Assembly: GCA_038496445.1 (NCBI GenBank)
Contig: JALMLS010000489.1
Location: 121,875 to 185,874 of the forward strand
Length of the DNA: 64,000 nucleotides
Direction: 5' to 3'
Source of the DNA: Trichosphaerium sp. ATCC 40318
Lineage: Eukaryota > Protista > Tubulinea
A program made the translations under genes and the position numbers. Position 1 is the first letter of the stretch; every line of letters begins with the position of its first letter. The notes beneath the pieces are model-generated. The model saw only the letters and a program-made list of their open reading frames with translations, was not told the DNA's origin and ran no database searches. Positions 1-64,000 of the stretch are shown here, in pieces.

Positions 1-3000
1 CCAAACCATCAATGTGGAAATGACTTGAGCTGTTATTTAGCGCTTAATGAGACTGATATCCAAATTACGTGTATGAAATACGTATTTTTAAACAATGTAA
101 CACTCATTTCGGACAAGAAGTTAGCAACACGTGCGTGTACAAACAAGATTGAGTCTTGGGGTTTTTTTTGGAACACAGACCAACGTTTACCCAACTCATT
201 TTTTAATTTTTATTTATAGACATAGTGAACGACTTTTTACCTTCTGTATCTCTTCCACACGTGATGTGTAATGGAGAACGTATTTTTATCAACGGCCAAA
301 AACACTCTTTGACGATAGACGGCTTAAAATTTGGGTGTCCTAGCGATGTTCCAAACGGATAGATTGCAAAATTCGTATTTGAACCAAATTTTCTTGGTTT
401 ATTCGAATATATTCTTCTCGCTTTTTTTGTGGTGAGATAAAACGGCACAAATTACATCCTTATTCCTGTCCTGAACCCATTTTTTTACATCCGAACATGT
501 CTGAGACTTTTTTTAATAGAGCAAGTGAATAGATAAAACTACAAAATTGTGTTAAAATTTGTTTTACCTCAAGCGATGGCTATTTCTATGCGTGGAAAGT
601 ACTAAAAAGTGGTTTTGAGACAGCAAAAAAATAGATCACGTGGCGGGCTCAAGATTGGCTCGAATTGTCAAAAAAACGTCACCACTGGCACAATTTCACG
701 CAACAAAAGTGTCGGTTAGGCTTACCGTGACTTAGTTTTACCGCTAAAATGTAGATATCTTAAACTCACTCAATATATGGCTTTCAACCACTCTATGTAT
801 AGAAATATGCATTTTAAAACATATGAGAGTAGTTTGGATGAACAAAAAGCACTTGGTGATTAAAAAAAAAGCCAACAACTTTCAGTTTCACAGTCGCTCT
901 TCTCTGAAAACCGAATCCGAATATAGTCGACTATTTCCAACTTTTTACGTTCTGGCGATAGATTCGGTATTCTATTCGTTTGGAACATCGCTAGGGTGTC
1001 CACTGTCAATAGAGGATGTACCTGTTTTCAAACTGGAGTGCGTATCTTTTTTTGTGTTTTTTTTTCCCATATTTGACCTTTATTCTAATGTGCTCTTGAA
1101 GGTCAAGTATGTTTTATTTACTTTCAACTGACGCGCCATTGCTTAAACTAGTGAATTCTAAGTACGTCACACATGTAGTCCTGTTTCTAACAACAATAAT
1201 AAGTTTTGTGATGTCACAAACTCATCAAGTTGATAACAATATTTCCATTGGAGTACCAGAAGGAGCGTTGCTTTCCATGACAAACGGATCAATGAGCATT
1301 GACAATTGCACTTTTTCTGGTAATACAATTCGCATCAAAGAAAATACAAGCTGTATTTTTAGAGGTTTGGTAAACACACAAGGAACAGATGTCTACGTAC
1401 TTTGTGTTGTATTTCGCAATTTGCTAACACTTTATTTTTCGTAGCTATCTATTAACGGCTCATTTTTTACGAAGAACTCCTTCCTAAGCCCACTTCACGC
1501 ATGTACGGCACATGTTACTGGTATTGACGTTAAGGAAAATTGAAAACAAACTTGTTGTTTAGGTCTAGCGCCTTATGGTGGCATTATTCACTCAAACGAA
1601 ATTAATTATATGTTAATTTACAATAGCGCTTTCATTGAAAACAATATGGTGGACATACAAGGTATAAAAAGTGTTAAGTTTCATAAACTTGTATGCTAAT
1701 CTCGAAAAACCAAGCATGTATCATTGTATCTCTAGCGGACGACACTATCATTCAGTCATCTGTATTCAAGAGCAATATATGTGCAGGGTAAGTTATTTGT
1801 TTTAAATGGACAATATTTAATTAATTCTATTTAAATAGGTCTGTCATCACAATTGGTAATGTATCTTATTTTTTATTGTTGTTAACAGTCTGCAGGTATG
1901 GATAATAATCAAAACACAGCTTTCGAACTTCAGTATGTTGCTTATTGTCAGTTCATAGCCTAAAGGTTATTTATATGTTGTTAGGAATATCTACATTAAG
2001 GGTAACCATGCTATACAATTGTGAAGAGACAAAAGCAGATTCTCGTTCCTGATTTCTGCTTACCAATGCATAACGTAACATGTAGAAAATGAAGAAAGCA
2101 GACAATCAATAAGTTGCACACCATTAAGTTCGGGGAGTGTTTCAAACCTGTTCATAGGTGGTAAGCAAAACTTTTTGGTCATCCAAGAATACTACTAAAA
2201 AACTTCATGTTTCGCAGATTTTCACCCGTATTCTGAAGGATGTCAAGTAAATGAAACAAATCGTTGCACTACAGATTGTTGTGATGGCACGTATTAGTAC
2301 AAAACACGCACAATAATAGTAAAACACGTGATAGTATCATTCGAATTTGAGAATTATTTTTACAGTCACCCATGCAACACAACAATATCGACTAGAGTAC
2401 CACCTCCACAGTTTGACGGTAAGTAACTAAGGTCCACGCGTACTAATACGCTAAAAAAGGTTGTATATGGCCACCCGAGCATGATGTGTATCCCTCAGCT
2501 AGTCCACCAACCAATGCAGCACCGACTGTCGCAGCGAACGCAAGTGCATGTGTTGTTTGTAACAATGCGTTGTGCGAAATACAAGAAAATTGTAACGTTG
2601 GCGGTTTAGCCAAAGTAGATGAGAACAATCATCTTACCATTGAGAATGGTGTTGTGATTGAAGGAGATTTCATCAACAACGGCAATGTCACCTTTGCGTT
2701 GAATGATAGCACCAAGAATGTTGTTATTGGAAGAGACTTTGTGAATACTGGCATAATCACTTTTACACCAAGTGTCAATTCAGGACGGTTTACGGTTGGC
2801 GGAGACTTTATCAACAATGGAACTGTTAAAATTGTGCTGAAGCACAGTGATAATATACAAATAAAAGGTACCGTTAACTAGTTTATAAAGACCTACTCTT
2901 ATCACGTGACAATAGTTTTGAGATGTACTTATCTTGGTGAGTACATAGTTGATGTTTCTACAATACAACTGCATCGAAAATGCATTTCTATCATTGAAAG

Positions 3001-3303
3001 CACGTGTGTACATGGAACAGTATCCATAGCGGGAATGACAGGATGTACATCTGCATCTCAAGAACATGATGGAAGAAAGTACGAGGCAATTTTCATATTC
3101 ATGTTGTACTATTTTTCGTTTAGATTGCAAGTATTTGTTGTCAATACTTGCACAGGTGGTGGTACAAACGCTTTTCTGATTGTCGGAATCATTTTTGCAG
3201 TTGCAGTATTTGTACGTACGATAGTCTTATTTGATCTTCTAACATGTTTCGTTTTTTCAAGTTCTCTGTCATTGCTATCTTCATTTTAAAGTGTAAACGA
3301 TGA
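1..3303 (+). CDS. Multi-exon Cys-rich/beta-helix-like type I membrane protein (5' truncated by window edge), interrupted by a MITE; possibly inactivated
   Basis: Exons such as CGNDLSCYLALNETDIQITCMKYVF, CVVCNNALC...VVIEGDFINNGNVT and a C-terminal TM segment (FLIVGIIFAVAVF). Clear paralog of the gene at 19496-22070. 3' end approximate. Confidence 0.6.
341..993. mobile_element. Non-autonomous hAT-type MITE (653 bp)
   Basis: 23-bp TIRs TAGCGATGTTCCAAACG(G/A)ATAGA (341-363 and 971-993, one mismatch), perfect 8-bp TSD GGGTGTCC (333-340 and 994-1001), subterminal ATTCG/CGAAT repeats, no transposase ORF. Confidence 0.92.
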
Positions 3304-3559
3304 TAAGTTCGTGTTCACGTCAGAAAAGACAAGATCGCCAATGACAATCTCAGATGTCACCACGCCAAAGTCAATGGTATCGTCAGTAACGCCAGGCATA
3401 GGCGATGTCTTCATCAGATTAATAAAAAACAGTCCATTCTTTTACCCTTAGATTTACTTCCTTGATGTAGTTAGCTAAGATCTTTACCCTCAATATTTAT
3501 TTTCATTTATTTGTACAATTTGAAGTCATGTCGTGTTGGATTTCTCGTATCGTTGTTCT

Positions 3560-5050
3560 TTATTTTTTATACTTTCTTTTCTTTATACGTAAAGTACCAC
3601 CACGTTGATGCATTATTTTGTCTAGTGTCCCAATGTCATTGCTTAGAAAGTAACTCCAGAAACCAAGGCGAAAAGCAGCATCGACATTTACGTTATGCTT
3701 AGCGCTTTAGTAGACAGTTAAAACAGAAAAACACCGCTAGGACAAAACTAAAAAAGTTACCTAGTCGAAATATATGGTATATCTCTTTGCATTGCAAGCT
3801 TCAAAGCATCAACTTCTCGGTAATTACGCTCATCTTTTTTACACCTACAATCACGTGTGTTAAACAAAATTGTATCAACTGTACACAAGGACACTACTGA
3901 TGTTGACATACCCGACAAGAACTTGAATCTACGGAGTTAATTAATACTAACAGCTGGAATTTTAAAAAAAAGTATTAGTAGAACGTACCTTAGAACCTAT
4001 AGTATCAATAATTGGCAATGTATCTTTCGTCAAAGTTTCTATTGTTTTCTCTTCTTGTAGCGAAAAGCAGCACATGTATACCTTAAAATAAGTCCCACGT
4101 TAGTTCACTATTTAATATTGTTACGCTTGTGCTTACATTTGTAAGGTTACAATAGTACGCTCCTGATTTATTGTTTAAGAGCGCTAATTCGGTAACGTCA
4201 ATAAACAAACACATGAGAGAAGTCTATTTCTTACTTGTTTGGCTAATGTCAAAAACGTCAACAACTCCTCCATTCAACAAAGTCTTTCTGTGAGAATCTC
4301 TGTTCAAGTTGAGTTTAGAAAATAATTTATTGTCTTGTACTTACTCGGTTGTAGGGATATAAGAAGGTTCATATCGCTTGGAGTTCCATCGAAGTGTAAG
4401 ATTAGTCTTCCCTAAAAAAAACGTTTAGTTTTTGGTTCCCGCGTTGGACCAATTCACATGGCACGTGCCTACAGAATCATCTCCGACAAAGACCATCTTT
4501 ATTAGATTAGTTTCATTAAACTCTGGTGGCATCGGTATATGACTACGTGAAGAAGGATCCATTTTTTTTAAATGTTTTGTGTTGCGCGTTTTTTTTTTAA
4601 AAGGCTTGAATACGCTCTTCCTCTTACTCTTTTTACTGAGTTTCTTTTTAGATGATTTCTCTTGTATATTACGGCATCGTTGTATTGCACGCTCATACTT
4701 TCTAGGTAACCACCAACCTTTCTGCTTTAACGACAATAAACCGTTCATAAACTTCCTTGTTCTAATGCCATCACTCTCTTGTAGCCCTGCAAGGACAAAC
4801 CAGAGATCTCGAGAAGTACTAGTCTTTTTTTCAGAGGAGAAAAAGAAAAAATAGAAAAAACAGAAAAAAAGAAAGTTGAGAAGAACATTATTATTTGAAA
4901 GAGCATTCGCTCTTACTACTATAGTACTTACCATATCTTGTGGAAATAGTGGGAAGTGTTATTCAAACTTAATATACTTATAAGATCCATGTAAGACACG
5001 GCTATATGTATCACTTTGGCCGGGAGACAAGAAAAGGGACCTTCCATCAT
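3560..5050 (-). CDS. F-box domain fused to an atypical Ras-superfamily small GTPase
   Basis: Exon 1 MMEGPFSCLPAKVIHIAVSYMDLISILSLNNTSHYFHKI is F-box-like. Spliced P-loop GDDSV|GKT, effector YIPT, G3 VFDISQ, G4 LVGCKKD, G5 TSAK. No CAAX. Confidence 0.75.
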
Positions 5051-5254
5051 TATTTCTACTAAAAGTGCCAGTTCTCGTGTTGACAGTTAACTTAATGATG
5101 TTATGGTTAAGTTGTGGAAAGGAAGAAGAAAAAAAACACATTGTGGAATACTGTTCAAGTAACAACAAAGATAGCGATATATTTGTCACAACGTTTTATT
5201 AAAATAACTCCTAGTACTAGGTTTGGTACCACAGTACGTATTTATTGTCATATT

Positions 5255-7007
5255 TTATCTGGTTTCCTCAATGTTCGCTACAACCTCGTAATGCTTTGAT
5301 TTTTTCTTTACAACGTAGTAAGCAAGCCAAATGATAGCAATTATAAATGCAGTGGCAAATAATACGCCAAGAACAATTATCTAGAGTAGTATTTTAGTAA
5401 CTACGGTTCAGTACATACGACAATCGTGTAGTTTAACAAAAAAGCGAGTAAAATACTTTGTCTGCAAAAATCACGTGATGTTCACGTGATAAAACTAAGT
5501 TGTAAAACATTATTACCGTTTCAAGCCTTCTGGACGTTGGTTGTGGTGCATAAACTACGCCTAAATTCACAGTGAGCACATTGCCAAAACAGCTTTTGAA
5601 AAAGAAAAAGACTTGCCAACTTGAGGATCCCATATTATAGGTTCATCTCTAGGAGTCATAAACGTAAAGTACAACTGGAACTCAGCCTCATTATCATCAT
5701 CTACGTTTATCATCAATAACTTGTAAAAAGTGTTAAGGCTTTACTCACCGTCTTCAGGAGGTACTCGAATGGCTTTGGCGACAACTTTATATGTCTTATT
5801 CGCGTTTCCTTCAGCTTCATCCGCCCAAGCGAATTTTCCAAAGGCACCAGTGGTAGAAGGAGGCTTTATATTCAAGCTTGATGCATCGTCATCGTCATTA
5901 TCATTATTGTCGTCATCATCGTTATCATCATCCTTCTCGGATTCAACTTCAATTTCTGTTTCAACATTTGCAAGCATGCCCAATCGCGTGCCAGTCTCTT
6001 TAAGGAACGGAAAGTTATGTATTTCAATGTCGATTTTAACAGCTTTGTATTTGTTAACGAAAAAATCAGTAATCACGTGATATCGAGGGGAAAAGGCTGT
6101 TAAGGATACTGTTAAACCCATATTCAAATCGTGAATCACCGCTGTACCATCCACGAATAGTTACAACATCTGAAAGACACAGTAAGAAAAAAATAAAATA
6201 CAGTTTAATCATATACCATCAGTTGTTGTTATAACAAAGCCATTAACCTAATAATGCGTAAGAATGATTACAGAGAGATAATAAATAAAAGAAGAAGAAA
6301 TAAAAGTACAAGTGAGGCATTCTTGCCGATAAAATCGGCAAAAAAGCGCGAAAACCCAAAAATTTCAGAAACTCGCACATACAATAACCCCGGAATCGTT
6401 CTTGCTAATTGGTATCCATCCAGTCTTTGGCCAAGAAGCAATATTTTCGCCCTATAGATAACTGTTAATAAACAGTTCGCCTGATATATCACAAAACGCA
6501 CAGTAGTGAAATACTCTTGCACAATGACACTTTCGTTAGTATAATGTCCTTTTGTCTTGTTATCAATTTCAAACTCAACAATTCTACAGAAACCTATTAG
6601 CACGTGACACTTAACAAAAAAACGTTGAAAAAAAGAAAGAGCTGTTCACGTGCTTTACAATATGAATGTCAAAGCCTATTTCTTTGCTTGTATCATTACG
6701 TATTGTCTCATACGATAAGTCTATAGAAGCCATACCCATTTTACCTTCGTTCTAAACGGTTAAGAGTAAGAATATTTATCTTCTTGTGTAAAACTTTTGA
6801 AAAGCTTACCAGGGCCTCCACTTCGATAGCGAACTTATCTACAGTTTCATTTCGTTCGTTTAAGCCTTCTGCCTCAAGTTTAACCTCTAACTCATCTATA
6901 ATAGCTCCATATTCTCTAGAATCAGGTTCATCATCATCGTCGTCTTGTGCTACAACGACGTGTGGAACTATCAGTAACAAAGCCAATACAACCAATAATA
7001 AACGCAT
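5255..7007 (-). CDS. Uncharacterised type I membrane protein (signal peptide, acidic tracts, C-terminal TM)
   Basis: MRLLLVVLALLLIVPHVVVAQ signal peptide, several exons, last exon IIVLGVLFATAFIIAIIWLAYYVVKKK...TAA. Confidence 0.65.
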
Positions 7008-7099
7008 TTGTTATCTGTTAGTACAACGCAAGAGGTGTTATTGTAGTTTATGAACAATAAATAAAGAAAATCCATAAAGAAACACGTGGACTGAACCGG

Positions 7100-8731
7100 C
7101 TTTTAGTAAAAAACATACACAGTTCCTATTTTTGTGGTATCATTATCGGAGCGCTTAGATGTGTCATCCACAAGCGCAATAAAGATCAGCTTGGTCCGAT
7201 ACTGTACAACACGTCAAAAAAAAAATACAATTTCTGATGTATTTTTACAAAGAAATAATGACCGTTTCGTCAAAGGGTAGTTTTTGCATCCACCTTGGTT
7301 TAACTATGGCAAAAACGACATACAATCGCGCTACTTGTCGTCCCAGAAACCATCATCTTCATCTTCGTCATCAGAATTCAGAAGTAGTGACGCACTACGG
7401 GCATCCATGGCTTCTTCAAGAGCAGAGTATAGAGATTCAGCTACTGTAAGAGATTTGTTCAAATATGCATCTCGCTCCTGTAACACCAACAGTTAATTCA
7501 AATCTTCAAGAAGAACACAAAGCGCGTGGACGTACTCTAGCAATTTTATCATGGTTTAGTTTCCTTAATCTAGTTCCTTGCTGTATCTCGCCTAAGCACA
7601 ATATTAAATACCTACATTGCAGTGGATAATATGAAGACATACCCAAAAGATGTCTGACACTAAGTGAACCATCTGCAGGCCCATTGTACGCTGAATTTCC
7701 TCTACCATGAGCACGTTGGCGAACAACAGGTACAGGAGGAGCAACAGGTGGTTTAGGAGCTTCAGCTGGTTTTTTCTGTATTTCTCTGGATACCTTTGCC
7801 AAAGATACGAAAAACTTAAAGAAAGTGAATCAATGCATTCGAAACATCCTGTGCACATACACTGTGATGTCCTGTTCGGAAGTCTTCTTGATATCTTATC
7901 AATTTTTGATGAAAAGGTCTAAGTTTTTTAAATTGTGACTCTCCCATACTATCCATAGGAAATTCTTTAGCCTATTAAGTGTTTATATAAGTCATATGTG
8001 AGTATTAGTACTCACCATGTCATCCAAACCAGTTTTCCATTTTTCGACATTAGATGTCAATGAAGTTAACAATGCGACAACAATCGATAAGCGCTAGTAG
8101 GTTTGTTTTTTATCAGTTCGTCACCTTCTTTGTCTGGATTTCGTACCTCGTTCAACTCATTTATAGTTTCTTGTTCTTGTTTAGAATTCTCTTGCATCGC
8201 CTTGAAAACACATGAGCACGTGATAAATTAGTGTTTGAAATGGGTTTTTTGTTTTGGAAAGTCATACCTGCAAAATATCCACAAAAGTGTCAACACCCTT
8301 TTCAATCTCACTCTTTTGCTTTACTATGGATTTACGTATACTGGAGCGTAATTTTTTACGCTCTTCAGTGGACATTGACTTTACTGACTGCCTATTCTTG
8401 GCTCTCCCTCTTTGGGTATCACGTGAGCATTGTATAAAGATTTAAAAGTACGTACGATGACCCTGTTGGTGTGTGCATTCCACTGCCCCTTCTCATTGAG
8501 TTACGCGGCAATGAACCAGGTGTAAGGCTAGCGCGGGACGAGTTCTGTTTTGGTGACCTACCAGCCGCTGCTTTTTTTTCAGCCCGTTTCTTTTTGAGTT
8601 GCGCAAACGACCGCATACTAAGCAGTTGTAAATAGATATATTCAAAAGGCACCATTCACGTGCCTTGCAGAAGACACTTGCTCGCGAGAACGATCGCGAG
8701 GAGATGAAGGGTACTGAGAGCGATACGCCAT
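7100..8731 (-). CDS. Coiled-coil protein with Pro-rich stretch and WH2-like actin-binding motif
   Basis: PAEAPKPPVAPPVP followed by GEIQQGTRLRK (WH2-like). Multi-exon, 3' end approximate. Confidence 0.5.
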
Positions 8732-8896
8732 AGTTGTAAGAACAGGGTTTTAGGTTTATTGAAAATTTTAGACAAGTGACTTTTGACACAAAAAGTCAAA
8801 ACTGGCCACAATGGCTCAAGACATTAAAGGACGCAAAAAATAACAACTACGCGACTTTTACCAAGCGTTGGTACCCTCAAAAGAGGTATAATTTAT

Positions 8897-11800
8897 TTAT
8901 TTATTATACGTAGACTTCAAAGATTTGGTGCATGCTGCTACCTTACTAGTTGAAGACTTTGCATGCTTGTTTAGAATATCTGGAACTCCAAGATCAGTAG
9001 TAAGTGATGAAGTCTCCTCGTCATTATGTAATAGAGTCCCAAGAGCAACAAGAGCTCTGAAGATAATTTCAGGGTCAGACTCGCTTTGTAGAACTTCAAC
9101 TACAATAGCAAGGCATTGAACTTTAATATCTGAAGGGTGCTTCAAGAACAACACAGAGAAACTAGTAAAAAAAAACGTCAGTCTACAAAAACTCAAAGCT
9201 GGCTTGAAACTGGCTTTTGGGTATTGTTTTTATGCGTCTCAGAGAGAAGATTAATAGGTTCTTCATTGTTGAAGCTCTAGGGGAACTAGTGTCCTCATTG
9301 ACGCGAGAAAAAAAAAAAAAAAAAGAAAAGAATCAAAAAAACCGATTTGTCGTACTTGAGAAGTAAAGTAGTGACTGCTAAGCGTAAGTTTCTGTTTGAT
9401 GCACTTACACAATCAGCTGCGCATTCCAAAAGCTAAGTTGAGAGTCAGAAAAGTTTCATTCATAGTAATAGCGCGTACACTCTCAGCGTTACTTAGCAAA
9501 GCTTGTGCTGTTGCTGAACACTTGAATAGATTTACAAAAAACCTAAAACCAAGCATTTGACAAGCAGCAAAGTCTGATTTTACTCCAGCAGCTGCTATCC
9601 AATTAAAAATATCGGCTGAATCATTTCCAATAGAATTAACGACAAGTTGCGCTACGTTTTCATGTAGAGCGAGTAATCTGCAAATATCGATACCTGCGTA
9701 GTAATTTCAGTAACTTGGCACAGCATTTGGCTTTAGCTTTGCCGCGGTAGAAAGTTTTCAAAAAAAAAAAATTAAACCAACCAAAAGTCCTTGAAGGTCA
9801 AACTCACCTGGAAAACGTTTGTTGCTTGGCCATTCCAATAGTTTCTTCAAAACAGCAACTTCCTGAGGTTCTAGAGAAACTTGCTTCTTAGCAAGTTTTT
9901 GAAATAAACCATTCACAATATCAGCTTCAGGTGTTGACAAGGCCATGGCTCCAGCTTCTGCGTTCAATTGTACTAATTTCTTATGTACAGCGTCAAGCTT
10001 GGCAGCAGGGAAAGTAAGGGCAGTAAGCTAAAATTCCAATGAGTACAACTCTGTCCGCATTCAATGTATATTCTAATGTACCTGTGGGAAGTAGTGGACT
10101 GGTTTCTTTGGTCTTATTGGTGCTTGAGCAGTAGCACCTGTGTATCCAGTGTAGCGAGAAGGGTTGTAAGGATCATAAGCAGGTTGTTGCTGTGGAGTAT
10201 TTTGTATAATGAATGTTACAATTTGATCAATAAATTCTTCAGGTAAATCATTCTCTGTGCAAAATCGTGTTGCTGCAGCGTACGGATTCTCTACAAAAAC
10301 CACGATTAGCACAGACAGAGCACGTGAAAAAATATAATAAAATAAGAAAAACACAACCAACTTAAAAATTCTTCTTGGTAGGTATCTTACCTCCGTTATT
10401 GAAACCAATCTTTCTTTTAAATCCTTCCATTTCTACATTAAACACGTAGTCATACTGTTTACCTCGGATAGTATTACCCTTTTACAAGAGTATGAGTTAG
10501 CCTTATACCAATAAAAAATAATCAAAAAAAAATCAAAAAAAGATAATAATGTCTCACCTGTTCGACAGCGTTCACAATGTCACCTTCTTTGTTCCATCTT
10601 CTTTCTGCCATTTTCCATACATAAAGCTCTGGTTGCCCTTGAGCATTACGTAACATTAAAATTTTGCCTTCTTTATCTCCTGGAACATCTAGAGCTTCTG
10701 GACCAGGAAGAGAATCAACATTCAAATCACCAACAGATCCACCTTTAGCTTGAGAGCGTGCAGCAGCTATTTCCAATAGCTTTTGGTTATATTGTGCTAT
10801 ACTCTCATCAGAAGCCATACGGTCCTTTGAGCGCGTCCACAGACGTACTGCACCATCTTGACTACCCTAAAAAGAAAGCATTAGCCACAACGAACAAAAG
10901 AACGATTAAAATCATTTTTGTAGACTCAACCGTACAGTGCAGATATCTCCATTCTCTAAACCAACAACTCCCCATATTCCGCATGGATGTTGTAGTGTTT
11001 GCACACAAGCAGTATCCTTCCATACTTTACAAGTACCATCCTCTGCACAAGACAAAAATTCGCCTGTTGAGAGAACAGATACGCAATAAATGAAACCAGC
11101 ATGGCCAGAAAGGTTACGCATACATAAACCATCATATGTCCATAGACGCACGGTGCTAAGAAGCATCGTAAATACCAGAAAAATAAAGAAAAAAAATTAA
11201 TGAGAAAAGGGTACCAGTCATTTGAACACGATAAAAATCCAACGCCAGGTACATTTGCTAAACCTCGGACTGCGTCTGTGTGCTCGGTAATACGTTTTTT
11301 GATATTTCCTTGATGCCAAATGACAATTGATCTATCAGCAGAACCAGATACAATGTCTCCATTATCAAGTCCCAAAACAGCCCAAACAATGTGTTCATGA
11401 CCTTTAAGCTCCATCACTTCACTGGCACTCTTCCAAACACGAACTGTTCTATACACAATAGAGTTAACACACTGGTACACGTGCAAGAAAACTAGAGATT
11501 TTTAAATAAAATGAAATCGCATGAGGTCTTCATTGTAAAAAACAACAAATGGTGACTTACTTATCAACTGATCCAGAGATAACATAGCCCTATATTAGAA
11601 AACATGAGCTGACGCGTGTAAACAATATTTCACGTACTGTGTTTGTCATGCTCAGAGATGTAACGGACGAACTGTGGCCAACGTATTTTTGTACTTGAGT
11701 AGCATTCATTGATGGCGTTGGATTGGCCCAGATTACAACAGAATTATCGTAACCGCCAGTTACAAGCGCTACGGAGGAACGCGTTAGGGAGTGTAATGAC

Positions 11801-12201
11801 AGAGCAAAGTAAATATTTGTCGAAATAGAACAAGCTGTTTAAAGCGTACCTCCTTCAGGGAAAGTAGCGCATTTGCCTGGAGGAACTCGCATTACGCTGC
11901 TTACGCCCATTGATGATCCTTCATGGCCAGGAAGCATTACAACGCTTTTGAGCGTATTAGAATCATCCCTAATGCTTAATTTAGCTACGTGAGTATTCAA
12001 TACGTCACTTACTTTGTTAACAGCTGAATTGTGTTGTCCCTACTAACAGAGCATACACCACCTTGTGGCCAACCTAAATCTGTAACCGCTCTAGCCTAGA
12101 ATGTCTTAGGTTAACTTTATGCGTTATTTTAAATAAAGTACGTCTTTATCGTGTGCAAAAACTTCTGCTGAGAGCGCAAAGTCGGGCTCGTGATTAGTCA
12201 T
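8897..12201 (-). CDS. PLAA: Phospholipase A2-activating protein / Doa1 (WD40-PFU-PUL)
   Basis: WD40 repeats (GHEHIVWAV, HTDAVRGL), PFU domain (LPGPEAL...ENPYAAATRFC...FIDQIVTFI) and PUL C-terminus (FRALVALGTL). Confidence 0.93.
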
Positions 12202-12427
12202 GGCGTTTAGGTTTTTTTGAATGAAGTTTTAGTTCAAAATTTCAATTAAGCACTAGGTTTTATCTCATACGCTCTAAAAGGCCGGCAACAAAGCTCAATT
12301 GAGTACACGTAGACTAAAAATGAACCAACCGCTTCTGTGAAGAGAATTAGGTTCGCCTTTTGTTACTTTTTTGCGATTTTTCACTAAATCGCTGTCTGTC
12401 CTTAACACATAACTCAAAACTCACGCA

Positions 12428-13864
12428 ATGCAAGCAACAACAGATAATCAACTTAAGAAACTTCACTTACGCCGTCTTTTGGACGAATTGGATAATTCTA
12501 CCGGTGAAGGCGCTACATCCATGATCTCGTTGGTAATTCCTGCTGGAGGTAACCTCAACCGCACCAAGGACAAGATCTCGACTGAAATAGGAGACGCTAG
12601 CTGTATCAAGGTATGTGATAATTAAACTATGCTAAATGGAGTCTAACTGTTGCTAGTCGCGGGTTTAACCGACAATCTGTGCAGTGGGCACTCGGTTCGA
12701 TAGATGGTAGACTAAAACACATTAACAAGCTACCTCCTAATGGCCTCTGCATTTTCTCTGGATCCTTCACTTCGTCAGCAACGGGGAAGTCAAGGAAGGA
12801 CACCATTATATTCGAACCAATTGGACCGCTCACCAAAAGTCTTTATTACTGCGGTAGCGGCTTCAAAACCAGCCATTTACGCGGTCTTTTGACGGATCAC
12901 AACAAATACGCGTTCATCATCGTTGGCGGTAGTGGCGTTACTTTCCATACGCTCTCCGGCACTCACAAGACTGATGTGTTCAAATACGACGTGTCTTTGC
13001 CGAACAAACACCGAAGAGGCGGTCAATCTCAACATCGATTCGAGAGGTTGCGAGATGAAGCTTGCGCGGCGTATGTGCGGCGTGTGTCTGAGAAAGCAAC
13101 GCAATTCTTTATCGACAAGAAGACCAACAAGCCTAACGTAAGAGCTTTTTCTTTGTTTGCCTTTTTTTTTTGTAGATTGCTTTAAAATTGTTTACTTACG
13201 TATCTTCTAGATTGCTGGTATCATCCTCGCTGGTAATTCAGGATTTAAGCATGAAGTACACAAGAGTGCTCATTTCGATCAAAGACTCAAGAAACTTGTT
13301 GTACGCATCTTGGACATCCAATATGGCGGTCGTACTGGTTTTTCTGAAGCGATAAAACAATCTTCGGACGTTTTGGATGACTTTGAGCTTGTTCACGAAA
13401 AGCAAGTACTTAGCGACTTCACAACAGCTATCGCTCGCGACAGTGACCGTCCACCCGTTTATGGCGTAAAGGACGTGATGTACGCCATCGAAAACGGTGC
13501 ACTTCAACTATTGATCTTGTGGGACAAATCGCCGATCATACGCTACAGCATCAAGAGCAAGGAGTCTGGAGAGGTGCGCACAACCTATGCGCTCTCGAAG
13601 GATGATCTCCCATCGGAGCTGGTCAAAGAACCTACCTTGTGGGACGTTCAAAGTCATGAACCGTTGTTGGATTGGATAGTTCAAAATCCTGATCAACTTG
13701 GCGGTGTTGAGCTTGCGCTTGTTTCTGATCAAACGGCTGAAGCTGCTGTGTTCATTTCCGGCTTTGGTGGTGTTGGTGGACTCTTACGCTATCATATTGA
13801 CCTACCATCGCAAATGGATGAGCTTGATGATGACTACGAAGATGATTATTCTTGGGCAATGTAA
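12428..13864 (+). CDS. eRF1: Divergent eukaryotic release factor 1 with an internal in-frame TAA requiring a +1 shift
   Basis: TSMISL, EIGDASCIKS, PPNGL, YYCGSGF, HRRGGQS and GFGGVGGLLRY motifs. Introns 12611-12656 and 13138-13210 (both phase 0). TAA at 12666-12668, with the reading continuing in the +1 frame. Confidence 0.93.
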
Positions 13865-14216
13865 ATTAATTTATTGCAAAAGTCTCTTCAACTTCTAAAT
13901 AGTTTACAATAAAATAAATCATTACCATTCATCACTAAATTTTTACGAGCACATTTTTCTTTTTTACACCTGTAAGTACAGCACGTAGCTAATGAGTAAC
14001 CGCCTCAACTCTTCCCGTTATCAAGAATCGAATGACACGGTCTCAGCATTGTATATGCTATTTAAGCACCATAAACAAACCCTCCCATACACCGTCCAGA
14101 GTGGCAGCGTATTCACGCTGACTTATGTGAGGACTTAGTTGAACAGCTCTGACCACAAGTCTGTATCAGAATACAGCGTTACAACGAACAAACTAGGTGC
14201 AGTAGGTATAAAAGTT

Positions 14217-14792
14217 ATGTCGTTGCTATCTCTGCCTCCTGAGATACACTACATGATAGCAGAGATGGATATAGGCTTATTTATACAATGGCCTGTATTA
14301 AACTACCAGTTTGCTATCACATCACGTTATAACAGCGAATTAGAGAAGCATGGAAAGTTCATGAAGCGTTATAGGTCACTAAACATAAATGAAACAACAC
14401 ATTTCAAAAAAGGTCTTTTACACGGCCTACACAAAAGATGGCTGAATGGTATTCTTGTATTACAATGTCAATATACAGATGACTTCTTAGATGGTGAATA
14501 CAAGGAATGGTATGCTAGTGGTGTATTTTATCAACACATTTTTTACAAGAGAGGTAAAAGGCATGGATGGTATTCTTCTTTTTATGAGAGTGGAAGAAAG
14601 AAGAAAAAATGTACTTATATAAATGATAAGATAAATGGCACGTGTATTGAGTGGTATGAGAATGGAAAAATGAGTGAGAGTGGAGAGTATGATAATGGAA
14701 AGCCTGTAGGAGTTCATTCATCATGGGAACAATCTGGAAAATGCACTAAGGTTACATATCAGGCAAACACAGTTGAAATATTAAATACTTAA
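14217..14792 (+). CDS. Intronless F-box-like + MORN-variant repeat protein
   Basis: MSLLSLPPEIHYMIA (F-box-like) followed by repeats of the type G.YKEWY.SG / G.CIEWYENG. Confidence 0.8.
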   Translation: MSLLSLPPEIHYMIAEMDIGLFIQWPVLNYQFAITSRYNSELEKHGKFMKRYRSLNINETTHFKKGLLHGLHKRWLNGILVLQCQYTDDFLDGEYKEWYASGVFYQHIFYKRGKRHGWYSSFYESGRKKKKCTYINDKINGTCIEWYENGKMSESGEYDNGKPVGVHSSWEQSGKCTKVTYQANTVEILNT

Positions 14793-15137
14793 CACTTCGT
14801 CAGATTTTTAATTACAACTAAATAATCACAAATAGGTGGGTTTGCAAACTATTTAAAGAAGCAATGGTTCTTCTATGTTGTAGACCAACTTGTTGTGTTG
14901 ATGATGTTGGTCTATTGAGTAGTAAATGATATTACAAGAGTAGAAAGAACAAAACCAAGCAACTGTAACTAAAACACCTAATAAACATGCTGTTATTGCT
15001 TTGAGCATTCTGTCAAGTAGCATGCTGTTCAAGCAGTTGTCCATTTTAGAGATATTCATGTTACAAGGGATATTAAATGTTAGTTATTTGTTCAGGTGCG
15101 AGATAGAGTAACAAGAGAAACAAAGACTGAAGTTATA

Positions 15138-18100
15138 TTACAAGTTATTTTTTATTTTACGTGTTCTCTTTGGTTTTTTAGGTGTTTTCTTTAGTTTTTT
15201 AGGTTTTCTTTCATCAACGTCATCTACAGCCTTTCTTTTTGGCGAGTAGTGTTTGATGAGCTTTTTGTGGTCTTTCCAGCCAGCTAAACTGGGGCTTCTG
15301 TCGTGACGCTGGAAAAATTTCTTTAAACCTTCGTAATCTGTTGCTGCCGCAAGCTCCAGACCTTTCTTATATATGGGTACAGCAACCTCTAGCACAAGCC
15401 AAAAGTTTATAAACTCGCAAAACTCTCGGTTATTGCGGAGATCGTTGCCATACCAATTAACTAGACTATAAAGTCGAAGAAGTTCGGCTCTGAGTCGATC
15501 ACGACAATCCAAGTACATCCAAACCCGCACAAGAGATATCAAGTCGTGGGCGTACTCATACGTTATAGATTCATCGCTGATATGGGCATCAATTACCTCT
15601 TTTGCTGCAAACAGAAAGGTTCCTTCGTGCTGAAACACTGAAGTACCATGTCTGACTGCCATACCGAAATCTATTATGTGAGCCTTTCCGTCTCGCACCA
15701 TAATGTTGGTGTGCGTAATATCCCTTGTATAAAGTGTGAGTAAAGTACAATGACGAAAAAAATCTGTAAAGCATGACGTGACGAGAGTCAAAGATTAAAG
15801 GGTACCTATGGATGAATCCAACCTCATGAAACTGCTCAATGAGCTCTGTAAAATGAACCATTGGAGGGCATTCACCAACATTTCTTATGCGATCACATGG
15901 TGGTGAGGTAATGATATACGGTGCGTTGTCATCATCAGTGGTACCATGTTGGTGCTGAATAAAAGAAGTGAGAAAAGCAAGAAAAAATGAAGAAAGTTTC
16001 TATTTTACGTACATAGACTGGTAAACCGTCGATGTTGTGTGGCTTTAACGTTTTTAACACTTCTGCTTCCCACAGGGCGATTGGCTCATTGCCTTCTTTA
16101 AATATTTTGACGACAAACTTTTCTGTGCCAGCCTTAAGTTTGAACACCTTGGATGTAGCGCCAGATCCAAGTTGTTCTCTTGGAGTACACGAGATGCCTT
16201 TGATATCAAATACAGGGAACGACCAACCAAGCTGTTTAGGCGTACAGCTCAGATACTTATTAAAAAGTAAAGTGCCCTCCGATTTAGGACTGATGATGGA
16301 GTACTCGCGTGAGAATGAAAACGTGAAAGGCTTCGGGGCATCTTGCCCATGCCACTCCATCCACGTGAACATTATAGTGTACCTGGTGGCCAGAATGCCG
16401 GTGATAAATTGCCTTGGCGCTTGCGTAAGCATAATATTACATAGGGAGCTTCTAATAAAAACAGTAAGAGCTGAGAATAGAGAAGTGCTGAAAAAAAAAA
16501 AAGCATGGATAAAAAACCCACAAGAAATTGATGTGACGTACACATGTTGCCCCTTTGCTGCAGAATTCAATTTATCAAGTTTTAACTCAACAACAGCCAC
16601 GACTTGATTCTCGTGAGGGATTAAGTTTTCATCCCCAATTGCCGTAAATGTTAAATCTGGCTTGTATTTTCGGCCAATACCGTTTATACCATACTTCGTT
16701 TTTTGGTACGTATTATGTACACGCAAGAAAGGAACCTTTGACTTTCCCACTCGTTCAAACATGAACAAGTTCAGATCTTCCTCTGTTTTAAAGTGCCTGC
16801 ACGTCCTTTTAGGGTGTCCCTTGTACGATGAATGTTGCTGGATTTTAAGCTTATTCATCCAAGGGGTGGCGTCCTTGTGCACATTCGCCCTTTCATTAAG
16901 GTTGCTAAGCGTCGCCGTGTAGTCTACACATTTGTTAAGTTTTTCGCAACATATAAACTCTCTGACAGTATACGTACCATAATTAATCACTGGCTCTAGT
17001 TTAACGCTACGATACGGGAATTGTTTACGTGTTTGTACATCCTCTTCCAACGCCTCAACTTTTTCGTTTGTTTTTCTGTTTTCGTTCTTGAGCCTGGTGA
17101 TAGCCTGTTTATTCTCTTGTTTGAGTGCAGTAATTGTCTGTGCGGTCTCTTTCTTGAAGATGTCCATTTTGGTGTTTAGCATAGCCGCGATTGCTTCAAG
17201 GGATCTGGGATCTTTCTGTTCAGAAGCATCACCCACAGAAACTTCTTCCTCTTCTGATACTTCGTCGCCCACAGAAACTTCTTCCTCCTCGCTCTCGGAA
17301 TCTTCAACGCATTTGGAAAGCGCTTCCAGCTTGCGTATTTTTTCTCCTGCTCGAGTTTCTTGTTTTTTGGTAGGACTTGTGTTTTTCACCTCACAATTAA
17401 AGCTGTGCTCCCTCATGAGTTTTGCCGCCCTGGTTGCTTTCTTTATTTCATCAGCAACATTCTTTCGCTTTTCTGGAGAGGGCGGAACAGACGGTAACTG
17501 CTTACCAGAGGGATCTACACGAGGGTAAGAAAAAAAAGGAAATAGAACTCGCAAAAGCGTTTTTTTTTTTTGTGAGAACAAAAAGACGAACACACATACT
17601 TTCTGGCACCAGTTTTAATATTAGCAGTTCGAATGTAAGAGGTCCCTTCCTATTGTAGTGGAAGTTTGGCGAGTGGAGCCTTTTGAGTTCGTTCTTGACG
17701 ATTTTTATTTTCTTTTTCAGTATGTTCTCTACATTAAAACACAAGTCAGTTGAGACCGTTACAAACAACTTGAAAAAGAAAGTAATAGTTGAGTATCAAC
17801 AGTTCCATCCAAAGGGATATAAAAACGTTCTTATTGAAATGAAAGAGCGGTACGCTGTTGACAAAGTAAAAGATTTAAAAAAAACAAATTCAAAGAAGTA
17901 GCCGCCAAGGCGTTGTAACAGCGACGAAAATCACGAAATACGCGTTGATATGACACATAGGTCGTAAGGGGCGCATAGATTTAGAGATGTAAAACGATTT
18001 AAGAAAACAAGAGCCAGAAGTTTAAAACGGCACTTAAAACGAGCGACACGCGTTGAAATAGACGAAAGAGGTGTTTTTTAAGTTTTTTTGGTTGACAACT

Positions 18101-18442
18101 CAAAACAATTTAAAAATGGTAAAACGTGAAAAACGACCAAAACCGCCAGTAGACGTTGTAAAAACGCCGTTTAGGCACTTTGTATGGAATTACGCTTTAA
18201 AACAACAGTTTTGAGCCGTACGTGTTCTCCTGTGCTTAGCAATCCCCTCAGCGGCATCACCTTTCACATCAAGATGTTTAGCGACCAGTTTAACGAATTC
18301 TTGATCGGCATCGTTGCGTAGGAAGTTAATGAAGCTTTGAGTGTAACCTAAACGCCAACGTTAGACCAAAGAACGTAAAAACGTAAACGCAAAAGAAGGT
18401 AAAGTTTTTCAAACCGAAAAGACAAGTACGGTTGAAAGCCAT
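15138..18442 (-). CDS. Nuclease-kinase protein copy A (N-terminal helical header, coiled coil, PD-(D/E)xK nuclease, protein kinase)
   Basis: KPDLTF...VVELK nuclease motif. Kinase motifs LGSGATSKV, VVKIF, HRDITHTN and IIDFG. Start inferred by comparing splice patterns with copy B. Confidence 0.8.
17225..17292 (-). repeat. 36-bp tandem duplication encoding SEEEEVSVGD twice (copy A only)
   Basis: cccacagaaacttcttcctc occurs twice 36 bp apart and is absent from copy B. Confidence 0.75.
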
Positions 18443-19495
18443 GATGATGTATTAAAGAGTATTGTTGAGGAGCTGAGGTGTTGGTTGTTGTGGAGCTGAT
18501 GAATGGCCTTGAATTGCGAGCCTTATGAAATGTGATTCAAAAACTAAGATTTTGGCCATCAAACTTTTTGTACCAAATCAACAAGCTTTTGAAAGGTACC
18601 AGTACGTTTTTAACGCCAATACAAGCAGTTGGGTGTTCGATAGAAAATAGTGGAATTCACACAAACGAGATATCTTGTTTTTCTGAATTGAGATATCACG
18701 TGATTACGCCTACCGATACATGCACGTGGGTTTAATGTCATGCCACTCATGTCTGGTACTTTAACTGTTGATACGGGTTAGCTTACGTCTTGTACGTTTG
18801 AAACTTCGCCGAACTTTCTGTCAATATGTAGAACGCTCTAACCTTCCTAAATACGGTTCATAATGTCAAAGAAGCTTGATAGTACTTTTCAATAGCGATA
18901 AACCGTATTGGAATTGAAATGTAATACACAATAAAACAAACAACTCGGGTTTTTGAAATTTTATTGTTCAACCGATTTGAAAACTCTGCTACAGGCCTTT
19001 TCGTTAGTAACAGTGTAACCAACCTTATATCTATCGTATGATGTGCCGTTATAGGCAACTTTATTGTTATCCAATGACGTCAATACACTTGTAGTTGAAC
19101 AGGTGCGAGGTACAGTAGATATTGTTGGGTGCTAATGCCTATCTTCAAGTTTTGGGCCAAAAAGACGGGGATGGTGCGTTTCTGCAGGCGAGATATCATA
19201 AGCTGTTTATGTTTCTTTTTTGTGGTCCGAGCAACTCTCATCGATGGGTACAGATGGATTTGTGCTCTTGGTAAGTTACCTATCTATGCATCTCTGTCAA
19301 CTTTTAAGTGATGACGATACAATCGATTGTAGTGTCCATTCCTTCGTTACACGAATATTGCGACAATCTGTCACAGAAGCAAAAAAAGTACTCTTTTTAT
19401 AAAAATTCCTAAAGAGTTTTGTTGACTGTGTTCCGAAAATAGTCAGCTGAATTGTAATAAACGTAACGCCTAAATATACATTTACGCTTAGTTTC

Positions 19496-22070
19496 ATGGC
19501 AACGTTGAGAATAACATGGATTTTATATACGATGCTGATTTATCTACAAGTGATAGACACCCAAGGCACTACACAACAATGCTGTAGCTGTTTCTGACAT
19601 CTGTGCATGTTTTAGTAGTCACATCGTTGGATCACGTTTGTGGAAACGATTTGAGCTGTTATTTGGAATTAAACGAGACTGATATCCAATTATCATGTAT
19701 GAACTATGTATTTGAAAATTTGGTCGTACTATCAACAGATAAATTTCTCACATCACGTGCGTTAGCGTTTTGCTACTATTTTCTATTTTCCACTGCGTTT
19801 GTATTTTGCTACTTTCTAATGTACATCGCATTTTAGAAAGCTCAACCATTGATTATGGACCTTCTTTATCTTTTCCGAATGTCACATGTTCAGGAGTCAT
19901 AGAAATCATAGAAATCAATGGAAACGGAAACGACCTCGATATAACAGGTTTGAACTTTAAGTGTCCAGTGAAAGTTTCGGATGTGGACACTTTCAATTTA
20001 GAGTACGTCGTTTTAGCAGCTGCGTATTCCTAATAAAGTGATAGCACATGCAGCTTTAATTCCATAACTACGGATACTTCCACAGTGCTTAATATTGACC
20101 AACTAAAGTACTTTTCGCCCATAAAACAAGCAAGGCTCTGACTCATTTTAGTTCCGGAGCATCCATAACTCGAACTAACTTTTTCGGAAATACAATTAAT
20201 GGTGGAACAATAAGAGGAGGTTTAGTTCGCTCAAGTAATACCAACACTCAGATCAGCAATTGCAAATTCTATGACAATTCCGTCAATGGTGCCATTACTT
20301 GTGATATAGAAGGTGGATTCATCTACCATCGACGTAAAGCTGTATGTATAACAACACCAACACTACAGAAATAACTGTTAAAAATGTTTAGTTTGAAATG
20401 GCTGGCTGCTTATTTCATAATAATACTCTTCAAGCATCTGGTTGTAAGTAAAGTATATCAGAAATGTATCTTTTAGCTTCTTGATAGGTTTACTAACTCG
20501 TGGTGGTATTGTTCACCTGACTTCTGACGAAGCTGTTATAGAGAGTAGTGCGTTTATTGAAAACAAGATTATGATTATTGGCACTGACCAAGGTGAGTTA
20601 TTTGTTGTTGGTACATTAACGATATAAAAACTATAAGGGTGTGTTTTATATTCTGGTGCTGATAATATGGAGATGCAAACATCGATAATCAAGGACAATA
20701 CATGTACAGCCAAGTAAGCCTTTTTATTAAACTGTCACTCTAACTTATTTGCACAAAAAAGGGACGTCATTTACAACAGGTTTGCATCACAATTATTTTT
20801 AACCTCGCTGGGTTTTTGTCATCTTATTTATTGACTAACGTTCTTGCTTCTATTAAAAAGCGCTGGATCATTAGAAATTAGGTACGTTACTTGGTTGTTT
20901 GTTGAAAAAAATGACTGTAATACTATGTCTCACTACTGTAAACAGCACAACATATACAGAAGGTAAAAGCAAATCATATTGGTAAAGCATATAAATCAGT
21001 TTAAAACAGGAAACAGATCACCCTCAGATTCAATGGTGTATGATGTAGGATGTGCCAATGCGCTAACACCAACTGCAAGCTTGATTTCAGTTGGTACGAG
21101 GTTGTTTTCGAAGCACTTTGTAATTTGTAATAGATGGCAACATTAATAGCGCCGGGTGTGGCGTAACAGATGCAGGGAGCTGTGGTAACTGTGACAGTTG
21201 TGGTAGTATGTGATATCACGTAATTTTTGTTTAACCTTACAGTAAAAAAAGGCATGTTTGATTTTGATAACTATCTTTACGAACACCCATGCGTTACAGT
21301 ATCAACAGCTGCGGTGAAACCAATAGAGTACACTGGTACGTTTATTTGTTTATTCCTTGCGATATTTATCGACTCTAGGTTGTAATATCACAAGCAATCC
21401 TGAGTCATGTGTAGAATGCCTTAGTGGTAGCTGTAAATTAGTTGATGATTGCAGTTCTGATGTAACTGTTGTTCTTGATGTCGTGATTGATAAAGATGTC
21501 TTCATCGAAGGTGACTTCACAAACAACGGGAAAGTGACACTCATATCGGACGGTAACACAAACCTCAAAGTAACAGGTACTCAAGCAGCAACTTTTTCAA
21601 TCAATTGCTCATGTTTCTTGTTCTAAAAAGGATGTGCTGTTCTTGGCAACTTTATCGTTGATGTATCCAATATTGACACGTCTTCTGACAGACAACGTAT
21701 ATCTGTTGTTGAATGTACATGTGTGAATGGTACCGTAGATATTGTTGGGGCTGATGACTGCTCTTCAACTACTCAAGAACAAGACGACAGTAGGTTTGTG
21801 CTAGGTCTTTGCAACAGTTTGATGCTAACTATTTATTAAGACTTTATGTTATAATTGCCAAGAATGAATGCGATTCTACATTAGCTATCATTATTGGTGT
21901 AGTACTTGGCTCAGCATTTTTGGTATGTCATTGCTTTCAAAATCGGAATAATTATTATTTAGATAGTCTTACTACTACTTCTCGTTATTTGGTTAGTTCC
22001 TGGATTACGTAATAAGGTAATCCCCTTCTCGCTCTCAACAAGAACAAGAAATATGGTTCAATCAACTTGA
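19496..22070 (+). CDS. Cys-rich/beta-helix-like type I membrane protein (uninterrupted paralog of 1-3303)
   Basis: CGNDLSCYLELNETDIQLSCMNYVF, GLNFKCPVKVSDV, VFIEGDFTNNGKV and TM LAIIIGVVLGSAFL. Confidence 0.7.
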
Positions 22071-22133
22071 ATATAAGAAATAAACACGTGTCTATTTTAA
22101 AGGTTTCAGTTTTTATTTCAACAGTCTTGTCCT

Positions 22134-23650
22134 TTAGGATTTAACTTGACAAGGAAGAGTGCGTTGAGCTAGAACCATATCCTTCTTAATAGCGAAAGAT
22201 GATTTGAGCACATCAACTTGTTTATCGCCATAGAAGTGTTGTACAAAGTCCTCAAAAACTTGTTTTGTGCACTCTTGATTGTATCCTTCAACACTTAGTA
22301 AGCATTTAATATAAAATGTCTCTGCTGTCTTATTATGAAGCGCTTCTAGTGCATCATCTTCATTAGGCAGTGTTTTAGAGAAAGTATCACGCCATGCAGC
22401 ATAACCATCCTAAACAAGAGAAAAATTGTTAACATACAAAAAGTACAATCTATAGTTTACCTTTACTGTTGTTGATAAACTAGCATCCAATAACTTCACT
22501 CTATCGTAGTAGAATAGAACTAATTCTTCAAGTAGACCATCCTTAAATATACCAGTTTCATCGTGAACACATTTAACAAATGTTAAGGTCATTAAGCACG
22601 CTTCGTATTCTTTTTCCTATAACATCTATTAGCACGTTGATACTCTGACAAGTAATTACCCATAATCCTTCTTTTTTAGGTCTTCTTGACCATGTGAGAG
22701 TCTGTAAGGTATGTATCATCTCATGCAAACAAGCTATCCTAGTGCGAAGACCAAAATCACGATACAGTCTCTTTTCCTATTTGTCGTTAAAAGATGAGGC
22801 TAACGACATGTTGTGAGTTTACCTTTGTTGGGTAGAACTTATTGATGTCATACCACTTTTGCTTATGACCATCTCTGAAGTTAGGTGGATCAGGATACAA
22901 TATTGTATACCCTCCAGTAGCAAAACCTACATTTCTTAGTGAATATTGATACCTTTTGATTAAAAATTATGTACCCCATTCATGTTCTTCAAGACCAAAC
23001 TCAGGTGGGTTCACTTCAATCTTTCCACCTTCTATACGACTCAACTTTGTTAAATCTAGATTTTTGAAGTATTTCTAAAAATAGCATAAGCATACTGACG
23101 TGTACGTTTACTGTATTAAGATTGTTGTTTATCCAAGCATTAATTATAAGAGTACGTACTTGTAGATATGCTTTTCCAGCAGCAATAACGCTTTGTGCTA
23201 TGTCATCATAATCAAATAGCTCAGCGTTGTTTAAGTAGTCTTCTACTGTACTTTTCAGCTTTGCTATGTCATCAAGAGTTGCAAAAGTATCTTCTTTCTT
23301 CATTCTACGCACTGTTAATTGTATGAAATCGTTTTAGAAGGCGTACTTGAAAGTCATGCAGTTTTGTGTATCGTCTTTGTTGAAAACAATCCCAAGAGCG
23401 TCGAGAGTTGCTGTAAGTGGTTTCAGGGAGGCTTTGATGAAGTCATACTCGAATTTTGACAATTTAGGCAGAAAAAGTACAGCCTAATGCACCAATCGCG
23501 TTAATTATGAGTCTAATATTAAATAAACGTACTTTGCCATCTTTTTCATCAACTACGCGATCAAGTAGTGTTACTAATTGTGACAAGTGTCTAGGAGTTA
23601 CTGATTTTAATTGTTGTTGCATCAGGAGTTGTTTCAAACTGTATATTGCT
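22134..23650 (-). CDS. Uncharacterised HExxH zinc-metallopeptidase-like protein
   Basis: Spliced RIACLHEMIHTLQ...EKEYEA (HExxH plus a downstream Glu). 5' end uncertain. Confidence 0.55.
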
Positions 23651-23952
23651 TACTATACAAATAACCAAATGAAAATAGCCAAATTTCGCGAAACGTCCAC
23701 CACAACTGTACGAATACGTTAAAAAAGGTCTTTTTGAAAGAGTCTTGTTTGGATATTATCACAGAACATATTATAAAAGCCAGGCAGTGCACCAAACAGC
23801 CACGTTTTTCGCAGTACGCAGCTACATTAGCTAATTTCATTCTCTGAAATGAATGTCATGTTGTTCGTTTCACATGTATTTGTTTAACGAAATTACTCTT
23901 TGTTTTATTTACAATACCGTGTTTTGTATATACTACAGTTATCAAAGATAGA

Positions 23953-24660
23953 CTACGACGTATGTGTTATCCTCTTTAGAAGTGGCTTTGATTTCTGTTT
24001 TCTTAATGATTTTTTTCGGTATGACTTTGTATCGCACTTCTTCTTCTCGTGTCGTTGCTTATTTTTCTCCTCTGAACCATGTATATTCTCGCCCTTAATT
24101 AGTAAGATCGTCAAGAAACTGGTGGCACGAGGAGTAAAATTGTTTTGTGAGGGAGAGCTTAACTGCCTTGGAATTCAAAAAAGTCTTGGTTTGGAAGTAC
24201 CTCCAATGAAGTAGCATTTGCATACGCAAGGTCCCTCTCTCGTTTTTTAAGCGTCTTTATAACCTCTTCTTGCTCATTCAAAGCAATCTTTTGCTTTGAT
24301 ATGACTCCAACAAACATAGAATTTTCTATCTGTAAATTTAACACATCCTGTGATAAACGTTCGTTGTGCTGTCGTAACACAGAGTTCTCTTCGACTAAAC
24401 GCTCAGCACGCTTTCCCATCTTTATTTGTAGGCTATGAAATAATTTAAAACATTACGTAATACATGTAATTCACGTGATCAACACCAAAAAAGACCTGTT
24501 CGTTTTCATACCTTTCACTTGTTTTTTTTGCTTCTTCATTTTCTTCTACAACAGCGTTATATTTAGCAAGTAGCTTCTTATACTCGTCCTTTAGCAATAT
24601 AACACGTGCTTTCATCCCTTCAAAATCAACCTCGATTCCATTTCGAGTCGGTTCTGCCAT
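23953..24660 (-). CDS. Coiled-coil protein
   Basis: MAEPTRNGIEVDFEGMKARV... heptad-rich exons separated by an intron. 3' end approximate. Confidence 0.55.
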
Positions 24661-24889
24661 CACGACGCGCAAGTTACTGTAAACAAACACTTGCGTACAC
24701 TAGTAGCTACTTTTCGTCAATACAATTAAACACGTGATTAAAAGTTAAAACGTCGACACCCAACGGCTAAATAAACATACCAGGTCCGATTAGGTTGTTT
24801 TACGACGCACTCAATGGCAACCAACGTACACCATTATATCCCTAACCTTACCTGAAAGACTTTAGATTAAGACCTCAGGTTCTAACTAT

Positions 24890-25663
24890 TACTACCTACT
24901 GAACCTCCCTATGGAGTTACAGCTAGATATTGTCGATTCTGATCTCTCAGTGTATGTAGTGTAGGCTATGTTATCGAAATACACGGCAATCGCTAAGATT
25001 TGATATGGATTTGAAGAAACACGGGAAATGGCTGAAGCCTGGAATTATTGAGCGAACATCCAAACAAACAACAGTATTTCAAAGTCAGTGATAAGCCTAG
25101 AACACTATGTACATGGTCACCGTCATGGTGAAGCTAAATATTTGCATAAAAACGGTCTATTGTGGGAGCATTATAATTACGTAAATGGAAAACTTTAAGG
25201 AGAATATAAGAAGTGGTACAAAAAAGGTAAACAGTGGGAACAGCGTAGTTATGAAACGATAAGCTAACTAGAGAGTACAAAGTGGTATAACGGTCAACTC
25301 TGGGAGCACTACTGTTATGTGAATGGTAAGTTACAAGGTCAGTTTTGTAAGTGAGATAAAAACGGTCAGTTGAGAGAACAGAGTCATTTTATTAAAGGTA
25401 AGCTTGACGGAGAATATAAGTATTGGCATATGAATAGTCAACTGGTAAAAAGGTATAATTATCAAAGGGGTAAACTAGAAGGACAGTGTAATAAATGGTA
25501 CAAGAATGGTCAATTGTGGGAGCAATATCATTATGTAAATGATAAACTAGACGGGGAATACAAAAAATGGTTTAAAAATGGTACATTACGCGAGCTTTGT
25601 AGCTACAGAAATGTCAAACCTGGACCTAAAATTGTTGAATTGATACAAGAAATGCCGTCCTAG
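24890..25663 (+). pseudogene. Decayed F-box-like/MORN-variant gene, homolog of 14217-14792
   Basis: LLNLPMELQLDIVDSD...V*AML...MDLKKHGKWLK aligns to LLSLPPEIHYMIAEMD...QWPVL...SELEKHGKFMK. Multiple stops and frameshifts in the MORN repeats. Confidence 0.8.
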
Positions 25664-25938
25664 TGACTTGCAAGGATTAATAAAAACACATTTTTGTCGT
25701 AGCAACTTGCAGTACAGACTTAAAACAAGAAATACACAAAAATATTATTAGAAAAAGATGAGTCACCAAACAAAATTCTATTGCTGAGTCACTCACTTTA
25801 TTTTTAGCAAAAAATCGTTGGGTGTATGCACTTGCATTATTAGAGATCAATGAACAAATAAGAAACTTACCATGTTTATTAATAACAAGTTAAAAAAATT
25901 ATCATTCTCGCTTTGATAAATGAACGTAAATAAAAACT

Positions 25939-27487
25939 TTAGAACAGTTTATGCTTTCCAGCAACAACTTGATGCTCTTCAATCCAAGTTCCAAAAAGAT
26001 AATCGTATGTCAAAGCAGCATGTGAAATAGCAAAGTTGTTTGTGGGATCCTAGGTAAACAATGAGCAAGCATTTCAAAAATAATAAAAAGAGATTCCAGA
26101 AGAAAAATAGCTGTACCTTGAAGTGATGAATCATATGGTGTCTCTTCAAATATTTGAAGAATTTAATAGGTACACCATGATGCATATAGTAGTGACTCAA
26201 ATCATAGATAACGTAGGATAGAACAGTACCAGCCAAAAGTGCAATACCGTAATTATAAGGCATAGTCTAATTTTAACAATTGTTAGTACAACGTATCTAC
26301 AAATTGCACTACTGGATAACAGGAGGTCGTAAAATATTGTTCAATAATTATTCGTTTTGACGCACGAATTTGAGGAAGATATAGTAAAGAATGTACGCCA
26401 AAAGTGCGGCAATATGAGGTGGGAAAACAAGGCGCATTGGATTCATTGGATTAATATGATGTTGACCTAAAATTTGAATAAGGCAGAATTCGAAAATACC
26501 AACTAGTGAGCGATATATATTACGAAAGACAATAGTTGGTAAAATTTGTTGAGCAAACTAAGAAAACCGCGTGTACCATGAACCATAAAGTGTAAACATA
26601 TACCAATCATGCTTGTAAAATGACCATGGAATAGCCAACGATGAATAGCGTACTCAAGTAATCCCCAAGTGAACCAACCTTGATACAATGTCAAAAAAAA
26701 CAAAAGAACAAAAAAAAAACATCTCGGGTAAATGCTCCCGGTACCAAAATAAGCGATTACGTACCTAGAACGATACTAATAGGAATAGTAACAACAGGGT
26801 TTGGTAGACCAGCTGTTATAGCCATGTTGTAGAGATATAAGATAGACGGAATCCAAAATAGAGGTAATAACCTGGGGTCATTTTACATAAGTACTCAACT
26901 TGCCCCAATAAAATAAATGAGGTATAAAACACGCTTTTAGGCGTTCATACGTACCACCAAGAGCTTTTTGTATTTATTTCCATCCACCAGTAATCAAAGA
27001 ACTTAATTTCTAGTTGCTTTACAAGCCCTATCTTACTGAGAGATTCCTGATGGTAGTTAGTATTGCCTGTTAGGAGTAAAATTTTTACTTCGTATTTTTC
27101 TCCTTTTTGCATCATTTGCCACACCATGCCTTTGTTAATATCAACGCCATGGTCCTTAGTGATGTTAGAAGTGCGGTACACCGCCTAGAGACGTACGCGT
27201 CTCTTTAGAGTTATTTTCGATGCGTCTACGCTTGGGTCATCTACTGCGCCAATTCTCAACTCGTTCAATAGATTTATAGCGCTTTGGCTGTGAGCGTGAA
27301 TTTTTGGGTTGTGAAAAACGCTTGTAGCGTCACCACCGAATCGCTTGACGAGTAACTGAGCGCCACCAGGGTGCATTCTGCAAAATTGAGTAACGTCGTA
27401 AACTGCGCCATCAATTACAATCCACGAGCTCTCTTCTGTAGTGTGCTTCTTTATTTCGTCCCATGTGTAGAGTGGTACTTTTGCCAT
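25939..27487 (-). CDS. FA2H: Sphingolipid fatty acid 2-hydroxylase (cytochrome b5 + hydroxylase; Scs7/FA2H)
   Basis: HPGG cytochrome b5 motif. His boxes EYAIHRWLFH, HFMVHG.HH, YDLSHYYMHH and KRHHMIHHF. Confidence 0.93.
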
Positions 27488-27855
27488 TGTTGGTGACTGG
27501 ACAACTGAGGAAAATAAGTGAAAAAACGAAAAAGGCCTGCTTAAAATTTTGCGCAAAATTATACAGTGAATTGGAGCTTTTCTTAGTCGTTGCTCACTTT
27601 TCACTAGCTAGACAACTAGCAAGAACGCCACGTATGTTTGCGCAACAGACCTGCGCACGTGAAGGAAAGTTCTCGGGAACAAAACTGTTGTACGAACCAA
27701 GTATGTATCACGTGTACTTATTCCTACATTCTTCCTTTGTAGTTCGTCTTTACGTCACGAGAAAAATGAGAGTGAATAATGTGATTGATTGAGACGACAT
27801 TTGACTTATGCCGAAGCTAAGTTCTTTAGTTCACTATTCCCTTGAAACACCAACA

Positions 27856-28643
27856 ATGAATCTCGTTGTACTTGCTCTTGCTGTCCTGGTTGCCCTTGCT
27901 GCCGCTCGGTACGTACTAACTTCAAACAGACTATCTCTAACTGTGGTGTAGCCCTGTCCAATTTGTTCTCGACTACCGCGGCACTTGCGACGCTGGTTCT
28001 TGTGATGCCTCTGCCACATCCGAAGAGGTAACCAACGCCAAAAAATTTGATAAAATAATACAGAATTTTTGAAAACGTTTTTAACTCTTCTCTAGATTGG
28101 TTCAGTCATCCACACCACCGAAAGCCAAGTTGAATTCAACGTCATCCGCCTCCCAGGTGCTATCAGCCAGTTCTCTCAAAAAACTCTCGGAAACGGTACC
28201 AAAGCTGCCACCATCACTTTCGGCGTACACCAAAACCAAGACTACGGTTTGGCCCTCCAACTCGCCTATGTAAGTATTTTTTTTGTCTTAAACGTTTTCA
28301 AGCGCACGTGATTATGTCCAATTGTGCCGTTAGGACAAATGGAGGTCACCAGAAAAAGCTTTTGATCTTTCTAAAACGACGTCTTTCTAATTTTTTTTTT
28401 CTAGTCTTCTCCTTTGCCTACTGGCGCTGGACTCACTGGAAACGTTTACACCGTTACCCAAGGTGTTGGTAAATGGAAGAGCGCCAAGGTACGTATCCTC
28501 AACGGCCGCTAGCAATTTTTTTTTGGTTTTGCGTTTGGTTTATTTCTTACGCTGTAAAGGGATTGGTAACTGTTCTCGATGAGTACCTCAATGCCAAAGA
28601 GTACCACGCTATTGTCACCGCTGCTTTGGAAGTGACCGAATAA
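27856..28643 (+). CDS. Small secreted protein with a dirigent/allene-oxide-cyclase-like motif
   Basis: Signal peptide MNLVVLALAVLVALAAA, five exons, VTQGVGKWKSAKGLVT motif, strongly C-ending codons. Confidence 0.55.
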
Positions 28644-28859
28644 AGAAAATACGCTTTTCTAGTTTACAAAAAAATGACTTGGTTTTGTGGGTATTTTTTC
28701 GCTTTATAATCGTTTGTTTTGCGTTTTCAGCATGTAAAGTACCGTTGTAGTGAGTTTGTAAAGATTAAGGCTTGTTTTCGACACTGCAGTTATTATTCAT
28801 TTAGTTTACAAGGTTTGTGGGTTATCACGTAGTTGGACATCTACTTTCTAAAGGGTTTT

Positions 28860-29132
28860 GTGAGAAAATGATTTCGTATGTTTTTAGCTTCAAAATACGC
28901 ACTTCTTGCAACACACTGCAGAGAAGAAGATAAGTGCAGACGTTACTATCCAAAGCAAGTACCAAAGTACTAAAAGGATTGTACTACCATTTATGTAATC
29001 GCGTGCTTGTGAATCGGGTTCTTTAGGTGCAAATACAATTGCTAAGGACAAACCCAGTGCGCCCAACACAAAGCACACTACAGATACGATAGACGCTGCG
29101 CCAATAGAGTTGCCATTTGTACCGATAGTCAT
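28860..29132 (-). CDS. Small two-TM membrane protein (weak resemblance to V-ATPase subunit e)
   Basis: Two hydrophobic segments flanking APKEPDSQAR. 3' end uncertain. Confidence 0.35.
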
Positions 29133-29423
29133 GCTATTAACGATAGTTACTGTTCACAAAGGTAGTCACCAGAATTCTTTTTGCGTGGTTTATTCAGAAC
29201 CAATGCACTAACAAGCGTGTTTATAAACTAAGAGGATACCACAATGATGCATACTTTTTCAAACACGTGAGATTCCATGAGCATGTTTAAATGAAAGACA
29301 CTGTAGCCCACAGATGAGAGTTATCACATCCATCTGAAGCGTGATCAACGTTTATATTGCTTGTTGACTGAGCTTGATCATACTACATTTAAGTAGCATA
29401 AGAATAACAAAAAGTGCTATGTA

Positions 29424-31849
29424 ATGGAGCCTTCAAGCGCTGTCAATGACCAGACGCCTGGCGAAGGCGATTTACAACAACAACTGTTGGCTGTTACCAA
29501 ACTCATCAAATCAGGGTTTAACGCACTGAAAAATAGCTTGTATACGTCTGTCAGCGAGAAAAGAGTCCATGTATGCACGATTTCCTCAATTGAGCGTCAA
29601 ATTATTCACACAAGCTTTTAGGGCGACTACATGACAAAAACGCGTCAAGTGGTTGGCGAAACGAGTAGATTATTACAAGTTCTAAACAAGGGCTTGCTTG
29701 GCAAACCCGCCACCCAGATAACGAAGTACCAAGTAGTTATCGCTGCATACAAGGACTTACGGTAAATGTTTTTTGTTTCAAATTACCGTTCTCTAAAATC
29801 TATCGCTAGTAACCAAATTCCGGGCTTCGTACGCTTAACGAGAGATATAATGGCACAGTTACCAGAACCGCAACAGAAGCTTCTAAAAGACATCACCATT
29901 TTCACAGGTGTCATAAACAGCAAGCTGGCTGCGCTAGAACAGTCTATAACATCTATGGATACAGCAATTCCAGAAGAGTCAACTTGGTGTGTTCGCACAA
30001 CTAAAAGTGCTTCGTCTCCACCTCCTCTGAATGCCCATAACCGTATACCAACGAGCAGTACGTACAGTTACACATAAATTCACCACGTGCCGCTTTATTA
30101 TAGCGTCATTGTTAAATTTCTGTTAGGGACTTCATCTCTTGCTAATGTTTCCGCACTTGATTTGTTGCAGAGGATGCCTGAGGCACTCGATCATTTGGTA
30201 GATGTTGTTCAAAATGATATTACACATTTCAGTGCAGCCAGTCAACGTGTTAGTGAGTTTCTTACAACTGTACAGGCTCAGTTGCGAAAGGTATGGACAA
30301 ATCAATTTTTTTTTTTATACAGAATTTCTTTACCTATTCGTTCACTACCTCCTAGAACGGTATCAATCTATCCAAGACTGAAGCGCGTTTCATGCGTTGT
30401 ATATTACAATTAATCAAAGGAACTAAAGCAATACATGATGCAAGAGTTACTATGCCCAAAGGTAAAGAAGGAACCGAACCGGCGCCATCAATACAAGGTT
30501 AGACAAAAAAAACTTCAACTTTTGTGCCAACTGCCTTTGTTTTTCTAGAGGTTTTGATAGTATGTGCAACTTGCAAAGAAGCTTGTTGGTGGTTTAAAGA
30601 TTCTATTGAGGCTGTAGACAATCGACGGAGTATGTTATCGTACACAAGAAAGCTTGTTAGGAACGTGGTGGCCAGTCAAGATAAAGCGAAGTCTGGAACT
30701 CAAACGGTTGCTGTTGTTAGTGAACCTCAAATGATTTCCAAGCCTAAGATTATTAACAAGCCTAAAAAGAAGCATAGTATGCAGTATACAAATCACATTG
30801 TTTATTATACCGCCCTTGCTGGTATTTCTGGACCTCAAACAACTTTCAAAACAACAGACTACTCGGAGTATAACAAACCTGATAATCTACGTTGTGTTAT
30901 AAAGGCTCAGGGTATTGTAAGAAGATGGGTTGTTCGGCGATGTTTTTGTAGAATAGGTGCGTAGAAGGAACAAAAACTTTCATTTGCGAAAATTTTAGCT
31001 GGAATTTTTTCTCGCTTTTTTGTCCCTAATGTCAACGCTGGTAGCCTGATTTTTTTTTATTAGTTTGCGCTACAGGTGTTGGTGATGCATCAAGTAGGAT
31101 TATACTAAGGAAAAAACTACTAAGAACGCTGTATAATGCCGAATGTGCACACTTTCAACAAATTTCAAAGATAATAACTGTACGTGTAGTCACTACTTGT
31201 TTTATACTTACGTGGTAAATTATAGATATATCAACCTGGTTTCTATCGTTGGTCTAAACAATATGCTAGCTCAAATTTCAATAGTGTTATGGAATTAATG
31301 ACCATTCTACAAAAACTTAAAAGTCAAATTCAAGACGTATTAGTCGTTTATCAAAAGAGGCTGATGCTGTGGCCTCTTTTTGTCGGATTACAACCAATTT
31401 TTAACGCTTCTCTTGATTTACTTAGAACGTACTACAAATACGTAAAGAAACTACCAGAAGCTCTAAGGACAATCCAAAAAGAGGCCCAAGATAACAATTT
31501 TTCAAAAGTCATAAAATCTTTAGTACGTAATCAGTTCACTCTCAAACTACAGTACATTGCTAATAATGTCTTTAGCAAGGAAAAGAAAAGCCTAAGATAC
31601 CTATGACAGGATATTTGCAACAACCAGTGCTTCAAACAGTGAAACGAGCGACCTTGTTGAAGGCAAGTGCAACCGCTTACTTCTGCTTTTTTTTTTGGTT
31701 TTTTTGGTTTGATACTTATCTTCTATTAGTCTCTTTGTAGTGTTATACATAATCAGAGAGAAGTAGATGCAATAATACAGTTTGAAAAGGAATTAGCTAA
31801 AATAATTAAATTAATTGTAGCAGAAGGAAAGTCAACTACTTCGAAATAA
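29424..31849 (+). CDS. Helical-bundle protein with IQ motif and degenerate RhoGEF (DH)-like C-terminus
   Basis: VIKAQGIVRRWVVRR (IQ). YYKYVKKLPEALRTI...YLQQPVLQ resembles DH helices. Confidence 0.55.
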
Positions 31850-32066
31850 AATAAAAACAATGTAAATAAACAAACCAAAAAAAAAAAAAAAAACCATGTA
31901 AGCCATTTGCTTTAAAACAATTGATTGAAAATTTACATGTATATACAAGGTGCCACAGACATAATACGTTAGCCTAAAAAGGGTTTGTATACAGAAACCC
32001 CAAGACGCTGTAGTTTGCCAGGAGCTGAAAAAGACAAGTGATTTGCCCACAAGTCAACTTATATTG

Positions 32067-35000
32067 CTATCTTTGTCGTGCTCTTACTTCTGAGCATAGT
32101 ATCTTCAGGCTCTCTGAAAGCAAATCTGACCCTAAATACAAAGTTAACAAGGTAATAAAAGTGTGTACCCTTTAAAAAAGATTGTACCTTGTTTGTACAT
32201 CTGTAGTGTTACCAGCAGTTCTTGATCTACGCAAGTTTCCTCCTTTTTTCTTATCTTTTCTAATTTTATTCTTTGCAAAACTCTTTCCTCTAACAGCCCT
32301 TGGACTCTAAAAAGCAGCAGCATAAGGCACTTGAAGCTTATAGTTTTTGTAGACAATTCTACTTTGAGAAGTCCAAACAAAGAATATACCTTTCTGAGGT
32401 TGTTTAAGTTGATTTCATGTAATTCATTCAAAAATGCTTTTCTCTTTGTTTGTCTTGATGCACTAAACTTATTCATATTGTAAACAGAGCGTACACTATT
32501 AGTCACTAAAGAAACATAGACTAGGTCAAAAAAAAGACATTTCAAAAAAGAAAAGAAGGCAATAAATACGACATACATTTCAATAGTAGCAATTTTCTAA
32601 ATTCTGAAGTTTTTTCAAAAAATGATTCACCAGGCATCGCTGGCTCCATAATCTCAAGGCTCTAATAGATTGTTTAATATTTTGAGAAAAAAAAGTTAAC
32701 AAATACGATCTTACCTCTTTGTATGCACATGTGATTTTGTATAATGTTCTATTCTCAGTGAAGGTTTTTCTTTGTGGCATTTTCTCAACAAAAATAAAGA
32801 CATCTATATTGACAAAAAATGAGTTGTGTTGTTGAATCAGTAATGCTACGAAAGTACACTTACGATTTGTTGATGTTGTGATTATATCTGGACAAAACGT
32901 CTTTGCGCCATCTAGAAATACAACAATAACCATGTCACTACCAAGAATACTCTTTTTTGTCATCTAGGAACAAAGTTTAGAATTCTCTATTGAGTGCAAG
33001 AGGAAAGAAAAATACTCATCATCATGTGACTTATGTTATAACATAAGATAAAGAAATCAATAAAAAACCCCAAAAGCGTACAACTGATGAACCAATAGTA
33101 TCTTCAGTGTCTTCTGAATCTGTAGGTAGTAATGTGGATACATGGAACATTACTTGATTGGATTCAAACTCAGCAAAATAAGACTCCTGGCCAGTACTGC
33201 CTCCTAAAACAGAAAAAATTAAAACACGCTGTATTAAAATAAAAGGTACACTACTACGATTGAATGCAGTTGTGCTCCGAATGACATGTAGTTTTTCAAT
33301 TAAATCATGTAGAACATACTTTCAGTATCAAGGCCTCCGGCATACTTCCTAAAGCCTTGCAGATTGACTTTACGTCCAAGGAAATCCATAAATTCCCAAA
33401 AATCTGCAGAAGCTTTATCATTTTTAAGAATATCTTCTTCTGTATGGTTATCTTTGTTGACATAAATAATACCAATCTTAAACTCTTTTCTAACCTAACC
33501 AAAAAACAATGAGAAAAAATCATTACACAAGGGTATGACATGTCATGTGACAAGAAAGAAATTTGATAAAAAACAATGACGTACAAAGTTATGTTCGAAA
33601 TCAAGTAAGTCCTCTTCAAAGTCATCAGCAACAGCCATAGAACCACGTCTTAGTTTTATATCCTTTAAAAATGCTAACTTAGGCATTTGTTGATATTTTT
33701 TTTGTTTGATTGTTTCAAAAGCTTTTTCAAGCTTGCTTGGCTTTGCGAGTATGTATTTCTCGTGAGAACCCTTTAATACGAGTTTACATGGTATAAACAA
33801 GCGATAATCGGCTTCACATGTTCTGATAAGCATTCTAAACTTAGCGGTTTTGATTGTGTCTTTTTCTGTCCCTATTGATATTACAACTGGTCCTAGGGAC
33901 GGGTGCTCAATTGTGTAGTTTATGTGAGCTATTGTAAACCGTTAGAGAAGCAGAACGTGTATATTACCTCCCTCCTTGCTTCTACAAGTCTGCAAGGTGA
34001 GAGGTAGTATGGCCCGAAAAGGGATAAATAAAAATAAAAAACACCCAAATAAATGCGTAAAATGCTTCTAAAACATACCTCTGTCGACCAGATAGGCGTT
34101 GTAATCGCCAAAGCATAGTCCTATATGACTTTTAGTTTATTATCGTATTTTAATTCGTTTTGGTGTTTTCTTGAGTTACTGTGTAGTTTTCTGACACTAA
34201 AGGTGGTTCTGTATTTACGGTACCTTCTATTTGCTGGCTAGGAGCGAACATATCGAAAAAATTTGGTCTTTCTACTTTTTCGACAACAAACTCAGGTGAT
34301 CTTAGGTTAATAAGGTTTTTACTAACAGTTTCCGTCTATACATTAACTAGTTAGTATGAAACAGCCTACAGACCAACAAAAAGAAAAGGAGGGAGTTTTT
34401 TTGTTTTTGCGAGCCTTAAATATCTGTTTCATGCGTTGGTTTGTTACGAAACGAGTACAGTATTGTACTGAAGGCAGCTTGAGTATTTTGAGCAAAATCA
34501 CCACAAATGAATGGAGAAATAAATGATCAACTGAACGTTTCTCCATTCTGTGTTAGACTTGCATAGATTCGATTTTAACTGCAAGAACGCTCAAACAATT
34601 TAAAAGACAAAAAAAGTACATAAACCGCTGGAATAGCGCCCCTACGCTTATGTACATTGTAAAAACCATAACGTTTACAATTATTGTTTTTCTAACTAGC
34701 GTGTACCTTTGGAAGCCATGAATGAAGGTTCTTTTGATGCTGTAGCTTTCTACGTGCACATTTTGTGGTCTTTTTTATTGCTAGTTTTTGTTTGGTGGTC
34801 ATGATAGCGTCGAGATGGTGTAATCTCAGTAACAAGACTTTACCGAAAAAGCCCAAAAAAAAAAAGTGTAATAAAAATCCAGATTTGGTTTCAAACAACT
34901 CAGTACGTATGGGATATATCGGTACACAATCAAAGCAAGACTAGAGAGGTAAACCACGGTTCTCAGATTCGGACAGATACGGACATTTAATTGTTTCTGA
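32067..35000 (-). CDS. Rap/Ran-GAP domain protein
   Basis: FWEFMDFLG.KVNLQGFRKYAGGLD, VMFHVSTLLP and KKSILGSDMVIVVF. Both ends approximate. Confidence 0.85.
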
Positions 35001-37413
35001 GACGTTCTCAAGAATTATTTTTTGCAAACGTAACATGTCTTTACATACGTCTTTAATTTTACTGTACAACACTTCACAGATGCGCAGTATTCCAATGCCA
35101 ATGCATGAATACGTCTAAACTATCATGTTGAACGTGGGACGAAATTATCCTCTCGACAAACATTACCCAGGCGACACCTTGATTTTCGACCATGTGATAA
35201 ACACAGTGCAGGCAAGTATTAAAAGAGATGATGGTAAATGCTATTCTATTTCACCGTGAAACCGTCGACACCTTGGTTGCACATATAAATTACTGCGTAC
35301 ATATTACAATTCGTGCCAGCAATAGAAAGTACAGAAAATCTAGATAAGGATTTTGTTGATGCAATAAGTTTCTCGTATTTTATTGTTACGTGGTGTAGGC
35401 ACTATCGCGAGCCTTTGAGTTACATTCAGTTGCAGAAGAATAATAGTAGAAGTGGTAGTTCGAGTTCTCAAACCCGCTCTAGTAGTCGATTCCGTAATAC
35501 GTGTGAAGTTCCTATCGCGTAGTAGTTATTAGCATGGCAAGTACTACATTGAATACTTGTTCGAATTTCAGGTGCTTTCGTGAAGTGGGGACGATTTTTG
35601 TAAGCAGTTCACACTTTCAAAAAAAGTCTAGCACACCTCAAAAACGTTATTTTTGCCCAAATTTTGGGTATGCTTCAGAGCACATTTGTGTCTACAATTT
35701 TGCTGAACCAGAACTTGCTGGTAATTAATAGTGTACTTCAATAAACTATTTCATTGAATCTAAAAACGAGTTTTTTCTGCTTGGGATCATATTTTTCTCC
35801 TCTAACACCACCATGTTTTGCAGGTAATTCTTTTACAACATAGTGATTAAGGATTACATTCTGTCGTTTGTTGCATTTTTTATCACTTTCAGTGTTCTAC
35901 ATAAAGCTATCATCACCCGTCTCTATACTTGATTGTTGTAAATTGGTCATTCTTTTGAACAATCATTCTAACCCACAGATACCTTTTTCAAATCTTTCCT
36001 TTTGGCGGCAGGTGCTCAATAAACCATTGTGTACCTATGCACAGTTATAGAGTATTTAATAATTTAGGTATCAAAACACAGAGGTTACTTTTTCATAGAA
36101 GTTGATGAACATAATATTTAAATGAAAATGTCAAAATACTCACTCTTGCTTGGTACTTTATTGAATCAGAGGTCCACAAAGCTTGCTGTAGTTATGTTTT
36201 ACCACTACAGAAGTTTTAGAGACAGAACTTACTTTTTATATGGAGATACTTCAGTACTTGCCAAAAACAGTTTTTTTGAAACTATGCTGCTACAATTGTT
36301 TAACTATTGCTGAAAGTTATGCTGTATCATATGCAGTGTGTGGACTGTACTTTCAAAGAGTAAGGGACCTTCAATTACTCATGGTATTTCATAAAATGTA
36401 AAATTGCTTATGGTAACGGAGGACAGAATATTGGAATTTACAGATTACGCAAGGCTGTACAGACTTGAAACCCTTCTTAACATATGTCAAATAGTTGTTA
36501 AATGTATGTACACCGTTTAAAAGCTTGTACACGCTTGCCCTACATCGGTATTGGGGAACTCGATTTGACTAGAATATTAACACAGCAAACCAACGTTTTA
36601 AGCATTTCGTGAGCGATAAACGTCGTTTAAAGGTACATTGTACATACACGTTCATATTGTGGTACCATAAGCTTTATTTTAGCCCATAACGCATAAATTT
36701 ATTTGCAAGAGCCGTTTATGATGATTCCAGGCTCTAATCATCTGCTTTATTCTCAATGAAGCTCGATTGAAGCTTTTTAGCTGTGTATTAAAAAAAAACG
36801 CCAAAAAACATGTAAAAAAGTAAACAATTTATTTCACACTTAGAACATAACAATAGAGCCATTCATTCTAGAGATACATTAACACAAGCTAAAGCTTTGA
36901 TATAAGAGGAGTGAACCGCTTACAAAAATAGTCCCTGCACTATATTGAATGTTTGCAAAGAAAACAATAAATGCCACTCTGCAAGAAACAATTCTCCCAA
37001 ACGAATGTCTGGAGCGACTAGTTTAGTATTGTCGCTTAGATATGCAATCTTTTAGGTCTTTCTTAACTGGTTATATGCGTTTGACGTACGTGAGCATATG
37101 TACATTTTTATCACGTTAGCACGTGATTTTTAGGAAAAGCTACTTTCGAAGCTGGTACTCTACGCCTTTAGTCTCTGAAGAAGCATACAAAGAAACTGCA
37201 ACGTAGAAATTTACTACATTTATTTATTATCTGAATAAGTCTCTATTCTTCTCGGAGTGAAAATGTTGTAGCTTTGCTTCTTAGAGTATCAATACGATGA
37301 TATTATCACTACGATTTTACTAAAATTAAGTAATAATGTGATTTTTTTCAGCGGGGTGGAACGAGATATTTATAAATCACAATGTAGTCCATTATTGTTA
37401 GTGTATACGAGAT

Positions 37414-40400
37414 ATGAAGCTCCTTATACTTTTTATAATATGTACTTCCTCCTTTCTCTACGCAGAGAACATCATACAAGGTGTTGACCATCATATATCC
37501 GAGGAGCAATTGAGAAAGATACAGCAAGATAAAATCGCTTACATGTCTTCTTTCGATACTTCTTGTATGACAGCCCAGCTACAACATGAGGTGTACGTAC
37601 TTTTATTTTCCCCAATTTCGATAGCTGTAAAATAATGGGTTGTTAAGAGCACGTGGGGCAGCGTCTGAAATGTTTGAAGTGGAGGTTTGTGGTTCGGACA
37701 TCTATGGTATTTCAAGCGCAATTGGTGCGGTTGAAGGGTGTGAGGTACAGTAGCGTTTTAGTGGAGGGAACAACCGTTAATTGATTTATTGAAAAAAAAT
37801 AGGTCTTGTACAAACACCACCCAGACGATGAATGTGTTGTTGTCCGTATGCCCCAGAATGAGGATGATTTAAAAGCCCTATGTGCTATGCCAATGGTAGA
37901 ACATATACAATCAAGAGAAGTAAGATTAAAAACAAAAAAAACAACTCCGGGAGATACCAAGTTAACACTTTTCAGCAATGTGCAACATCAAGGGACACTG
38001 TATCGGAAGGTGATATAGCACATAGAGCAGACCTTGCTAGAGCTTTCGGAGAAGGAGCTACAGGGAAGGGTGTCAGGGTTGGAATTCTTTCTGATTGTGT
38101 TGATCCAATAGTACGTGATTTAAAACGAAACAAAAGGTTTGAATTGATTTTTGTTGCAGATTTTGAATGATCTCATCGCCTCTGGAGACTTGAAGTCTTT
38201 AACCGTCATAACTGATCCTGAAACAAACCAAACACAAAATATTTTTGATTGTCGCAGTGAAGGAACAGCAATGGCTGAAATTGTATTTGATTTAGCTCCG
38301 GATGCAGAGTGTACACTTTTTCTTCTTTTTTTTTACTTTTAATTTTTGATTAATGCTTTATGTCAAATAGTATTCTTTGCTAGTGCAGCTATAACTCGGT
38401 TTCAAATGGGAAGAAATATAAAACTACTTCGTTATGAATATGATTGCGACATCATCATTGATGATTACATGTGGTTTACGGAATCACCTTTCCAAGTGAG
38501 TAGTGTTCAACAACAAAAAAGACTATTGGTTTCAATCAAAGTTGCCTATCTTTTACTCATGTTTGTAAAGGATGATAATGTTGCTCAAGCTGTTGATGAT
38601 GTATCTGAAGACGGAGCCTTATATTTTGCTTTTGCAGGCAACTTTCGCTGTACGTATTGACCTGTTCTATTGTAAGGGTTTTTTGCTGAAACGTATTAGT
38701 TAAATCATATTCTGCTGATTTCGATCCGGTAATACAATCACCAGGAGTAGCTTTCCATAACTTTGAACTATTTGCTGGCTTTCCTATTGCAACTATTACA
38801 ACTTTTTTTGACACTTTTGTTTGGCTTTATTGGTCAGATGCTTACGTACGTCCCCTTCACATAGGAAAAAGTTTGATTTCAAGGACTATGAACACGTGAA
38901 TGCTTTTTCTAAAACGTGATATTTTTTATAAACGTTAACTGGTAGCTGTAAAATTGTTGGCTAACATCTTTCATAGGGAAGTGAACCCATCGAAGACTAC
39001 GATTTCATAGCCATTAATATGACTACCAACGAGATTATAACTGATTTCTTCACGTTTCCATTATCCAGAGGACCCCTACGCTTACCAACTAAAGTTTCCA
39101 TAATACCAGCAGGTGTATCAATTGGGTTTTTTATAGCGAACTTTAACTACACTGCAACATCACAAAGAAGAATACGAGTTTTTTTTGCAAACAGAGATGT
39201 TTTTCCTTTCCCCGCAAACATATGGGGTCATGCAGCAGCCAAATCTGCTTTTACTGTAGCAGCATCACCAGTGGGAGAGGAAGATCCTACATTACCTTTC
39301 AATTCTTCAAGACGAGTTGGTACTCATTGAACCGTCTAATCTTTGTTGTCTTACCTTTTGTTCCACAGAGTTCTTCTCTTCCGTTGGTCCAACACATATA
39401 TTCTTTGACACAGATGGTAATATTCTTGAAGAAGGTGTTTATACTGCTGCTCAAGGTGGAGAAGTGAGAATGAAACCAGAGTTCACAGCCGCTGATGGTG
39501 TTTCTACATCTACACCTGGCTTCAACCCATTCTTTGGAACATCAGCAGCTGCTACTCATCTAGGAGCGATAGCTGCGCTTGTAGTTGAAAAATCGGGAAT
39601 AACTGCAAGGGTAAGCCAAATGCATCAATATAAACAACCTGCTAATGTTGTTTTTTTTCAGTCATACGTGAAAACGGTCTTCAAACTAGCTGCCATCGAT
39701 ATAGAATTTCCTGGGTTTGACATTGCTTCCGGATACGGTATTGTTGATGCTTTGACGTCCGTTCAAATCGCTCAAGGCGCTAAGCCATATCACGTGTTTC
39801 CTCGATATCCTAAAAGCCGAACACTTGGATTCAAAAATCATCCAAACTATGAATGTCCTGAGTATCTGTCGGAAGTTGACGTATTTTCAAAACGCCACAG
39901 TAACCTTCACGACGTTGCTTCTCTTGTACAGGAATCAGACGATGGTTTGGCGCTATACGCATCAAAATTCAGTTATAGCTATCACAAATATCCACTATCA
40001 CTCATCTTTGATATACCGATTGATGGCTCGTACTTATTGAGTGGTGGACACACAATACAGGATATTTATAATCACACAGTTGCTGTGAGTATAAGGTACA
40101 CTATTATAATTTTAATGATTTAGATTACTAATAATAATAGTTACAAAGTGGAAGCTGAGTTTCATGTTTCAAAAAAAATTAGATTTGCTGCGCTTGTTCC
40201 GGGTTGTGGGCATCATTCTAGACCTGAGAAAGTACGTAATATGAAGTAACCTTTGCCAATTTCTAAAAATAATATGCTCTGTTTGCTTACACTGATTAGA
40301 TCGACCTTGGGTACATAGATACCTATCCAGGATATAGCAAATATTTTGAACATGATCAAGTCTTCTCATCGAATACTCTCGGTTCTGTCTTGAATCAGCA

Positions 40401-40491
40401 TGACCATGTACATCTTGAAGTTAGTATACATGACGGTCTTCACAAACAAATCACAATTGATGCATTATCCATTCACGTGATATGTCCCTAA
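37414..40491 (+). CDS. Secreted subtilase of the bacterial S8/S53-like type
   Basis: Signal peptide, GKGVRVGILSD, EGTAMAEIVFDLAPDA, KPEFTAADGV and FFGTSAAATH. Many introns. Confidence 0.85.
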
Positions 40492-40967
40492 GAATGAACT
40501 GTAGCTTTGTTTAAACTAAACTTATCAATTGGTTACAACACGTCTTAAAATCTGTGTCCCTTTGTACACCAGTAGTTATATTAAAATTATATCAAATTAC
40601 TTACCTTAGCCAGAGAGTACCCTTTATTACTCTATTGAAAAGCAAAATTAGTCTAAGAAACTGACCATTATCTCAATGTTACAATAGTGTACAATTATTA
40701 TCTGGAATGCAGTTCTCTTGCGAGTGAAGGTGTTACGGAAGGTATGTACGCACAGTTTATTGGCTTGACAAGTTGCTAGTATTAGATGAAGCTATATTTG
40801 CAGCTATGGTATTTTGAGGCATATACCCTTAATGTTCAGCTATTAGCAAGTGTCATGATAGCAATAAAATTAAGCAATGTGTACATTCGGACATTAATTT
40901 ACCGGGGTACATTTAATACCCTGGTATTTACTAGTTAAGGAGCACCGTCTCAAAACAACTACCAACG

Positions 40968-43342
40968 ATGGATTTAACACTCCTTCTCTGTTTTCTTGTT
41001 TGCTTATCAAGCGTACAAGGCTTTGGAAGTCGCTGCACACCAGGCATTGTGTCTAACAACACAATTGAGTCTGAAACGCCGCAAGTCGCCACACCACTCA
41101 AAGTAGCTTTCGTTGGAGACTCTGTACGCCATTCTCTCTTCAAACTGATATCGAAAATCGTCACTACTTTTTTTGCTCGTTTTGTTCAAAAATAACACGT
41201 GATGTAGGGAGACAGCTCAAACAGTACTGATAAAGTATACAGACAAATAAAAAACTTTGGAGCTGAAGTGTTTATACAACTTGGAGATTTTGATTACAGT
41301 ACGCCTTTACAATAAAATTAAAGCAACCAGTGTCTATTACAAATGGTTGTTTTTGATCGTGAGACAAGGAGACCTGAAATTATGGGTTTTGGTATCGGCT
41401 GTTTTACCAACAAACTTTTGTTTCAAATCGAAAACGTGTTGAAGTCTTCTTATTATTTTTTTCACGTTTAGAAAGCAGCCCTAGTAGATTCGACGATAGG
41501 ATAACGAAAATTCTTGGGGCCAATTTTCCTGTATTTGCAGCGATTGGTAATCATGATACAAGCAGATGGACTGTACGTACCTTCTTGGATTGTAGCGAAC
41601 TGATTTTTTGTTCAAAAGGGTTCAAGCGGATATCAAAAAAAGTAACAGATTCACGTGTTATAAGACTATTACTAACTACTGAAAAAAAGGTTGACAGATA
41701 GACTAAAGCGTGCTGGCGTAGATAAGATGTGTTCAGGAGAGTTTGGCGTCAACACTGTATGCAACTACAAAGGTAACGTGTTACAAATTAAATCATTGCT
41801 GGTCAAGTTTTTTCCCCGTGTTAATATCTTTTTTTCCAAGGCTTCATTTACGTCATCAATGGTGTTGGTACACGAGGCAGTGGCCACAAAGATTACCTCA
41901 GAAATCAATTAAATAGTGCGTCTATCAAAAAGTATCGAACTCTATGTTTTCTAAATCACGTGTAGGGTACAAGTCGTCACATTGGAAAGTATGTGCTTGG
42001 CATAAAAACCAACGATTGTACCAAACAGGAAGTAAGAGGTATGTCTGTGTCGGCTTTCTATGCTCTTAAACTTATAACCCTTTAGTGACGAAACTGGGTA
42101 CTCTATCTTAGATGCTTGTAGAGAATTTGGTGGTATTGTAGCGACAGGCCATGAGCACAGGTAGAGTCTGCTCTTTAAGCTACGCTTGTTCTTATTGTTT
42201 TTGTAGCTATTCTCGCACACATCTAATGTCAAACTTCGCTAAGCAAACAATATCAAGTACCAGCTCAACACTCAGAATTAGACCAGGACGTTCCTTCTTG
42301 TTTGTGAGTGGTAACGGCGGGAGCAGCTTGCGCCCTTGGAGAAACGGTCTAGAAAGAAATCCATGGTACATAGTATTTCATACCTTGTTCTCTCATTATG
42401 TTATAGGTGGGCTTCCACAGCATCAACTTCAAGTCGCCCTCAAGTCGATTGGGCTGCTCTGTTATGTACTTTTAACGTCGGTGGTAATCCCTCAAAAGCA
42501 CACTGCGATTTCACTGATGTCAGAGGAAGAAGATGGGATTCTTTCGATATTGAATCTAGTCCTTCTGTTAGTTCAGTTTCGCACTATTTTATTGACTCTT
42601 TTTTTAGGACTACTCGGACTACAATCCAAGTGATTTCCGCGATGAATCCTCTCGGGATATTGATATTGCTGTTGAAGATCCTGACGATGACTTGATGTTG
42701 CGAGGCCGCTTCAATTTTGGCAAGCGAATGTGAGTTTACTTTGTTTTTTAACTAGTTTCTATTTAGGATCTCTGGCAATTGCTTCCTACTATGAAGAAAC
42801 GTCAGTTGCCCTTCGATTCAAACATGTACCACTCTTACGAGGAGAAGCACTTGATGTAAGTCACAAGATACAACTAAGCTTTTAAATGACTTGTTTTGTT
42901 TAACAGAACGTTCACTTGCAATTTCTCGGAAGAGAGTCAAACGGAGAGGTCTCCATTCGTGTTCATGTTTCTGTCAACGCACCTGACACTGTAAGTGCGG
43001 AATCTTACATCTCTGAAGAATACGTTGAATGGACAACAGAACAAGAAGGATGGTATGTATAAAGAAAAAAAAAACAAAGACAAGTTCTTGTTGGCTAACT
43101 GCAACTAGGGAAATAGGTGAAGTTTGGGTATCTCCTAATCTTAAATCTCTTGTCGAGTCTGTAATTGGATCTGATAGCTGGCAGTACAACGACTCTATTA
43201 CATTTGTTCTTATTGGAAAAGCACGTGATAGAACTGAAACAGATCAACCACTAATCTGATTTTTTAGGGTGGTCATCGTGTTGTACACTCATACGAAAGC
43301 GATCCTTGTTTTGCACCTAGTCTCTTTATTGAAACAAATTAA
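40968..43342 (+). CDS. Secreted calcineurin-like metallophosphoesterase with C-terminal accessory domain
   Basis: Signal peptide, KVAFVGDS, QLGDFDY, AIGNHD, CAWH and TGHEHSYSR. Confidence 0.85.
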
Positions 43343-43689
43343 ATAAAGATACACTACAAACTTAGTTGTAGTTGTTAAAGACAAACACCGAGCTGGCTTA
43401 TTAGGCGCTACCATCGTGCCTGTCTATGTTACTATACATTATACTGTCGGATTTACTTTTCACTGCACATTTCTTGTCTAAACCAAACAAGGTAAATTGC
43501 AGTGATCCACAAAGCACGCTACGTAGGTAGGTTGTACATCCAATTTTAAGAATTTATTCTGATAGCGTATTAACGTTCAAATTTTGGACGCCTAATTAAA
43601 CGGCTTGTCATGTTGTGATAGACCCATTGAGCTGTTTGTTTCGACAAAGTACTTTGAAATAAAGAAAACAAAATAAATAGTATCAAAAA

Positions 43690-46600
43690 AAAAGTGTTTT
43701 ATTTTGTATTGCATTTCACATTTTGTGTTCGCTTCCAATATGATTTATCGCTATTTAATAGTACTCACACGTTTCGTTGATGTTGTAAAACCGTATCTAG
43801 GAAGGTTAGAGCGTTCTACATATTGACAGAAAGTTCGACGAAGTTTCAAACGTAAACCAACCTGTATCAACAGTTAAAGTACTAGACATGAGGGTATGCA
43901 ATAAAACCACGTGCATGTATCGGTAGGCGTAATCACGTGATATCTCAATTCAGAAAAACAAGATATCTCGTTTGTGTGAATTCCACTATTTTCTATCGAA
44001 CACCCAACTGCTTGTATTGGCGTTAAAAACGTACTGGTACCTTTCAAAAGCTTGTTGATTTGGTACAAAAAGTTTGATGGCCAAAATCTTAGTTTTGAAT
44101 CACATTTCATAAGGCTCGCAATTCAAGGCCATTCATCAGCTCCACAACAACCAACGCCTCAGCTCCTCAACAATACTCTTTACTTCATCATGGCTCTCAA
44201 CCGTACTTGTCTTTTCGGTTTGAAAAACTTTACCTTCTTTTGCGTTTACGTTTTTACGTTCTTTGGTCTAACGTTGGTGTTTAGGTTATACCAAAAACTT
44301 CATTACCTTCCTACGCAACGACGCTGATCAAGAATTCGTTAAACTGGTTGCTAAACGTCTAGAGGTGAAAGATGATGCCGCTGAGGGGATTGCTAAGCAC
44401 AGGAGAACACGTACGGCTCAAAACTGTTGTTTTAAAGCGTAATTCCAAACAAAGTGCCTAAACGGCGTTTTTACAACGTCTACTGGCGGTTTTGGTCGTT
44501 TTTCACGTTTTACCATTTTTAAATTGTTTTGAGTTGTCAACCAAAAAAACTTAAAAACCACCTCTTTCGTCTATTTAAACGCGTGTCGCTCGTTTTAAGT
44601 GCCGTTTTAAACTTCTGGCTCTTGTTTTCTTAAATCGTTTTACATCTCTAAATCTATGCGCCCCTTACGACCTATGTGTCATATCAATGCGTATTTCGTG
44701 ATTTTCGTCGCTGTTACAACGCCTTGGCGGCTACTTCTTTGAATTTGTTTTTTTTAAATCTTTTACTTTGTCAACAGCGTACCGCTCTTTCATTTCAATA
44801 AGAACGTTTTTATATCCCTTTGAATGGAACTGTTGATGCTCAACTATTACTTTTCTCCGCTTTACAAGTTGTTTGTAACGTCTCAACTGACTTTGTTTTT
44901 TAATGTAGAGAACATACTGAAAAAGACGATACCAATCGTCAAGGATGAACTCAGAAGGCTCAAGTCGCCAAACTTCCACTACAATAGGAAGGGACCTCTG
45001 ACATTAGAACTGCTAATACTAAAACTGGAGCCAGAAAGTATGTGTTCGTCTTTTTGTTCTTTCAAAAAAAAACGCTTTTGCGATTTCCAATTTCGTTTTT
45101 TTTTTCTTACCCTCGCGTAGATCCCTCTGGTGAGCAGTTACCGTCTGTTCCGCCTTCTCCGGAAAAGCGAAAGGTTGTCGCAAAAGAGATAAAAAAAGCA
45201 AACAGAGCAGCGACACTCATGAGGGAGCACAGCTTGAACTTTAGGCAAGTTAAAAGCGTTCTACCTAGCAAAAGACAAGCTGCTCGGTCAGGAGAAAGAC
45301 TGCGTAAGCTGGAGGCGCTTTCCAGTGGTAATGATGAATCTTCTGCGAGTGAGGATGGTTCTGGGGACGAAGAAGTTTTAGAGGATGATGATACTGAAAT
45401 GAAAGATGCCGGCTCCGCTGAATCAATGGAGGCTAGGCTACGCGCCATGGAGGTTGCGGTGTCGAATGTCACAAAAGAACATGCAACAAAAATAGCCACA
45501 CTGGAAACGGAAAATAAGCAAACAAAGAGAACAGTAGCAGCGCTCAAAGCTCGCCAGAAAAAAACAACGGCGGTATTTCAGGAGTTGGAAGAGAAAGTAA
45601 GGAAACACAAACAGTTTCCGTTTCGGAGTGAAAAACTAGAGCCAGTGGTTAGATATGGTTCGTGCACTCAAAAGAGTTTTGTTTATTGAAAAAAAAAAAG
45701 TATTAACAACATGTAGCATACTCGATGACGATAAGCGATCTTAACGAAAAGGCGAATGTGTACACGGAGGCCACCCCATGGATGAATAAGCTTAAAATCC
45801 AGCAACATTCATCGTACAAGGGACACCCTAAAAGGACGTGCAGGCACTTTAAAACAGAGGAAGATCTGAACTTGTTCATGTTTGAACGATTGGGAAAGTC
45901 AGCGGTTCCTTTCTTGCGCGTACATAACACGTACCAACAGTTTACTTATGGCCAAAATGGTGTTTGCCGAAAACACAGACCAGATATAACTTTTACGGCG
46001 ATTGGGGACGAAACTTTGACACCTCACATTAACCAAATCGTGGCTGTGATTGAGTTAAAACTTGACACAATAAGTCCTGGATCTATGGGACAACACGTGT
46101 ACGTACACATCACTTTCTCGTTTTTCACATGCTCTTTGTTTTACAATCTCTTACTTTCCTTATTAGGAGCTCCCTATGTAATATTATGCTTTCGCAAGCG
46201 CCAAGGCAATTTATTACTGGTATTCTAGCAACTAGAGGCACTATAATGTTCACGTGGATGGAGTGGCACGGGCAAGATGCTCCTAAGCCTTTTACATTTT
46301 CATTCTCGCGCCAGTACTCCATCACTAGTCCTAAATCGGAGGGCACTTTACTTTTTAATAAGTATCTGAGCTGTACGCCTAAACAGCTTGGTTGGTCGTT
46401 CCCTGTGTTTGATGTCAACCGCATATCGTGTACTCCAAGAGAACAACTTGGATCTGGCGCTACATCCAAGGTGTTCAAACTTAAGGCCGGCACAGAACAG
46501 TTTGCTGTCAAAATATTTAAAGAAGGCAACGACCAAATCGCCCTGTGGGAAGCAGAGGTTTTAAAAACGTTAAAGCCATACAACATCGACGGTTTACCAG

Positions 46601-47491
46601 TCTATGTACGTAAAATAGAAACGTTTTCTTCATTTTTTCTTGCTTTTCTCACTTCTTTTATTCAGCACCAACATGGTACCACTGATGATGACAACGCACC
46701 GTATATCATTACCTCACCACCATGTGATCGCATAAGAAATGTCGGTGAATGCCCTCCAATGGTTCATTTTACAGAGCTCATTGAGCAGTTTCATAACGTT
46801 GGATTCATCCATAGGTACCTTTAATCTTTGACTCTCGTCATGCTTTACAGATTTTTTTCGTCATTGTACTTTACTCACACTTTTTACAAGGGATATTACG
46901 CACACCAACATTATGGTGCGAAACGGAAAGGCCCACATAATAGATTTCGGTATGGCAGTCAGACATGGTACTTCAGTGTTTCAGCACGAAGGAACCTTTC
47001 TGTTTGCAGCAAAAGAGGTCATTGATGCCCATATCAGCGATGAATCTATAACGTATGAGTACGCCCACGACTTGATATCTCTTGTGCGGGTTTGGATGTA
47101 CTTGGATAGTCGTGATCGAGTCAGAGCCGAACTTCTTCGACTTTATAGTCTAGTTAATTGGTATGGCAACGATCTCCGCAATAACCGAGAGTTTTGTGAG
47201 TTTATAAACTTTTGGCTTGTGCTAGAGGTTGCTGTACCCATATATAAGAAAGGTCTGGAGCTTGCGGCAGCAATAGATTACGAAGGTTTAAAGAAATTTT
47301 TCCAGCGTCACGACAGAAGCCCCAGTTTAGCTGGCTGGAAAGACCACAAAAAGCTCATCAAACACTACTCGCCAAAAAGAAAGGCTGTAGATGACGTTGA
47401 TGAAAGAAAACCTAAAAAACTAAAGAAAACACCTAAAAAACAAAAGAAAACACGTAAAAATAAAAAATAAATTGTAATATAACTTTAGTCT
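43690..47491 (+). repeat. ~3.8-kb inverted duplication, copy B (partner 15124-18950)
   Basis: Reverse-complement match to copy A. Homology ends about 20 bp after the stop codon. Confidence 0.9.
44190..47470 (+). CDS. Nuclease-kinase protein copy B
   Basis: ATG 44190. Inferred introns include 44203-44284 and 44411-44908. RPDITF...VIELK nuclease motif, and kinase motifs LGSGATSKV, HRDITHTN and IIDFG. Confidence 0.8.
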
Positions 47492-47785
47492 CAGTTCTTG
47501 ATACCTTTTCCCATTTGTCCACCAGCAACGGCTTAATCAAACCGTTTTACTAGGTAAACATCCAAGACTTGAATTGCCAGTATCAGTAAGGAGTGACGAG
47601 AACACTACACGTGTTTAGAAAAGTGCCAATAATCAAAGTCGAAATCCATACTTTCTTTGATTCTTATGAATAATTCAATGCAAAAAGGAGTTGTACAGGT
47701 TGACATTAACCCTGTTACTGTTGTACCAAACTAGCGCGAAGGCATTACTTAAGCAGTTAAGTACACATGTGACATAAAAGATTTT

Positions 47786-49231
47786 ATGTATAAAATGATA
47801 AAGCACGTGTTGGGTATCTTTTTGCTCGTGTCAACAGTTGCTTTAGCTTCTCAACTACGTGTTTCTATTCTAATTCCAGGCAAAATTGATGACGGGGGCT
47901 TTATGGAGGTACACAATGTACAATTGACAGCTCACCCACTAGCAAACCTAGTCTGGGTATCAAGCTACCAAAAAGATAGAAGCTGAGCTTGGAGCAAGTA
48001 TTAAAATGATAACAGATGTTCCATTCGACGATCAAGCTTTCATAGATGCGCTTACTGAACTCGCAAATGTATTTTAAACCTTTTTTTGTTAGCTTCACTA
48101 CCAAATACATAGGGTAGCCCGGATCTGGTTATTTCTCATGGAGGACAAACACAAGACGCTCTACTGGAGGTAGCTACAAACTTTCCGGAAATTAAGTTTG
48201 CTATAACGCAGGTACAGTCGGTTTTTTATTTTTTAACGTTTAAGCCACGTGATAACATGGATTAAACCAAGGGATCTGTTGCTGCGTCGAATGTAGCGTG
48301 TTTTATTATCGAACAGCCCCAATCTAATTTTTTAGCTGGCGTATTAGCTGCCCTAGTGACAAAGTCGAACATCGTTGGTCATATTTCAGGTAAAGCCACC
48401 CACGTGAACCACGCAGGAAATTTCCAAAAAAAAATCTGGCTAACATTAATTTTGTTTGTAGGTATAAGGGTCCCTCCAGGCTTGCTTGGTACGACCGACG
48501 TAGTATCCAATTCTTATGTTTTTGATAGGACGTGCAGCTTACGTTGATGGATTTGAGCATGCTACCAGTTCCGGAAAACTTCTAACCACATTCTCTGGAA
48601 ACCAAGTACTTTTTTTTCGAATAATCTCAAGCTTTTGACGTAAGTGTATCCGCGTAGGATCAATACGCACTGAACTATTTTGTTGCAAATGCTGAGATTG
48701 AGAATGGCGCAGATGTTATCTTCACAATGCTAAACGCAGGAATTACAGGCACGTACTTAAATCAGTTGTAAAGGTAACAGTTGTAGGTGCCACCGATGCA
48801 TGTAGAGATGGTGGTATTCTACAAATAGGTAACATCAAGGATTGGGTCGCTGAAGATCCTGATGTATTCCTTGGGTCGGCGTTTGCCGATATAGGAACTG
48901 GAGGTAGTGACAATCAAGTTGATAGAAAACTAACATGTCATAGTATTTCAAGCAGCAAAACAAGTGTACGAAGGCAAATTTGAGGGTAAAGTTACGAGCA
49001 TTGGCTTAGAAGACCCGAATACTGTTAGACTTATTGTCAACGAGAAATATGTATCAGATGACATAAAGACTACTGTAGAGAGTTATAAATCAAAGGCACA
49101 GAAATTTTGCTGGTTTTTTTTTATCACGTGCGTTAATGCAAACAATCTAACAGTAATGGTAGATATTAAGTGGAGAAATAGTTCCCAAAACTGAGTACAC
49201 TGGTCCCGAATTTGATCCATGGGGAGTGTAA
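47786..49231 (+). CDS. Secreted BMP-family (PnrA/Med-like) solute-binding protein
   Basis: Signal peptide, LIPGKIDDGGFME, ISHGGQ, AGVLAALVTKSNIVGHISG and GADVIFTMLNAG. About 9 introns. Confidence 0.85.
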
Positions 49232-49432
49232 AAATAAACACATCAAATGGTCCAGTGCAACCAACAACAATTTTTTCTTTTCAAAGGGAAACCACATCTT
49301 CTTTGTTCTGGCAGTGTGGCATTTCAGACTTCTCAAAATCGGGGAGTACTATTAATGCTGTAAGTTGACAAAGTAATTGCCAATTGAGCGATAAAAATGT
49401 TGACATGTTTGGTTTTCAACAAATCAATTTAG

Positions 49433-50238
49433 ATGACAGATAATGAGGATGACGAGCTTTTCCGCCGTTTACAGCTACTCAAACAACAACCCAATACAAA
49501 TAAAGAGTCTACAAACGTTGTAGATCCAAACGACTTGGAAAAGCGTTTATCCATGCTAAAATCATCGCCAACAGGTAAATAACGCCGTATTCTGCCCTCA
49601 CCGATTAAAATAAGGCAATGAGCCACAAACAAGTCTTCAGGATCTAGAACAACGTTTAGCAAACTTAAGAGGTACTATAAACGCTATAGCAACACGTTTT
49701 AACGGAACAAGGTGAAAAAAGCTACAAAAAACCCTCAACAGCTTCATACCTCCTAAATACGCAACCCCAGCTCACCGAGGAAGAAGAAATAGAAGCGCTA
49801 ATGAGCGCAGCAACAGATGCAGCTTTATTAGAAACAAGCGCTAAAATTTCTCAATTCAAACAGCGAGATGAGACACACGCACGATTGGCAAGGCTACAAG
49901 GCCAAAAAGATGGCAAACTTCGCTCAAGCACGTGCAAGATTTATAAAACTCGAAACGACTCTTGTGTTTGCAATAACAAAGTTGGGCTATCTAACATTTA
50001 TCTAGCTAAGTTGCGTGGTGATTTATCTGATTTCAAAGATGCTACACCTTTAACAGAGGAAGAGCAGATACAAGCATTATTGAATCAAGCCGCTGATGAA
50101 AATAGATTAGAGGATAGCGCAGGGAAGAAGTCAGAAGATGTTTCCAAAAAAGCCATTTTGGCTTATTTAAGTGACTCTTCATCATCTAGTAACAGCGAGT
50201 CATCGTCATCATACAGTGACTGCGATCCCTTGTTTTAA
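49433..50238 (+). CDS. Protein with repeated MIM1-like motifs (ANCHR/ZFYVE19-like central region)
   Basis: DDELFRRLQLLK, NDLEKRLSMLK, QDLEQRLANLR and DETHARLARLQ, plus two TEEE(E/Q)I.AL helices. Confidence 0.55.
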
Positions 50239-50577
50239 TAGAATATTTGTACTTTTAGATTTATTGGTTCAATTTCAAAATTGACTCGCGGTAATCGCTA
50301 CCATCGTACTACCAGAGACACTGAGCGTCTGTTTTATGACAGTGCTCATACATAATATTTTCATGGCCAACAAAGATAACGACTTTTGTTACACACCTGT
50401 GATAGGTTGCTTGAGAGCTTAGAATAAAATGTAAAAGGCTTCAATAGATTGTGTGGTGATTGGGAGTCATGATTGTGGAGACCCATTTAAGTCAATTGAT
50501 ATCGTATATTTATATGCGCAGAAGACTGTAGCGCTTGTAGAGTGTCAACAAGTCAGTTAATAACTTGCGAAAAAAGG

Positions 50578-53500
50578 ATGGCGGCGCAATCGCCGCAAAG
50601 AGTACAGTTATTTCTCAAGGAGCTCGCGGAGATACTCACCAAGGAGCAACGACAACTTATTGCTAAATTTCTGCCTGGTTTGTCTCAAAACGAGCGAAAT
50701 CGCTTGAGTGGCAATTCAAATGCGTTATTGCGTGCTCTAGTAGAGCTAAAACTGCTTCCTTGGGATTCAAGTTGGTTAAAAACGTTATCAGCGGCAAATC
50801 CATCACTGGGTAATGTAGGGGATACAGTAGATAGATATATTGCGTCTAACGAGGTACGACCGTTTTTGGCATTTCAAACTCACAAGCTAGTTTATTGCGC
50901 TACTAGCGTAATTTTTCTTGCCAATATACACAGTTTTGATTACTTTTTACGTAGACACTCCTAACTTGCGTTCTTGTTTGTCCTGCCGCTCAAAATCAAG
51001 TCATAGACTACCTTGAGCACTCTCCATCATTTATAGGTACTACAACCCGAAAAACAGCAAATTGTACTATACAGTTTTAACTTTTATTGAAAAGCAATTA
51101 ATTATCCGTTATTGTGCTTTATTGGCCTACTTACTAAGTCCTTTAGAACGCCCAAAAACAGGCCCACAACAACGTTACTTTACTAAGCAAACTTGGCCTC
51201 AATGGGATATCAGGGTAGTTGAAAAAGCGAACAAACAACTCATGTCAGCTTGGTCACCTGATCTCGTTATTTTTTTGTCTGCTATAGCACCAAACCACGT
51301 AGTAGACCTTCCAGAAGTTACAGGAGAAGGCGTTGTCGCACCAAATACGGTTATAGATAATAGGAAGGTACCTTTTTTTCGAAAAATTATCTTGTACTTG
51401 TTGGCGCCTAATCTCGTTCTAGAACCCTCTGGCCGTTACGTCACCTTTTATTGGTGGTTTGAAGGACCTTTTGATGTCCGTGAGGCTGTCACAGTATATT
51501 CTACCGGTGCCCAACCTCGAGATTATTGAAAATATTAGTGTAGTGAATGAAACATGTCAACAACTGTTTCTTGTTCATGATACATATAAATTAGCTCTCT
51601 TCACACTCGGTGATACTCCTGTGGATATATACAACGCAATGTCTATCGTTAATATCGTTTTGGATACGCCTAAACCCGAGTTTAAATATCATACTACAAA
51701 GTGTACTATTAAGATGTCAAAGGGTGCAACAAAGGAAGAATTACAGCTTTATCTCAATCTTAACATATCAAAGACAGCTCAAGTATTATCAGCTACGAAA
51801 GGAACATTTGAAGTATCCATAGAACACGGACATTTCTGGAGATTGAAGCATCAAGCAGAATCCGTAAAAAATCTTCAATTCCTGGGTTGTACTATCTCAG
51901 GTGTTGCTATTGAGAAAAAAACGAATGGCAAGCATTATAGAAAACATACTAGAGATAAACATGGTAAAGGAAATGAGAAGGATGCTAAGCAAGAAAAAGG
52001 AGATAAGGCTGTTGATTTTGCTTTTACAAAGAAGCTAAAAGATAAAGATGATCCAGTTCGGTACCTTTTTTTTTTTCCTTCTTTGTTCTTTTTTTTGTAC
52101 ATCAACCACGCTTGTATTTACCTAATTCAATCTAGTATGAAGATGAGCGCCAGCGCACCTGTCATAGGTGGTAAACTAAGGAGCAAATCTGGAGGCTGGT
52201 CATTACCTAAAGCATCATTCGATCTTCCAGGTACGATTGCATCTTTGTTATTTACTGTGCTGCTTTTCGAAAAATGTCATTTTCTAATGCCTCTTTCTAG
52301 TGTTTGATAGACGAGAAAAAGGTCTCCAAGAGATTCCAGAAGATGTATTTGGCCGTGAAAAACTTACTAAGCTTGTGTTACTCCAAAATCGTATTTCTGT
52401 TATCCCTCCAGGTTAGTACAATACTTTTTGGTTGAGCTAATATATATTGTAGAAATTGGAAATTTGACAACACTTCAGCACATGGATATAAGCCACAACT
52501 CCCTTGTAGGTTTACCAGATGAAATTGGTAAACTTCAAAACCTTGAGACGCTACTTTTGAATGGAAACTTTATTAAGTTCCCTAAAAGTACGTAGATAAT
52601 TAAAAGCAGAAATTTTAATACCTCCTCTCCGTGTCTTACAGTTTTAGCACCTTTCTCGCTCAAATCCTTGACTTTCTTGGATCTGTCTAGGAACAGGCTT
52701 GAAGCTTGTCCTGATTTCAGTGCGTACGCACCACACTTAACAAAGCTAGTACTAGACAAGAACAAACTAGATCAAGGTACATAATTAGCAAATCGTTCCA
52801 AAAAAAAAAAACAAGCCGATTCCTTTTCGAACACTAACTGACTTACCAAAAGGTGCGAACCTGTTTTCTCTGATGCCCAAACAACTTCGTCACTTATCTA
52901 TAAGCCATAACTCCCTTTCTTGCGTTGGTGATGGTGTTGGAAACTTAGACTGTACGTCCGAAGAATTATCCTTATTTTTTGACTTATCACATGAAATAGC
53001 ACTTGAGTTCCTTTGTCTTAGTCATAACGATATAGAAAATCTTCCACAAACAATGGATAAGCTTGTTCAGCTCAAGAGCGTAGATGTATCCCACAACAAG
53101 TTAAAAGACCTACCAAGCTCGCTAAACCTTCCAAAATTGATTACGTTCTATGCCAATAACAACAAAATCATGGATGTCAATGCACTATTCGAAGCGTAAG
53201 CCAGCATTTAGACTTACTTATGGTATTTTTTACTAATTGAAGAATTTAGAGGCGCTTTTAGTTGTTTGACTGATTTCAACCTTGCTAATAACAAGATTGT
53301 CCAAATGCCTTCTAATTTCTACAGTTGCTCTATGTTACAACATTTTTTGATATCAAGCAATCGTTTGACACATATAGACCCTGAAATCAAAGATTTAGAT
53401 AGATTGTTTACTCTTGACTTGGGTAATAACAAATTGGTTGATATTCCTTCGGAGATGTCTTCATTGACGAACTTGACTTATCTCAGTTTCTTCAATAATA

Positions 53501-55447
53501 AGATAGCAGAATTACCAAAAGATCTCACTGCTGATATGGGTATACTTCAATTCTACTACTTGTCATACACAGATGTTACTGAATACCGTCAGTCTGATAA
53601 GCCATTTGAAAAATTAGAAGAACTTAATATGAACTCATCACAACTTGAAGTCATACCAAGTTCTATATCTGTAGATATGCCTAATATACGTGTTCTATCA
53701 TTGAGTAATACAAATATATCAGAAATACCTGTAGAGCTATGGTACGCGGCCAATACAAAAATTGTTTTGTGATTGATGCTGATTTTTTTGTTTTAGCTCT
53801 TTGAAGTATTTGGAACAACTTGACCTCTCTCTAAACAAGATCGTCACTCTACCTTCGGAATTCTTCGAGCTTAAGCGATTATCAGTTATTGATATTAGTT
53901 ATAATCAATTAGAGTCTAATACTGACGAGGAATCATGGGACAAAACGTCTGAGTAAGCTGTCTTTTTTAGTACTTTCTTGCTTAATGAAATTAATACTTA
54001 CTTATTTCTTTTTAAGGTGGATGGGTATGAGACGGCTTCATGTTGTCAACTTGAGTAATAATAATCTCAAAGAAGCACCTGCAGGTAATTTATCTTTCTA
54101 TTATAGACATTGTTTCCTAACGTGTTTTCTTTGTAGGATTATTGGAAGCTGCACAAGAATTTGATGCTGATGTAAACCTTTCCGGTAACCAAATAGAAGA
54201 TCATAATGAGCTCATTCAAGGTATGTAATTCTCAACACAAATATGTGTTTCTTACGCTATGGTGTAGGCGACAGATTCCAAGTAGCTTGGGCAGAGGTAT
54301 CACATAATCGCTTTTTTCAAAACTTACTTATTATTTAGATGATGGGAAAACGACCAACCATGGAAGACGCCTTTTGTATAAAAGTACACTTACAATTCAT
54401 TAATATGCTCTTACTCATCATTCTTAAAGGGAAGCTTCATGGGAGATGAGAATATTGATTTATATGGTTTGTTTGATGGCCACGCCAGTTTCGAAGCAGC
54501 AAGGTTTTGTGCTGTTAACCTACCGCCATTACTCGAAAAAGAGTTTCCAATGACCGATGACGAATTTCCAGCTGCTATAACAAAGGTACCGCCACTGAAG
54601 TGTTAGTTACTCCATCCAATGCTCACTCTGTCTAAGGTGTTCGACGAACTACATACGAAGTTCCACACGTATATCAAGAGTGTTGCAGTTCACTCTCCTA
54701 GAGCAAGGAATTGTGGCGCTACTGCTGTAGTCGTGCTGATTATGAATGAGGTGGTACATGTCGCTAGTGTCGGTGATAGTAGAGCCGTTGTAGTCAGAAC
54801 AGATGAAATAATATCCGCTACTATAGATCACAAACCTGAATCCGAAGAAGACCGCATTCGTGGACTAGGAGGTAAGTTTTCGCAGTTTTTTCCACGAACG
54901 CTGTATGATGCTCACGTGATTTTATCAAGGCTCTGTTGTGAATGGTCGTGTAAATGGCCTTCTAGCTGTTTCTAGATCTATTGGTGATTTTTACTTGACA
55001 CCTATGGTATCACATGAGCCTCGGTGTACACGCTACAACTTGACAGAAAAGGTACGTAAGAAAAGCTTACAAAAACAAATCTTCATGGTAACCTTGTACT
55101 AAGAGCAAGGAATTTGCCCATAAAAGAGTTGTGGCATTCTGATTAAGTTTATTGTATAGGACGAATTCATCATCATGGGCTGTGATGGCGTATGGGACGA
55201 AGTTTCAGAGAAAGAGGCAGCTCGATTGGTTAGAACTAAAATTAGGGCAAGTGTACCTCGTGCTTGTACTAAACTACGTGATTTTGCGTATATGTTTGGT
55301 AGCGATGATAATATATCAGCTATTGTTGTGCGTACTGGAAAGAGATTGAAAAAAAAGAAGATGAAGAAAAAGAAGAGCAAGAAAAAAGGACCAGGATCTT
55401 TATCTCCCAAAGAGGACAAAAAAATTGTCACTGACAGTGTAATTTGA
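50578..55447 (+). CDS. LRR + PP2C phosphatase (PHLPP-like) with N-terminal DED-like helical domain
   Basis: Many LxxLxLxxN repeats. PP2C motifs [38 protein letters not shown] and GSDDNIS. Confidence 0.9.
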
Positions 55448-55607
55448 TAGATTTGTACAAAACACCACCTTTGTTTTGTTTGCTTGGTATTCTTGAGATC
55501 CAGACGGATCTCTAGTTTTGAGGTTTGGTTTTTTTGGGTTGTGTTGGTCCAAAAACTTAATTCAGTCAAGAATTCCGCCTGAAGAGCGGTTTGAAAATGT
55601 CCATATT

Positions 55608-55697
55608 GAGGAGCTACGTGTGGTTAATGACAAAAAGCATGACGAAAGTAAACAGTGGTACAACAATGACAAGTTAAGGCACTATCTACATGGTTGA
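55608..55697 (+). pseudogene. Short MORN-variant repeat remnant
   Basis: EELRVVNDKKHDESKQWYNNDKLRHYLHG* resembles the repeats of 14217-14792. Confidence 0.45.
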
Positions 55698-55889
55698 TGA
55701 CAAACAGCAAAGCATGGTTAATAAGTGCAAGAAATGCTATCGTGCGAGTATGGCTCCAACTGTAACTCTTGGTACACTAATAAATATACTTAACCATCCA
55801 AGCAGACTGTTGGAACGTTAATGTTAACTCCATACAGGAAAGAGTTTCTCTACTTAAAGCACTTTTCTTGTTTATTTTCTTCAATACAA

Positions 55890-57507
55890 TCAGTAAAATT
55901 TTGTTCTTGTTTTATGTATTGGTATGTCTACTTGTTCTTCCATCTCCTTTGCAAGATCCCATAAGTAAAAATCTATAACTATTGCATTGAGTAGTTGATT
56001 TTTATCAATGCTAGGGTCTTCTGCAATTTGTTTTTTCATTTCTTTTAGAATACACTACGCAACAATATCAGAACATGTTAAGTCAACCCAGATTCAACTA
56101 ATTATTTTGTTCTCATAATAAAATAGTACCTCTACAGCCCATATAGAGTTACCACGAATCTCTAGCTCAATACGCTCACCATGTGATACTTGTGGTGACT
56201 CTTTTAGTCTGAAACAGTGTTAACCTTCAAAAAAGAGCATACGATGTACAATGGTGTTTCCTTACCTATTCATAAGTGCAGTTGAGTATGTCATAGCACC
56301 TAGATGTACTAGGATTTGAGGTACACGATAATCAGCAAACATAGTTATTGTATCAATATCTGTGAACTCTCCTATGCCTTTACCTTCAAAACAAGCCCAA
56401 ATATCTGCAACAAGAATTTGAACACGTTTATAGATTTTAACTATGTACAAAGCATTAGAGAAAAAAATCCATTTGTGACTAGTCATGAATGTCGTTATTT
56501 TATAGAATCTTGCCTGATGTTCCTTTAAATAAGTGTGAATCGTCAAAACAACTAAAATTCTGAACAACAAGGTCTACAAGCTTTTGAGCGCTCTTGTTAC
56601 TCTGACGAATACAATTGATAAACTTTCCATCAAATTTATCACAAAGTACAGTTCCTACCTCCTAAACAAGAATTAAAAAAAAAGGTGAGTCTACAGTCAC
56701 TAGCGGTTTGCTTTTTCTTGGTTGATTTTTTTTTGAATTCTGTTTTTGGCAAAATGTGTAGTGTGACATGTCAAGAATCTTGTTTTTGGTGATCAACATC
56801 TCGATTTAATAAATTTGTGAAAAGGTTAATGTTGTTGATGTACGTACACGAAGGTTAGAAACGCGTTGGTAAATTAATGCTAACTCTGTTGAAGATGCAC
56901 TCTTAAATACTTCCTGTACTTGCTCTTTTGTAATATTTTTGAGGTATTCAGCGGAAGTGAATGGAATGCCTTTCTATTGAAACGAAAAAAAATAAGAATC
57001 CTGACAGAGCATCTAAGTGTCAAAAAGAAATGTAACAGATCAACTTCAATTTACCTCTATAGCCCTGTTCATAGCTGCGCAAAGCGACCAATAGCCTAAT
57101 TACGTCAGATTTACGAGAAATAAGAGATATTGCGTGCCAGTGTATTTTTTGTTGTTGTAATCGACTGTAAATGGTATATCTTTCGATAAATGGTAAGATT
57201 GACGCCTAGTAAAGCATTCCTACCTGTATCCGAATAAAATGAAAAGTTTAAGGTGTCTAGTATAAATATCCACTCCACAGTCTCCTCTGTAATAATACTG
57301 GGGTGTTGTTCTGGTTTACGCCATGAAGCTAATGAATACTTCTGTTTTTTCCATACATTGCATATCTACGCCTCTAGAGTTGGTACAAACGAGTAGACGA
57401 GCGCATGACCGCACCTGCTGTGCTGTACGAGCTACACCCTCGGGATTAACTGACACGTGTACAGAGTGCTTATTTATGAACTCAGCCGACTCTAGTACGC
57501 TTCTCAT
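55890..57507 (-). CDS. QNG1: Queuosine salvage protein (DUF2419/C9orf64)
   Basis: [51 protein letters not shown] and IDFYLWD. Confidence 0.93.
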
Positions 57508-57771
57508 GATGCGTGGTTGTTTACGAATACAGAATCGTCGCTTACGCTGATGCACTGCTGTGCTTGTTGTAATTGAGCGGATAGTTGAACTGTTTGGCAG
57601 TTAAGCGAAAAATAACAGTTTACAGACGTAACACAAAAAACGCGCCTACGCACAAATAACATGCAAGAAGGTGTAAACAGAATACAAAACGTAATATAAA
57701 GTCACGATAAATAAACAACGCGACACAAGAAAGTGAACGAATCAAAAACTACATTGGTACATTGTAACACG

Positions 57772-58129
57772 TTACTCTTTCTTATTTTGAGCAGCTACAA
57801 GATATTCCTCCCAAGTAATAACACCCTAACAACCAAAAAAAGTTAAACTGAGCGCTTTCTTGTACGAAATGCAACTCTGCAAACGTACGTCCTTGTTTGA
57901 GTCCATAGTTTTGAATGCATCCTCAACTATAGCGTCAATATCGCCTTGAACCAAGAATTTCACTAATGCCTACGCCCACACCATTAAAAACAAAAGTTTT
58001 AAACAACAATGTTTGCAACTGTACCGCTTTCATCTCTTCTCGTGTTACTTTACCATTACCATCAGTGTCTGTCTCAGAAAAGGATTTTCTAAGGTTCTCC
58101 AGTTGCTCTTTTGTTAGTTGCTTCGACAT
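57772..58129 (-). CDS. Small two-EF-hand calcium-binding protein (copy 1)
   Basis: DTDGNGKVTREE and DSNKD|GVITWEE. Two introns. Confidence 0.85.
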
Positions 58130-58285
58130 AGTAAATGATGGGTACAAAATGTGAATAGTATTAATTGAAAACCTAATAAAAAAAAAGGCAGTTGTGAAAG
58201 AAACTTTTTCTTTTGATAAACATCTACCACTTTGTCACGTGAAAAGATTTTTGGTTTATTTGGTTGATTTGATTATTTAAGATTC

Positions 58286-58676
58286 TCATTCGTCTGTCTT
58301 CTCTTCAGCAGCTTTGAGATACTCAGCCCACGTAACAAAACCCTACAAAAATCGTTACAATCTGAAATACAAACTGATATTAATTCGAAATAAAATCAAG
58401 CTTCTCGGGGCTCAAATCTTTGTAATCACGTGCGTCTTTGTTTGAATCCATAGTATTAAAAGCGTCCTCAACAACAGCGTCAATATCACCCATCACAAGG
58501 CACTTTTGAAGGACCTACAACATTAGTAAGCCAATTACAAACAAAAACATTAACGTTTAAAATAATTATACCGCTTTCATCTCTTCTCGCGTTACTTTGC
58601 CATCACCATTCTTATCAGCTTCTTTAAAAGACAGTTTTAGTGCCTTTACTTGCTTCTTGGATAGTTTTTTGGACAT
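58286..58676 (-). CDS. Small two-EF-hand calcium-binding protein (copy 2, tandem paralog)
   Basis: DKNGDGKVTREE and DSNKD|GFVTWAE. Same intron positions as copy 1. Confidence 0.85.
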
Positions 58677-58741
58677 TTGACACCTGTGGAGAAATGTTGT
58701 GGTGTACACTAAAATTGACACAGTAATTCGAGTTAGGAGGC

Positions 58742-61700
58742 ATGCTACAGCCTCCTACGCCTTCACAACTCCGCGAACCACTCGTGGGCAAGTCTGAAGA
58801 TGAATTGTTAACTTCAGACAGCTTAAACCCTTCTATTCAATCCTATCTACCAGACGATAAAAATACCGGCGTACGTGATTGTATTGACAACATTCTTGAC
58901 ACCAACTCTCGATTTTTAGGCTGATTATTTACGGGCAGCCAATTTTATACAAGATGCTATACATTTACGCCAAGGGAAGCGCAAACAAGACAGTCAAGCG
59001 CAGAGGTACGTCTTAATACAGTAAATTTGGTATTCCTAATCTGTAGCTAGGTTTTACGCCTTGTACTACAGTCGACTATTTAAATGTTTCATGTGGGGAG
59101 TGATATTAGTGCATTTCAACCTAATCTGGTACAGTACATCCATTTTCTTCAAATATTTTTTGCAAAAAAAAAGTCGTTTGAGTTTTACATTGAGGACTGA
59201 TGTGTACTGCTAGGTTTGAAGATCCAGCACAATTTTTTATACCACAGTGGGCACTACTTACTATAGAAGGCGTATGCCTATTGTCTTACTGCTTTGAACT
59301 GTTTGTCAAGGTTCGAAAGAAACAAAAAAGATCACGTGTTACAGTTTTTGTAATTTTTTTTTGTAGACTAGGTTTGTTGATAATACGCGAATGTATAGGA
59401 ATAGACTTCACTGGTTAGTAATTGGTTGTATTTGTGTACGTAACCGCGGAGAAATCCCATTCCGACCTTCCAACAAAAATGACGTCATTTTTGTTTAAAG
59501 TTGACAGTGCTCGATATGATGACATACAAAGCTTCTAAAGTCCGTTGGAGTCGAATTCTTAGACCAGCGTTTGTTGGCTATTGGTACACATTTTTTTTTG
59601 GATTATTTTTTTGTCTTGTACTTACGTAATCTTTACTCAGGTTCAGACCTCTTAGGATATTTCTCAGGTACTGCTTTTAGCGCGTTAGTTATTCGTGTTT
59701 GCTGACAACGTAGCTAGGGAAGTATGGAGTACAATGGGAAGTATATTGGAAGCATTTGCGGTTATCACATTTTTTATATCATTTGCTGTTGTATTCTGTG
59801 TTGTCATATTCGAAGGTGGTCCTCTTGCTGAACCAGGAGCTGGATTTGGATCATTATGGGAAGCCACAAGAAGTCTCTTTGTGTTGTGGGTACGATAAAG
59901 ATGAAAAGAGACCAAAGCGTCCTAAAGGGCAAGTACAAGACTTCTAACACTTTTTGTTAGACAACAGCGAATTATCCCGATATTATGATGCCAGGGTACC
60001 GGCATAGTAGAGCTACTGTTTTTGTGTTTGTTGTATACATTGTCGTCACAATGTTTATACTAAAATCATTGCTGCTTGGTGTCATTTACAATCAGTATAC
60101 AAGCCAAGTCAAGAGAGATCTTCGAAATGCAAAAATACTTGAAAGGAGTAAACTTAAAGAGTCTTTTGACATTTTAACTCGGTATACACCTCCTGGTGGT
60201 TTACGATATGTTACATTGCCTTTATTCATTAGCCTATTCCGAGAGCTTAGACCATCGTAAGTATCCCTCACTACTATTAATGTACTGCAACAGAAATCTA
60301 ATTTTGATGTTTTTTAGAGCAAGCACAAAGAGAGCAAAGCTTTTATACAAAATACTGGATACGAACAACACCCAACGTCTTAGTTTTAGAGAATTCAAAG
60401 GAATTACTAATCTCTTGAAGTTTAACATAAGTTCTACAAAGGTACGCTGCGTGTCAACATCACGACTTAATAGCGATTATTGAAGAAAACAAAAAAAAGA
60501 AACTTTGAAGTTGTTTAACTTTTTGCCTCTTGAGCGCTCTTGCTTTCGGGTTTTGCATTTATTTCTGTACTTTGATATTTCTTTTTTTTAATGGTTAGTA
60601 TTAACACTTTCTATAGACAGATGACAACATATTCTCAAGGTGTATTCCGAAGTTCTACAATAGTCGTTTTTCCAATGTGCTAAAGTACTGTGTTCAACAT
60701 GTCGCTTTCAGTGTCGTTGTCACACTTATGATTGTCATTAATGCTGCTTTGGTATTAATAGAACAATTACTTGTTGAGAAACTACAGCAAGGAAAACAAA
60801 ACCCAGCATTGGTTAGCTTTAATAAGCATAAAGCATGGACAGAGATTTTATTTTTTTTCGTTTTCTTTGTTGAAATGTTTCTCAAAATCTATTCCTTCGG
60901 TCCACGTAACTACTGGAAAAAAAATTGGAATAAGTAAGCATACAAACATATATTGAATGTTAGCAATTACCACCATTAATAATTTATTAGGTTTGATTGT
61001 CTGATCGTGGTGCGATGAGTGAAAGAATTTTTCTTATTTTGTTGTTTTTCTTTTTTGTGGAGATGTATTTCCTTTTTCTTCGCCCTTGTTGCTAACTATT
61101 TTATAGATTACTTCTCTGTTTGATCTGATTCTTAATGCAACTATAGAGGATCTAGGATTCGGACTTCTCAAGTTTCTATTACTAAGTAACTACTAAAACC
61201 AACAAGCGTGCTTTTCTCTTTCGTTCATCAACTTATATTTTTAGTTCGTGTTCTACGGTTATTACGCCTTTTTGGTCGCTTAGAAAGATTCAACGTTATT
61301 ATGACAACAATATTCCAGCTTGTTGTTCCATTGATAAATCTATTTGCAGCACTGGCGGTACGTTGTGTTATTGTTGTCTTTTTTCTCATAAAATTCTTCT
61401 TTCTACTCTTTCGTCCTCTCTCAGTTTCTATTTTTCTCAACATACCATAGGTAGTTTCTTATGTATTTGCAGTTATTGGCATGCTCGTGTGGGCAGGTAC
61501 GGAAGAGAGTATAAGAAGTAAATACTTAAATAATTCTTAAAAGGAAAAATGACTCCACTCAATCCTGCTCTTAATAACACTGAGGTACAACTAACTCTTT
61601 CGATTACTATCAATTTTTCTTACAATATTTATAATAGTACGCAGAATTGGAGTATTGGGGCAATAGGTAATACCAATTAAGCACAAGCAACATTGAATTC

Positions 61701-62730
61701 ATTTGATACCCACTTTTTTTTCTTTAGTTTCAACAATTATGGAGAATCACTTGTAACACTCTTTGGTAAGCACCTGCAAATTTATTGTTGTATAACTTAA
61801 TTCAATTAGAGTTGATGGTTGTTAATAATTGGCATGTCATTGCAGCAGGATTCGCTGCAGCCTCAACACGTGAGTTTTTTTTTTTCCAATAAAAAATGGT
61901 TTTATAAATGTCAACTTCATGAACAAGAACTTCTTGTTAGACGCTAAAGACATACATACAAAAAAATACTATAATTCTTTCGGGCTTACGTTCGTTAATT
62001 TACATCGTTGTTTATTTCTTCAGCCTTGCTGAGCATTCTTCTGACAGTTTTTTTTCATAGAATGGGCTTGGTTATTTTTTATGCTCTTCCACCTTGTCAC
62101 AGCAGTTGTTCTTGTAAAGTACGATCTATAGTCAACTTAGTCATATAACCACTCCTTTTCGTTTACTTTCATATAGTATCCTTATAGCTGTTATTCTCGA
62201 CGGGTTTGTAGCTCAATGGCAAGTTCGGAAACAAGGCATTAAATCTAGAGTTCAAATCCGAATCGAAATGTTGGACAAAGCACATGCAGACATTAATGAT
62301 TTGAGGACCGTTGATAATGTATTTAAGAGTAAGACAGGAAAGAGGAAACAATACATAGCAAAACGTAAAGCAGGAGGTAAGAGAGACTGAGAAAAATCTA
62401 AGATTTTGTCGACTTAAACAATGATTTGACTAAAAATAAGAATGGGTTTTTTGGCTGGTTGGCTTTTTTCCTCAATACCTGCCCTTTCTGCTGACGCTTT
62501 TTTCTTCAGGTGTTTTGGATCTTCTCGAAGATTTATTCGTAGAGGACGAAGAAGAGTCATTTTCTGTTTCTCATGCGTTTATTCCACCACGTGAGCTTAT
62601 GGCAACTGTGGATGGTGAAGATGAAAGACGTTTAAGTTTTCATGATGAAGATTCAGTTAGTATGTATGGGAATTATGATAGTGATGACGATTGGGGACTA
62701 ACAGATTCCTCTCTTATTGTACAATTGTAG
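58742..62730 (+). CDS. TPC: Two-pore cation channel
   Basis: Two 6-TM repeats, filter motifs TTANYPDIMMP and LMVVNNW, S4 RVLRLLRL and an EF-hand-like linker. Confidence 0.92.
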
Positions 62731-62742
62731 AAAAAAAATAAC

Positions 62743-64000
62743 TAAAACAAGACTTGATTATTCATTTGCAAATGAAACCCATAAACATTTTCGAGGGATA
62801 TATGTGGTGCTTGGATTGTGACCGAAGTGTTTCTTTTTGACAGTTAAGAAATGGAAAACTAGTTATATTCATACCACTTAATTTCATATAATTTGTCAAT
62901 CCAAATTGGTTTTAAACATCTCCTCTGAATGTTTGTTATCTGTTTACTTAACCTTGTTAGTGCAACCCGCAAGAGGAGTATTTTTTTTCAGATGTCAACT
63001 CACGCGTATATTGTAACATACAGTTCTGTTTTATTAGTAATTTTCGAAACAACAAAATTGATGCAGGCGAGTGATACTCTGGACCATCTTGTTGCAGGTA
63101 TTTTTTTTTATGCAAATGGATTTACAACAGGCTGGAAATCTACCTTGGTGCTGTCTAGAATTTTAATTTGCTCTTGTGGACCTACAAGCATACGTTTACT
63201 TCCTCCTCCAGATTTCCTCAAATTTCCCTAACAAAAAGCATGTGTGAGCAACACTAAACAAACTCTTTCGTACCCTCATTGGAGACTTTCTGCTCTTTGA
63301 AGGAGATCCACTTGAACTCAAAACAGAGATAGACGCACTTCTACGTCTTACTACAGGCGCTGGTCCACCTGTCATACCAAACATAAGGCTAAATATAACC
63401 GTCTGACTACTCTCAGACAAGTGGCCAAACTTGGCTGTAGTAGAGGATCCTAACAAAAGACAATCAACAAATCAGCTCGTAAAAAAGACATTCAACTCCT
63501 TTTACAACTCGTTGTGCGTTTAATAATAGCGCACAGAGTGATATATGTAGAGAAGGTGTTATTCTTTTTCGTACCAGTCAATACCCACGTTTCAGTTGCA
63601 ATGAAGCACTCCGTTATTCTTGTCATGAGTACAGTATGTAAAGTAATATAAGGGTGCTCATTTAATTTAGCTTTACGAATAATAATATCTTTAGCCATAA
63701 AATCCTGGCTTTTGATATCAAAGTCACTTAGGACACCTGCTTCAACAAGTTTTTGAAGTAGCTCTCTAAAAGTAAAACAATCAACAACCAGAAATCCACA
63801 AAAAAGAACCAGAAAACAGAAATCCACATAAAAGCACAAATCCAGAAAAAAAAAATCCTGTGTACTGAGTTGTTGGCAATCAAAGAAAAAATAACTTACG
63901 TTATATTCTCTATTATAACGAGTGGTACGGGCCTCGTAATTGTAAGATGATACTCTACACCCTTTGCCGAAACAGAAGAGCTCCAAAGAGTGACACCAAT
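62743..64000 (-). CDS. 3' part of an uncharacterised multi-exon gene
   Basis: Coding-like exons (ELLQKLVEAGVLSDFDIKSQDFMAKDIII...) between GT-AG introns. Runs off the window. Confidence 0.4.

Follow-up and report, generated by a model that had tools for sequence, protein, structure and literature searches.

A putative RF2-like +1 frameshift site in a divergent eRF1 gene of Trichosphaerium

Introduction

Bacterial prfB, the gene for release factor RF2, is the textbook case of an autoregulatory +1 frameshift, which occurs at CUU-UGA-C. Eukaryotes also use +1 shifts. In Euplotes they occur at AAA-UAA or AAA-UAG in thousands of genes and have no regulatory role. Antizyme forms a polyamine sensor-effector loop that relies on other heptamers and on flanking stimulators, and the yeast genes EST3, ABP140, and OAZ1 also carry +1 sites. 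To our knowledge, self-regulation of a eukaryotic-type release factor by frameshifting is known only from Mimiviridae, where the site is a different, two-step one, and prfB-like control of termination has been thought absent from cellular eukaryotes.

The Mimiviridae genes are described as combining readthrough of UGA-C with a later shift at CUU-UAG/UAA-C in the eRF1s of Mimivirus (R726) and Megavirus (mg280) (Jeudy et al. 2012, PMC3521657), and the list of viruses with recoding of this kind has grown to include Klosneuviruses, Tupanviruses, and Bodo saltans virus (PMC6582330). The P2 product measures 25–30 kDa including the tag, and the mis-annotated 5' UTR 640 nt; from these product sizes and the 640-nt 'UTR' we place the viral shift well downstream. 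Plant eRF1-1 is autoregulated through stop-codon readthrough and nonsense-mediated decay (NMD) (PMC5397192). In the open-access papers that we searched, neither a frameshift after NIKSRV nor one in a cellular eRF1 was described.

Here we describe an eRF1 gene of Trichosphaerium sp. ATCC 40318 whose reading frame is broken by an in-frame UAA directly after NIKS, and compare it with these systems.

Results

All positions refer to the window, the whole stretch of 64,000 nt that was analysed (contig JALMLS010000489.1, positions 121,875 to 185,874). The eRF1 gene has three exons (12428-12610, 12657-13137, and 13211-13864) on the + strand, with the following features:

12411-12427, + strand: 5' UTR, 17 nt; the contig of run X1 starts at 12411, the probable mRNA 5' end
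12428-12610, + strand: exon 1, frame 0, the first 61 codons of ORF1 (translation M...GEGATSMISL...DASCIK)
12605-12610, + strand: ATC AAG, the 5' half of the motif ATC AAG TCN NNN RTT TAA C, conserved in relatives
12611-12656, + strand: intron 1, 46 nt, GTATGT...CTAAC...TAG, absent from the transcript contigs of four of four runs
12657-12665, + strand: TCG CGG GTT (S R V), the last three frame-0 codons; GTT would be the P-site codon at the shift
12663-12669, + strand: GTT TAA C (GUU-UAA-C), the putative shift site, read in the sequence and in transcript contigs
12666-12668, + strand: in-frame UAA closing the 64-codon ORF1, present in transcripts of four runs
12667-13137, + strand: exon 2 in the +1 frame, 157 codons (NRQSV..., YYCGSGF, GGQ), from gene structure and Pfam matches
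13138-13210, + strand: intron 2, 73 nt, GT..AG, phase 0, absent from the contigs of X1, X2, and X8
13211-13864, + strand: exon 3, 217 codons plus TAA, the end of domain 2 and domain 3 (Pfam eRF1_3)
13865-13895, + strand: 3' UTR, from transcript contigs

The sequence reads as a preliminary description of this DNA had it: exon 1 ends in TGT ATC AAG at 12610, intron 1 (which splits the conserved motif in this gene) has its TAG acceptor at 12654-12656, and exon 2 opens with TCG CGG GTT TAA C. The spliced mRNA encodes ...CIK SRV, reaches the UAA, and continues as NRQSVQWALGS... in the +1 frame from 12667. ORF1 (12428-12610 plus 12657-12665) has no in-frame stop ahead of this UAA, which stands at codon 65; 374 codons are then open in the +1 frame, and frame 0 closes again 13 codons past the UAA. 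Exon 3 carries a GGLLRY motif and an acidic tail and ends in a natural stop, TAA-A. The 3' ends of transcript contigs fall at about 13871-13925. On the X1 contig, a loose end (ATCAACGCAGAGTACGGGG) precedes 12411, which we take to be the tail of a cDNA template-switch oligo.

A one-base homopolymer error is the commonest source of apparent frameshifts, and if the genome were truly TT at the break, this would be an ordinary uninterrupted eRF1 gene. Transcript assemblies from four public runs (four studies, four organism labels, strains up to about 3 per cent divergent) were aligned to 12300-14000. Contigs of all four runs contain the junction 12610|12657 (GT..AG; 12608>12655, with a 2-nt ambiguity), and those of X1, X2, and X8 contain 13137|13211 (GT..AG). 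None of the contigs has an indel in 12655-13137, and TTT-TAA is kept in every run, which bears out both the TTT at 12664-12666 and the first junction as originally described. The in-frame UAA is therefore part of the mature mRNA, and the TTT run is genuine rather than a product of faulty assembly: it appears with zero gaps in four independent assemblies, including strains about 1 and 3 per cent divergent, and dozens of unrelated contigs have the identical RTT-TAA-C break at this codon. The chance that the break is an error of sequencing or assembly is negligible.

The frame might instead be repaired in the RNA, by an alternative acceptor, by U-deletion editing, or by transcriptional slippage on the three Ts. 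The CAG at 12682-12684 would join in frame, and because our read evidence consists of assembled contigs, from which assembly drops rare variants (e.g. a minor edited or alternatively spliced mRNA), rare isoforms would be invisible in it. Nevertheless, 12610|12657 was the only junction, and TTT was intact, in four of four runs. The CAG at 12684, put forward earlier as an acceptor that could restore the frame, was used in none of them, and its use would remove nine conserved residues (SRVNRQSVQ). Intron-less relatives carry the same stop with no splice option nearby, and a run of three Ts is far too short for efficient transcriptional slippage. We consider repair at the RNA level very unlikely.

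Skipping one base does restore eRF1, as had been proposed. The fused product of 438 aa aligns end to end with canonical eRF1 (residues 2 to 438), with exon 1 covering the N-domain from residue 2 onward. The +1 frame matches solved eRF1 structures (PDB) from exactly N66 (NRQSV..., E 1.7e-38), and IKSRVNRQSV lies opposite canonical IKSRVNRLSV with no gap at the junction. Pfam searches with the exon pieces returned eRF1_2 (5e-17 and 6.8e-09) and eRF1_3 (2.3e-18); the 61-aa exon-1 piece on its own had no Pfam match, and the ORF1s of relatives carry PF03463. The translation and the end-to-end alignment agree with the earlier statement that GGQ is intact and that there is no other lesion: the catalytic GGQ lies at 13018-13026, in HRRGGQSQHRF. 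Among the stop-recognition motifs, YYCGSGF fits YxCxxxF, TASNIKS is represented by DASCIKS (with N replaced by C), and GNGTS by GEGATS. The eRF3-binding C-terminus is kept (GFGGVGGLLRY plus a DELDDDYEDDYSWAM tail). Identity to animal and yeast eRF1 is 38–39 per cent. By sequence, the gene is a divergent eukaryotic-type class-I release factor.

Differences between strains were counted in frame 0 upstream of the break and in the +1 frame downstream. Synonymous changes outnumber non-synonymous ones by 29 to 7 in X8 and by 7 to 1 in X5 (36 to 8 in total), and in exon 1 all six differences are synonymous. They dominate in the +1 region as they do in the upstream frame, which answers the check on downstream selection that the preliminary description had proposed, and the substitution pattern indicates purifying selection on both sides of the break. 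Could the gene nevertheless have lost its function not long ago, as a transcribed pseudogene or as a transcribed viral insertion in decay? Its protein is divergent, its neighbour is an intronless F-box/MORN gene of giant-virus type, and one relative (L061) seems to carry GGF instead of GGQ. Inactivation is hard to reconcile with the excess of synonymous changes, with the lack of a second lesion and the intact GGQ, YxCxxxF, and eRF3-binding C-terminus, or with a break that is kept across a clade whose branches carry roughly one substitution per site; we judge it extremely improbable.

Thirteen eRF1 genes, found by protein similarity and independently of the motif, share [A/G]TT-TAA-C directly after (N/C/Q)IKSR(V/I). 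Relatives have an ORF1 of ~50–70 aa ending in ...IKS[RS][VI]-TAA and an overlapping ORF2 in the +1 frame whose product begins with N[RK]xSV. The codon in question reads GTT TAA C in L001-L003, L024, L036, L037, L103, L105, and L106 and ATT TAA C in L102 and L108. Across the thirteen similarity-found genes, TAA, the +4 C, RTT, AAG, and TCN are each present in 13/13. Continuous viral eRF1 genes are more variable over these codons: AAG is found in 6/18 and ATC in 7/18 (versus 13/13 and 11/13), NTT in 3/18, and AAC in 6/18. Scanning metagenomes with the motif gave sixty-two further matches, all of them eRF1 genes with frameshift architecture, though these are no gauge of motif conservation because the motif itself selected them. 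A shorter motif scanned in viral contigs had ten matches, comprising three distinct frameshift-type eRF1 genes and otherwise chance hits. The preliminary description had proposed looking for the site in eRF1 orthologs, and it recurs in 13 genes found by similarity and 62 found by motif. Its RF2-like NUU-U-stop geometry is present in the mRNA, and dozens of relatives have it at the corresponding codon. Across many organisms RUU-UAA-C occupies a single fixed codon in a single gene family, and it appears gene-specific rather than Euplotes-like.

Carriers of frameshift-type eRF1 include giant-virus contigs, mRNA-like contigs (a few with A-run ends), and intron-bearing genomic contigs. At least two other genomic copies bear introns (L103, L108, and probably L061). 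Within the clade, the first position of NIKS is N, Q, C, R, S, or A, and identity to canonical eRF1 is about 38–45 per cent. L051 is an in-frame fusion of a frameshift-type eRF1 with an eEF1A/eRF3-like GTPase. A distinct, 'short' class of frameshift genes, found on virus-like contigs, is without the mini-domain and has an ORF2 of 272–297 aa, and in L026, a Mimivirus look-alike locus, the shift lies just before GGQ. One candidate, P0057, seemed to have lost part of its N-terminus but turned out to be a continuous eRF1, and another match, P0002, is a fragment of 100 per cent identity. A word-indexed protein search with the 157-aa exon piece, restricted by its length filter, yielded one relative. 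Among the matches listed in our protein searches, no frameshift-type family member bears an NCBI or UniRef name, and a profile search returned mostly canonical eRF1 and no named frameshift-type protein.

In two trees the Trichosphaerium protein falls inside a clade of frameshift-type genes only (SH-aLRT 99 and 93). A single clade for all thirteen frameshift-type genes was not rejected by the AU test (p 0.655), and the sequences are compatible with one clade. As judged from these sequences, the frameshift-bearing clade is represented both on giant-virus contigs and in several eukaryotic genomes with introns. The preliminary description had presented the break as a feature of a cellular eRF1. 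This stands insofar as the gene is a spliced nuclear one; it is no private innovation, since the divergent clade is shared with giant viruses. The Trichosphaerium gene is probably an accessory, virus-related eRF1 and not the canonical host factor. Given the 38–39 per cent identity and CIKS in place of NIKS, a second, canonical eRF1 is likely in this organism, and if one is present, the loop considered below would sense total termination capacity and would not be strictly self-regulation.

We hold it very likely, on the evidence of sequence and transcripts, that an obligatory programmed +1 ribosomal frameshift at GUU-UAA-C is needed for full-length, 438-aa eRF1; we infer rather than observe slippage as the mechanism, its efficiency, the feedback, and NMD of terminated mRNA. 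Ribosomes would initiate at 12428 and read 64 frame-0 codons across the first splice junction, which would bring GUU (Val) into the P site and UAA-C into the A site. Termination by a release factor at this point would give a 64-aa peptide; alternatively, the ribosome would move forward by one base, the peptidyl-tRNA re-pairing from GUU to UUU with positions 2 and 3 kept. After such a slip, AAC (Asn) would be decoded, followed by NRQSV..., GGQ, and the C-domain. The predicted Lys-C junction peptide of the +1 product is SRVNRQSVQWALGSIDGRLK.

The same downstream frame would be restored by a -2 shift (SRV-F-NRQSV), for which a UUU follows the P-site codon, or by a special tRNA that decodes GUUU as a quadruplet, with the same product as a +1 shift. 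A -2 product would add an F to the junction peptide, whereas in canonical eRF1 SRV is followed immediately by NR, and -2 shifts are rare. Quadruplet decoding would need two special tRNAs, because the clade uses both GUU and AUU as P-site codons. Either route is improbable. ORF1 and ORF2 also overlap as in termination-reinitiation cassettes, so one might imagine only two separate products, the 64-aa peptide and a re-initiated ORF2, with no trans-frame fusion. This we find very hard to credit: the +1 frame of exon 2 has no Met codon in its 157 codons, the break, just past NIKS, cuts through a structural element that is continuous in the N-domain, and neither part would work as a release factor.

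If the +1 shift operates as we propose, its rival reaction is termination at the UAA, so low termination activity would raise eRF1 output and high activity would lower it. UAA with C at +4 is a weak termination context. By analogy with prfB/RF2, the frameshift probably senses termination activity and may form a feedback or sensor loop. Terminated mRNA might in addition be subject to NMD, with an exon junction lying 470 nt beyond the UAA.

Neither the fold of 12657-12760 nor RNAalifold across 57 non-redundant site regions revealed a stimulatory RNA structure. A stem at 12667-12697, suggested in the preliminary description, did not hold up: it is absent from the minimum-energy fold of 12657-12760 (z-score -0.70), its positions pair in as few as 2–20 of 57 relatives, and RNAalifold gave no consensus.

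The codons upstream of the site, AAG UCN, are conserved to an unusual degree (AAG 13/13, TCN 13/13).

Discussion

The candidate site resembles prfB in several respects. Both are release-factor genes with a short 5' ORF ending at an in-frame stop that their own product should recognise; in both, C follows the stop and the remainder of the protein lies in the +1 frame. They also have in common the NUU-U-stop-C geometry, owing to which the P-site tRNA can re-pair on UUU. The protein families are unrelated, however, this gene being of eRF1/aRF1 and not RF1/RF2 type. UGA and CUU in prfB contrast with UAA and GUU or AUU in the frameshift eRF1 clade, and ORF1 is about 25 codons in prfB but 64 here, where feedback is suggested by analogy. 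The Shine-Dalgarno stimulator of prfB acts by a mechanism inapplicable to 80S ribosomes; what precedes the site here is the conserved AAG UCN.

The parallel with Mimivirus that had been drawn earlier holds for recoding at internal stops, but the site published for it differs (UGA-C readthrough plus a downstream CUU-UAG/UAA-C). Both systems have a eukaryotic/archaeal-type class-I release factor with a +1 shift at NUU-stop-C, occur in giant viruses, and have had autoregulation proposed for them. Two recoding events are described there, whereas here there is no readthrough stop and a single shift would follow NIKSRV at codon 64–65; the P-site codon is CUU there and GUU here (AUU in some relatives). 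The Mimivirus eRF1s are without the C-domain insert and acidic tail, both of which the Trichosphaerium protein keeps, and the Trichosphaerium gene is nuclear and has spliceosomal introns.

As in plant eRF1-1, expression may be set by termination efficiency on the gene's own mRNA, and the intron beyond the early stop makes a link to NMD possible in this gene as well. Plants read through a normal stop and have a 3'-UTR intron, in contrast to the frameshift here; readthrough would give no functional product in Trichosphaerium because frame 0 closes so soon after the UAA. Euplotes, antizyme, and the yeast genes share with this site a eukaryotic +1 shift at a stop or a slowly decoded A-site codon. 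Euplotes differs in using AAA-stop in many genes, as against RUU-UAA-C at one codon of one family.

A bolder reading is that the frameshift eRF1 is the working, and possibly the only, class-I release factor here and in several other eukaryotic lineages, with a prfB-like loop at RUU-UAA-C setting termination capacity, and that giant viruses captured or donated the module, once fused to an eRF3-like GTPase. We regard this as doubtful and offer it tentatively.

RUU-UAA-C directly after NIKS would stand beside the Mimiviridae site as a second place of recoding, one that is simpler and far more widespread. It defines a deep eRF1 clade, and among cellular eukaryotes it is clearly present in spliced nuclear genes. 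Because gene callers split or truncate such genes, the family is mis-annotated in a systematic way. The site may help to trace genes exchanged between giant viruses and their hosts, and, as a compact and conserved eukaryotic +1 frameshift cassette, it lends itself to mechanistic study. It also offers a natural setting in which to test whether eukaryotes can sense their termination capacity by frameshifting. Kept across eukaryotes and giant viruses alike, it looks like a eukaryotic counterpart of RF2 self-regulation.

Gene structure and predicted protein

The window gene, a divergent eRF1, has three exons and changes frame near the start of the second:

12428-12610, + strand: exon 1, frame 0, from ATG 12428 (MQATT...GEGATSMISL...DASCIK), followed by GTATGT
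12611-12656, + strand: intron 1, 46 nt, with CTAAC inside and a TAG acceptor
from 12667, + strand: exon 2 in the +1 frame, 157 codons with no Met, NRQSVQWALGSIDGRLKHINKLPPNG...YYCGSGF...HRRGGQSQHRF...
13138-13210, + strand: intron 2, phase 0, between exons 2 and 3
ending TAA-A at 13862-13864, + strand: exon 3, 217 codons, with eRF1 domain 3, GGLLRY, and an acidic tail

In translation, exon 2 opens with TCG CGG GTT TAA C (S-R-V-stop, TAA at 12666-12668), and the next frame-0 stop follows 13 codons further on. The preliminary description had eRF1 resuming in the +1 frame after this stop, and the sequence reads as described. When frames 0 and +1 are joined at the site, the predicted product is 438 aa long, shares 38-39 per cent identity with animal, plant, and yeast eRF1, and aligns with them over the full length. 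The junction aligns without a gap (IKSRVNRQSV in the window, IKSRVNRLSV in the canonical factor), and the canonical NIKS is replaced by CIKS. Pfam matched eRF1_2 and eRF1_3 on the gene, and the alignment of the +1 piece to solved eRF1 structures begins exactly at N66 (E = 1.7e-38).

Transcripts and selection

In an index of public runs, matches to the stretch came from runs with several different organism labels. We aligned the contigs of four sequencing runs (X1, X2, X5, and X8, from four studies and under four labels) to positions 12300-14000. All four join 12610 to 12657 (given as 12608>12655 with an ambiguity of 2 nt, GT..AG), leaving the alternative CAG acceptor at 12684 unused, and X1, X2, and X8 also join 13137 to 13211. 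No contig of the four runs has an insertion or deletion within 12655-13137. The TTT at the site is therefore not an assembly error, and the in-frame stop belongs to the mature mRNA, as seen in assembled contigs, which mask rare variants. The X1 contig starts at 12411, behind what we take to be a template-switch oligo tail, and is thus cDNA with a 17-nt 5' UTR. Some X5 contigs extend into intron 2 (13149-13184 and 13156-13925) and differ from the window by several substitutions; they may stem from unspliced RNA or from DNA in that library, and they show intron 2 in the X5 strain as well.

X1 and X2 match the window exactly; X5 differs at about 1 per cent of positions and X8 at about 3 per cent. 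Counted by codon, the listed differences are mostly synonymous, at 29:7 synonymous to non-synonymous in X8 and 7:1 in X5. All six exon 1 differences are synonymous in frame 0, and downstream the synonymous changes were counted in frame +1. Each half of the gene is thus under purifying selection in its own frame.

Relatives with the same site

An exhaustive phmmer search with the exon 3 piece returned many eRF1-like proteins. A subset of these begins just before NRQSV (...SSRVF-NRQSV, SSLGF-NRQSV, SSRGF-NKNSV, or VF-NRQSV); back-translated, such starts are the +1 reading of ATC AAG TCN CGN GTT TAA C, and the DNA of the loci agrees. In each of three loci (L001, L002, and L003), ORF1 (Pfam eRF1_1) spans 58-62 codons, ends ...[N/C/A/R]IKSRV-TAA, and is overlapped by a +1 ORF2 beginning NRQSV or NKNSV. 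Their nucleotides, ATCAAGTC(G/T)CG(G/T)GTT TAA C, are those of the window, though one contig is only 25 per cent GC. GTT TAA C also occurs in L103, L105, and L106/L107, and ATT TAA C, with Ile in the P site, in L102 and L108. The search for the same site in relatives, which the preliminary description had proposed, found RTT-TAA-C in 13/13 frameshift genes identified by protein similarity.

On the genomic contigs L103 and L108, a GT..AG intron splits ORF1 at positions different from the window's, which places the layout in several intron-bearing, hence cellular, genomes. ORF1 of L061 is probably interrupted likewise. This locus (reverse strand, approximately 620-1500, on a 52 per cent GC contig) is an intron-bearing CIKSRV-TAA-C gene whose later exon reads RRGGFSAARYQRL; its GGQ is apparently GGF, and the gene is possibly decaying or unable to support hydrolysis.

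A protein-profile scan of IMG/VR gave twenty-six eRF1 loci, mostly continuous, with NIKSRVNRLSV encoded by codons that vary freely. In one giant-virus MAG, L024/L025 reads AAT ATC AAG TCG CGG GTT TAA CCG. Scanning the viral collection for the motif brought in two further giant-virus contigs, L036 and L037, alongside chance matches. A stricter scan of JGI metagenome contigs gave sixty-two matches from about forty-seven data sets, all sixty-two being eRF1 genes with the ORF1/TAA/+1-ORF2 layout. They fall into a long class on contigs of about 1.2-1.5 kb holding this gene alone (ORF2 358-395 aa, mostly QIKSRV), with short 5' UTRs and a few A-run ends, and a short class (ORF2 272-297 aa) on longer virus-like contigs (as large as 393 kb) as well as on some shorter contigs. 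ORF2 of the short class is compact, ends ...GVLYY, lacks the C-domain insert, and is 25-35 per cent identical to the window protein, on separate deep branches of the tree. Short-class loci are L053, L072, L078, L080, L085, L087, L090, L045, L057, L086, and L089.

One frameshift-type locus, L051:188-2858 (JGI24216J29974_1007609), has QIKSRV-TAA-C and an 885-aa +1 ORF2 that continues in frame from eRF1 domains 2 and 3 into an EF-Tu/eEF1A/eRF3-like GTPase (PF00009 at 7.6e-46, together with domains 2 and 3). The locus has the appearance of a natural fusion of eRF1 with an eRF3-like protein, placed after the shift site.

Phylogeny

In a tree of phmmer representatives, chosen without regard to the motif, the window protein falls in a nine-row clade (SH-aLRT 99) whose rows are all frameshift-type. 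With metagenome sequences added, it is basal in a 43-row, entirely frameshift-type clade (support 93). An AU test did not reject a single clade for all thirteen frameshift genes found by protein similarity (p-AU = 0.655), and the constrained tree scored 11.9 log-likelihood units above the quick free tree. Since the break is kept across branches of about one substitution per site, it is not a lesion; the RTT-TAA-C site is a conserved feature of the clade.

Signal around the shift site

We compared codons between thirteen frameshift genes found independently of the motif and eighteen continuous viral eRF1 genes; the sequences are mutually related, so Fisher p-values are indicative only.

Codon use at the site (frameshift genes; continuous viral genes)
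Stop codon TAA: 13/13; not applicable
Asn codon AAC, giving +4 C: 13/13; 6/18
P-site codon NTT: 13/13 (11 GTT, 2 ATT); 3/18
Lys codon AAG: 13/13; 6/18
Ser codon TCN: 13/13; 11/18

AAG TCN (window 12605-12610 and 12657-12662) lies two and three codons 5' of the P-site codon and was scored in the window, L001-L003, L024, L046, L049, L092, L102, L103, L105, L106, and L108. It is fixed even in genomes of 25-30 per cent GC, and continuous eRF1 genes often have AAA and AGT. The fixed upstream AAG UCN may be a 5' stimulator. Third-codon positions downstream of the site vary freely among relatives.

An RNA stem overlapping the site had also been suggested. We found no significant structure at the window site (z = -0.70) and no conserved structure across fifty-seven non-redundant relatives, so the suggested stem is rejected. 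It would also start inside the A site, from where it could not serve as a downstream stimulator.

Proposed mechanism

Together, the sequence, transcript, and comparative results give good support to a +1 frameshift of RF2-like kind that is obligatory and specific to this gene. By what is established for such shifts, peptidyl-tRNA on RUU-U would retain two of three base pairs after a one-base move, resembling CUU-U in bacterial prfB. UAA followed by C is a weak context for termination in eukaryotes. After the shift, AAC would be decoded as the +1 codon; +1 is favoured over -2 because the product, SRV-NRQSV, falls exactly in register with canonical eRF1. Since termination competes with the shift, more termination activity would be expected to yield less full-length factor. 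With an intron 470 nt 3' of the UAA, mRNAs on which termination occurs might also be exposed to NMD.

Comparison with known systems

Bacterial RF2 shares this logic and geometry, but its protein family is unrelated. In Euplotes, AAA-stop shifts occur genome-wide. Plant eRF1 is autoregulated via readthrough plus NMD (PMC5397192) and does not use frameshifting. Work by Jeudy et al. (2012; PMC3521657) showed that two viral genes, R726 of Mimivirus and mg280 of Megavirus, require UGA-C readthrough and a later +1 shift at CUU-UAG-C or CUU-UAA-C; product sizes and a 640-nt former 'UTR' place the shift far 3' of NIKS. Klosneuviruses, Tupanviruses, and Bodo saltans virus share this consensus, and their eRF1 proteins lack the mini-domain and C-terminus (PMC6582330). 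The window gene differs in having no readthrough stop, another P-site codon, another position, a full-length C-domain, and spliceosomal introns. In the open-access literature that we searched, neither a shift after NIKSRV nor one in a cellular eRF1 is described.

Two IMG/VR loci are of other kinds. In L026, a stop interrupts the frame ahead of NIKC, and the frame changes immediately before LPQKHGRGGQS; the locus looks like the published two-event recoding of Mimivirus, yet the change is apparently from f0 to f2. L028 contains one in-frame stop (ILI*PYSG) without any shift.

Status in the organism

The window gene is nuclear, spliced, expressed, and under purifying selection among related strains or species, and it groups with genes on giant-virus contigs. 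Two features lie downstream:

14139-14792, + strand: intronless ORF directly after eRF1, with an F-box-like N-terminus and MORN_2 repeats (Pfam PF07661)
15138-17593, - strand: large ORF pair with a weak protein-kinase match

Given the 38-39 per cent identity, CIKS for NIKS, the giant-virus grouping, and the F-box/MORN_2 neighbour, we lean towards an accessory, virus-related eRF1 over the organism's only one. RF2-like feedback is a prediction of the proposed mechanism. The preliminary description had suggested such feedback as new for a cellular eukaryotic eRF1; this needs qualifying, as the gene belongs to a large eRF1 clade that is defined by the frameshift and common to giant viruses and cellular genomes.
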